From Adineta vaga (lineage: Eukaryota > Animalia > Rotifera): a stretch of DNA of 64,000 nucleotides. The stretch lies in NCBI GenBank assembly GCA_021613535.1, contig CP075493.1, positions 1,860,001 through 1,924,000 of the forward strand, read 5' to 3'. A program made the translations under genes and the position numbers. Below the pieces are notes generated by a model that saw only the letters and a list, made by a program, of their open reading frames with translations, had not been told where the DNA came from and searched no databases. This document shows, piece after piece, positions 1-64,000 of this stretch; the first letter of the stretch is position 1; each line of letters begins with the position of its first letter.

Positions 1-722
1 TAATAGGCAATGAATGGTGTAAAAAACAAATAAAGAAATTATTATGCATCATGACTTCGTTAAAAAAAGAGAATTTGATAATATTTCCGATTGCTGATGA
101 ATAGAGTCTTGGCGTTACGATGTAGGTTTGAGTGAGTGAGTGTTTTCAGATAAAGTTTTAGATTGGAATAATTTGTGAATTCGATTTAGAAAAGAAAACG
201 ATAGTTATCTCTCTTGTCTCTCAGCTCTAATTTATGAAACAGCAATAGTTAAAGATAAATCAACACATTGTACAAGCAAAGATCAGCATGGCATTGAATT
301 TATTTCATACAAAACAATAATGTTGAATTCATTAGCGAGAATATAATAAAAGTTCTGTTTTTTTTTATAGGACTTATTCCAATACGACTCAAAACGGGTG
401 AGACGAAAATATTGTACAATAATATTTAAATTGATTTCAAACTAGATTAATATTTGTTTTGAATTTCTTACTGATTATAGAATTAACAAATGCACCAACA
501 TATTTTTCTTACATTTAAATTTCATCTTGCATTAGATTTTACTTCTAAAACTTAAGTCTTGTATGATTGAAATCGATCTTATTCTTATTAATGGACGAAA
601 ATATGTTCTATTGAAAATAAAATATACCTTGATTCTTAACAAACAGGTCGATGCTGCGAAACTTGGTATATTTCTATTGATTTCACACGATTGCTTTTAT
701 TCAAGTCAAAATAGAATTTCAT

Positions 723-2861
723 TTATAGCAAAGGAAAATAAAAATAAAATCTTTCGGTATGTACCCATGTGCCTATCATAATTAATCGTTTTACTTTCGC
801 ACAATGTCGTCGTGTTTCTTCTTTTGTAAAGTTGTTCGTTACCCTTTCTAAAGCACTATAGTAAATTGTTAATTCAGCCAAATGTGGTACATATGTTTTT
901 GTTTCATTTAAAAATTGTTCTGCATAATCGTTACTTGCAGTTCTCACATCAAGTGAAGTAAGAAAAGGATATTCAGCAATTGAATATGACTGACCCCTGT
1001 CAGATAAGTCTGTAGTAAGTTTAAACGTCGACTGTGGATGAACATTCATAATACGTAAATTAATCAATAATGGAAAAGATCGAGCAATTCGAACAAAGAA
1101 TTCGTGGTTGAATGGAATCTTGTACTAATAAATATGTAACATAATTAAATATGGTGTCAGAAAATATATTGCCGATATCTTCAAGATGATCGAATGCAAA
1201 AGGAAGAGAGAAGATATGATGTACAACATTGTGATTATTAGTGTAATGTACGATAATAGCTACTGATTGTTGCTGGACGTTTGTGACAATCTTCTCATTA
1301 TCTTGTTCGGATAGATCATGCAATAAATCAACAGCATTGTGATGAGTAGAAATATAAAAAGTGAATGAATGACGCGGTGGCATATGAATAATAATTTCAT
1401 TTTCAAGATGAGTATTATGGATGAATCTTGCTCGATCTTTGATACGAACATATAAAGTTAATTTTTCCAAAAATGGCATACGATGAAGAAGAGATAGAAT
1501 TTTATTATCATATTGGTTGGTTTCAAGATAACATTTTAATGAGAAGTTTTTTAAATTAGGTAGATCATCCTAAATAACAGATATTTATCAACATGTATAA
1601 TTAAGTTAGTCAAAACAAAATGAATGACGCATACAATGAATTCACGAAAAATACTCATGTAAAAATAGTGTTTCATTTTCCAAGTAAACAATATCCATTA
1701 ATACTGTCTATGGAAACTCGGTAGATTTCGCTTTTCAACTATTGAGAACAAACTTGAATTATATAGTTTTTTTACACTAAAGTTATGCAAAATTTGTCGT
1801 ATGATCAATCTTCTTTGTTTAGTACTTACTGTATTGTGAATAATTGGGAAAGATTCACGTATGAAACTTATTCTAATAATAAGTGTAGATAATTGTTTCA
1901 GTCGGCCATCAAGTAAATAGAGACAATCATCAAATGTATATAGATCGATACATAAATGAGTGAGAGTTGAAGAGAAGAAAGTAGTTGGTGATAACTTATG
2001 AAGTGATAAACGTGGATATGATGGATTGAATGTATCAATAATAGTCAATGATTTTAACTTTTTGAAAAACTTTAAGAAACGTTCATAAACATTTGTAGTA
2101 TAGTTCGTTGATGATCCTGTCATGCCATTTCTGTCCGTAATATCAAGACTGAACTCCGTGATTTGTTGTTGAAAAATAGATGGAAGAGATGATTCATCTA
2201 AATAAAATATAATTTTACACATTCTACCGTTCAATAACTTTTGGATGAGAAACTTCATTTTGGAACTGAGAACCAGTGACAATGTTTATTAAACCTTTTT
2301 CTTGAAGAAACGAGTAAACGTTCTTAGCCGAACTACAATAGCCAAAAAATGAATTCTGTTCATCCATGCAGTATCATTGTTTGTTCTACCAGAATCATAG
2401 TTCTACTGTCAAAAATAAAGTGTTACACATTTATACTACTCATCCTCAAAGATTAACTATTTAATATCATTCTTCTCCTATTTCGCTTATTTGTAAAATA
2501 CTTTGACACAATGTTTTGTTCAAAACGGAAGTTTCAATTGAGTTAGGTTTCGATATTCAGCAGCAAAAAGAATACGTTCCATTAAGACTGGTTCAAATAA
2601 AACACATTTCACCTTATAATAAATTCTTGGCAATATATTAATGCAAAATTGATCAATTTTGCGCTGACTAATCGAAGAACTATTATCAATGGATACAAAG
2701 TCGGGAGTGTTACTAAAAGTTTTTTCTTGTGCGAGACTATTCAGTCGTTGATTACCAGTTTTAAATAACGAATAAAGAACATCAATATTGTTTAATTCTC
2801 TTAGAATTTTAAGTAATAACTCATCGGGAAGATCCAATAAATGAGCATCATATTCCTCCAT
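723..2861 (-). pseudogene. F-box + degenerate LRR gene, frameshifted pseudogene
   Basis: N-terminus 'LLDLPDELLLKILRELNNIDVLYSL' is F-box-like; downstream ORF pieces (1698-2282, 1060-1479, 723-1067) carry LRR-like 'LTHLCIDLYTFDDCLYLLDGRLKQLSTLII'. Frameshift near 2525 (other frame continues FEQNIVSKYFT, followed by ATAAGC instead of a GT donor) and near 1115 (other frame continues PFNHEFFVRIARSFPLL). Confidence 0.75.
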
Positions 2862-3010
2862 GTTATCTTCTGACTGTAGTGCGTCTCTTAAAGATAAATA
2901 TATATATAGTTATTGATTGTTCATAATCGCTTTCGTCATGCTTGAATAAACTAGATGAACTTTTATTGAAAAAATCGAAACTGTGTATCGTCCAAGTAGA
3001 TCATACGGGT

Positions 3011-3115
3011 CAGACAGACACAGAAGATAAAACAGAATTAACGAATAGAAACGTTAGAATCGTTCAATTTCAGCGATTCCATTCGTTAGTTCTATTTTAT
3101 CTTTTCTGTCTGTTT
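3011..3115. repeat. ~105-bp imperfect foldback (about 48-bp arms), mini-MITE or hairpin
   Basis: Left arm CAGACAGACACAGAAGATAAAACAGAATTAACGAATAGAAACGTTAGAAT resembles reverse complement of right arm AACAGACAGAAAAGATAAAATAGAACTAACGAATGGAATCGCTGAAAT. Confidence 0.65.
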
Positions 3116-3953
3116 TCGGCCATAGACATAAAACTTGTGGGTGTGATTTGTTCTTACTTAAATCTTCTCGTAGAAGTTTTATATTATTTCCAATATTAGT
3201 TTCTTCTTCGACTATTTTGTCAATTAATGCTGTTCGAATATTTATATAGCATATATAAAGAGAAGAAATTCGCTGGTGAAGAATAAGTCGAGAAAACTAA
3301 GTTATATATATTTCACAAAATTTATTTTCAATCAATGACTAAAACAAAAAAATTCTACTCAACTAATATTTTCATTCGATTTAATTCATATTCAATTAAT
3401 TGATGTTTGATCATGAGTAAATTTTTTCATAAATTCATCTTTAATTTGTTCAAGTTCATTTTCAAACCGTTGTACAATACTTCTAATGGATTTAATATCA
3501 GTTTCATCAGATAAATCCGTTGTTATAAGATTTTGTTTCGATAATTAAGCAATAGAAGGAGTATGATCAACAGCAATTAGTGGAGGTGATATTCAATCAC
3601 ATTTACTAATTATATAGATTATAATAATAAAAACAAAAAATAGAAAGAAAGTTGATACTTACTCTGAAGAAGAATTCATTGGAAAATTTTCCAATAAATA
3701 ATCATTGGTATAATTCTTCTGTTGGTTTAATGTTGACAGAAGATGATCCGATACTTAACAAAAGATTTATTCCATTTAAACATATTTTAGATATTTCAAG
3801 AAATTTTTCAACAATCTTCTCATTATCAAATTGAATAATTGCACATTTGTTATCATTTGGAAGTCTATGACAAGCAATAACATTGCATGTTTATCAAAAT
3901 ATTCTTTTCTTCTAGATTCAATAAAACGAAAATCACAAAATAATCGTTTTTCA

Positions 3954-5258
3954 TCAGAACAATTTACAATTGAATATGAATAAGAATAAAAATAGAAGAA
4001 TAGAAGAATTAATTTGAGATGAAATTGAATGTATTTGTTGTATAGTTGATATCTGACAATAATTGCGACATTTTTCTTCAATGATTGACCACTGATGTCG
4101 ACATTGTTGATAAATTCCAGTTATATTATTTATTTCATATCCTTTCCATTCTTTTGGTGTTTTACATCGTGCAAATGCTGATAAATCAATAGGAAATCGA
4201 TGAAAATCACCGCGTTCATAAGCTTTTTCTAAATGTCGACGAAGTTCTATTCGTGTTATCCAATCATTTAAATAATTTTGTTGATTAAAATCATTCTTAT
4301 TACCTAGTAAAAGTCGATAGATATCTCCATATTTTAAATAAAATAAATCACATGTACAATCAAGTGGATTATTCATTAAGTAAAGTTGACGTAATGATGA
4401 AATATGATAATATGTACAAATATCTAACGAATGAATATTTGAACTAACAAGATCAATTTCAACTAAAGATTTAACACCACAAAATGTTTGTTTTAATGGT
4501 AAAGAAGTATTTTCATTTCGAAAATAATTTCCTCGTAATTTTATTGATTTTAATTGTTGATTGAAAAGAAATAAAAATGACGGAAGATTTTCTAATTGAG
4601 TATTTTCAAGATCAAGATATTGAAGATTTTTCAATGGTTTTAATAGATTATTTGTTAATGAACGTTGTCCTAATGGATTATTATTCAATAGAAGAATTTT
4701 TAAGTTTTTTAATATTAAAAATGCATTAGAATCAATGATTGAAATTTGATTATCGGACAAATCAAGTGTTGTGATTTGATGACAATAAGTAAATATTCCA
4801 TAGGAAAGATAAGTTATGCGATTTTGACGCAAAATTAATGTATTTAAATGTTTTAATCCAAGAAAATCTTGAATAAAAAGTTCATGAAGATGATTTTGAC
4901 TTAGATCGAGTGTATGTAATTGTTTAAGACTACGTAAAAAAGAATTTTCACTTAGAGATTCAAATTGATTATTTTGTAAATTGAGATTGAAGAGAGTTTT
5001 ACTAAAAGATTTGAAGAGATTTCGTGGAAGAGATGAAAGATGATTGGAAGAAAGAATAATCGTATGAACTGATAATGGATAATTTACAAATGTATCTGAT
5101 TCAATTGTTTTTATACCAAGATCATGAAGATCAATAGAAAGAAATGATTGATTTCCAGAATATAATCGATCAAATATTGTGGAATTAAAATGATGAAATG
5201 ATTGTGTATTGGATGAAACTAAAACGTAATAGAAGAACGAAAAAAAATTCATTGACAT
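3954..5258 (-). CDS. Secreted / probably GPI-anchored leucine-rich-repeat protein with LRRCT cap
   Basis: 434-aa ORF: hydrophobic N-terminus, ~10 typical 24-aa LRRs (LHTLDLSQNHL, LNTLILRQNRI, ITTLDLSDNQI), NPLDCTCDL...CKTPKEWKG LRRCT, hydrophobic C-terminal tail. Confidence 0.88.
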   Translation of the reverse strand: MSMNFFSFFYYVLVSSNTQSFHHFNSTIFDRLYSGNQSFLSIDLHDLGIKTIESDTFVNYPLSVHTIILSSNHLSSLPRNLFKSFSKTLFNLNLQNNQFESLSENSFLRSLKQLHTLDLSQNHLHELFIQDFLGLKHLNTLILRQNRITYLSYGIFTYCHQITTLDLSDNQISIIDSNAFLILKNLKILLLNNNPLGQRSLTNNLLKPLKNLQYLDLENTQLENLPSFLFLFNQQLKSIKLRGNYFRNENTSLPLKQTFCGVKSLVEIDLVSSNIHSLDICTYYHISSLRQLYLMNNPLDCTCDLFYLKYGDIYRLLLGNKNDFNQQNYLNDWITRIELRRHLEKAYERGDFHRFPIDLSAFARCKTPKEWKGYEINNITGIYQQCRHQWSIIEEKCRNYCQISTIQQIHSISSQINSSILLFLFLFIFNCKLF

Positions 5259-6336
5259 TTCTAGTCAAAGTTCGATACATTATCAAAGCAAATAACCACA
5301 TCTTATCTCTATACTAATAAAATTTGTTCAGTTTATCTGAATGATCAACGAGAATAATCATCATACTGTATTGTTTTTCTCTATTTTTTAGAAGAATTAC
5401 AGCGTGAACTAGACAAATGATTGAGAAGTGTTGAAAGTTTGATTGATTAATGATCACTCAACATATCTGATAGGATAAGAAACAAATACTTCGTCAATTT
5501 AGCTTTGAATGATATGATATATTCACAGTACTAACCTGGATTAGATATCATTTGGTTTTCATCATCATAATCAAATGTAAAGATTGTGTAAATAAATAAT
5601 AGAAACAAATAAAGAATAATGACATAGTTCATCTTTTGTTTGTGAAATACAATCAGATTAAAAAGAATTTTGGATTGATCAACGATGAGTGGACATGAAA
5701 TATTTTCATACAACTAAAGAAAACTATTGCGAAATAACCGTATAAATGAAGTTAGAAAAAGGGTATTATACTCTCACCTGTTACACTCGGAAGTACTTAC
5801 AAGATGATAGAGGAGAGAAGAAATGGGATAACATTATTTCTGTACACTCTTTTGTATAGTTTAGAAGATGATAAGAATGAAAGAAATACTAAGATAGCAG
5901 AAAATGAGAGAGAGAGTGTGAGAAGAGCTGAATACATTAAGTTGTACTAATTTCTTCCCTTTCTCCTATCTCAATTCGATAAATCATAACTATTGCTAGA
6001 GAAATGACTCGTATATAGTTATCATTTGTTTCACACTGACCAATGTCAATCAAACTATGGCAAGATGTCAGCGAAGAAAGTTCATCATAGTACTTTGACA
6101 GACATAGGACATCTCGATTTTAACGATATCTCAATTCAATTTTCGAGTTTGATACTACTTTTATAATCAAGGAGTAATTTGTATATGTACATATTTCTTC
6201 CGCCTCATTCATCATCTTGTTATTGACAATAATCTCACTTTCTATCATCAATTCCAAGCAATTGAAAGTTTTAATAGACTGCTTGAAATTTATTTTCTTT
6301 TTGTATGACAAAACAAATCACACACACACACTGTTA

Positions 6337-8455
6337 TCAAACAAAATGATTAAGTTTGGATGCACTTAAATCAACAAGACGCCAAGCAGCTAAAGGATCA
6401 AGTATAGTTGGATCACGACCAAGTGCAAAAATATAATTAACTCGATTGATTTGTTCCTAAATATAGAAAGAAACAAATATAATCATATCTTTTCATAAGA
6501 AATTTATTCAATTATTTACTGGATTGCCTTCTATTACTTTCCCATTAGCATCAGCTATATAAGCAATTTGTTGAGCTTGAAAATTAACTACTAAAACCGG
6601 GCCCATTTCCATAATTTTCGCAGCAACAAGCTGAAAACAAAATTCATTCTTATCAAAACTTTCAATGAAACATTATCATACTTCAACATCACCGACATCA
6701 ATAACTTTCAAATGATATTTATAATTTAATGCTTTCGATGTAGTAATTGGATGAATTAATACATTGTATACCTTTATTAAATACATATTTTCCATACGAA
6801 AGAAAGTTAAACACAACTTACAGCTTCCGTACACCAATCTCTTAAGATTTCTAATTCACCACGTGCTAACGACTAAAATGAAATTATTAAAGAAAGAACG
6901 TTTAAAAACTATAATTTCTATTACTTCAAATATATTTGGAATAATATCATATTGAACAACACGAAGAAATTGTGCAACATCAAATGTTGGATCAACACGA
7001 CAAATTTCTGTTAAAGCTTCACTGGTTTCTGATTGACTAAATATCGATGCTTAAAAACAAACAAACAACTTGAAAATAACTCTTTCCTATATCATATACA
7101 TACATAAAGCTCCAGATACTTTATCAGTAAATGTTCTTGCAACACGAACAACTAAATTATCACTTTCATCATATTTTGATTTCAGATCAAATAATTCTAT
7201 ATAAAACACAAAGACTAATGACATAAACGACCAAAAGTATGACATACTGTTTAAATACGTATTATTTTCTTTAAAATTTTGCCAATTTTGATACCATTCA
7301 GAATCTTTATGTACCGCTATAGTTTGTGTTTCTCTAAAAATATATGATCAATACTAATTTCCTATTCAAATCTGTTGTTCACTTACGTATCGGCATGAAA
7401 GACTTTATCTTTCTTAATTGAATCTGTATCACTTCGTTTTCGTAGAACAGCCGGTGGTCGATAACCTAATTGTCTCGATAATTTTGTTGCATCACCAACT
7501 TCTTCTTTAATTGTACTTAGACGCTGAAAACACCAACAATGAAAACTGTCGTTTGAACGCAATGAAAAGTTCTTACTTCCGAAACTTTCTTATAAGCAGC
7601 GGTATCAGCGAGATGTTCAGTTGTTTCTGAAATCTTTCCTGCTGCTTTCTGTGCTTGTTTACCTAATTCGTAACCAATATCGGACGCTTTTTTCATTACA
7701 TCACTCTATGAAAATAGAAATTTTACAATTGATTCGATTACATTAGCCTTCTTTTTACTTCTTTAACTTTTTCACCGATTTCGCCAAGTTTTTCACGTAG
7801 TACAGTTGAACTTTTCATTGTTTCACGTTCTAAGACTTTCTAGAGTTGAATAAATAATAATCGTTCGTTAGAAAAAAAGTGCTTTCAATTTACATATTTA
7901 TCTCGAGCTTCTTTTAACGCATCACTATCTTCGAGTTTCTTTGCTTGATCACGAAATTTCTTAATATTATCCTGAGAAAAAGAAGCAATAATATAAATTT
8001 ATTCCATATTTTTGTTACTTTAATATCTTTATTCTTATTTAATTCGTCTTTGATATTATCCACCAATGAACCGAAAAATCCTTTTGGTTGCGATGCATTG
8101 CTTCGTTTCTAAGAAAAATCGAATAAACAAAACTCAACAAATGAACAATTTACTTGAATGAAAAGTGGATCATGATAGATGAAAGTGTTCGATTGTATTA
8201 TTCGATTTTGACGTAGAGATGAAGTATGTATTTGTTGATGTAAATGATTCGAATTACTCATGGATGGAAGACGAATTTGTTGCATTGAATATGATCGAGA
8301 AACAGGTGATGCTGATCGTACATTGACTGTAGATGTTTTCGACGATAATGTCTAAAAAAATATAGATTAAGAAGATTATGTTTTCTTTTTAAAAAAATTC
8401 AATTTACTATTAGATTCGGTACGCATTTCGACGCGGTTGTAAGTACTTTAGCCAT
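6337..8455 (-). CDS. TIMM44: Mitochondrial import inner membrane translocase subunit TIM44 (multi-exon)
   Basis: Spliced manual translation: presequence MAKVLTTASKC..., 'KGFFGSLVDNIKDELNKNKDIK', 'SEALTEICRVDPTFDVAQFLR', 'AKIMEMGPVLVVNFQAQQI', C-terminal 'LGRDPTILDPLAAWRLVDLS'. Confidence 0.93.
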
Positions 8456-10005
8456 GTATAAATTTGCCTAATAGAAGATATTATGATGGAGAAAGATATA
8501 GAATGCCAAATTTTACCGATTTCATCAGATTTTATTTCATGATGATTCATCTTATTCGTTGATTGGATCAAAGTTAGTTTCACTACAGAAAAACGAAAAA
8601 TATCGAGATTGATTTATTTATGATCATTTATGACATCTTTTTATGTAGAATTCTTTGGAAAATATATTTATTAAATGTATGATTATATAACATAATGATG
8701 AAAATGTTATCTAATTGAGAAAAACTAGATTCACATTCAACAGATCAATTGTCGACACTATCAATGTTAAAATTTTTCTTCGAAAAGAAAGCGTGACTTT
8801 TCAAAAGACTAATTTTATTCAAAACTATCTTTGTATTATTTTTATAATGCAGAATCGTGAGAAACGATGCCCTGAAATTTCGTTGTTTCGTTGCCAAAGT
8901 CAACTTTGTTCTGATTCACCTTCATCTAGTCACGATCGTTCGTATTGATGAATATTCCGTCTACCTAACTACCTTTCTTACGTTTCAATTACAAAATTGG
9001 TTTGACTACTCTTTTTTCAGTGCAAAAAGAAAACAGACGAATACGTTATCTATTTACTATATTCAATCTCTTTTAGACAAAATTAAAGCATACATATAAA
9101 CTGTCTGTCCTTGACATAGGTAAAATTGATGAAAATATGTAGATTCATTTATTTATCCGTCGTAAATGAATGTAAAAAAGGGAAGTTCTTTGCATCATTC
9201 AGTACTTATCAGCTCTGATAAAAAACAATAATTAAATCCATCTTCGATATTCAAATCATTGGTATATCGAAAATTTCAATGAGTAATTTGTTATATCATT
9301 TTAATGAACTAATAGTTGCATTTTTTTTAAATCAGACTATTTTTAATCATATGAAAAATGATCAAGTTCAGATACATTTCATTCTATTGGTGTTTTTATG
9401 CTGTATCATCAAATAACAACAAATTTTTCAATGATAAATATATGTATTCATCTGATTATTATCAATAAAAACGAGGAAGAATAATATTCTCGATTATACA
9501 CTCGAGTATCGTCTACCGATGCTTGTTGTTTCTCTCTTTCTCCAACAATTGATAATTTCGTCTTATATGCATGGTTAGTTCTCTCTTATTCATGTGTCCG
9601 AATTTATTAACATATGCAATAAAAAAAAGCATCGGTAAAAAACTAAGGTGAGCAAGATAAAAATCATTATTAGTATAGATCAACATGTGGGTAGTGCTTT
9701 TTATTCAAATTTTTTAGACATTAATCAAGGTGATTAATATAATAAAAAAACAAGATGACCTAGTTTACGATAAGTTTTGCTACAGTAGAAGGGGTTTTTG
9801 AAATAAGTACATTCTTTTTCTTCATTTTTGATCATTCTTCAAGAGTATAATAGTTACATTAGGTAAGATATTCAAGAATGACTAAGAAAAGTTAGCATTA
9901 TAGTTTCCTGCTTATTCTAATCTATCAGTTTAATATGCTAGTTCTTTTCTCTCGGCAATAAATACATGGACTGCGTCCATTTTAGATTGATTGCAAACAA
10001 TACTC

Positions 10006-12279
10006 ATGAGTATACCGACCATATCTGCGAATGAAAATGATATGAAGAACTTTCTTCCTTTCATTTTCAAATATGAATCAATATTAAATCAATATGGTGC
10101 GTTGAAAATACTTCCGCCTTCATATATGAAAAATCTTCTTAAAAAACACCAATTAAAATACCATTCAGTTCAACAATACAAAAGATTTCGAAAATAAATG
10201 ATGATAATTCTCTCTATTGTATCGATTCAATCAGTTCTACTGAGAATACAAACAGAAGCAGATTACATTCAATGAATGAAACAAGATTTTGGCTAAATCT
10301 ATCAACTGATATAGAAAAACAAGATATTCCAAATGTTTCCATCATTCCTAATCAAAGTATTTTTGTAAAACGTGTTCATAAACATGATTTTGATTTTCAT
10401 CAATTACCCGCACGATCCATTTTGAAATTATGTGAAGGAAAAATTCATCGTCATTTTACTTCAACATTAGTTCATTCCGATGGACCTGGTGGAATATTTC
10501 CTTTAGCATCTTCTCTTCATCGTCTTTTTACATTTAATTATCATCATGAAGGTGCAATTCGATATTGGTATATTCTACCATCAAAAGAACGAGAAAGACT
10601 AAAAACTATTTTGAATCAACAAAAAACTTCGACTTGTTTTCAACATGAGAATATATTGATTAATCCAGATTTATTAGATAAATATCAAATTTCTTATCAA
10701 CGAGTTGTTCAAAATCCTCATGAAATTCTTATTTTATCAGCTGGATCACTTCATCAAAGTTTTACAGAAGATTACATGTGCAGTGAATCGATTGATTTTG
10801 CTCTACCAAGTTGGATTCAAGATAGGCATGCCTTTTCACATGAAATATGTTCATGTAATCTACCGAGAAATTCATCAATAAATTTGAATATAATGAACAA
10901 TTTCAATCATAAACTTTTACAAAGATATATCGATGATTATCTAAATCAAGATGATTTAAACAATAAAAGTAAGTTATATATTAAATCTTTATATAAAAAT
11001 ATATGATTTTTTTAATATATTAGATGATGAAATGATGACAACAAATCAAATATGTGATATAAATCGATTGCATTCTATACCTTCGAATTCTTCAACGAAT
11101 GACATCGTTTCATCGACTACTAATGTATATGACCAATCAATCCATGAGTAAGATTCATTTTTCTCATTGAATTATTCGTATTTTTCGAAATTGTTTTAGT
11201 GCAATTTTGTTTGCAGAGCAGTTCGCTGAATCGTACAATAGGATAATGCATCAGACATGATTCAAAAATCGACCGGATTCAATGATGATTTTTCTGATGT
11301 ATTAGCAACGGAAAATTTTCATTCGCGTATGAGAACCGATATGATCAATTGTGACATATTTCTTCGTTCTTTAACGATATTCTAGATGAAGTTGATACTT
11401 TTCCGACTAGTACGTCATCAATAGAATTTCAAGAAGAAGAGGAAGGAAATATACAATCTTATGATAATAGTAATTGTCAAACAACAATAGAAGTAAGTTT
11501 CAAATCGTTTCTTGCACATAAAATTCTTCGATTTTATTTTAAAGGATAATGCTTTTTGTGTTTGTCCACCTTCACAAACAAGAAATTTCGAATATAAAAG
11601 TTCACAGACGACATCGAAAATTTTGTATGTGTCTAATTTGAAAGATGAAGTTAAGAAAATTGATCTTCAACGTCATTTTATCGGTACATTTAAAATTATA
11701 ATAAAACGAAGTGGTCGATCTCCATATCTTAAGTATGATAATTATTTATATAATCATTCTCTATCAATGAAATTTTGATCTTGTAGTTATGCATTTGTTT
11801 ATCATCGAAAACTATGGCAAGCGGAATACAATTTAAAACGTCGATTAGATCCTTATGTCTTTGGTTCGAATTGTCATGTGACATATTCTAAAAGTCATTC
11901 TGATCGTATGAATGAAAATGAACGAATATGGAACATTACCGTGCGAAATATACCTGAAAATGTCACCAAAGAATGCTTACAAAACCTATTCATTGGTTGT
12001 CAATCAATATACTATAATCCAGCACGTCTAGTTTATGATAAAAAAACATCAAAAATATTAAAAGGGTAAGATTTCTTAATCATATCGAATACATTGTTAA
12101 GATAAAGATCTTTTTGAGAATAATAAATGATTGATTCATTGATTGTTTTTTTTTTATATAGGTATGCATTTTTATATTTTCCCAATCCGGAAGATGCTAC
12201 GAATGTGATAAGAAATAGTGAGAAATTTCAAATAAACCATCAATCAATAACCGTTTCTTCGTATCATACAAAGATATAA
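10006..12279 (+). CDS. JmjN/JmjC (KDM4-like, degenerate) protein apparently fused to two RRM domains; apparent frameshift near 10143
   Basis: JmjN-like 'IPTISANENDMKNFLPFI...YGALKILPP'; JmjC 'FNYHHEGAIRYWYILP...QRVVQNPHEILILSAGSLHQSF...SESIDFALPSW'; RRM RNP2/RNP1 'LYVSNL...YAFV' and 'ITVRNIP...KGYAFLYF'. Middle exon structure is uncertain. Confidence 0.7.
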
Positions 12280-12956
12280 GAAGATACGTTTATTATTTTC
12301 AAAAATATTTCTGTGTGTTAATTTCAATGATAAACTGTATTTTTTATATTTTTCTAATAAATAACGCTTGTTAACGGTAACTCACTTGACTTTCGACTAT
12401 GAAGGATTAACCAGACGGAATCTAGTGATTATTCTCGCTGAAAACGTTTTTGTTTTCTAAATGAATCTTCTATAATTTATGGAGTACTTCTTACATATCA
12501 CATTCATATTTCGACACTATTATAGTCATTATTACTTTAATAATTAATTATAAAACTGCCCATATCAGGAGTGGCTTCAATTTATTCTCTCATATTCATT
12601 AAACATTTGAAAACAAACAAAATATCTGTAATTAACCCCATAACATGCAAAAGTAGGTGGGGATCAGTGACGACTCAATTCTTAGCAGTAACCACACCCA
12701 CACTCTTCAGTCGAGGAAATAAAATGAAATGAAACTAGATGAAATTTCTTGCATATACTTCTTTGAACTAATTGATTCTTCGATGAAAATGAAAAGCAGA
12801 ATTTACCACCGAATAATCGATTTATGAAACAATATGACTATTTATATATTTTATATCATACAATATTCTCATCAAATGGAAAAAAAACGAAAGGATACAA
12901 TCCTCTGTTAGAAACAAAAAAAAACAACATATGACTTATATTCTTCAAGATTGAGA

Positions 12957-14922
12957 TTAGATTCGAAGATCAATAATTTTACATTGTAAACCAGGATCAT
13001 AAGTTGTATGTGAAGAAATCTATTCGTAAGAATAGAAGTGGTTTTAAACTTTTAAAAAACTTACCACATATAATGGAGGACTAGAGACATGTTCATGAAA
13101 ACCTGTCTTTTTACACGTTGATATTATTGGAATACCTGTATTTGGTGTAAGAGAAAATATTGCAGTTCTAAATCAATTGAAATACTTCGCTGAATAACGA
13201 ATAAGAAATGTTATTCTTACTCATTGAATTTTGGACTAATTACAATTGCAATAGCTTCTTGCATTAACATTTGATATGGTAAATGAGTATGAAGATCGAC
13301 ACTTGATAGAAACGCTGTCTGTGTCGGATGAGTCTATGATGAGGAGAATAATCAATCAATAATAGAAAGAGATTGAAAATCAATATCTACATGAATCCAA
13401 CCAAGAGTGATGAGATTATTATTCGAAATATATTCAACCATTTCTTCTTCTTTTTCCGTATCACATGAATCTGAAAATGTTTTTATGAATACACAATTTA
13501 ACCATAGATATTTATTTACCTGGTCCACCATTCTGTTTAGGAACAACAATATGAGTGATTACATACTGTTGATTATCTTTCTAAAAGAACAAACAAAAAA
13601 TCTTCAATTGTTTCGATTTAATCAGATAACAAACTCGATATCCAGCAAGAATACCACATGTTTCAATACTTCGATCTAAAAATTTCGTTATTATATTTTT
13701 TATTGAATATTTCATAATTATTTACCTGTATTTCGTTGTGCTGCTTGTAGAAATTTCGATGTTATATCATTTGGAACAGCCATACGTCGAAATGAACTCG
13801 TTTCAGTATTTACTAAATTTATTAAGATATAAATTACAATTGTTTCTACGAAGCAATAAAAATGAAGATTACTTGTTATTGGTTTTTGTGATCGATCATA
13901 ACTAGGTCTTGAAAAAGAGAATAATTTACAATTGAAATCAACTATATCGTTTACTTGATAGGTTCTCGATAACTTGCTTCAAAATGATTATCAGTTGAAG
14001 TGATTGTAGATGGTTTCATTTGTGTTAGTGGAGTTTCTACATAATTTACTTTGAGTTGTTGTAATGTCAATTCATTCTCATGATGAATACTAAAAATGAA
14101 ATGATCCTTTTAAAAAAAATTCTTCCTCTATTGTCTTCATTAATTTCAATTAACGATGTTTTCATGGTCCACAATAGCAATTATCTAATACTCATTAACC
14201 TCAATTGACTGCATCAGTTATGGTCTATGACGGTCTTTCTCTGTACAATGACTTTCCATTCATAGTACTACATTTCACCATTGGTTTTCTACAATAGACT
14301 TACTTCATTGGCGTATGACCCAATCCTGCTGCTGAGATTTTTAACATATCTTCTTCTTCATGTTCATGGGTTGGTTTCTAATTAAAAAACAAACAATTAT
14401 CTATATTATATTGAATTCCACTGAACATACCTGTTGATCTTCATATTCTTGTGCGTATTTTTCAATTACTTTACTTTTTAATTCTTCTGCACGTGGAAAT
14501 GCTTTCGTACGAATAATCTATATTGATAATTACAGCTTCATTGAGACAAAAGAAAAGGCACTCGTCAATGAAATAATTACTTCTTTCACACGTTCTCGAT
14601 CATTGACAGATACATGTGGAAAATCTGGATGATATTGTTTAAGTTCTTCAACAAATAAACTAAGAAGAAAATATAGACGAAATGTATTGTTTTTGAATAT
14701 GACTCCTCTTCCGATTTACGTTATATATCTTGAATAGAGAATAAAACTTTGTTCAAACTGATTGGTTTTATAATAATGATCAGCTTCTTCAATTAAACTA
14801 TCCGATGTTTTATAATAGAAACTAATTGGTGTCGATGAACGAATTGGTATTCGACATTGATTTTCAAGTAACCATTGAACTCGATCACGTGCAGATTTAA
14901 TTGAACTCTCCGATACAGACAT
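12957..14922 (-). CDS. STAMBP: STAM-binding protein / AMSH JAMM deubiquitinase (multi-exon)
   Basis: N-terminal USP8-dimer/MIT-like '[22 protein letters not shown]'; JAMM 'IETCGILAG', '[43 protein letters not shown]'. Confidence 0.93.
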
Positions 14923-15096
14923 TTCAATACTAAAGAACAATCTGAATGAATGATATTATTTTTCAATGATTTTACAAGAACAAGTAGAAGAAAAAAAACC
15001 AACCTAATGATTGATTGATTTAAAGATGGTTACTTCGACTATCCATTGATTTTTGACGATAGATGTCCTATAAAATCTTCTATACAATGAATGAAT

Positions 15097-15430
15097 AAAA
15101 TCAAGTTACAATTACTATTGGTTTTCTCTTTTCTTTTGGTTAAGTAATAGTTCTACATGATCGATGAATAATAAAACCTTGACTCATTTGTTCTCAATAA
15201 CTATATCATAGAATGGCTGATATTTCTAAACATCTGGAGTGTTCTCTTCTAGTAGAAGAATGTAAATGCGATCGAAGATGACGTACTTAATCGTTCCTAG
15301 GTTGTTATGCTGTTTTTCTAGCGACGTAAAATCAAAGTACACAGAATGTCACATTGCTTATCACAAGTATCTCGCGTGCCTATTTTTTTTCCTTCTTGTC
15401 ACCAGTTTTACTTTCTTCGTATATATATAT
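15097..15430 (+). repeat. Duplication copy A, left part (STAMBP/VMP1 shared upstream region)
   Basis: Near-identical to 29186-29516 (e.g. GTTACAATTACTATTGGTTTTCTCTTTTCTTTTGGTTAAG ... CACAAGTATCTCGCGTGCC). Confidence 0.92.
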
Positions 15431-15555
15431 ATATATATACATCTTCTTTTTTTTCTTTTATTTATTTAGTTAGAAAATATTTTCGTTCTATTTCTATGTT
15501 TAACATTAGTTTTGCCTAAATGCATTTCGCAGCTGGATTTGAGACTCATTCATCA

Positions 15556-16896
15556 ATGGATGTACCATCGTCAACAGCTCGTCGACGAAAAGAAAAACAA
15601 CGACAACAACAACAACAGAAAAAGAATTCTTCTCCGATCCAATCATTAACGTAAGTATATTATCTTTAGGTTTTTTTTCTTCAAACTATATTGTTTTGTC
15701 AATATTTTAGCGGATCAACATCAAATGTTGATGAACTTGTAATAACAAATAAAACTATTCAAGAAGAAACTTCAAAAATTGTTCTTTGGCGTCATCCAAT
15801 CTCGACAATTCATTATTGTATACTTGAAATTATTTATTTAATTCATCATAATTTTAAACATTTCGTCTCTTATCGAAAAACATTAGTACTTTTATGTACA
15901 TTGCTCTTTTCATTATTATTTCTTTATAAAACTGAAGGTGCACATCAATCAAGTATTCAAACAATTGAAACATTAGTTTTTTGGTCTTTATATTGGCTTG
16001 GTCTTGGTATTGCTTCATCAATTGGATTAGGTACTGGTTTACATACCTTTCTTCTTTATCTTGGTCCATTTATTGCACGAGTAACTTTAGCTGCTTATGA
16101 ATGTGATTCAGTGCAATTTCCTCGTCCACCTTATCCAAATGAAATCATATGTCCATTAACAAATCTTACAAAACAAATTGATTTCTTAGCCATAGGACAT
16201 GTGTCTTTCTGGAAGATTCTTTGGAAAGTTAAATTAGAAGCATTCTTTTGGGGTTTAGGTACTGCATTAGGTGAATTACCACCTTATTTTATGGCTCGTG
16301 CTGCACGTTTAGGTCATAATGATAGTGATGATGAAGAATTAAGCGAATTTAAACAATTATTATCAAATGCTAAATCACATAATTCACGTGAATTAACTTT
16401 ATTTGAACGTTTGCGTTATTCTGTTTATTGTTTAATCCAACGTATTGGCTTTTGGGGTATTTTATTATGTGCAAGTATACCAAATCCATTATTTGATTTA
16501 GCTGGTATAACTTGTGGTTATTTTCTCATTTCATTTTGGCGTTTTTTCTTTGCAACAATTCTTGGCAAAGCTATTATTAAAATGAGTATACAAACAATAT
16601 TTATTATATTTTTATTCAGTGAACATCATGTTGAACAAATTATACGTTGGATAAAACATATACCATATTATGGTCGTTTATTACAAACACCATTTAAAGA
16701 TTGGTTACATGAACAGAAAGGTAAAATGCATCGAACAAATAATGAAAATTTATCCGGACATTTACCCAAAGTATCGATATTATCGAAATTCTTTAATTTC
16801 TTTGTTGCTGCAATGATTACATATTTTATTATTTCAATTATTAATTCATTGGCACAACGTTATTATAAACGAAAACGTACAATTGAATGTAAATAA
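15556..16896 (+). CDS. VMP1: Vacuole membrane protein 1 (TMEM49), one intron ~15651-15710
   Basis: 'WLGLGIASSIGLGTGLHTFLLYLGPFIA', 'WGLGTALGELPPYFMARAARL', 'GILLCASIPNPLFDLAGITCG' signature motifs. Confidence 0.96.
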
Positions 16897-17058
16897 TTCT
16901 ATTTGTTAGATATTGAATGATCAAAGATAAAGATAAACGTATAGAAAAGAAAAAGCACTACTGTGAATTGATGATTTTGTTTTGTTTCTTTCATTCTTCT
17001 CGAATTCTTAGTTCTTTTTTTTCTTCTTTTTCTCCTCCTATCGAATTTATTTATTACT

Positions 17059-17735
17059 ATGCACATGAATTGTTTTGTTTGTGTTATTTTCTTCCTATAC
17101 GTCTGATGTATCAGGGATAAAGATCGAAAAAGAAATAAAAATCAATCTTTTATTATAGAATAAATTACTCAATAAATATGATTTTAGTAGAAATCATCAA
17201 TAGTTATTGTATCGATGATATTTAGTTATCTAATTTATGATTGAATATTAAAACAAACGGATTGATCATATCATGATACTCGCTTTCCATCTGTCGTCGT
17301 TTAGCAATGACTTTGGAGCAAATAAACAATGCTTACAATAAAAGTGAACAAGTACGATAAATGACTTGAAAAATAAATCCATTATTAATTTATAATTGCG
17401 TTTCAAGTCCAAAGATAGTTTTTCACGATTGAAACTGAATTCTATATATTATGTATGATGTAGTAAATATTGAGAATCGAATTATCTTTCAAAACAATAG
17501 AATATATCAAGTTCTAATGAATACAAACTGAGAAAATTGTTCTCGGTGACCTGATACCATTTAATCTACATGAACTAAATGTCGATCATACTGTAAGAAC
17601 GATCAAGAAAACATATCTTATTCAAAGAGTGGATAGACGTTTCAATAGATAGAATATCTTACACGCGATTTAGTTATTGTCTTATTGAATATAATCATTA
17701 CAACATATCATATTTATATTTATTACATAAATTTG
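17059..17735 (+). repeat. Duplication copy A, right part (VMP1 3' flank)
   Basis: Near-identical to 30301-31040 (ATGCACATGAATTG ... CATTACAACATATCATATT). Confidence 0.92.
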
Positions 17736-18883
17736 AAAATATTGATGACATTTGACAAAAGAAATATTTATTTTATCATAGAAGAGATTTTTACTTTCAA
17801 TCTGAAAATGAAAATATAAAAGTAAATTTGTCTTTGTACGCCAATTCAATAAATTCAATAACAAAACTTTTTATCGTTGATAGAATAAAAGAATACTATT
17901 GAATGATATTTGAAATCTATTCTAACCAACGAAATTATTTTTATACTATAATAGTTGGAGTTAAATGATGAAAAATATTCGTTTCATGTCGACATTAACG
18001 ATAAACATCAAGTTATATGACTATTTATTGATCTTACGAAAAAAAAAACACTTTTTTCAGAATCTATTTTCTATTAAAAGAAAGGTTATTTTATGAATCA
18101 ATACAAATGTGAATGTTTAATGTCTCGAATAAATATAGTTGATTTGATTTTGAAAACAAATTAATCAGATCTCAATTATAAGGAGTAATTAGCATGAAAA
18201 TATAATTCTTATCTTCTAATAGAAAATCAAATAACAAACAAAACAAATTAGTTTAACAAGATGATTCTTTTCCCTTCAATAAACTTATTGCACAATACTA
18301 GAAGATGCTTGAAGAGCTGCTTCAGCACAATCAACTTCAATTGGAAATTCAGGATTTTGTTTATCATCCTGTGCAGATGCTAATCGACGTTGTATATCAG
18401 AAAATGCTAGATATTGTAACGATGTCATTAGTCTGAAGCTGATGAAAAGCACCCAAACACGTCTTAATCAGAACATATCCTCGAAGATCTTCATTTTATC
18501 ATAGAATAATAGGTTCATATATAAAACTTCATGTTATAAGGCGAAGAATTTCATTGCCTATTTTAATATCTCGAACGATATTATATTTATTAAACTCGCT
18601 CTATACTTCTGGTCTGATTCATTCGCTTGTTGATTTTTCAACAATATTTATTCTCATTTAGTAATAAATGTGTGTACGTGCGTTCTTTCAGTTAAGTTTA
18701 TTCTAGAAATTTACATATATATCTATACTTTACAAATTAGATGGTTGTATTGTTTTCGGCGCAATCCACTTAGTACTCTTATTCTATTGGTATTCATCTC
18801 TGCCACAAACAAAGAAATAAACAATATTGGACTATCGCTAGCTACTGTAGATACTTTCGTTCCTTTTTTATATTGATTTTCGG

Positions 18884-20071
18884 TTGACTAAGAAGATGCC
18901 ACGTTCATCTAGTCCTTATGTATTTGAACAGATAACTGGTGAAATTATCTTTTCTCATCTTACTGCAAGCATATGTCAAGCTGTTATTCTACCCAAATCA
19001 AAACATCGACCACGAACCTTTGTACCAACTACTGTAGATAACAGATTAGCTTCGAATTACGCCAAGGAATTCTTATTTATTGGTCAACATCCGAAAATCA
19101 AATTCGAAAAACTTGAAGCAGATTTGTTTTTTCGATTTTCATTCGATCAAACCCCTAAGTTACATATTCCACCTGAATTGGAAGAAGTGTTATTTACCAT
19201 TGGTGAATGTCCATCTCCTATCTATAATGGTTTTGAGCAATCTATCGATATGTTACTACCCAGGTCTAAGAAAACGACGTCGTAAACTGACTTAAACGAT
19301 GGAGAAACGGTGAAAACCGACACTAATACGCCACCGTAATCCGTTAACCCAGAAATGTATAGAAATAGGGTCAAAACCAAGGCAATAAATTGCTGTTTTC
19401 TAACCGTTTTCAGTCGATTAAGGCGTCGTTTCCGGCCGCCGGAATGATCGTCCTGAGTAAATGATAATCACACTTTATCCAGTACATTATTTCCTGATCA
19501 ACCACCAGCCTGCATTGACAATGACAATAGTATACGGAACTATGATTCATCTGCCATTCTTCATCATCGTTACTGTATTTTCGAAACCACATTGAAAGTG
19601 GATGATCTATTTGCAAAGCTGTTACAGTTAGAAAGTTTGAGTGCTTTCTGTACAGCTCGACATATCCGTCAATTATTGAAATACCGCCCACTTTCATTAA
19701 TAAAACACGTACCAGCTGATCTTGCGCAAATAATTGAAAATATGAGGTCAATTCGCTCTAAAGAAATTACTGATAGCAACATGCGAACTATAACATCGAT
19801 TACATTATCATGTCTTAATTCTGCCAGTTTCTCAATGCCGGTGAACCAGAAGTCAGAAATCGTTGAACTTTTGAGCAATGCTAACACAAGTGGTTCTACA
19901 GAAGAATGTAAATTTTACTTTCTTAACGCTTTATTGAACACGGGTCGTCTTCTCTTGTACTACGCCAATAATATGGAACAAGGTTGGCGTGCATCTGTTT
20001 TAACAAGTATGTCCTTGTGGTCAGAGCGAACATCGACAATTGAGCTGTTACAAAGATCTATCAAAGAATGA
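18884..20071 (+). pseudogene. Unknown protein gene relic split by a MITE
   Basis: ORFs 18884-19285 and 19592-20071 join in frame (...SIDMLL|NDNHTLSS...ETTLKVDDLF) when 19259-19459 is removed; flanks contain stops. Confidence 0.7.
19259..19457. mobile_element. 199-bp MITE with TA target-site duplication
   Basis: TA|CCCAGGTC ... GTCCTGAG|TA imperfect terminal inverted repeats; GC-richer than flanks; removal restores the host reading frame. Confidence 0.85.
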
Positions 20072-20391
20072 GCTGCCTAATTCTAATTCGAATACAAACG
20101 CACATTCAGATTCAGCTATTTGATAACGCTTCGAAAATAAATCACGAAACTTGAGCTAGAGTTTTTCCGTGGAATAGGAATAGATTTTCTCTTGTCTATA
20201 TTCGAACATACTTCACACAAAATGTTTTCCTGTAAGAATATAAATAGTTTTATTTTGGTTGCCATTCATTATAATTCAAAATTATGCACATACATGACTC
20301 TGCTTACAAATTATATTTATGAATAACAAAGTCTAAATCTTCTATCCATCAAAAACAATGACGAGGAGTGCTTTTTGACAAATATGACAGA

Positions 20392-21325
20392 TATTCCCTT
20401 TTCTGAAAGAAAGGGTTATATGCTTCTTAGATAGGGTCGTTAAAATGCTTAAAGTTTATTTGTTTGCCCAAGCCAATCAGGTCAAAGCAGTGTATAAATC
20501 GATGAAAACTTACCCCTGGTCATCGGATAACGATTCGTCACATGTAATCGAGATCGAAGAATACGAATCTTGGGTTGCTTTCCCAAAAATATTTTTCTAT
20601 GAACCATAATTAATTAATTGTTATTTCTTTTTTGTCTAATCCAGTCAGATTGCAGCAATATAAAAATTCATGAAAATTTACTAATAATCATCCGTAAATG
20701 ATTTGCCTAAAAGTAATCGAAGTCGAGGATTTCAAATCTGATGTTAGCTTTTCATAATTCTAATCAATTATTATAATTATTGCGAAACTGAAAATAACCT
20801 GTTATTAAGCATAAAAGAAAAAACTCTGACTGTGAATTATTTAATAAAGCTACTGGGTTAATTGAAGAAATGTTTTTTCAGTAGAAGTTCAGGGTGTGGG
20901 TCTGCAAGGGGGAAAAAGCGGATCCTGGATACCCAAATCCTATAAAACTCTCGGACCCTCATTGGTTATCATTGGTCATCATGAACTGTGTGATCGCAAG
21001 AACTATGATGATCCAGGATCCACCTTTTCCCCTTGTGTGGATGTATGTATGTGCGTACTCTGTCAAGGAACACTTACATCCACACCTTATTCCTTCCACA
21101 GAAAGGAGCGTTATATGGAAAAAAGTTTCTGTGCGCTTTTTTGTCAGTGTCAAAGGTCAAAAAACCATTTTCTTCAAGACTGTCTTAAACATCGGAAACC
21201 GAGAGTAGATTAAGGGTAGGATGATAGGTGGGGTCAATGTGAAAGATCAAGGGTTAAAAGTTAAAGGCTGCACAAGATCAAAATATTGCTCTACCCTTCA
21301 GTACGAGCTAAGTACGCGCTTTCGA
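20392..21325 (+). mobile_element. Non-autonomous Helentron/DINE-1-like (HINE) element(s), probably composite
   Basis: Terminal hairpin TATTCCCTTTTCTGAAAGAAAGGGTTATA; related inverted copy at ~52040-52207; second hairpin GTCATCAT...ATGATGATC (~20975-21013) followed by GTGTGGATGTATGTATGTGCGT microsatellite and GGTCAA-type motifs. Family assignment is inference. Confidence 0.55.
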
Positions 21326-22220
21326 TAGATATAACATGAGATTACAATCAGTCGGTCGTTATTTATTCATAAAATCATTAAAAGTTTAGTAATATTGAAA
21401 TAGAAACTATTGATCATTCTAGAGATGATAATCCAATAAATGAACCCATAGGTAGAATCGAACCCGTAGCAGGTTTGAGAAAAATAAAGTACAGTCAAGT
21501 TTGTCTCATTTGAACACTATTGGAATCAATGAAAAACGTAGGGGAATAAGCAAATCATATAAGAACATCTTAGAGATACGATGGCATAGACATGCAACAG
21601 TGGGAGTTAACTCGGTGAGAGTCAGACTCAAACTTAGTTTATACTTTCATGTGTTTTCTTTTGCTTTTGAGAATATTTGATACACCACCAATTGTTCATA
21701 CAAAAAATTATCTCGCACATCACGATAAGATGAACCGGCTTTGTTTTCTTTAATTCAATTAATTTTCTTGTTAAGATCTTTAAGGATAGACGTATTTGAA
21801 ATAAAAATTGCCTTACGTCGAACTAATAGAATGAAATTAGTTTATGAGGGTATGGAGCGTGAGCGTGAAAAGTAGAGACTATCGGTATCTACCCTCAAAG
21901 ATTTCCTTTTCTGATTGAACTTTTGTTAAATATCACATGCAAAAATATCCTTTCTTAAAACGAACTCTTTTGTAAAACTCAAAAAATTACTAATCGAAAA
22001 TACGTATCTTGAGTGTATACTGACACTCATAATCACATACGTTAACGCCATCTTTCCGCATAAACGAGCTATTCGCTTTTGTCGAAATCGTCAGATTTCA
22101 TATTCTTTTTCGAATAACAAAAATACAATACTATCAATAAAGCGAATTTCTTTTCATAACAAACAAAATATATTCAATAGCTTGTATTCTTAACAAATTT
22201 TTGTGGAATTCAAAGCGAAT

Positions 22221-24089
22221 ATGTACACATTTTCAACATTACCGATTGAACTCGTCTATCGAATTTTGGATCATCTGTCTGATTTTACACTATTTTGTTC
22301 AATGCAAAATGTTTGCCGACGTTTTAATCAAATTCTGACCATTTATCAACGATATCAAGTAAGTTTGCAAAGTGCTTTACCTATTTTCTCATCTGTTCAA
22401 GCACACATGAGCCTCGCAATGTCTAACTTAATCAGTTTACTCAAAGAAAAAACAAATTTCACAATTCCGAAGCAATTTCCACGAGTCAATCAAACACAAC
22501 ATTGACTCATGCTATTAAAACAACCCTTCCTCTCACCTGTTCTTTACTATCTATGCCCATAAAATATATATCTTACTAAACGTGCACTCATGTGCCGCAC
22601 AAGAACAAAACCGCAGCATTAAAACACTTTTCCCGTTTCAAACAAATGTCTCTATTGCAACTCTTAAACAATTCAACACTATTTTTCAAACCCACCCAAT
22701 AAAATAAAGTGAACTGTTTTATATTGTGATCAAAAATAACAATCCAGCACACCTTCACATATTGGTGAAATTCACTCAGCAATTGCGAATTTCTCTTTCC
22801 ATAAACACAGTAATCTTCATTCGCTCTTGTCCTAATTGACCCATCCATGCTCTCTCTCGTCTATAGATACTCACCACACTAGATCTCTGTGGCAATAAAA
22901 TCGGCCATCACGGAGCACAACATATTGGTGCTGCCTTGCGAATAAACACGGTAATACTCATTCGCTCTTGTCCTAATTGACACATCCATGCTCTCTCTCG
23001 TCTAAAGACACTAACCACACTAAATCTCCCATCCAATGAAATCGGTGATCAAGGAGCACAACATATTGGTGATGCCTTGCGAATAAACACGGTAATACTC
23101 ATTCGCTCTTGTCCTAATTGACACATCCATGCTCTCTCTCGTCTATAGACACTCACCACACTAGATCTCGGGTACAATCAAATCGGTGATCAAGGAGCAC
23201 AACATATTGGTGATGCCTTGCGAATAAACACGGTAATACTCGTTCGCTCTTGTCCTAATTGACACATCCATGCTCTCTCTCCTCTATAGACACTCACCAC
23301 ACTAGATCTCTGTGGCAATAAAATTCGTGAACAAGGAGCACAACATATTGGTGATGCCTTGCGAATAAACACAGTTAATACTCATTCGCTCTTCTCCTAA
23401 TTGACACATCCATGCTCTCTCTTGTCTATAGACACTCACCGGCCTAAATCTCGAGTACAATAAAATCGGCCATCACGGAGCACAACATATTGGTGCTGCC
23501 TTGCGAATAAACACGGTAATACTCATTCGCTCTTGTCCTAATTGACACATCCATGCTCTCTCTCGTCTAAAGACACTAACCACACTAAATCTCCCATCCA
23601 ATGAAATCGGTGATCAAGGAGCACAACATATTGGTGCTGCCTTGCGAATAAACACGGTAATACTCATTCGCTCTTGTCCTAATTGACACATCCATGCTCT
23701 CTCTCGTCTATAGACACTCACCGTACTAAATCTCCGGGACAATCAAATCGGCCATCACGGAGCACAACATATTGGTGATGCCTTGCGAATAAACACAGTT
23801 AATACTCATTCGCTCTTCTCCTAATTGACACATCCATGCCCTCTCTTGTCTATAGACACTCATCGCATTAGATCTCGCGTGGGATCAAATCGGCGATCAA
23901 GGAGCACAACATATTGGTGATGCCTTGCGAATAAACACGGTAATATTCATTCGCTCTTGTCCTAATTGACACATTCATGCTCTCTCTCCTCTATAGACAC
24001 TCACCACTCTAAATCTCGAGGACAATCAAATCGGCGATCAAGAAAGAAAGTATCTCCGAAATACTTTTGGAAATAGGTTGACGTTATAA
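22221..24089 (+). CDS. F-box + 9x 28-aa RNI/NLRC3-like LRR protein, one LRR per exon (~300 aa)
   Basis: Exon 1 22221-22358 F-box 'MYTFSTLPIELVYRILDHLSDFTLFCSMQNVCRRFNQIL'; LRR exons 22867-22950, 23008-23091, 23149-23232, 23290-23373, 23432-23515, 23573-23656, 23714-23797, 23856-23939, 23997-24089(TAA); all GT-AG, phase 0, no in-frame stops; consensus TLTxLxLxxNxIGDQGAQHIGDALRINT. Confidence 0.92.
22810..24042 (+). repeat. Tandem array of ~9 exon+intron units, period 141-142 bp
   Basis: Intron unit GTAATACTCATTCGCTCTTGTCCTAATTGACACATCCATGCTCTCTCTCGTCTATAG (57-58 nt) repeated 9 times, each followed by an LRR exon. Confidence 0.97.
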
Positions 24090-26832
24090 TTGGGAGTCGA
24101 GGAACATTGTTTTTAGTGCTCTTTTCTGGAGAGTTTTTTCATAGGGAACCGATCTGGTGAAGAATGAATACACAGTTTGCTTCGAAGTCGTATTTATCGT
24201 ACAATAACGTGTTTTGTTTTAAGCTCTTGATTTCCGACCGTGAGAGATGTGTTTAGCATTTAAGTTGTTGATTTGTTTATGTCCGAGGTAGGGAAATCTC
24301 GTATTTGAAATGCACTATAATTTATAAATTGAAGTTTGATGGGTATCATATGATATTTTGTGAAACTGTCTACTCTTAATATAGTGTCTTCTGAAAATGT
24401 TTCAATAGTGGAAAGGTTATGAAGAAGAAGGATGACCGTCGATGCGTGTTATGAGCCTTTCAATCGGTCCGCTGCACTTATTCCCATGGGTGATCTATTA
24501 GGAACGACTGGGAAATTATTTCTTAAACATTATGTTGTGCATGAAAACGTAGCAAAATATTCTTCCGAACTTTTTTTTGAATATTTCTTATAATAGAGAG
24601 TTTAGTTTAAAGTCTGAGTGCCTCACAAATCGTTACTATATTTGTAACGTTAGAGAGTTGGGGTTGACGTCAAGATAAAGTGAATGACGAGTTTGACAAC
24701 TTTATTTAGTTGCTTCTTTTATTTGACGTTTGATGTCTAATGATAGAAAGATGTTTTGTATTCGTACATCTTTCAAGATAAAAAAGTAAGTTTTAGAGAA
24801 AAGAGTGTATCGCAGTCTGAATTAACTAATGATTAGAGACACAATTTAGGATATAAATCGCATCTGGATGCAACTTCCGATATATTCGAGCTTAAATGAA
24901 AGACGACAAAATGCATTTGTAAACACAAAGAGTGTTTCATATTTACATAGTGACCCGTACTTATTAGTCCTTTCCTATTCATTATCATTCTGAGAATTAC
25001 AAGAGTATGATTAATTCGCGAGTAGTAAAGTCGTTCTGTCTTAAGTTTACACATATTTCTTTTTGAATATATTCATCATCGGTGTCGATGAAACCGACTA
25101 TACTAGATCTGTCGAAGTTTTTCATGCTGTGCATTCAAATAACTACACATGATAATGAACATTTAGTTGTTGAATGTACATCCAAAATAGTTTCTTTATC
25201 TAATATGAAGATTTTGTTTATTTGAGAAATCAATGTGAACTGCCTTTCTGAATTCATCGATTGTGATGAACATTTCTTCTAAAATATACCATCGACGCAT
25301 GTATCATGACATTTGTTTCATTGAACCGATGGCATATGGATCACTGACTTTTTGACTATGAATATATTCATGAAGTATATAATTGTCATATTTACACTAA
25401 ATGGAAATGTTCTTTCATATAATATTGGTATTTTAACAAAGATAGGATTATATCTAACATGAATTAACAAATAATATATAACATTAGTCTAAAAGAGATA
25501 ACAAAATTAATGATAAACTTTGCTTGGTTTGATTCAATCAATTTGGATTGCAATGCTCTAAATATATTTGTAAAAAAGTATCGAATTCGTATAATAGTTA
25601 CCTGTAACCTTTGAACAATTTCACAGCATCCAAACAACGAGAATTCAAACGAGTGTTGCATCATAACCAAGATAAAAATGAAGACATGATCAAACGTCAT
25701 TCGAAAGACGAGCTTGTAAATTTTAAAATAATCGATTGTAAACGGATATTATCCATTGTCATAATTAGGTAAATAACTATTGAATCTATACAAAAAATTC
25801 AATAAACTCTTTTTCTTTATTTTCTAATACTTGATGTTTCCAGATAAAAACTGTCTCTTCTATCAGAAAACATATACATTTTGACCAAAATTATAGACTA
25901 TATGATTGTTCGGTCTTTTTTCAATGTTTTAAATTCTAATGAAAACAAATAATAATGTTGATGTCTTGCGTAGAAGAAGTTTTTCTTTTCTACTTTCATG
26001 GCAAAAGAAATAAAAAAAACTTCCATATTTAGACTTACGAAATGAGAACAAAATTAAAAATGAACATTCCGTAAATTTCATCTATATTTCTACTCATTTT
26101 GTTTCTTATTTATAGACAAGCAGTAATTTATTAGAGCAACTCTATTTTCATTTAATTATCATAAGTGTTCTAATCCTTTTTGATCATTGTCTTTGAAGGT
26201 AGTATTTGTTTAAAGCATCATGTGATATATCCTTCTCATTATCGTCTTTCGATAGATCCCTATTATTTTATTCTTCTATAGAATAATTTTGTCTATTCAT
26301 TTATGTAAATCTAGGTTTACAATAGAAGAACTTCTGGAATACTCGACTGTTTTTTTCGAAACCTATTTAATTCTCATTTGATCGTATCTTACGTTAATAT
26401 TACGAGAAACTATGTTTTATTTCAGATTCTCTCAACATTAAAAATCTATTGTGGAACACTTTCATATCATTTTCCTTCGAAACAATTTGAGGTCAATTAC
26501 CTCTATACTTTCCGAAATATACATAATACATTATGACTTTCTCATATAGCTCAATGGAATATTCACTCGTTGATAATTCAATATATTGTAATCAATTGCT
26601 TTTTTTAGTATCGTGTGTTCCATAATTTCGTTATTTATCAGCAAATTTATTACGTCAATATGGTCCTACACAACCAAATTTATATGGTATGATGTTGATT
26701 AATTTGACATATGCATCTTTTAAATTCAAATCCGACGTAGTTGATATTTTTGAACAATTTTTTATCAATCATTTTCCTACTATTGAAATTTTATTCATCA
26801 CATCAGATATTACGTAGATGTATAAAAGCCTA

Positions 26833-28667
26833 CTTTGAAAATAAAAAAGGAGTTTTCGAGAACCTTTTTGGAGGTTCGGCCCGCTGGTAAAATTCAGAAC
26901 CCACAAAAAGCTTCTGGCTCAAAGAGGGTTCTGTTAAAACCTAACAGAACTTTTCATTATTCTATACAAAAATAAGGTTCAGTCTGACATAAAAGGTGTG
27001 TTTAATGGTTTTTCAGAAAATTATTTTCTCTTTATATCTAGGTTGATTTGTGCACGTATTCCAGTGTCGCAAGTGCGTCTTTTTATGTTAAGCTCTCAAA
27101 TAGACCGAAAGAGTGAATTAAGCTACAGTCGAATCACGCTTTTTGCCTGCTACCGATTGGCTCAATTCAGCCCTAACCTAAGTCACTTTCTCAGTCTGTT
27201 TTTGACCTTGTAATATAAACAGACACACTTGCAGTACTTGAATACGTGTACAAATCAACCTAGATATAAAAAGAAAATCATTCTACTTTTATTTCTAATA
27301 TCCCACTTACCATTTCTCTGCAATATAGATCGGTCTAAATATAAAAGAAGAAAATATTTAGTTTTCTATATAAAATATAACTCACATTTCGTTAGACTTT
27401 CGATCTGAATCTAAATGACAATAGAAAATATTCAATCTAAAATTCAAAGTATCAATCAACTTTAATCAGATATGGCTATGAACCGAAATGATAACAATAA
27501 ATATTTAACATATTGTTTTGAAAATAAATCATTTTTACCCACATATCTATACAAACCTAAATGATAATAGAGAATGTTTCATTTCGTATTTAAAATATTA
27601 CTTACTCTTAATCAAATATCGATATGTACCTATACAACAATAAGAAATATTTCATATGATATTTAGTTTCGAAAGCTGTCCGAATAGAGAAACCGCTGAA
27701 AAAGATCATTTTATTTGTAAAGAATATTTTCAAAAGATTGAGCTCGGTGAAATGATAAACTTTTGAATAGTTCTTTAGTTCATTTCATCAGAGTTCATGG
27801 ACTTGAGCTGATCAACTCCTACCCTCTATTGTTGACATAACATATAAGTTAGTTTGAGCTATATTAGAGCCGTTCTCTGTTAACTTGTAACTGCCCTGAA
27901 CATGATTTTGTTACATGTAAGTAATAAGAGAAAAACCTTCCTCATATTTGGATGACTGAAAAACTGCTTGGAATAATCATATACTGATAGTGGACTCTCA
28001 CCATCGTCGATGCAAAACATTAAGTTGTTCAGTTCATACCTAAGATCGTTATTGACAACTTGAAATGGCCAAAGCATTTCCGTTTTTTGTTATGACAAAA
28101 CTCAAAAGAGAAAAGAAAGTTGTTAAATTGTTGTTGACTTGCATGAACAAACGAACGTATATACATTTTTGAGTGTGTGACTCTGTTCTTCAGTTGAGGA
28201 AACTTACGATACTCCAACATTCACTGAGGCAGCTATATCAGGTTGCGGATTTTAGAGAAGAAACTTCACATTTAGTAACGTCGAAGGAAAAAATCTCTAT
28301 GATTCAATATTATCAGACCGAACCCTTTCAAACTGAGTATTTTTGGGCAGAATCCTTTTGGTTCAAAATAAATAAAACAGAACTTTTTTAAGTTCTGCAG
28401 TTGTACTACCGAACCAACTGGATTCAGTTTCGTCTCACGAAGGAGTTTTCAAGGTTCAGTAGAAAAATATCTAAACATTCTGTAGTTTAAGGGATGACTG
28501 ACAAAACTCTTCATAGTTTAGAATTGTCGGACAAAACCCTTTGTAGTTCAGAATTGTTGCCCAGAACCTTTCTTGGTTTCTCATATGTCATACAGAACCT
28601 TTTCCGGTTCTGAAGATGTTGCAGAACCCAAAAAGGTTTTGGAACACTCCTTTTCTTCTTTTAGAGG
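26833..28667. mobile_element. ~1.8-kb non-autonomous DNA transposon with GAACC-rich subterminal repeats
   Basis: Left CTTTGAAAATAAAAAAGGAGTTTTCGAGAACCTTTTTGG resembles revcomp of right end CCTCTAAAAGAAGAAAAGGAGTGTTCCAAAACCTTTTTGGG; repeated AGAACC/GGTTC motifs near both ends; no transposase ORF. Confidence 0.72.
27015..27284. mobile_element. ~270-bp MITE nested in the 26.8-28.7 kb element
   Basis: ~70-bp TIRs: TTTATATCTAGGTTGATTTGTGCACGTATTC ... GAATACGTGTACAAATCAACCTAGATATAAA. Confidence 0.82.
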
Positions 28668-29185
28668 ATAGATAAAAACAATTAATATCATTATATTTAT
28701 CAAATTTACGTATTTTTAATGTTCGACTAGTACCGATCGGTCCTCAGAGAGAGAATATCTAAATAGAAGATTTTGTTCAGTTTTCGATGCTGTATCTTTT
28801 AGTACATTAAACGAATAGTTTCGGGAGTGGTTGTCAGTAAATTTGATGTATTTTTTTATTCGTTCAACCAGATGCGCTAAAATTCGGATCTCGAGGTTTT
28901 CAATGATGCTGAACAAAATCAAAACATAAAATCAAGAGGAGAAATTTTGACGAGTGTTTCTTCTCTTTAAGAGAGTTTTTTAAAGAATATAGATGCGTTA
29001 ATCATCATTATAGTTCTTTCAGAGAGGGGTCAGCGAATCCTACAGATGAGCGTTGCTTGTATAGATACGTTGAACACAATAAAACTGAGCTAACGAATAA
29101 AATTCGCATTAGTTTAGAAAAAGACTAATCGTCTTTCTTAATTCACTTTGATTCAATCAATTAGTCAGTCTGCTTGAGACGAATG

Positions 29186-31040
29186 AAATCGAGTTACAAT
29201 TACTATTGGTTTTCTCTTTTCTTTTGGTTAAGTAATAGTTCTACATCATCGATGAATAATAAAACCTTGACTCATTTGTTCTCACTAACTATATCATAGA
29301 ATGGCTGATATATCTAAACATCTGGAGTGTTCTCTTCTAGTAGGAGAATGTAAATGCGATTGAAGATGACGTACTTAATCGTTCCTAGGTTGTTATGCTG
29401 TTTTTCTAACGACGTAAAATCAAAGTACACAGAATGTCACATTGCTTATCACAAGTATCTCGCGTGCCTATTTTTTTTCCTTCTTGTCACCAGTTTTACT
29501 TCCTTCGTATATATATAATGGGTGTCCCAGAATAAATTATACTGTTTATATTTTTTGAAGATTTCTCCTCTACTATCGCCATGATGGAGACACGTTTTTT
29601 TTATCAAAAGATAGCCCTTGAAATTCTCTATAAAATCACATATGATTAGATCCAAACGCTGTTTAGGATATATTTGAAAAATTATGAAAAGTAATGACAT
29701 ATAAAAAAGTTGCACAACATAACGAATGGGCGCGCTTTGCGTCCCAATTTTTATCACTTACTTTGCCTCAGTAGAAAAAAAAATAAATCAAAAGATGCAG
29801 CGTGAAAACCTCTACAATTTATAAAGAACAAATTATAAAAAGAGGAAATAAGAAAAAAGAATTCAACTTGTGCCAAAACGATATATCATTTTCGCACAGT
29901 CGAAATTTGATGACTATAGAAACTTTGTCTATTTTGGAAGCAAAAATTGCAACCATAAAATAGGCGGTCTTATCTAAAATGTAGAGCTTTTCACGGTGCA
30001 TCTTTTTGTATGTTTTATTTTTCTAACAGGACGAAGTAAGCGATGAAAAAGTGGGACGAAAAGCGGGACCCATTCCCTATGTCCAATCCGTTACATTTGT
30101 CAGCTTTTAGTGTCGTTATTTTTCATCTTTTTTCAAACATATCCAAAATAGTTTTTGGACCTTGCGATATATAGTTTTGTAAAGAATTTCAAGGGCTATC
30201 TTTTAATAAAAAAACGTGTCTCCATCATGGCGATAGTAGAGGAGAAATCTTAAAGATACAAACAGTATAATTTATTCTGGGACACTTGTTGTTTATTAAT
30301 ATGCACATGAATTGTTTTGTTTGTGTTATTTTCTTCCTATACATCTGATGTATCAGGGATAAAGGTCGAAAAAACAATCAATCTTTTATTATAGAATAAA
30401 TTACTCGACAAAGATGATTTTAGTAGAAATCATGAATAGGTATTGTATCGATGATATCTAAGTGTTTAATTTATGATTGAATATTAAAACCAAGGGAATA
30501 ATCATATCATGATACTCGCTTTCCATCTGTCGTCGTTTAGCAATGACTTTGCGCAAAGAAATAAAATTAAATAGCGCAGTTTTTTTTAACTGTTTTTATC
30601 ATCAATGAAATATCGGACAAACGTTTTGTACTTATGGTTATAATAAAAGTGAACAAGTACGATAAATGACTTGAAAAATAAATTCATTATTAATTTATAA
30701 TTGCGTTTCAAGTCCAAAGATAGTTTTTCACGATTGAAACTGAATTCTATATATTATGTATGATGTAGTAAATATTGAGAATCGAATTATCTTTCAAAAC
30801 AATGAAATATATCAAGTTCTAATGAATACAACCTGAGAAAATTGTTCTCAGTGACCTGATACATTTAATCTACATGAACTAAATGTCGATCATACTGTAA
30901 GAACGATCAAGAAAACATATCGTATTTAAAGAGTGGGTAGACGTTCCACTAGATAGAATATCTTGCACGCAATTTAGTTATTGTCTTACTGAATATAATC
31001 ATTACAACATATCATATTCATAATTATTACATGAAATTTG
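29186..31040 (+). repeat. Duplication copy B of the VMP1 locus, lacking the VMP1 gene
   Basis: 29186-29516 matches 15097-15430 and 30301-31040 matches 17059-17735; the ~1.6 kb VMP1 body is replaced by a MITE. Confidence 0.9.
29518..30285. mobile_element. ~770-bp foldback MITE (Tc1/mariner-like ends)
   Basis: >100-bp TIR GTGTCCCAGAATAAATTATACTGTTT...GATAGCCCTTGAAATTCT / AGAATTTCAAGGGCTATC...AAACAGTATAATTTATTCTGGGACAC; inner IR at ~29792/~30000; inserted in a (TA)n run; right end appears clipped. Confidence 0.88.
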
Positions 31041-31468
31041 ATTTAAAATGGGAGAATATATTTTTACATCCAAATCAATCATTTAGATATTTTCTTTTAT
31101 GAGAATTCCAGTGCAAGCATTTCATTTGTATAATAATCTTTGATTCACACAGCAGATGTTTCTTTCTTGAAACGATATTAGAACAAGGTAACATGCACTC
31201 AAATAAACCAATATAGTCATCAATCCATTCATATAAGATCATCACCTTGAATTAGTATTAATAAAAGAAAACAATTACATGAAATACTTATTTGTTATAA
31301 ACTTTATTGTAAACATTAACATTCACAAAATATTTTAGTAATATATGAACTGATAAAGGATCTTTTTTTCTTCTTTCTCTTTCTTTTGATTTACAAAACA
31401 AGAGAAAAAACTTTATTTTCATATATTATATTTATATCACGTGACAATTAAAATTGAATTAGTTCGAT

Positions 31469-31960
31469 TTAATTTTGATGACAATATCTTGTTATTTCTG
31501 AAATATTACAAAGATTTTCACAACAGGATTCTGTAATAACATGTTTGGTTAAACGTGTTGACGAGATGGCTCGTTTCGTATTCGTTAATTTATAAGATGA
31601 TGCCGATCCATCTTGTTCTAAAACTCGACAAACAACACTTAACATTAAAAGTAAATTTGGACCACAAGCATGATAAACTCGTTCTAATAAACAATTTTCA
31701 ACTCGAAAATTCTTTTTGCGAATTTTAATCACGCTATATTCAGATAGCAATTGATTATCATATTCCACAAAACATTGATTCGATTGAATACGTTGTTGAT
31801 AAGTTATTCCTACTGATTTAATGTGATGTATTGTTCCATCAATTTCACGACGAGTTACTGAATTAATCTGAACATTAGAATCTATTCTTTCCATCGATAT
31901 ACTTTTATTGATAATGACCATTGCAAATAAAGATAAAATAAAATATCTATCTAATATCAT
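31469..31960 (-). CDS. Insulin/relaxin-family peptide precursor with N-terminal extension (ILP copy 1)
   Basis: Signal peptide; B chain 'ACGPNLLLMLSVVC'; KR site; A chain 'ITESCCENLCNISEITRYC' (CC-x3-C-x8-C). Confidence 0.9.
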   Translation of the reverse strand: MILDRYFILSLFAMVIINKSISMERIDSNVQINSVTRREIDGTIHHIKSVGITYQQRIQSNQCFVEYDNQLLSEYSVIKIRKKNFRVENCLLERVYHACGPNLLLMLSVVCRVLEQDGSASSYKLTNTKRAISSTRLTKHVITESCCENLCNISEITRYCHQN

Positions 31961-33334
31961 GATTTCGTTTTAAGAAGAAAAAAATTTGGACGCTAAATGA
32001 AAAGTAAATTTAGTAGTTAACACTAGATAAAAGAAATTGTCCTACTTAATATTTGTAATATGTTCTATTTTGTCTTCGTGAAGAAATATATTTGGATATG
32101 TTTAGTGAAAATATTAGCCGTATATATATATACGAGATATTCTCTGCAAAAAAATAGAATAGAAAAGAAGAAAAAGAGAAGGAAACACACGAGGAAATTT
32201 GTTCTTTTCTTTTAAAAGGATTCTGATCATGATTTAAGCATAATTGTCATAAAAGTTATAAGTATGCTTATTTTAAACAACAGATGGAGAATAGAATGTT
32301 TCGCTATGATTTTCATAGGAAATGGACATGATTACCTATAAGTCATACCTTTGTTCTATTTCTCTTAAGAAACTGTATCCATGACGCCATCAAAAATACT
32401 TATTTAATTAAGAAATTTCATGGTATGCAAATCTTACGAGTTTAATTCGACTAATAAATATAAACTATTCTTGAATGTATTGATTGATTCATTTTTTGAC
32501 AAACAATTTCTATTGAATACAAAGAAAGTATCCGAATACGTTTTTATATTTCAGATAAAGACGATGGATGAAAAAAGAATATAACTATAGCGTTAATAAT
32601 AACGAGAGCAGAAAAAGAATTAAATGTAGATATTATATGACGCCTCCTACGCTGTCCTCAGTGTGAATTTTCACAAAATACAGGAAAAATGATGTTTTCA
32701 GGATATTCGGTACACATGGGATTTCTTTCAAAACTATTGTATATTCTAAGATGAGTTTTCGAACGAATATTTCAACTGATACTTAGTATCGGTAATAAAA
32801 AGTGTTTATTAAGCATAAATGTTTGATCCGAATATTAATAGTAATATGATTGACATCAAGTAATAAGAGAGAAACATTCGCTTGGAATTAGCATGTGTTT
32901 TATATAAATATTTGAAGAAATATATTTGTTGATTAGTTTTTATGTGAGAAAATTCATAAGACAAGATCCTATGTGCTTAATTAATTTAATCCGCTTTATA
33001 ATTTGACAAGAATGAAATATAGAGTTTTGTATCTTTTAGTAGTGAATATAAAAATTAAATAAAATAGAACTTTGCACTGACATGAAAGATTATTGAAACA
33101 AAGAAAAGCTTTTCTCTATTAGAATAATAAATTATGACTTTTCAAAGGATTCGAATATTTCATGACATATATATATAACGTGGAAGCACAATATTTAGAG
33201 GTTTTTTTATTGGAGTTTTCATAAAATTTTCTTTTTCGACAAAATAGAACAAAAAATGAATATCATTTGAAATCTTTTTTCTCTTCTCTGTTCTTCTTCT
33301 TGTTCATTAGGATTTTTATTTTTAATAAATTGTA

Positions 33335-33857
33335 TTACCATCTCGAAGAACAATACTGAACAAATTCAGCTATTGTACATGCACTTTCGCAACAATAATT
33401 ATAGCCGGATCTATTGAGAAAATAATTTGGTTCATTATTTGTTTGTTGCCGTCGTTGAATATGTTGTTGATGATTTTGTTCAGCAGTTGAACAAACTAAA
33501 TTTCGAAGTTGATTAAATAATCTTGAACCACATGGAGCACGATAAGCTCGATTTAATCGACATTCTTCGACTTTAAAGAATTTGTTTTTTAGTTTAATAA
33601 CTTCACCTTCAGTTAATTGTTTTGATTGATCTCGTAATTCCACGCTACATTGTTCTAATGAAATAAAAACATATACATATACAGTATCTTTCATACGGTC
33701 CACTCACCTTGATAGAAACACGTTGATTATATGTTATATTAACACTTTTAATTGTATATTGTGTTCCATCGATATATTTTTGTTTGGATGTCGAATCAAT
33801 GGCAAACGATCCTGATAATGAACAGCAACAAACTAATAGAAGAAAAGTACTAAACAT
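33335..33857 (-). CDS. Insulin-family peptide precursor with N-terminal extension (ILP copy 2), one intron ~33655-33707
   Basis: Signal peptide MFSTFLLLVCCCSLSGSFA; B chain 'PCGSRLFNQLRNLVC'; A chain 'YNYCCESACTIAEFVQYC'; splice phase problem noted in findings. Confidence 0.82.
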
Positions 33858-36800
33858 GTTATCCGATCTTGTTCTTGTTAATAATAGAAATGGTGAGAAT
33901 TATATATAATAATAGATGAGTATCGGGAAAAAAGAAAAGAACGTCGACATTCGAAAAGGAAGAAAAAGTACTGGAGAAGTACTGCATGAACAACGTTTGT
34001 TGATGTTGAATAAAACAAAGGAAGCAAAAAAAGAGAGAGAGAGAGAGTAATTATTTCTAATTGTGTTGAACATTAATCCTAGAAAAGAGATCTTTTCTTT
34101 TTCCTATTTTAAAAGAAGATCCAACATTATTGCAGAAAGCATACTTAATATGTTAATAATCTATTTTAATGTTGATATAATGAGAATATCTTATAAAAAT
34201 ACTTGAGAGATTATTCCAGACAATGAACGTCAATAAACGAATGTAGTACATTCTTTAACTCTTGATCTTATGATACGACGTCATGCTTTAGTACTCAATT
34301 TACACCCACCCTCAAATATGTCAGAATAATCATTTGACTATGACGTTTTGTTGATAATAACAGTTACATACGGATAAATTTGAAGAACTTAGGATTAAAA
34401 AAAATGACATTTGATTTCAGTTGAACTACATCATTTATGAGAATATCTTTTAATGATATTTATACACAGATGAAAAATTAGTCATTCAAATAATAATACG
34501 AATAGGATATATTCGTCTTCATCTTGTTTGCCAAGCAAAATATGTATTCATTGTCAACAGTACTTGTCTTTTTAATGAGATAGAGCGAAAACATCATCAG
34601 TAGAAAAAAAGACATTCTTACAGTTCATCTGAACTTTATTGTCAAATGTGAAGTGCCTTCTAGTATACTCGTTTCGTTACTTTTCCGTGTATATAATCAC
34701 GCATGTTTTTATTCAAAACACTTAGACAACAATTTGCTGTTTTTTTCCCTTTCCTATTCATTAATTAGTTTTCAAGTAAATGTTCATTTCATGAAAATTA
34801 TAGGACTATTTCAGTTCATAAAGTATTAAGAAAATAGAAAACTCTATTTACGAATTTTTTTCAAAATATTATAGAATATAGAATGCATTCTCTTGTAACG
34901 ATCTTCATTTTAATATTAAACTATTAAAAAAAATAGCGAATTAATATATAATTTATCATTTTGATCAACGAAAACACAATGTTTCTATAGAAAGAATTTA
35001 GTAAATACCATAAAGTTAATCAATACTATGTAGGTAGTAATATAAATTTTGTATGAATAATAATTCTAGTTTTTATTTAGTCTTGTATCTAAGATTGATT
35101 TTATGAATATAATATGAATCATTTCTTGATTTTGTACATAAATGTTTGATAAACAGAAGTTCTAATGTTGATCAAAGTGGTTCTTTATTTGCTCAATACT
35201 TTGAATACTATATGCAAGATTATGTATAGAAATGAAAGAAAACGAATGAAATACGTAGGTTTCTGTTAATTCATCGATCGAATTTATATATATGTATGTA
35301 TAAATTCGCATGCATATGCACATCTACTTGACTCGATATGCATAGCCTAGATGAAACTCATTCATCCGGAGGATTGTCGATTAATATAGTATGAAAGAAA
35401 AAAAGTCGATACGAAAGAAAAAGTAAAAATATATTTCGAAAATAACTTTAACATCGTTCTACACGGATAAATTCTTCGAGTTTTTTCTTTCTCTCTCTAA
35501 TATCACCCATCATCCCCGATTTATTTAATACAACATTTTGCAATCATTGATGAATAGAACGTAAAGAGAGAGAGAGAAAAAAAAAGAGAAAAAAGGAGGA
35601 CTAACATTATATAAAACTCACTTATGTATATATGAACTTAATCCTTATTCAATTCGATAGAGCATAAAACTCTCGCTTCTTTCTTTTTCTTCTCTTCGAT
35701 TCGTTTATTTCTTTAGTTTGAAATTTTCGAAAAAAAAAGTTTTTCAAGTAAAAATCTTAAGTAGATGATTCTAATTCTTCTCAATCAATCATCCATACAT
35801 CAACTTTTTCATTTTTCTTTTTTTCATTTGTATTTATATGCATATATATATCGCAAATCATCAATGCTAGAATTCATTTTCTTTAGTTAAGATAGAATCA
35901 AACTATTTCTACCCTAGATTAATCTATCATATCATTCATTGCTTTTTTTTGTTTTTATATAGACATGAACTAAAATTCTGTTTCGAAAAGTTAGACATCG
36001 AGGTATAACTATCTGCTATTAAAACAAATCAACATGCGAATTTTCTTCTAAAATCCATCTCGTATTTCTTTCTATTCTCGAACCATCTGTGTTTCGATCC
36101 CTGCACTTTTAGTACCACTAAATCTCCTCGATATATATATATATATGTGTGCTTGCCTTTTTGAATGCATTACATCTGCATATATTCTCGTCGTATAAAA
36201 AAAATCTTTTCATTCTTCTTTGTCTAGATTGACTGACACAAATATCGCTACCAGTTTTGTTTTTTTTGTATTTAAGACAAAACTAAAAAGTCTAAGCATT
36301 TATTTCTCCTCTCTTTCTCTCCATCGTATTTAGTTTTAATCAAGATAGATTTTCATTTCTAAAGAAAAATGATGAAATCAATTCTTAACATGTTAAAACT
36401 CCCATTAATTTTTTGTACATATAAATTGATCTAGATATATGTATACGTACAGGTAAGAATCCTCCACATTAAATATATGTAAATGTGAGAAATCGATTTC
36501 TCTTGACTGATCGTGTCTGCCTATGTAATAGATGATAAAAAATACTATATTTTTTTCTATCACACCTTTTTCCTCTTTCTTGAAATTACTTATATATGAC
36601 GCGCGAAAAGAAGATGATAATTGGAAGATCACGAAGAGAAGTAAACGATGCTGTGTGTATGTATATGCGTCTTTGGCCTTCGATCTTCTCTTCTTCTTCT
36701 TTTTTTTACGAAAAAAAACTGCGCGCATACAAGCGCATCATATGTGTTATAGACGTGCGCATCTTTACTTCTTCCCTGTTCTCTGCCTGACATGTTCTAT

Positions 36801-37820
36801 AATCACACCAATGTTAAATGCATGTGTGTGTGTGTGTATGTGTCGAAAGAAGACGAAAAGTGAAGGGGAAAGAACGAAAGACACAAAGAAATTGAGTATT
36901 AAATATATATAATGAAGAAGACGAAGAGAGGAATGTTGCGCTTACATCGTTCTTCTTCGTTTTTGTTATAGGATACGAGAAAAAAAACGAAGATGTAAAA
37001 AAGGTTTTTTTCGGTCTCTTCCTTTCTCTGTCTCTCTCTCTCTCTCTCTCTTGTTCTTGCTTATCTATACGTGCTTAGTATTATCATCGAAATATACATT
37101 CATCGTTTCATTCATTTATCACAAAATCTGGAAAAGCTTTTTTTTCTTTCTATTAAAATCTTGACTTTTTTTAATTAGAAAGTCAGATATATATAATTTA
37201 CTCGTTTTAGTTTTAGATTCAAGTGATTTTCAATTTTCTTCCGTTTTTTTCTCTCAATTTTGATGACTCCATAGTACAATCATCATCAGTGATCAGGTAG
37301 GAAAGAGGAAAGTCAAATATTACCTAAAGATATTGATCATCAACATTTTCATGTCATATTTCTTAATATTGACTACGGTTACGGTCTATCGTCAATGGAT
37401 CGATCATTCATAGAAAACTGCATATTCGATCAAGATGATTTATCTCTCTCTTCTTCTTCTTCTTCGTCTTCTTTTTTTTTCTTTCTCTCTCTCTCACTTT
37501 CTAAGCTTTTTTCAAGCTCTCACCTATATACTACACCTGTAATCAAGTAAGAAAACGAAGAGGCCAATGGTGTTGTTGTTTGTTGTTGTTGTTTTTGTTA
37601 AAGAGGTAAAAAAACGGTGAAAAGAAATCATATAAAATATCTATAGACGAATAGATCGCAAAAGAAATGTACATCTATAAAATGATGATCAATCAAAAGT
37701 GACATGTGCACATATATAAATATGTGCAGTATTCGAGACGACTAACTATCAATATATTTGATTTTTGTTACGTTTCTCATATTTTCTTCAACTTTTTCTT
37801 TCTCAATTCAAGCACCGGTG

Positions 37821-40800
37821 ATGACTGACGATACTTCCACAGCTTATATATGTATCTATTGTCCGTTCAATTCAAGTAATTTTCAAGCACTTGAACATCA
37901 TTTAACGAGTATTAGTTGAACTAAATGTTACCTTGATATACTATTTATATATTCAGGTGCACATGGATACGGATGTCAAGATGCACCACAACCACAATCA
38001 TCGACGAATATTATCACCAAGACTAATAAACGTGAAGCGCCTGATGATGAACAGGTTATATACGTAACCTTGATTTTGTTTATTACTTTGCTTTTTTAAT
38101 CCTATTTAGTCTCCATCATCCTTTAATGGTATTGATCAAATAACAGGTAACTTTTGACGAATATTTCTCACTATTCAATTCGTTTCTCGATCGCTTCATA
38201 TAGAACATTCATCTAGTGCTAAACGAATTAAACGAGCATCTTCACCTATACCAACTGATCTTTATGAAAATAGTAGTGATGATAATTCCGAACTTGATGA
38301 TGAAGTTGATGATGATGATGAACCAGATTCTGCATTAAATTCCTCAGCAATATCATCAAATGCATTATTAACATGCCCTATATGTAATTCGACATACCAA
38401 CGGTTAGGTCATCTTGTACGACATGCAAAACGAAAACATCGTATTGATTTATCAAATTATGATCAATTGCAATCATTCGATATGCTTCCAACAACGGATC
38501 TCGGAAGAACAGATTCTCATGAACACCAAGGTATAAAATCAAAAAATTGTCTTCAAAATAAAAACAAAAATTACTTTCTTTTTCCTAGCGGAAAATTTAC
38601 CATCACCATCAATAACTGCTATCAATTCTGATTCAATACCAGCAACAACAACAACAACGGATTGTCCATATTGTGATTTTAAAACAACGGATATTGAACA
38701 ATTTAAAGCTCATATTATTGCTCATATACGTGATAAAAACTATCGTTGTTTATTATGCAATCGATTATATAAATATCGAGGTGAGATTTATTCATGTGAT
38801 GAAAAAATGGAGGAAAAAAAGGTCTTTCTTCTTTATTAAAGGTGATTGTTCATTCCATATTCGTCGTAAACATCATCGATATAGTATCAATTCTAATGAT
38901 TATATTCAACGTTTTCTATTCGATACAACTGATGGTGACGAATCAATGTCGACACAAGCTGGTGGACATGGATCATCTGGTAATGGTTCTTCAAATACGA
39001 TCAATGGAACACGTGAAACAGATGAGCCTGTACGTTATTTTGGTTGTCCATATTGTGATTATACATCGAATTATGGTGGAGATGTTCGGTAAGAAAATTT
39101 CTTCGTCAAAAATCAAAGTAAAAATGCTTTTGTTTTCTACGATTTTCATCATTTAGAAAACATCAAGTTCGAAAACATCCTAATGCCGAATCGAAAGTTG
39201 TGAAAATCATTCGTCAAGAATCTGAACAACCAAATCATAATGATATGGATGAAGATGACGAAGATGATAGTGGAAATTCTCCGATTAATCCAATACAAAA
39301 AATTAAAACAGTAAAAAAAATGGAAAAAAATCTTCCTCAATCACATTCATCTTCACTTCCTGTTCTATCCAATTTTGCACCTGTTCGAGTTTTTCAATGT
39401 AGTTCATGTCATCAACAAGGAACATACAAATGGGTTGTTGAACGACATATACGTGCAAAACATCCTGATCAAGCCGATGTTCATGTTATTGAATTACCAG
39501 CTGAATTATCTGTTCGTTTACAAAAAATTTCTCCACCATTAAAACGTTATCGATGTTCATTATGTCCATTACAATCCAAACATAGTTGGGTCGTTATTCG
39601 AGTAAGTTTAATCAACAAAAAGAATAAAACAAAACCCAAAATCTTTACTTCATTCTTCTTTTAGCATATTAAACATTTTCATACATTACAAACTGCATCT
39701 GTTATTGATATTCAACCAGATGGAAAACCAATTCCAGATGAATCTACAGGATTTTCAACAAGTAAATGAAAATTATATACATGCTTGTTATTCTATTCGA
39801 TTTCTAGATGATGATCCAAATAAATTGTATAATCAAGATTCTCAATCATCTTCAGCAAGTAGTTCATGTAATGAAAACGGAATTGATCTTGATAATAATG
39901 ATGATGATAATCAGGAATCAATGACATTTATTTGTAAATGTTCATTATGTGATTATCAATCGAATATGTCATGGAATATTCAAAAACATATCAATGAAAA
40001 CCATTCCGGACAATCAAATGCCTATATATTAACACAATATCGACAAACACAATTATCATCAAATGATAATAATCAGTTGAAGATGAATTTAACTAAGAAA
40101 TCTAAACAAAAAAATGGTCTCAATCGATCGTTATCTCCAGCAAGTGCTTTGGCAAAAGCGAAATTTTCACCAGCTGTTGAAGAAGCTTTACTTTCCATAC
40201 AAGGATCGAAATTAAATCCTATTCTTTATGCTGTACAACCAAAATTTGGAATTAAACGTTTAAAATGTCGTCATTGTTTCTATCGATCGAATTGGAAAAC
40301 TGATATGATTCGGCATGTTCGAATACGACATAATTTAACAGAACCCGATCATAATAAAGGTAAATGTACGACTAAATTTTACTTGTTGAGTTGTGTGCAA
40401 TTGATTAGACATTGATTTCTTACCTGTAAGATGGATTTCTGAAGGTTAACAATGATCAAAATTCGAAAGTCATAAATTGAGATAGAATAAACGTGTCCTT
40501 ATCGAGATATTTATGATTACCTTCTAAGATAGTAATATTCTCATGATATATTCATATCTTGATCAGTATTAGATACTTCTAATGATTATCAAATCTATTT
40601 ATAAATAAACTGTCAGTATAGATTTTATTTATTCATATAAATTGAACAATCATTTCTTAATTAGATATGATTATGATGACGGAACAAGAAGCTCGATCAA
40701 CAATTGAATTATATGAAAATACATTTGGCAAGGAACTTCGTCGACGTACATTTCGAACATGGAATGATTGGGCTAAAGCAGAACAAGAATTTACACCCAA

Positions 40801-41950
40801 AGATGGTTCATTACAATACGTAAGTAAATTTTCATTTCTTCAAGTATCAAACTTAGTTTTTTGTTTTATACAGGTAGAAACCATTGGCGGTAATCCATCT
40901 TCGAATGATTCAACAAAAATACATTCGAAAAAAGTCACAACTGAACAAAAATCATTGAATCATGATGGAATCAAACGTTTGAATAAATCCACTACAAAAA
41001 TTGATGGTCATCAAGAATCTCAACAATTGATTAAATCTTTACTTTTTAATAAATCTCCTCGATCAATTAAAAACCAAGAAGTAAGACATGTATTTTATCA
41101 AAAACAAAAATCAAATATTGAAAATCTATTTTAGTTGAAAACATTACCAAATCCATCAAATATTGTTTCTCGTTTGTTTTCCACAACATCTCCAACACAG
41201 AATAATGATGGTGATGATACACCCTTAGATCTTTCATTTAAACCATGCACAAATAATAAATCGAAAAAAATCAATCTTGATGAAACTGATGAACAAAGTG
41301 AAGAAGAATCTGACGAAAATTCTCCTGTTAATTATTTATGTTCCGTATGTCCATATAAACATTCAAATTGGTCATTAGTACAACATCATATATCCCTTCA
41401 TTTATCTGGTCAAGGTTTAACTTGTTCTCAATGTTCCTATACAACATCAACTGAACATTCGATGTTTCGTCATATGACAACGATCCATCCAACTAGTCAA
41501 TTAACAAGAAATTTCTCTATTTCATCTCCAAATTTAACTGCACATATTATTGAACAACATCAATGTTCATTATGTTCATATCAATGTGATCGATCTGAAG
41601 CATTAAATCTTCATCGTCGTCTTGAACATGATGATGAAGAATTTGATATTGATTCCTCCGATGATAATGATGATGATGATATGGCAGCATCAACAACGAA
41701 GAATCTCTTTGATTGTCCATTATGTTCACCATCATCGAATACTAATAATTTTCAAGATCTTGAACAATTAACCATACATGTAATACATAATCATAACAAT
41801 CAAACATGTCCATTTTGTTCATTTATTTCTAATACGACATCAATGCAAACATTAATTCAACATGTAAAACTTCATTTTAATGGTACACTTGTTCAACCTG
41901 ATTCAATTGTTGGTATTGAACAAGTGAAAGAGTTATTAATGCTTGAATAA
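37821..41950 (+). CDS. Multi-C2H2 zinc-finger transcription factor (dispersed fingers, PLDLS motif)
   Basis: >10 C-x2-C...H-x3-5-H fingers across exons (CPYCDFKTTDIEQFKAHIIAH, CRHCFYRSNWKTDMIRHVRIRH, CSLCSYQCDRSEALNLHRRLEH); 'TPLDLS'. Start codon is tentative. Confidence 0.88.
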
Positions 41951-43157
41951 TAAGATTTCTTATGATACTGTTCGAGTTCTTCTTTTTTTCATTTCATTTT
42001 TGCCTTTTTGATATAAATATATTGTTATTTGTTTTGCTTTTTCTTCATCCTCTTTTTTATATTTCTTACGGTGGTAGTTTCTTTTGTTCATTAAATTTTC
42101 TCTTTTGTTCGCGTGGTAGTGAAACAAAAACAGTATTCAACTGTGTTATCATGCCAAACTATGGGTTCTTCTTCTTCTTTTTTTCTATTGCAAGTCACAT
42201 TTCATTCATAAAGAAATATATGCAATCTAGATGTTCTTCTTTTCTTTCAAATAACAAGTGTCCAAACTTGAGATGTCGAGTTAACTTTATTTTCTCGATC
42301 ATTATTCATATACACATCGTTTATTAGACTAAGACGAAGTAAATATTTTTCAATTGCTTTTTGAAAAATTAAAATATATTCTTAACGATCTATTTTCATA
42401 CTTATTTATCAGAAATAAGAATCAGTAGTAGTAGTATTGCTAACATTGTAATTAATTGTGACTTTTTTTGTCAGATTGCCATGAATAATGATAAGGTGAC
42501 GATGATTTATTGCTAATGAAATATTTAATTGCATGATCATAGAATGATATCGCTTTTCAATCAGACATTATTATGTCATCAACAAATGTTGTGATAGTTT
42601 AAACGAAAAAGACATGAATCAATCTATTAAAGATCATCCCTATGCAAATGAATTTAGATTTTTTTAGTGCAAAAGGCGAACATTGCAGGAGTGTCCTGAA
42701 ATTTGAAAAAATGAGATGGGGTAACCCCTCCTCTACCCTAAAACATTAAAATATCTGATGATTCATATATAACAATCATATCAAGTATCAACCTTTGTTT
42801 TCCTCAAGAAATAGTGTCTTTTCAAACTCAAACTCAACTAGAGATTTTACAGAGCGACATTGCGAATATTCTGATTGGTTAATGAGAAGAAACGAATAAT
42901 TTTCCTTTGAAAAATAATTTCTTTTAATTTTCAATTGATACATTTGAATTACTGATATTGTTTTATCATTTAAAATGATTTTAATTTTTACTTCATTTTG
43001 ATTGAATACACATTGATTGTGGCGTTCCTATCCGATTGTTTATTATCGTCAACGAAAATATACGGATCTGATCATCTGTTGTTCTGTTCTGTCCGTGAGA
43101 TTTATCATTTATTTGTTGCGAAAAATATTTGTTTTTCATATTCTCTTGATATCAAAC

Positions 43158-45149
43158 ATGCCAAGAAGTGATGCAGGTGGTGTGCGAAAAAATAAATTCG
43201 GTTTAAAATTACCCGATGTACCAAAAGAAACAAATGAACAAAATCACAGTGAAAATGGGTATGAAATATATATTATAAAGAAAACAAAATAAATAGATTT
43301 GTATTTTAGTATTCCGGATGTTTGTATTGAACGATTACAAGAAGAATTTAAACAACTTGATTGTACTGACAAACAAAAAGATCGCATGGAAGAATTCTTC
43401 AATTCAAAACGTGCTGTTGGAGAGTTGAAACAAGATGATCTTGTTAATATTTGTCAATTAGGACAAGGAAATGGAGGCGTCGTTTGGAAAGTTCGACATA
43501 AACCAACCGATAAAATCATGGCTAGAAAGGTTTGTAATCATCAAATCGATTTATTTGCTTTGCTTTCTTCAATTGATAATAAATACTGATTGCTCTATAT
43601 GCTTTTGTTGCTTGTATCAGTACGCTACTTATTTAGTACTGTTCATTTCTCAATACTGATTTTTATTGTTGCAATTGGTGTCAATGGTTTTGGAATTCTC
43701 TTGCACCGGGAAAGGTAGATTTGTTGCATGGCTCGAACAAAAAAAAAGTCGAAATATACCTTTTCCTGAGATATACATTTTTGTTTTCATATGAAATGAA
43801 TCGATTTCTTTTTATTTAGCTCATCTATTTGGAAGTTAAACCAGCATTGAAAAATCAAATTATTCGAGAACTTAAGGTAGATGAATGCTATTTCAGTCAG
43901 AAAATGGGTTTATATATAAAGATGATACTTTAGGTCCTTCATCAATGTAATTCACCCTATATTGTGGGATTTTACGGAGCATTTGCTGTTGAAGCTCAAA
44001 TTAGTATTTGTATGGAATTTATGGTAAATGAAAAAAATGATATGAGTTTTTAATATCAATGTATGTTTTTTTGTAGGATGGTGGTTCGTTAGATTTACTC
44101 TTGAAGAAAGTGATGCGTATACCAGAAAATATTCTCGGTAGAATAACTGTTGCTGTAAGTTAGTCATAAGATATTTTTCCTAAAGTCACTCTTTCATTGT
44201 AAAGGTTCTTCGTGGATTGAGTTATTTACGAGAACGACATCGTATTATGCATCGAGGTAGCAATGTGTTTTTTTTTCTTTTCTTGTAACATATGTTTTTA
44301 TTTCTAAATTAAATATTTGTTAACAAAAGATATTAAACCATCGAATATACTTGTCAATCATCAAGGTGAAATAAAATTGTGTGATTTTGGTGTTAGTGCA
44401 CAATTAATTGATTCAACATTGCAAACGTTTATTGGTACACGTTCGTATATGTCTGTAAGTTATCGAAGATATTTTATTTTGTTGAAATTCATAAGTTTTA
44501 TTTTCAAAGCCTGAACGACTTGAAGGTGCACATTATGGAGTGATGAGTGATATTTGGTCATTAGGTCTTTCACTTGTGGAAATGGCAGTTGGTCGATATC
44601 CGATTCCTCCTCCATCAACAGAAGATATTGATAGTTTACTCAAAGAAGATCCTCAAGGAAATCGTCCTCGACCAGAAGGTTTGTGTTTTCAATAGGACTC
44701 TTTATTGAAAATTTCATTTCTTCTTTTTTTAAAATTATCTAGGATATGGTTGTTATAAAGGTTTAGCTATCTTTGAATTAATGGAATGGATTGTTAATGA
44801 AGCACCACCAACTTTACCTCGTTCACATTTTTCAGCAGAATTTTGTGATTTTATCGATCGTTGGTAAATTAATCATTTTTTCCAAACATGAACTTCAACA
44901 ATTCTCATTTCTATTTTTAGTTTGAAAAAAAGTACATCAGAACGAGCTGATTTGAATTCACTTTTAGTACGTACAAACGATTGATCAATCAAAGAATAGA
45001 TTTCATTTTGTTTTATTTAGCATCATCCATTTTATAAACGATATGAAAATGAAAGTGATAATCAAGATGTTGCTGCTTGGATTCGTCAAGTATGTCGAAC
45101 AGATTCCGATGGAACTAATGATAATAATCATCGACGTGTTGGCTCTTAA
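43158..45149 (+). CDS. MAP2K1: Dual-specificity MAP kinase kinase MEK1/2 (multi-exon)
   Basis: '[60 protein letters not shown]', '[45 protein letters not shown]'. Confidence 0.95.
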
Positions 45150-45655
45150 ACAAAAAATTTTAACGAACCAATAAGTCAGATGTGTGATGATCTCTCTGGA
45201 CACAAAAACTAAATAAATAAATAGAAAAACATTTTATTTCGAAAACCTAAAAGAAAATATTTACCGTTTTTTTGTTTTTCTTCTTCTATACATGTTGTTC
45301 GTTGTCTAACGTGTCACTTCTTCTTTGTACAGTTTTGATTTCAATAAGTATGTATGTGCGTGCGTGAGTGTTTTCATACAAACAGTGATTTCTTTTTCTT
45401 CTCATCGCTTTTTCTCTAACTTTAACATAGTGGTTTTCTTTGTGCAATCATTATCATGCGTCTATATGGTGTCGTGGAGAGAAGACAATGGAAAAAAACA
45501 AAAGTCTATCTATGATACTCATTCCATTGCGCCTATTCTCTCTTTCTCTCTTTGTTTTACTCTTCATTGTTGTCATTGTATAAAAAGATTTTTAACGAGA
45601 AAACAAAAAATCTGATTTTCTTTTCAACAATGTTTTAGTTTAAGATTATTTTACT

Positions 45656-48033
45656 ATGTCAAATACAAATAATAATGAAGAAAATAATGAACAACAACGG
45701 CCATTAGGAGCAGTTCTAGGTTGGCTAAATTTATCACCAACATTACCAAATACACAAGATAATATGGCTGGACTAACAGCAGGTTTGTTTGTATCATTAA
45801 ATATATGTTTCTATCAAAAACTTTTCATATGATTTAGCATCACCACCAAGATTTATTGATTATAATCAACTAATGGAAGCAAATCGAAATGCACAGAATC
45901 TTCAACTTGCACATGAAATTGTATTTAATAAAGATTTTCAACTAAAACTACCAGAATATGAAAAAGGAAGGTAAGTTACGAATTGAAATCGATTTCATAT
46001 GTCATGTAAGCCAAGACTGATACTGTTAATTCTAAGTCTTAATGATCGATCTAAATTTACAGAATAAAGATGTTACGTTATTTTACACGATTGTTGCGGA
46101 AAATTCCAGATTGATTATATTTTTTGTTATTTAGTATTGCTGAAAAAGTTCATGATACAATGCATACCGCATTTTGGGATGTTTTACGTGAAGATTTAAC
46201 TGCTAGTCCTCCTCGTTATGAACACATTATTAAACTAATTGGTGAAGCGAAAGAAGTAAATATTCTATTTTTAAACGAAATTTGTTCTTTTTCAATAGTT
46301 TTTCATCTATTATTAGGATCTTAAAACTTTAGTTTTACCTCATCAAACAACTTTGAAAAGTCAAATCGATGAAGCAATGGATCTTGAAATAATCAAACGT
46401 CGATTCGAAGCTAATGCAGCTGATCCTAATGAATATACGAAATATTTTCTCTATATGATGTCTACTCTTTGTGCTGAATGTCGAGATGAAAACATTGCAA
46501 AATTACGAACAATCAATGATCCAGCAGAATGTTTTAGGTAAAATTCAAAACATTCTCTTCGTTAAAAAAATGTTCACATCATATTTCTTCTAGAGGTATT
46601 ATGGAAGTTTTAAGTTTAATGAAACTTGATATGGCTAATTTTAATATTCGTCAATATCGTCCATTGTTACAGCAACAAGCGGTTGCTTATGAGAAGTCAA
46701 CATTTGATAAATTTATGGAAAATCAACGAGGTAATTTGATTTGAATGAGGAAACTTCTATTTTTCTGTTCATTTTAGCAATGGGTATTGATCCGTTATTA
46801 TCAACGTATAAATGGCTTGAACGAGCATTTGATCGTACAAAATCAACTGAAACAATTGGTTGGTTTCAAACACCAAGTTCATCTTCAAATGATAGTTCAT
46901 TAATAATTCTTAATGAAGCTTATTGTGAACTTTTACTTTGGAATCCTAAATATATATTTCCTGAAGTAAATATTTTCATTTTTGTTCGTTAATCTTTCTT
47001 CTATTTCTATCGTTTGTTGAATCAATTAGACATTAGAATTAGATGAAATTCGTTACAATCAAGTTCATATTGCAACCATGCGTTTATTATTAATTTCAAC
47101 AATTATGACTGTCTTATCGCATCTAACTGGTTCAATTCTTCGAGATTATGAAGCTATTAAAACACTACTTAAATCAGAAATGATTATTCTATTAGATGAT
47201 TTTCCACATAAAAAGTAAGTCAATTTTATTTCTTAAATTTTGTATATTTTATCATCATTCTATTTCGATAGAAAATTGAAAGATATCTTGATATCATTGA
47301 GTGAACAAGTGGTAAAAACAACGAAAGAACAATTAGAAAAATACGACAAATCAAAAATTATTGTTGATAACGAACAAAATATCAAAGAAGCAATCATAGC
47401 TATTGGAGAAACTCATGTTATTGAACATGCAGTTTTCAAATTACTCTGTAAGTTTTTGCAAAACACAATCTGAAAGAGAGTGCTGAAGTGTTTAAAGGCA
47501 GAAATTTGCACCCTTCTCCCCTCACAGACCGTAATAGATATACGTTAGCATAAAATCACAAGTCTCAGCTGTGCCGAAGGAAAACAGATAAGAATGCGTG
47601 CCAATAATTTGCCCCCTCGTTGCCTCCTGCCCTCCCTCCGTGCTTATTTTTATACTAAATTTAAAGGAAAAAACCGTTAAATCATGTGTTGAAGACCTCA
47701 GTAGGCTTTTACATACATACTCATTAGATTAATGAATAGGAAAGTGTGACTGAGATTAACTGTGAAGTTTCTCTATAACAATCTTTCTTTCTACTTGTTT
47801 TTCTAATAGTTCAACGTTATGTATCATTTGTTCATCATCTCTTGGATCATCCAACAAGTAATTCATCTATATCGAATGTTGCTATTCCAAATGGCTTAAA
47901 TATCGTTATGAATGAAGTCATAACAACTGTTAGTTTCTTTCTTCGTTTGATAACTTACAATAAAATGGTTTTTCATGAACATTATGATCGACTTATCTCT
48001 CAAATTCAATCCTCAACTTCAACAAATCAATAA
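45656..48033 (+). CDS. T-complex protein 11-like (TCP11/SOK1 family), multi-exon
   Basis: 'SPPRFIDYNQLMEA...NLQLAHEIVFNKDF', 'VHDTMHTAFWDVLREDL', 'RGIMEVLSLMKLDMANF', 'YNKMVFHEHY'. Confidence 0.9.
47483..47701. mobile_element. Possible ~220-bp MITE in last TCP11 intron
   Basis: GC-richer insert in an unusually long intron; imperfect ends CTGAAGTGTTTAAA / revcomp CTGAGGTCTTCAAC. Confidence 0.4.
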
Positions 48034-48210
48034 AAATCATTTCAATGTTGGATATAACAAAACAAAACAAAAAATCCTCATATGTTTATTTCTTTTTTCT
48101 TTCTCTTTATGTTCTTTTTTCAATTAATCAAGAATAAAAGTATAACGATCAATAGAATTCAGTGACTTAAATTCTTATTGGCTGGAAAATAGATATTTGT
48201 GTTTTATTGT

Positions 48211-49799
48211 TTATATAAACAAGATAAAAATGAAAAAAACTTTGAAAATAAATAAATTAAAAGAATGTTTCATCGATCGATTCGTTATTTCATTGATTTG
48301 ATTCGATAAAAAGTCGTCTAAATAAAATAAAAATCGTTCGAATAGAAAACCAGTTTTTTATTTTCCTACCTGTTGTTGTTAATAATGATATCTGACTGTT
48401 ATAGTTGATAAAGATGAACTGGATACTGTTGTAGTAATTGAATGTCGATGTTTTTTTGTAAAATGATGATTTTCAAGAATCATTATCGATTTTTCATCTT
48501 CACCATGACGATTTATTGCACGACAAAGAAAATTTGAATTAAATAAACGTCTTGGAATATGCTAAATGAATCAATGATTTCATAATCAATTCTTCAAAAG
48601 AGAGAAGTACAATCATTTACCTGAATAAAAAGACTTGTTTTCCATCGTGTTGCATTAAACTGTTCATTTTTAATAAACCAAATTTTCTCTTCATGTTTTT
48701 TACCTAAATTTTCTTGGACAAATTGTCGAGTTAAATCAATTTCTTTCTTCATTTCATTTGAATATCTATGTAACCATTTGATCTCTGGTTCAGGATTAGC
48801 ATCAATAATACATTCAATTACAACTGCATCACCAATTGAATGATAAACTTCTTCTCTTGTACTTTGAACATACGGTGGAACTATTGATTTCAAAAATGTA
48901 AACTTAAAATTCATTTGATAACAAACAGCTAAACCACATTGTACATCAAGTTCATAAAAACGTCCGATTGTTCCAACATTATTCATTGCAACACATTCAT
49001 AAATGCCATGATTCCAACGATTAACATTCACAAGATTCAACTGACAGGTGGTTGGCGTTGTCGAACAATTAATCATTAGCTTCTGATTATATTCTAAAGA
49101 ATGAACATTAAACATATTGACTAGCAATTTCATCAAATTAATACCATCTGTTTTCTTCATCCAATTAAGATATGGTTCTGGTTTACCCTGAGCTTCACAA
49201 GCGATAGATATATTTCTTCCTAATTGTGTACGTAATAATGTTGGATAGTCATTTGTAATAAAATAAGGTCGTTCTTGATTTAATTTAAAAAAATACATAA
49301 ATAAATCTTTATATTTTCAAAAGAAAAGTATCTTACCAACAACATTTAATAGAAATAATTTGATGATTTTATTATCTGCTTGACACGAATAAGTTCCACT
49401 ATCAGTTAAGCGTAGATCATCAATTATTAATGAATAGGTAATGATTTCAGATGATGTACTACTATTAATCATATGAAAACTTGAACGTTGTTCGATTTGA
49501 AAACGTTGATCTGAATTAATTCGACTAGTTGCATAGAAAAAAACTTCAGCATCTTCTAAACGTAACCATAAACCCTTTGAAAATATGTCGAAAATTTTTA
49601 GAATATCAATCTTGAATAAACAAATTACTTTGCGATTTCCATTGGTAGTTGAATTATTTAATTCACATTCAATTCGAATCCGTTGGCCCACATTGACATT
49701 AACAAACTCTCGAGATATGAAAGTATCATCAGTCAAACAATTTGTCATTGTGTGCAAAACGGTTAGAAAGAATGTCGTCAAAAGACGACAGTCTATCAT
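48211..49799 (-). CDS. Three-Ig-domain cell-surface protein (IgLON/lachesin/DIP-like), probable GPI anchor
   Basis: Signal peptide; 'LIIDDLRLTDSGTYSC', 'ACEAQGKPEPYLNW...GIYECVAMN', 'ECIIDANPEPEIKW'; hydrophobic C-terminus ending at TAA 48213-48211. Confidence 0.87.
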
Positions 49800-49911
49800 T
49801 TGTTCACTTGAAAAATATAAATGATCATCTAGAAAAGAAAGAAGATATAGCTAGAAGTATTGTATTTATATCCAATTCTATGAGTCTGAAAGTGAAATCT
49901 CCTTCGCCCTT

Positions 49912-49946
49912 CCTTTCCTTTCCTTTCCTTTCCTTTCCTTTCCTTT
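49912..49946. repeat. (CCTTT)7 microsatellite
   Basis: Direct reading. Confidence 0.9.
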
Positions 49947-52039
49947 CTGACAGTACATATGATGAGACAGAACATATACACTCTCTGGTCATTTTATAAG
50001 TTATTTCTTCGCTATTTTATACACTTCTCCTCCTACTTCTCGTCCATCATCATCAGTTAATGTCTATCTTCGCACGTGCATATACAAACATCATTATAAA
50101 GAAAGAAACTGATTAGTTGAGATATATTTTGAAAAAAAGGAGGACAATCCCTCACCTGTAGCTACTTAGAACTGATAGTTAACTTCTGACACATTATCGA
50201 TGAAGCATTCATTTGAAATGAATATGTTCATAGAAAGTAAAAGAGAAATTTCACTTTCCTCTTCCTTCATCAAATTTTATGAGAGGTCATAAAATGTCGA
50301 GAAAAAGAAAAGAAGACGATGTAGACACAGACAGTCAGTCGGATAATTAGCTTATTGTTATCATTTCGTTCATTACCATCATAATCACTAGTCGTAATAT
50401 AAATGAACTGTAAATTAATGTATCCGATGATGATGATGATGTTGCACTGACTTTTCTTTTCTATGAAAATAGTCCTACCTGAATTCTAATCAAGATTGTT
50501 AGTGTGAATGAAAAGAATTGACAAGTGGATGCCATATACTTACAATAAACTATATGAACAACGACGCTTCTCACATATATTAATCCTTCAAAGTCGATGA
50601 TGATGATTATGCAAGCATATTCTTTTTGACTCTCCTCTTTCACTTTCTTACTCACGCGATGAATTAACAATACTCCTACTTACTATTGTATGAATAAGAC
50701 AGAAGCAAATCTCCCAACTGAATAAGAAGAGCGAGAAAAAAAACAATATTTATTGATTGTTGCTTGTAAAGCTCTTTCGTCTGAATCAATTAAATTTTCA
50801 TTTCTTTATATTCGAGACACAAAAAGAAGAAAGAAAACGAATAGACTTACAGTATACGTAACGCACCATTACTTTCTTTTGTTTTCGATATAAATGCTTC
50901 TGTATATACAAAAGAAAAGATCGATTCCTTCTAACTCATCTCGTAGATGATATACAGTATATCTTTCTCTTTCGATCAATCATATGAAGTGTGTTCAATT
51001 TCTTGACTGTCGAAAAATCATACAAACGAACTGTATTTGACAATGCCTTGAAGCATTGAATGGAAAACTAATTAGATGTGTAATGATGAAATGAACTATG
51101 GTTCGAAATTCATCATTAATTCAAGCAAAAAGAGCAAATTGATCAACAATAGACAAGCAAAGAAAAACGATGTCAAACTGATAGAAGTTGATTCGATCAA
51201 ACTTGTCATGTACATTTGTATGGATTTGATTGATAAGTCGAAAGGAAAAAGTGCACGTCATAGGAAAAGTTTATGATCAATTAGATAAGATTAAGCAAGG
51301 AAAATAGTCGATGATATTGATTGAAATAAACAGTTTATATGAGATAAGAACGTATCAAGAAGATTTTCTTTATCATTTCTCTAAACAATACTTTCTATTC
51401 ATTTGTATATTAGCTTTAGTAACTCAATGTAATATACAAGACATTTTTATGTTCTGTTTTCTTTCATCTTATTAATGAAACAACTGTTCAATGTATAAAA
51501 TACAATCGACACTTGTCAGCATCATTTTTTAATATTATTGTTCGATATTATGTATGAATTCGATGACAAAAGTCAGAAAATGATTTGCTTCTCTGTACTT
51601 TCGGGAATGTATAATGTAAGAAGAAGAAACGATGATGTAATTGATGTCTTAGAAAGGTTTTTCTTTTCTCTTCTCTTTTAAATATATAGAAATAGAACGG
51701 TAGAAACTGTTTGAATTAATCGATGAAGGAAATGTATGATGTTTGATTAATGAAAAATAATCGGAGACAAATGTCTTTTACTTTGATTGATTATATACAG
51801 AAGAAGTTTTATTCTAAACATATTCTTTGTATATGACACACAATTGAAATCATAGTTTTCCTTGTGAAACAACTTCACTATCATCAAGTTATCACTTCGA
51901 AAATAAAATGATCAAAATGACTTTATTTTATTGAAATATAGTTGAACTAGTTGTTATAGAACGATACATATGGAAAAATTATTTTTGTAAAAAGTTGGTT
52001 CTTTGTCTAAAAAAATTGATCCAAAAATATTTTTATTAA

Positions 52040-52207
52040 ACTAACATCAGATTCAAATTCCTCGACCCCGACTACTCTTGGTCAATCAGTTTCTGATGAC
52101 AAGCGTTAGGTTTCTTTTGAGTTATAGAATGCTGCAATCTGATTGGCTTGGACGAACGTTAAGCATTTTAACGATCCTATAACCCTTTCTTTCAGAAAAG
52201 GGAATAA
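52040..52207 (-). mobile_element. Truncated copy of the Helentron-like element at 20392
   Basis: Revcomp TTATTCCCTTTTCTGAAAGAAAGGGTTATAGGATCGTTAAAATGCTTAA...CCAAGCCAATCAGATTGCAGCA...GTCGAGGAATTTGAATCTGATGTTAG matches 20392-20480 and 20640-20748. Confidence 0.75.
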
Positions 52208-53266
52208 CAAAGAGTATAAATAACTAGATTTTTCGGCTCATTTAGGAATCATTCCATGCAATTCATAGTCACATACGTCAAGATTGTATTCCATCATAGT
52301 AAAATCAATTCTTATGTTTCTTTTCTTAAATTCTATTTCATAAATATACATACATTTGTATCTATGAGTAACAAATATTAAATCTTTATCTACTAGCAAT
52401 CATGTTTACGAATGCATTTTCAAGATCATCGTGTATATATTCGAGCTCGGTTCAGACAGCTACTCTAAAACTTGCTGAATAACATTGATCAGATATACAT
52501 ATTTAACCCACAATAAGCTTTGATGAATCTTTTGAAGTCACATCTAGTCGAATATTTTTTTGCGTGAGATGTCTATAATCACTTGCCAATGGATTCCGTG
52601 ATTATTATTTTGTTCTGTTTACCTATGTTCTTCAATAAATCATTGATCTAATTGAATTCAATGATATTTTATTAATCTATGTATTGAACACAAACAATTA
52701 TTTAATAAAATTATCAATCTTATTTCTTATTCATAGAAAAAGACATTCTTTTACGAAACTTTATTAATACGAACGGATTGAATACATATGGCTTATTTAA
52801 TTGCTCGAACAATTGCAAGGAATCTTTCATGAAAATTGATATTCTTTTCGTCCTTGACATGTCAATTTTTGAAAGTTATCGTTCATTCTCTAACATAATT
52901 CAATTTATCAAAGAATACTAACTGTTATTACGTTCAATATACTTCATTATGATTTGAAGTATCGTATAGAGTATAAGTAATATTTATCAGAGATTAATTC
53001 TAAAAAACAAACAAATGAAAGAAAGACATTGAATCTATAAATATTATCAAGAGATTTGATTTAGATGAAACAAAAAGAGAGAATTTTCTAACTTTCACAA
53101 CGAATATAATATATAGTTAATCAACGTCAGAGATGTTTCTAATCCCTCTAGAGAGATGATAAAAATGATTTGTTAATTAACTAAATCAATATGTACAAAA
53201 AATGGTATAAGAATCAAGACAAATAATATATATATATATATTGATATTGCACAGATAATAACTAAT

Positions 53267-53981
53267 TTATTGATTAAATGGTGAAACAATATCAGAAATA
53301 TAGGGATTTTTAAGAACACCTTCAACAAATTCATCTTTAGTTAATGAATGATCATTATTAACATCAATTAATGAAAAAACATCTTCAACACAACGTTCCG
53401 GTGGATATTCAACTTTTGATTTGCCTGATAAATCATACATTGCCGACATAACTCGTACCATTTCTTTTCGATCAATTGAATTATTTTTATCTTTATCATA
53501 AATTGCAAAGACATATTCCAATTTTTGTCGCATTGTACCCAATGATGTAATCGCATAACCACCTAGAAAAGAAAATGATTCTTTTCAAAAGACAAACTGA
53601 TTGATAACGAATGAAAAATAAACATACAAAGAAATTCTTCGAAATCAATTTTCCCATTCGAATCCCGATCGAATGCAGTAAAAATAAAATTAACAATTTC
53701 TTTCACTTTATCATCCGATTCCATACGTAATGAACGATAAAATTTAAAGAAATTCTTTCGATTCATTTTACCCGATTTACAAGCAGCAAAATATTGTTTT
53801 CTAAAGAAAATTTCAAGAACTTTTGTTTTTCTCGAAAGATTGACGAAAAAAACAATTCTACACATTGATTTATTTATACAAACCTCCATGCAATAATAAC
53901 TTCACGTTCTAAACCTGTTTCTTCTGTTAATTTATCCAATAGAGTTGGATCCAATGATGTTTTCGTTGTTTTATTTCCCAT
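53267..53981 (-). CDS. Neuronal calcium sensor / recoverin-family EF-hand protein
   Basis: MG myristoylation start (MGNKTTKT), EF hands 'FDRDSNGKIDFEEF', 'YDKDKNNSIDRKEM', 'IDVNNDHSLTKDEF'; 3 exons. Confidence 0.9.
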
Positions 53982-55605
53982 TTATTCAATAAAAACTAAA
54001 TAGACAAACAAAAGAACAACGATAACTTCTTTTTTTCTCTCGAAAACTAATAACTCAAAGCTCATGTTACTCTCTCTCTCTCTCTCTGCTAATTTAAGTG
54101 AAAAAAATAGATATATATGTAGAAGAAAAGCACGCAATACATAACGACTCATTCTTCTATCGTGTAGTTTTTCATTTTATAGTCTCGAACTCTGTATGCT
54201 CTTGCATAGTCTCTTGAGAAACTAGTACAGCATAACGTTACTTCTTCTTCTTCGTCTACTAGTCGTCTCAATATTAGTTTTAATCAAACATGACACATAC
54301 GAAACGAATATATTGTGACAGATCGATAGATCTATGTACCGAAGTAAAAAGAAAATAACTCTCTGACTGTTTGTTATTCTTTTGTTAAGAAGAGAAAGAA
54401 GAAGAAGAAAAAACTGATCTAATGGTGTGATTTTATCTTGTTAGAAAGTAGAGAAAAGCGAGTTTTCTTTTCATTAGTTTGCTTTTTCTTATTTATTCAA
54501 TGAATAAAAAATGATAAGAATGAAATAGAATGATTTTACAAAAAAGATTTTCTGTCAACAGATGAATATCGGAAGAAAACGATTGTCAATTATTGATTCT
54601 AATCAACTATTAGTACTAAACTAACATAAATTTGAACATTCGTGATCATATGATCGATTGAAGAAATTCATATCATCAATCATGACTTTCATCAATTGAT
54701 TTTTGTCAAGAATGAAGAAAAAACAACAACAACGAAATCAATTTCTTTTTCTTACTTTTACTTGTTGTATTGGATTGATTGTCTTTATTTGTTCTGATCA
54801 TTCGATGAAATATATCTTTGAAAAACAACTTGTCATTGTTATAGATTATTCTTTCTTGTCACTACGTTTTTCTTTTCGTTTCTTCTTGCTAGTTAAACAA
54901 TTGATGATTATCTTTCTCAAGAGATTTTCTTTTATTGTCTTTTTCTTTTTTGTTTCTTCAGAACAATAGATAATTGGAACCCAAGTTGTATTCCAAAGAC
55001 GTACATAGACAGAAACTAAAATTGATCAACTCATTGGAGATTTAATCTTTCTTATAATTATAAATTGTGACTAACTCATCTCATATACCTGACTATGTAT
55101 ATAATTCGAATTGATCATTAATATGAAAAATAACAAGAAAATATAAAAAGAAATCGTTGAGAATTATTGATTGACAAATGAATAGATAGAAGAATTATTA
55201 GATTGTTTAAGATTTTTCTTTGTTATCCGATTGATTCTTTTTTCTTTCGGAACAATAAATCTTTCTCTCTATTCTATTCTTTCTATGTTTAATATTCGAA
55301 TGTAATTTTCTTTTGTATTTGAAAAAAAAAAGAAACTGTTTAGATGTCAATTCATTTATCTTGTTTGAACAAAATGTATTTGAAATAAAAGGAAAACTTC
55401 GAAATTCTTCTTTCTAATCATGATAATGTATAGACAAATTACAATGGTGTTGACTTGCAAGATGATATTTGTTATGTGAATTGACAAGAAGAGACAAGTT
55501 ATTGATCGGATTAGAAGATATGTCTTGTCTCGACAATGTTTAAACGTGAATTAAGGATTGATTAGTAGAATCATTGATTTAAACACTTCTCATTGATCGA
55601 ACAAC

Positions 55606-57259
55606 ATGCAAACTATACTCGTACTTCTTCGTCTTGTATCTTTAATTTCCTTCACTTTTGCACATATTGGTAAATTTAGAAATGAAATTTTATTTCGTAA
55701 AACAAATTCTTTTGCATGATTATCTAATTAGGTTATTCAAGGAAAAGCTATTGTTTAGATGAAATTCCAAGTTCTATACTTTCTCTCGAATGTCCAAGTA
55801 ATCAATTAATTAAACTCGGTCGCATCATATATGGTTATTCTTGGACAAATGATTGTTCATATATTGATAAAGATTGTACAATGGATGTACCACGTGAAGA
55901 TATTATCTGTTTATCAACAAATAATTGTACAGTTCAAGTTGTTGAATATCCTTTAATCTTACAAGATTGTTGGAATTTAGCTGCATCTTATGTTCAAGCT
56001 GAATATGAATGTGTAGCAGGTAAAATAAAGACTATAGAGAATCTTTTAATTCTTATTGATGACCTTTGTAGATTATTCAATTGACGATATTTGTCAATCA
56101 CAAGATAGAACGTTCACTCATGGTTTTCTTGCAACACCAGGTTATCCAAATGGATTTCATTCGAATTTAAATTGTCCATGTACATTAACGGCATCATCTG
56201 GTCATTCTGTTGTTTTAGAAATTATCAATTTTCATTTACCAACTTGTGCAGAAGCTGGTCTAATTCTTTGGTTTGGACAAGATTTTCAAACGAAATGTTT
56301 AACACATAATCCAATTATATTAATTAGTACAGTTGATCAAAATGTGACACTTCGATTTTATTCATTAAAATCTATGAAACAAGGTGGATTCTTAATGAAA
56401 TATTCTGTTTCACCTGAATCAAAGAATGCTACAGTTCGATTACGATGTTATTCATCATTAAATGTTACTCAATCATTAATAACAAATACTTTATCAACGA
56501 TAAAATCTGCTTTAACAAATCAGAATACAGTTCAATCAGATAGTAAAAATGATTTCTATGTAACAAATTCATATGATCTTTCGAAAAAATTACGACGAGT
56601 AACATCAATAAATAACGCAAATAATGTGAGTTAAATAGGATGAGAATACAAATTAATTCTTTGTAATTTTTAGGGTATTTCATCTGTTAATAAACAGCAG
56701 ACATTTGAATATTTTAATCAATCTCTATACAAAACAAGTAATTGAAGTAATTCATCTTTTTTTTCTTCTCTATCTTTATGAATAGATTTATTACCGAATT
56801 CATCGCCACAACCTCGTTTAAATATGACTTTAATAATCATATTCATTGTTGCAATTGTTGTCTTTCTAATCGTTATTAATGTTCTTATTTGGTTTATGTG
56901 TACTTCTCGGTAAATTTCATATAAAAATAATTTCTTTCAAAATATAAAAATCATCTCTTAGATCCAAAAGTTCCAGATCAACTTCATCTCTTCAAAATCT
57001 TTATTCTCAACCAACAATTGGTAATAATGAACTAATCAATCCTTCGAATCGGCTGAAAACTCTTCATTCATTATTATATACCAATCCTAAAACAAGTAAT
57101 ATTGATCCACTTCCAACAAACTATCACCGTGAAATTGATTCCGTCTTATCCGAGTATCCAATTGCAACAAGTTCTCCATCAATCAATCCCGATCATGGTT
57201 TTATCATTAAATCTAAATCTGATCAAACACGACAAATTAATTCTTGGGATGATATTTAA
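55606..57259 (+). CDS. Type I membrane protein with SUEL-like lectin and CUB domains
   Basis: Signal peptide; 'LSLECPSNQLIKLGRIIYGY...SYVQAEYEC'; CUB 'GFLATPGYPNGFHSNLNCPCTL...GGFLMKY'; TM 'LIIIFIVAIVVFLIVINVLIWFMC'. Confidence 0.8.
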
Positions 57260-57413
57260 AATCTTTTATTTCTAACTCTCTTGCATGATAACACATACAC
57301 ATACACATGTGATCTCAATAGATAGAAGATTTGAAAATAAATGAACAGAAAGAGATATACACGAAATACAAACTGACAAATGAATGTATATGGACGTTAA
57401 ATTAACTTTTTTT

Positions 57414-58235
57414 CTAGAATGATTTACAAAGTGAAGTAATCATTTTCATTTCTGGACATTCAGTACATAATTTCATGATATTATCTAAACCAATTGTAGT
57501 CAGATGTGGATTATGTACACCAAATGGTCGAGGATGATACATAGTTTCAACAGAAAAATGTTTGGCAATGGAAATTGGTGCTACATAACCATTGAAATAT
57601 GGTAAATTCTTTGAAAACCATCCATCTTCATTTATACTATATAATCGAAATTGAACATAATTACTTTCAAGCATTTGAAGAATCTTATGTCGATTTCTTA
57701 TTGAAAGTCCACCGTTACAACAACCACCGTTATACCAAGGTGCACCAATAAAATCATATTCAAGAAAATCAGTTAAATTATATAAAGAATTCGAACAGAG
57801 AATGGAATCAATTTGAAAAAATAGAACCTTTTCACCTTGTACTTGATGCCAAAATGAAGCGGATGTTAAAACATGATTAATAAATTCTGTACTAGATAAT
57901 CCATTTCGTGATTCTTCTAATGAAGTTAGAAAAATTCGATTAGTTAAAATCAATGGATGAAGAGATGATTGATTATAGAACAACCAATGTTGAATTGGAA
58001 TTATAATTTGTACTTTCCAATCACTTGGAATATGTTGTAGAACATTGTGAACAACAGTTACAAGTGATTGAGTAGCACGATCATCGACAATAACAGCGAT
58101 ATAGGAATATTTACTTGTATAATTAAATGAAATATCGAAACGATAGGGAGAAAGTTGAATTACATTTACATAGATTATGATCATTAAAATACAAATAACA
58201 ACGATAAATAACCATGATAATCGTCTTGGTATCAT
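57414..58235 (-). CDS. DUF5672 (glycosyltransferase-like) type II membrane protein, intronless
   Basis: 'EKVLFFQIDSILC...FLEYDFIGAPW...NGGLSIRNR...EDGWFS...AKHFSVETMY...PFGVH' motif set; N-terminal TM. Confidence 0.82.
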   Translation of the reverse strand: MIPRRLSWLFIVVICILMIIIYVNVIQLSPYRFDISFNYTSKYSYIAVIVDDRATQSLVTVVHNVLQHIPSDWKVQIIIPIQHWLFYNQSSLHPLILTNRIFLTSLEESRNGLSSTEFINHVLTSASFWHQVQGEKVLFFQIDSILCSNSLYNLTDFLEYDFIGAPWYNGGCCNGGLSIRNRHKILQMLESNYVQFRLYSINEDGWFSKNLPYFNGYVAPISIAKHFSVETMYHPRPFGVHNPHLTTIGLDNIMKLCTECPEMKMITSLCKSF

Positions 58236-58755
58236 TGATTTGTATTCATCTAAAAAGATAAATTATAAATTTTTTCCTTTCATAGAAAATCTCATTCATT
58301 TATTGTCGAACAGTTGTATGAAAACTTTTACCTGAGAAATCAATCAATTTCTATAGCAGATTTTTATGTAAGAATAAAGATGTTAAATCAAGTGAAAAAT
58401 AAGACTGACGAACAATTTTTGGACGAACTGTTTGTCATTTTTACGATACAAAATAGTATTGTAACTTTCTCTTTTTGACCAGAAAATGGAAATTCTATAA
58501 GAATATTCTATTTCAATTTAACCTGTAGGACATTCTCCCTTTACTTCAGTTCTAATCTTTCTATTTTATATACTAATGAAAATATCACTTCGTACCGTTT
58601 CTTTTCATCTAATGTTCCACTAACCCGAGAGAAAAGATGCAGTTAAAATAAAAAAAGGCAACTAACATTTTCATTCCACTCGTGCACAGGGAATTCTGTA
58701 TGAACTCATTCAATATGACGATTAAATGACGTTAATAGGCTCGTAAATTGATGTG

Positions 58756-59633
58756 CATAGAGTGATCCAAAAGTTCCCGGAACTCTTCTTTACTTTCTTC
58801 AGGAAATGCTACTCCATCTATCTCTCTGCATCATCTATTCGAGGTTGTTGTCATTATATTATACACAAAGTTTCATCGTATTCATTCACTCTTACTGTAT
58901 TTTTTCTCACTAAACAATATGCATTGAAATATGTACTGGTTATTGATGAAATTTTAGTAATGTTTTCTGATCTCCCAAAAAGTCAAGGAATAGTTAGAGA
59001 AAACAGATTTCTAGTGATTTAATAAGTAGTTGATAGGCTTAGTTTAATCACAACAATGTGTAATGAAAATATGATCCAGAATAAGGTTAACAAAAGAAGC
59101 AGTTTCTTCAAGCGACATTCATTACTGTAACCAAAGTAAAAATAACTAGATTTGCTAATATTCTTAAGATTTTGAATCTTATTTATCAGAAAGTACTTCT
59201 CAATGCAATTCTTAATAGTATCCATATCAGTTATCAACGTTAATATTGTTACATCAAAGATCATAGAATAAAAAAGTATCCAAATGGTTAGTTTTATGAC
59301 TTTTTGAAATGATTATTTTTTTATCAACATATGAAATAACATTATTATTTACTCAAAAGTGACCAGAAAAGTAACGAAAGTTCGCTAACCATATTTATCT
59401 TGCATCAGACTATCATACTCTTGCTTGTTAAAATCAATTCAAGTTAAGCTTTATTGAATATCAGCTATAACATTTATAGTGAGAAAAAATACCTTAAGAG
59501 TGAATGAATAAGATAAAAATTTGTGTATAATATAATGACAACAACCTCGAATATATGATGCAGAGAGATAGATGGAATATCATTTCCTGAATAAAATAAA
59601 GGAGAGTTCCGGGAACTTTTCGATCACCCTATG
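58756..59633. mobile_element. ~880-bp Tc1/mariner-like MITE
   Basis: >110-bp TIRs CATAGAGTGATCCAAAAGTTCCCGGAACTC...TTATACACAAA / TTTGTGTATAA...GAGTTCCGGGAACTTTTCGATCACCCTATG. Confidence 0.88.
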
Positions 59634-60109
59634 TAGATGTTTGAAAGAAGAAACTTATAATTGCATTGTATTAATAAATTATAGATCAGAATAAGCATAT
59701 ATAAATATTTGAGATTAAGATAAGCTTCTTTTTTTTTTATTAAAAAATTCATTGTAAACTTCACTTAGAAAGCAATTTTGTTCTAATGTAATACACAATC
59801 TTATATCATTATTCTGACATACTTGTAACTTTTTCTCTCAGTATTATGAAGGTTGTAAACAGTACTTTATATTAATGACAATTTGAATAGAAGAAAAGAA
59901 ATCTGGATACCTATTGATTTATGTATATGTAGTGTTTCTAATTGCAAGTGTACCAAGCAAACACAAAATGTACAGAACACCTGTTGTTCTCAATATAATA
60001 ATCTTCCAGTTATATAAGTTGCTTCCTTTATTCTTGATTTTGAACGAAAAACTTCTAATATGCACATGTACAAAATTCGTCGCTTTCACCTATTCCATAA
60101 CCACCTAAG

Positions 60110-60420
60110 TAAATCACGTATATCTCTGACCTCTATTGAATCGAACGCGACTGCAATGACTCATAATTCTTGTTTTTTGTATCTAACCAATGAAATGTTA
60201 GCTGGCGTAAAGTGACGTGGAAGCTTCTGGTTCCTTCCTTTCCTCATGTATTGCATTAGAAACTTTGCTTTTTTCTGTCCCATTGACGTTGACGTTTTAA
60301 TCATTCTCTTTTTGTCATTCTCCTTTGCATTCATTTAAGACTATTTTTTACAGATTGATACACGCACAAAAATTTCACAAACAATGGCCTGCTGTTAACT
60401 TTTTTTCTGCGCAATGACGC
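60110..60420 (+). promoter_or_regulatory. ATF6 promoter with UPRE and CRE/AP-1-type bZIP sites
   Basis: TGACGTGG at 60213-60220, TGACTCA 60157-60163, CCAAT 60187, tandem TGACGT ~60284-60295, TGACGC ~60415. Confidence 0.45.
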
Positions 60421-60530
60421 ATTTGTCTCGTTTATACGTAAGATTATACTGATAAGAAAACATCATACTTTTTCTTTTTGTTCTTTTAGTATAATATCAT
60501 TTGTACGAAGAAATTGAAAAGATATTAAAA

Positions 60531-62919
60531 ATGAATACGGAAGTATTTGATTACGCACCTTTTCTTGATGGTTTTGAAAATGTCGATACATTTTCTAATC
60601 ATACAGTAGGAATTGAAAACGAAGAATTTTCGTTTTATTAGATTCTTTTGGTTTATTTAGACATCACCAGTTTCATCATTATCGGAAAACGACAGGGACA
60701 GTGGTGTCGGTTGTACACCACCAATGACTTTAGAAATGGATAATACAGTTATTGATTTCGATAATCTTGGTAAATTGACAGGAAATGTATAAAGTAAAGA
60801 ATTATAATTAAGAATATTTAGATCTTTTTCCAATAAATATGGAAAGTGTATTATCGGACGATCCAGAAGAGGATTTTAAACGGTTTCTTGATGAATTCAG
60901 TGGAGAAGTAAGTAGAAAATGAATTAAGAATTATTTTCTATTTTAATCATTGTAGAATCCAACAGTATCCGTTGATAGTTCACTCTATGAAAATCTATTT
61001 ACCGTTCCATCAGTTCCACCAAGTCAAGAAACACTTCAACAAGTAATATCTTTCATTATATACAAAACAAAGAAAAAAACAAATTCGAACTTTCACTTCT
61101 CTTTTTCAGTTATCCCCTTCACCACCAGTCCCATCACCACCTTCAACAAATATTACTCCCATAACAAATTTTATTCGGATTCCATCATTCACTCCTCAAC
61201 TTGCAAATGGAATGAGAATTATTCAATGCGAACCGAAAAATCCCAATCGAACTATTACAATTATTAAAACATCGAAACCGATTACTCTTTCAACTCCATC
61301 TACCAGCGCATTACCAATCACAACAAATGATTCAGTTCTCAAACCAATTAATTCTATCACACCACCACCACCACCACCTACAAAACGACGTCGTTCGGAT
61401 AGTTCATCCGAACAACAACAACAACAACTATGGGAAGTGCCAAGTGCAACGATTGAACAATTAAAACTTCAATATGGAAATCTGAGTGTAAAGAAAATAG
61501 AAGAATTTCGTTTCTTTCTCTATTAATATTTTGTTCTTTGTTATAGGATGAAGCATTAAAGAAACATATTCGTATGATTAAAAATCGTGAATCAGCATCA
61601 CTTTCACGTAAACGACGAAAAGAATTAATGGAAAATCTTGATGTTACAAATAAACAATTAAAAGATGAAAATGAACAATTAAAACAAGAAAATTCAAAAT
61701 TATTAATTCGTATTCATACATTAGAAATGGAGGTTTGTTTTCAATCAATTTATCTTCATAATCAGAAAATAATTCGTTTTGTCTTCTAGAATAAACTTTT
61801 AAAACAGTATTCTATTGGTAATCCTCCAGCACGAAAACCATTGATACTTATGGGTATTGTCCTTCTTGTTATATTCGCTCCTTTTGCATTAAAGTAAGTG
61901 ATACATTCAACTTGGTATTTAATAATACAATTCTTTTCTTTCTATTAGATCTCGTGCACCTATTTCAAATGATCTATCAAATTCAATAGAATTATATAAT
62001 AATGAAGCTGCTGTTATTCCTAGTCGTACAATTCTTAGTAATAGTCGTAGTATGAGTCAAAATTCTTATTCAACCAATAGTGATTATGATTATGGACCGA
62101 ATGGAAATACGAATATGCCAGCTTATCCTTATATACAATGTGTAGCTTATATAAACAAAACTCATTCACAAAGGTAAAGATTTAGTAGGAATTTTCCATG
62201 AAATTTTATTTTATTTTTTCTAATAGAATCAATCAAGATCTTCGTTCATGGGTACAAGATCATTCTGAAAAACAACAAAATACGCAACCTGTAATTATTC
62301 CTGATCCAAAATCTCTTACAATTAAATCGAATTCTGTCGTTGAACCTTTACATCATACAACAAGAAAAGTTGCTCGACAAACAAAGTGTGTATTGAAATT
62401 TTTTGAGAGAAATTTTTTGAAAATTCTTTACTAAATTTAGAATACAAACGGATAATAAAGGTCAACTTCAACCATATAAAACATATGAAGCTAATTATGA
62501 TGATTTTATTCATTCATTGGATCGAAAAAACGATACATTATATTTTGTTTCCTTCAAACGAGTATGTCATTACTTTCGATTGTAAATTTTCAATAAATTC
62601 GTTCTTCTCTATTTTCAGGATCATCTCATTCTCCCAGCTAATATACAAAACCAAACTCAACGACCAAAAATGTCCTTGATATTACCAGCATCAATGGCCA
62701 ATTTGAATAGTATGTTGCAAATATTCTATTCTTATTTTATTTCACATATATTTCATTTTAGAATCGATTCATGTTCCAACAAATCATGTTCCAATGATTA
62801 AAATCGATTGTGAAGTTGAAGATACCAAACTTGTTTTTGTTAAACGTACTCACATACCTTCATCGTATAGAAATGACTTATTCGAATATTATTCATCGGT
62901 ATCACAAACGACGATTTAA
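60531..62919 (+). CDS. ATF6: ATF6 (membrane-bound bZIP UPR transcription factor), multi-exon
   Basis: bZIP 'RMIKNRESASLSRKRRKE', TM segment, RxxL S1P-like site 'RTIL', luminal 'YINKTHSQRINQDLRSWV', 'DTLYFVSFKRDHLILPA...RPKMSLILPA', 'IKIDCEVEDT'. Confidence 0.93.
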
Positions 62920-63388
62920 TCTGAATGTATAGTTGTTCAAATTTACTCTCTCATTTGTTTTATCCCTGAAAAAGACAACATGTATCGTTTTCAAATAATT
63001 CTTCTTCTTTGTTTTTTCTTGATCTAATGAACTGTATATTATATATACATTTATATGTATTCAGTTTTTGTGTTTATATTTTTATTTAAAAAATAACGTT
63101 TTGCCCGCTATTTTTTTTCTTTTACTTTATTTTTATCAATCGAAAAGGATTCAGACATCTATTGCAAGTATGCAGCTGTGACGATCATGAGAATGTGTAT
63201 TAGGTACATTCGATATGTTACGACAACAAGGGGTTAAAGGTCATATTCATTTCAACATAGTTCTGTTTCTTTTTTTTTTATCACAAACCATTTGTTTTCA
63301 CGAGATTAACGTATTCATCTTATATAAAAACAGACGTAAATAATGGCATATATTTCATTTTTTCTTCTCTATTCCAAGATTTCTTTCC

Positions 63389-64000
63389 ATGGCTAATACA
63401 CTTGACGAACTTCGTCAATCAACAATTATTGTTGCTGATACAGGTGATTTTGAATCTCTGAAAAAATATCAACCAACTGATGCAACAACGAATCCTTCAT
63501 TGATATTATCTGCAGCTAATATGAAACAATATGATCATATTATTGAAGATGTTATTAACAAATGTCGAGAAAAACATGGTTCAACATCGAATGAACAAGC
63601 AATTATTGATGATATTATGGATAATGTATTTGTTCGATTTGGTGAAGAAATTTTGAAAATTATTCCTGGACGTGTTTCAACTGAAGTTGATGCACGTCTT
63701 TCCTTTGATCGTGAAGGACAAATGAATAAAGCTCGACATTTAATTGAATTATATGAGAAACATGGTATATCAAAAGATCGAATTTTAATTAAATTATCAT
63801 CGACATGGGAAGGTATTCAAGCTGCAAAAGAATTAGAAGCAAAATATGGTATACATTGTAATATGACTTTGATCTTTTCATTTGCCCAAGCATTGGCATG
63901 TGCTGATGCTCAAGTCACATTGATATCACCATTTGTCGGACGAATTTATGATTGGTATATTGAGAAAAAAGGTAAACGTGATTATGAAATTGAAGCAGAT
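63389..64000 (+). CDS. TALDO1: Transaldolase (5' part, runs off window)
   Basis: 'IVADTGDF', '[10 protein letters not shown]', '[16 protein letters not shown]', '[16 protein letters not shown]', '[11 protein letters not shown]'. Confidence 0.96.

Follow-up and report, generated by a model that had tools for sequence, protein, structure and literature searches.

An F-box gene of Adineta vaga with one leucine-rich repeat per exon belongs to a selected, fast-remodelled bdelloid family

What kind of gene places a single leucine-rich repeat (LRR) in each of a row of equal-sized exons, keeps the helical half of every repeat and the intervening introns nearly the same, and replaces a few codons from one exon to the next? 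Such a gene lies within a 64,000 nt stretch of the A. vaga genome (hereafter "the window": contig CP075493.1, positions 1,860,001–1,924,000 of the forward strand), at window positions 22221–24089 on the plus strand. An initial, sequence-only reading proposed that it encodes a modular F-box receptor whose repeats are shuffled and diversified. Here, we ask (i) whether the gene structure is real, (ii) what forces have acted on it and its paralogues, and (iii) how it came to be present in many copies.

The gene consists of an F-box exon, a 508 nt intron, eight 84 nt phase-0 exons with introns of 57 or 58 nt, and a 90 nt last exon. Exon 1 (22221–22358) carries the ATG and the F-box; it contains 46 codons, ends in phase 0 and is followed by a GTAAGT donor at 22359. 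It matches the Pfam families F-box-like (PF12937; 28.3 bits against a cut-off of 24.3, E=1.5e-6) and F-box (PF00646; 27.1 bits against a cut-off of 20.5, E=3.7e-6). Each of the eight 84 nt exons translates into one 28 aa LRR of the ribonuclease-inhibitor type: 22867–22950 (ILTTLDLCGNKIGHHGAQHIGAALRINT), 23008–23091 (TLTTLNLPSNEIGDQGAQHIGDALRINT), 23149–23232 (TLTTLDLGYNQIGDQGAQHIGDALRINT), 23290–23373 (TLTTLDLCGNKIREQGAQHIGDALRINT), 23432–23515 (TLTGLNLEYNKIGHHGAQHIGAALRINT), 23573–23656 (TLTTLNLPSNEIGDQGAQHIGAALRINT), 23714–23797 (TLTVLNLRDNQIGHHGAQHIGDALRINT) and 23856–23939 (TLIALDLAWDQIGDQGAQHIGDALRINT). All eight are preceded by AG and followed by GT, and all internal exons are symmetric (0-0) and equal in length. 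The eight GT..AG unit introns occupy 22951–23007, 23092–23148, 23233–23289, 23374–23431, 23516–23572, 23657–23713, 23798–23855 and 23940–23996 (57, 57, 57, 58, 57, 57, 58 and 57 nt). The last exon (23997–24089) encodes half an LRR and a C-terminal tail, 30 codons in all (TLTTLNLEDNQIGDQERKYLRNTFGNRLTL, 23997–24086), closed by a TAA stop at 24087–24089.

The repeats follow the pattern LxxLxLxxNxIGxxGAxxLxxAL with an exact 28 aa period; ribonuclease-inhibitor-type (RNI-like) LRRs have this pattern in 28–29 aa repeats that fold into a solenoid of strands and helices. Single exons match PF13516 (LRR_6), exon 2 with E=6.3e-5 and exon 3 above the cut-off (29.2 bits against 23.4), and Tandem Repeats Finder recovers 8.8 copies of a 141 nt period (88% matches). 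Profile and homology searches were performed exon by exon, and database homologues represent the whole protein in searches and folds. Among Pfam matches and the open reading frames of the surrounding repeat block, no NACHT or other nucleotide-binding domain was found, leaving a gene model of F-box and LRR exons alone; the Pfam search likewise returned no ROC-COR GTPase module, the partner domain being the F-box. The layout, the 28 aa peptides and the list of variable codons given by the sequence-only reading were all reproduced to the base, and its central description—an F-box gene in which every repeat has its own symmetric phase-0 exon—is upheld by the exon coordinates and the Pfam matches. 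The array design is far beyond chance, and recurs in 20 other arrays, frames and splice sites being preserved throughout (counts per unit are given below).

The 5' end of the array differs from the rest. Alignment of intron 1 (22359–22866) with 20 paralogues shows that it is shorter here by ~300 nt. Within it lies a degenerate second half of an LRR unit (22745–22809), followed by a normal 57 nt unit intron (22810–22866). The degenerate half resembles a unit end (...CATATTGGTGA...ATAAACACA, then GTAATC) but contains insertions; there is an in-frame stop upstream, and it has no phase-compatible acceptor. Because the array lacks ~300 nt of intron 1 and begins with this remnant, the present copy could have been recently disabled.

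Variation within the array is unevenly distributed. Between units, the helical half differs at 0–2 nt and the equal-length introns at 0–4 nt, while codons 1–12 differ at up to 11 of 36 nt. Codons 8–9 read, unit by unit, TGTGGC, CCATCC, GGGTAC, TGTGGC, GAGTAC, CCATCC, CGGGAC, GCGTGG and GAGGAC. A recombinant mosaic is present inside the array, and the first 45 nt of LRR exon 6 are those of exon 2. The near-invariance of the introns, to which the initial reading drew attention, holds within an array (intron diversity within arrays is 0.017) and fails as a sign of constraint: genome-wide, introns are as diverse (0.169) as synonymous sites (0.163), and comparison with other species shows a shared length and no conservation of sequence. 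We thus reject functional constraint on the unit introns; their uniformity within arrays is the product of recent duplication or concerted evolution.

To ask how selection has acted, we used a paralogue set of 21 arrays holding 4–23 units each (286 units). Units differ from their consensus by ~10% at intron sites. Had exons drifted like introns, ~67 stops and ~186 intact splice pairs would be expected; instead, stops occur in two units, AG is kept in 284/286 and GT in 286/286, and both dinucleotides are kept in 284. The F-box exon is intact in all 21 paralogues, as is its LPxE...VC+RF motif, with pN/pS = 0.24 (intron 1 p=0.158). In the LRR scaffold, pN is 0.062 against a pS of 0.163 (pN/pS = 0.38). 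Damage is found in four paralogues: early stops interrupt the last exon of three, and another has lost its stop. Most paralogues, and a homologue from Rotaria socialis, have the 30-codon last exon with its stop at the same place. The family is kept intact by selection, which is purifying on the Leu/Asn scaffold and on the F-box.

The variable codons behave differently. At the concave-face codons (3, 4, 6, 8, 9, 11 and 14) pN rises to 0.323, and at codons 8–9 to 0.507. As the sequence-only reading anticipated, non-synonymous diversity at these codons exceeds both genome-wide neutral proxies (synonymous, 0.163; intron, 0.169), and does so in 21/21 arrays, in a pairwise comparison that uses repeats that recombine. 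Tree-based counting puts dN/dS at 3.4 for codon 9 (p=5e-5), 4.9 for codon 11 (p=4e-4) and 7 for codon 14 (p=0.01), and finds the L and N codons under strong purifying selection. Codon 8 additionally shows inflated synonymous change. The divergence of codons 8–9 could partly be old variation that was retained during homogenization elsewhere.

The arrays themselves turn over fast, with units being duplicated, deleted and recombined. Sister genes that diverge by 1.5–5% in intron 1 contain 21 versus 19, 11 versus 10, and 4 versus 20 versus 16 units, in different orders. The proposed unit shuffling is thereby seen as gain, loss and reordering between sister genes, and as recombination within units. 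Breakpoints fall inside the conserved helix-plus-intron stretch, so that variable segments of ~40 nt are reshuffled. Among 318 units there are 187 distinct concave-face signatures, only 24 of which are common to more than one array.

Spliced transcripts of the family exist. Contigs from sequencing runs X2 and X3 pass directly from one exon into the next; the spliced exon–exon junction string occurs 0 times in the genome, versus 166 for the exon–intron form; and neither run has depth over 22405–22890, a stretch that takes in most of intron 1. I4U23_017691, a family member annotated in A. vaga, shows this spliced architecture too. At the single covered diagnostic base (22318), every run reads the A of the paralogues rather than the G of the present copy, and exon 5 of the present copy has no depth in any run, in contigs that are short throughout and give neither exon phasing nor array length. 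Run X1 contains a 258 nt perfect contig inside intron 1 (22373–22630, minus strand, depth 2), representing unspliced RNA, antisense RNA or DNA. A joint in run X2 that skips 656 nt was considered as exon skipping and rejected: 34 letters at the joint are unrelated, and the contig looks as if it came from a paralogue. In the public A. vaga annotation, the single hit close to an array is a chimeric model, labelled "partial", whose end lies in the F-box exon.

The design extends beyond A. vaga. Homologues in A. ricciae and R. socialis have the same F-box exon, long intron 1, 84 nt exons, 57 nt introns and 90 nt last exon, and their F-box exon is spliced straight to the first LRR exon (across introns of 734 and 1138 nt, respectively). 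Between these species and A. vaga, the unit introns share their 57 nt length alone; their sequence is unrelated. An AlphaFold2 model of the R. socialis homologue is confident in the LRRs (pLDDT 88–96) and moderately so in the F-box part (about 57–64), and places a strand at repeat positions 4–6 and a helix at 14–26. The variable codons, recognized from the outset as the x positions of LxxLxLxxN, lie in and just after the short beta-strand of the model. Its top structural matches are the NOD2 LRR (rmsd 1.2–1.4 Å, 31% identity), DRC5, NLRPs and ribonuclease inhibitor. PDB sequence matches include RI-like proteins (E=1.5e-38) and RNH1 (E=2.9e-23), RipG4/GALA LRRs appear among both sequence and fold matches, and the FBXL15-type LRR Pfam family gives a faint hit, on the A. 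ricciae homologue only. Matches to Mortierellaceae fungi and a Rickettsiaceae MAG are weak as a sign of horizontal origin, because similarity between consensus-like repeats is unreliable in this respect and the genes contain many introns.

Dozens of gene copies, including the present one, are embedded in a dispersed repeat block, which here spans 20392–29060 on the plus strand (~8.7 kb) and measures about 9–11 kb in copies with longer arrays. The left end (TTCCCTTTTCTGAAAG...) is sharp at 20392–20394 in at least 20 copies, the DNA upstream of it being unrelated; the right end (...GATGAGCGTTGCTTGT) falls at 29060, with unrelated DNA beyond. A right terminus, ...GATGAGCGTTACTTGT, is common to block copies, the right-hand ends of which were read by pattern search. 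Many dispersed copies thus share defined termini, as is typical of transposable elements. No second gene, other open reading frame, Pfam or Rfam feature, ribozyme or tRNA was found in the block. Ten copies with both flanks read show no consistent target-site duplication, and there is no terminal inverted repeat at the very ends of the block; in the window alone, AGATA stands on both sides with a 2 nt offset, which may be chance. Across the A. vaga genome the family amounts to at least 253 unit matches and at least 135 F-box exon matches, nearly all of the latter open. About 45 of them share at least 80% identity; each of these close copies (at least 45) lies inside a dispersed block of about 9–11 kb, and 34/45 sit within the distal 20% of a chromosome end (p=1.4e-6).

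These termini raise the question of whether the gene is the cargo of a mobile element; that is, whether the spread of the block, as a non-autonomous transposon or as a transduced segment, drives that of the gene. In that case the gene might serve the element rather than the host, for example by targeting host factors in the manner of viral or bacterial F-box effectors. In addition to the shared ends and unrelated flanks, the non-coding parts of the block are 90–97% identical between copies; some copies begin further in (at 20424, 20608, 20958 and 21768), resembling 5' truncation; and at 15 or more sites the right terminus is present without a neighbouring F-box exon, a distribution expected of a transposon end. 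There is a precedent: Arkhipova et al. (2013, PMC3846280) report a Penelope pLTR at the 3' end of one member of an A. vaga LRR family, together with Penelope-mediated gene mobilization that retains introns. However, neither a transposase nor a reverse transcriptase is among the features detected in the block, and the lack of a consistent target-site duplication, and of an inverted repeat at the very ends, is a further point against cargo status. Since A. ricciae and Rotaria have the same gene design with unrelated intron sequence, the gene family is much older than the block. Moreover, purifying selection on the F-box and scaffold, combined with diversifying selection on the binding-face codons, fits a host-beneficial gene, and mobilization accounts for copy number rather than function. 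We therefore regard cargo status as unlikely.

It is highly improbable that the arrays are for the most part decaying or without function, as members of a pseudogene or satellite-like family amplified so recently that their frames are still open. Several observations do point in this direction: the rearranged 5' array end of the present copy, the three paralogues with early stops in the last exon, the apparently small number of genes modelled in the public A. vaga annotation, and RNA in which nothing specific to this locus was seen. Against them stand the rarity of stops despite ~10% intron divergence, the excess of intact splice pairs, the low pN/pS of F-box and scaffold, the spliced family transcripts, and the conservation of the design across bdelloid families. 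A different possibility is that one gene yields many receptors within one animal, by regulated exon skipping or somatic recombination of units. The symmetric, equal-length exons would allow it, in that any subset of the 84 nt exons stays in frame, and an annotated R. socialis model skips an intact, in-frame 84 nt LRR exon with good splice sites; alternative splicing has also been reported for the exon-per-LRR ROCO genes of brown algae (PMC11378527). Yet the R. socialis skip may be an annotation error, the RNA-type runs contain no skipped-exon junction (in contigs too short to phase exons), and nothing indicates somatic rearrangement of germline genes that are complete. Diversification within the individual is, in our judgement, quite unlikely.

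How does the family compare with known systems? The 28 aa repeat is that of the NLR/RI LRRs (NOD2, NLRPs, RNH1). In vertebrates, too, the exons that encode RI/NLR LRRs are modular and in frame, with two repeats per exon rather than the one of A. vaga; and the A. vaga gene, unlike NLRs, has no NACHT domain and a predicted output of SCF ubiquitination rather than oligomerization. An N-terminal F-box directly before an LRR solenoid is the architecture of FBXL proteins (Skp2) and of bacterial GALA/RipG effectors, in which the solenoid is the substrate receptor. FBXL repeats are of a cysteine-containing type of about 26 aa, so the A. vaga protein, with 28 aa RI-type repeats, is not an FBXL in the strict sense; GALA proteins are secreted bacterial effectors, encoded without introns. 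In lamprey VLRs, too, diversity is concentrated on the concave face, in the x positions of LxxLxLxxN that vary here, and the receptor consists of LRR cassettes. An incomplete germline VLR gene is, however, completed somatically from flanking cassettes, while the A. vaga germline genes are complete open reading frames with start, array and stop, and give no indication of a somatic process. Caenorhabditis F-box families use FTH/FBA2-type domains.

Expanded, positively selected F-box families are described from Caenorhabditis (PMC8665587) and plants (the FBX superfamily; PMC3030570), and share with the present family lineage-specific bursts, a conserved F-box joined to a fast-evolving substrate-binding domain, birth-and-death evolution and a suggested link to immunity or conflict; they have not been described as single-repeat cassette exons with array turnover. 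In gene design the family resembles the Ectocarpus LRR-ROCO genes, exon-per-LRR "shuffling" receptors (Zambounis et al. 2012, PMC3341825; PMC11378527) that also have one LRR per equal-length symmetric exon, unit number and order that vary between paralogues, degenerate units left in introns, and positive selection on concave-face residues, and that are proposed to be variable recognition receptors. They differ in repeat length (24 aa, 72 nt, versus 28 aa, 84 nt, of RI type), in carrying a ROC-COR GTPase where the gene of A. vaga, an animal, has an F-box, and in that the A. vaga genes are amplified as 9–11 kb dispersed blocks. In the literature searched, expansions of LRR families in A. vaga are mentioned in general terms (PMC3846280), and an F-box/LRR cassette family is not described.

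Taken together, the locus is probably a member of a bdelloid F-box family with a presumed substrate-binding, RI/NLR-type LRR solenoid: a large, selected and fast-diversifying germline repertoire of degradation adaptors. Judging by its sequence, the F-box would dock the protein on SKP1/cullin, and the concave face of the LRRs would pick the protein to be ubiquitinated; with both in place, the family would constitute a germline-encoded set of adaptors with many specificities. An intracellular recognition repertoire is a plausible reading of such a family, and its targets might be foreign, transposon or self proteins. A more ambitious version, which we consider unlikely, is a bdelloid "degradative immune" repertoire, intracellular and germline-diversified, perhaps with sister RI-type LRR arrays fused to RING/B-box, U-box-kinase or ADP-ribosyltransferase domains. 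The arrays of such a system would recognize proteins of pathogens, viruses or transposons and direct them to the proteasome. Their cassettes would be reshuffled all the time through unequal recombination in subtelomeric regions, and exon skipping might be a further source of diversity.

The family shows cleanly, in a natural setting, how homogenized introns and cassette exons of a single repeat each promote domain reshuffling. It seems to be poorly modelled in the public A. vaga annotation, and is thus easily missed in expression studies. Bdelloid rotifers are ancient asexuals that have persisted without conventional sex, and it is an open question how they keep up with parasites, viruses and transposons. 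Dozens to more than 100 F-box adaptors, with binding faces diversified by selection and arrays remodelled faster than their flanks diverge, would form a concrete candidate for an animal recognition system that can adapt rapidly, and a recognition repertoire of this kind would parallel those proposed for brown algae and nematodes.

The gene at 22221–24089 consists of an F-box exon followed by an array of single-LRR exons, all on the forward strand. Exon 1 (22221–22358, 46 codons) opens with the ATG and abuts a GTAAGT donor. Next come eight AG/GT-bounded LRR exons of 84 nt, separated by introns of 57 or 58 nt and each encoding one 28-aa repeat (pattern TLTTLxLxxNxIGxxGAQHIGxALRINT), and a last exon (23997–24086) that precedes a TAA stop. 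Profile searches were run exon by exon, with database homologues used in place of the whole protein. They place exon 1 above the Pfam thresholds for F-box-like and F-box, and match single LRR exons to LRR_6, the profile for repeats of ribonuclease-inhibitor (RI) type; in Tandem Repeats Finder the array appears as 8.8 copies of a 141-nt period. Coordinates, splice sites and Pfam matches agree exactly with the F-box plus one-LRR-per-exon structure proposed in the sequence-only reading. All internal exons are symmetric (phase 0-0), and so the loss of any one preserves the frame.

Searches of the A. vaga assembly (100.8 Mb, six contigs) reveal a large family. A two-unit probe, in which a unit is one LRR exon plus its intron, gave at least 253 matches, spread over five of the six chromosomes. 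The F-box exon has at least 135 matches, nearly all of them open, and about 45 are identical at 80% or more of positions; 34 of the 45 close copies fall within the distal 20% at a chromosome end (p=1.4e-6). No description of this family turned up in searches of the open literature.

Twenty paralogous arrays were parsed together with the window array, giving 21 arrays of 4–23 units and 286 units in total. These units are overwhelmingly intact: 284 of 286 carry the AG, all 286 the GT, and only two contain a stop. Intron sites of the same units diverge from the consensus by 10%; exon drift at this rate would predict ~67 stop-bearing units, and ~186 with both splice dinucleotides. The F-box exons are intact in all 21 genes (pN 0.032, pS 0.136, ratio 0.24), while the adjoining intron 1 differs between copies by a mean of 0.158. 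Most last exons share the same stop; three have an earlier one, and in one the stop is lost.

Against this background of intactness, one set of codons is hypervariable. Diversity by site class, computed on 218 units in register, is 0.169 for unit introns (p), 0.163 for synonymous (pS) and 0.062 for non-synonymous (pN) changes in scaffold codons, and rises to a pN of 0.323 at codons 3, 4, 6, 8, 9, 11 and 14 and of 0.507 at codons 8–9. In 21 of 21 arrays the pN of these seven codons lies above the diversity of synonymous sites and of introns in the same array. Changes were also counted by parsimony on a tree built from introns and scaffold codons only. Non-synonymous changes outnumber synonymous ones by 160 to 8 at codon 9 (dN/dS 3.4, p=5e-5), 92 to 3.5 at codon 11 (dN/dS 4.9, p=4e-4) and 56 to 1 at codon 14 (dN/dS 7, p=0.01); the leucine, isoleucine and asparagine codons 2, 5, 7, 20 and 27 are strongly purified in the same count. 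Codon 8 matches codon 9 in number of changes, but synonymous ones are inflated there too, and whole-codon replacement or recombination could be the cause.

The x residues of LxxLxLxxN and the next loop form the canonical concave binding face of LRR proteins. In an AlphaFold2 model of a 302-aa Rotaria socialis homologue (LRR part pLDDT 88–96), each repeat has a short strand at positions 4–6 and a helix at 14–26, a placement by which the variable positions are predicted to be the solvent-facing x of LxxLxLxxN and the following loop. Among 318 units there are 187 distinct seven-residue signatures and 64 residue pairs at positions 8–9; only 24 of the 187 signatures are common to more than one array, and all but one of those in the window gene are private to it. 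Since both pN/pS and the codon counts compare repeats that recombine, the excess could in part be old variation shielded from homogenisation rather than new substitutions. Whichever its source, diversity at the concave-face sites is favoured by selection.

The unit introns tell a different story from that of the sequence-only reading, which had called them near-invariant. This description holds in the window array (diversity 0.017), but not as a sign of constraint: within single arrays intron diversity ranges from 0.00 to 0.22, against 0.169 across all units, and genome-wide it equals synonymous diversity. Compared with A. ricciae and R. socialis, the A. vaga unit introns have only the 57-nt length in common, and no sequence. 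Functional constraint is ruled out on both counts, and the uniformity is a mark of recent unit duplication and concerted evolution.

Array turnover is rapid in both number and order of units. By intron 1, the two most similar genes (1.5% divergence) have 21 and 19 units in partly different order; groups at 4–5% divergence have 11 versus 10, or 4 versus 20 versus 16 units, with differing signatures. Higher-order repeats of two to four units occur inside arrays. In the window array, different segments of the unit give conflicting groupings: (i) in codons 1–12, unit 1 groups with 4 and unit 2 with 6, (ii) in codons 13–15, units 1, 5 and 7 group together, and (iii) in the helical half plus intron, unit 4 groups with 7 and unit 1 with 5. 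These conflicts require breakpoints of recombination or conversion that fall inside units. A long identical stretch of ~110 nt spans the helix half, the intron and the beginning of the next exon; it is the obvious substrate for recombination, by which the ~40-nt variable segments are shuffled.

The gene lies within a dispersed block of ~8.7 kb (20392–29060), the ends of which are shared by at least 20 copies. Homology between paralogues begins sharply at 20392–20394 (TTCCCTTTTCTGAAAG...) in at least 20 copies and ends at 29060 (...GATGAGCGTTGCTTGT), with unrelated DNA on either side. The final ~250 nt (terminus ...GATGAGCGTTACTTGT) also occur at 15 or more further sites with no F-box exon nearby, and in this resemble a transposon end. 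Outside the F-box/LRR gene, searches of the block yielded neither a Pfam-matching ORF nor an Rfam family, nor any coding-like composition; no enzyme or ribozyme was found in it, and neither target-site duplications nor terminal inverted repeats were seen consistently. In A. vaga, a Penelope pLTR has been reported beside one LRR family member (Arkhipova et al., PMC3846280), which may belong to the family described here. In the window copy, intron 1 (22359–22866) lacks ~300 nt that 20 of 20 paralogues have just 5' of the first LRR exon; in their place stand a degenerate half LRR unit (22745–22809) and a normal unit intron. The 5' array end of this copy is a local rearrangement.

Two further features of the block were observed. 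An inverted repeat (27019–27090 and 27211–27282; 72-nt arms, 86% complementary, 120 nt apart) sits in a 745-nt segment, 26547–27292, which may be a small nested insertion because it is missing from two other block copies, L032 and L049. The upstream half has its highest G+C (0.41) at 20866–21210, a region without Pfam or Rfam match in which two ORFs (115 and 107 aa) overlap in different frames and the arms of a 22-nt inverted repeat lie at 20909–20930 and 21011–21032.

Spliced family transcripts exist. In public short-read runs X2 and X3—which, like X1, were guessed to be RNA—contigs cover exon 1 and the array, but not 22405–22890; the match of an X3 contig over exon 1 ends at 22358. In several contigs the end of one LRR exon is joined directly to the start of another, and this exon-exon junction string is absent from the whole genome (0 occurrences, against 166 of the exon-intron form). 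At 22318 the window copy has G (Arg, CGA) and 20 of 20 paralogues encode Gln; every contig from X2, X3 and a further run, X8, reads A as the paralogues do, so these contigs come from paralogues, or the strains differ. Among the run contigs, no transcript was assignable to the window copy and no exon-skipping junction was seen. A 258-nt minus-strand X1 contig (depth 2) perfectly matches the interior of intron 1 (22373–22630), where paralogues differ by ~10%, and thus comes from the window locus; it may represent RNA, either unspliced or antisense, or else DNA carry-over.

Homologues annotated 'F-box domain-containing protein' occur in A. ricciae, A. steineri and several Rotaria species. Two of these, from A. 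ricciae and R. socialis, were mapped to genomic loci, and both have the same exon design: an F-box exon ending ...YQ, first introns of 734 and 1138 nt, 84-nt LRR exons, 57-nt introns, and a last exon of 90 nt in Rotaria and 144 nt in A. ricciae. Being common to Adineta and Rotaria loci, the cassette design is older than the Adinetidae/Philodinidae split; the near-identical copies of A. vaga stem from a recent burst. At the R. socialis locus, L052, an annotated 196-nt 'intron' (gene nt 1876–2071, locus 3876–4071) holds an 84-nt LRR exon (TLTALFLDNAEIEKPGIAYLAGALRNST) that is intact and in frame, between 57- and 55-nt introns with good splice sites. Its omission from the public model reflects either a mistake in annotation or genuine skipping of the exon, and serves as a lead only. 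Bdelloid RI-type LRR arrays are also annotated as fused with RING/B-box (including A. vaga I4U23_013293), U-box-kinase and arginine ADP-ribosyltransferase domains (database protein matches P0159, P0162, P0171, P0194, P0195, P0208 and P0241). Some may be gene-model fusions; the set suggests a wider range of LRR-sensor/effector combinations.

By sequence and fold, the LRR domain is nearest to RI/NLR-type solenoids: NOD2, NLRPs, RNH1 and the axonemal DRC5/LRRC34. The gene is not an NLR, as it has no nucleotide-binding domain, nor a strict FBXL, as its repeat subtype differs; complete germline genes set the family apart from VLR-type systems. Its nearest counterpart in gene design and mode of evolution is the brown-algal exon-per-LRR ROCO genes (PMC3341825); in logic, it is nearest to the F-box adaptor families that are expanded and positively selected in nematodes and plants. 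On structure and evolution the initial interpretation is supported, and this extends to the whole family, whose members may act as SCF adaptors, possibly with pathogen or transposon proteins as targets, and may be diversified further by exon skipping.
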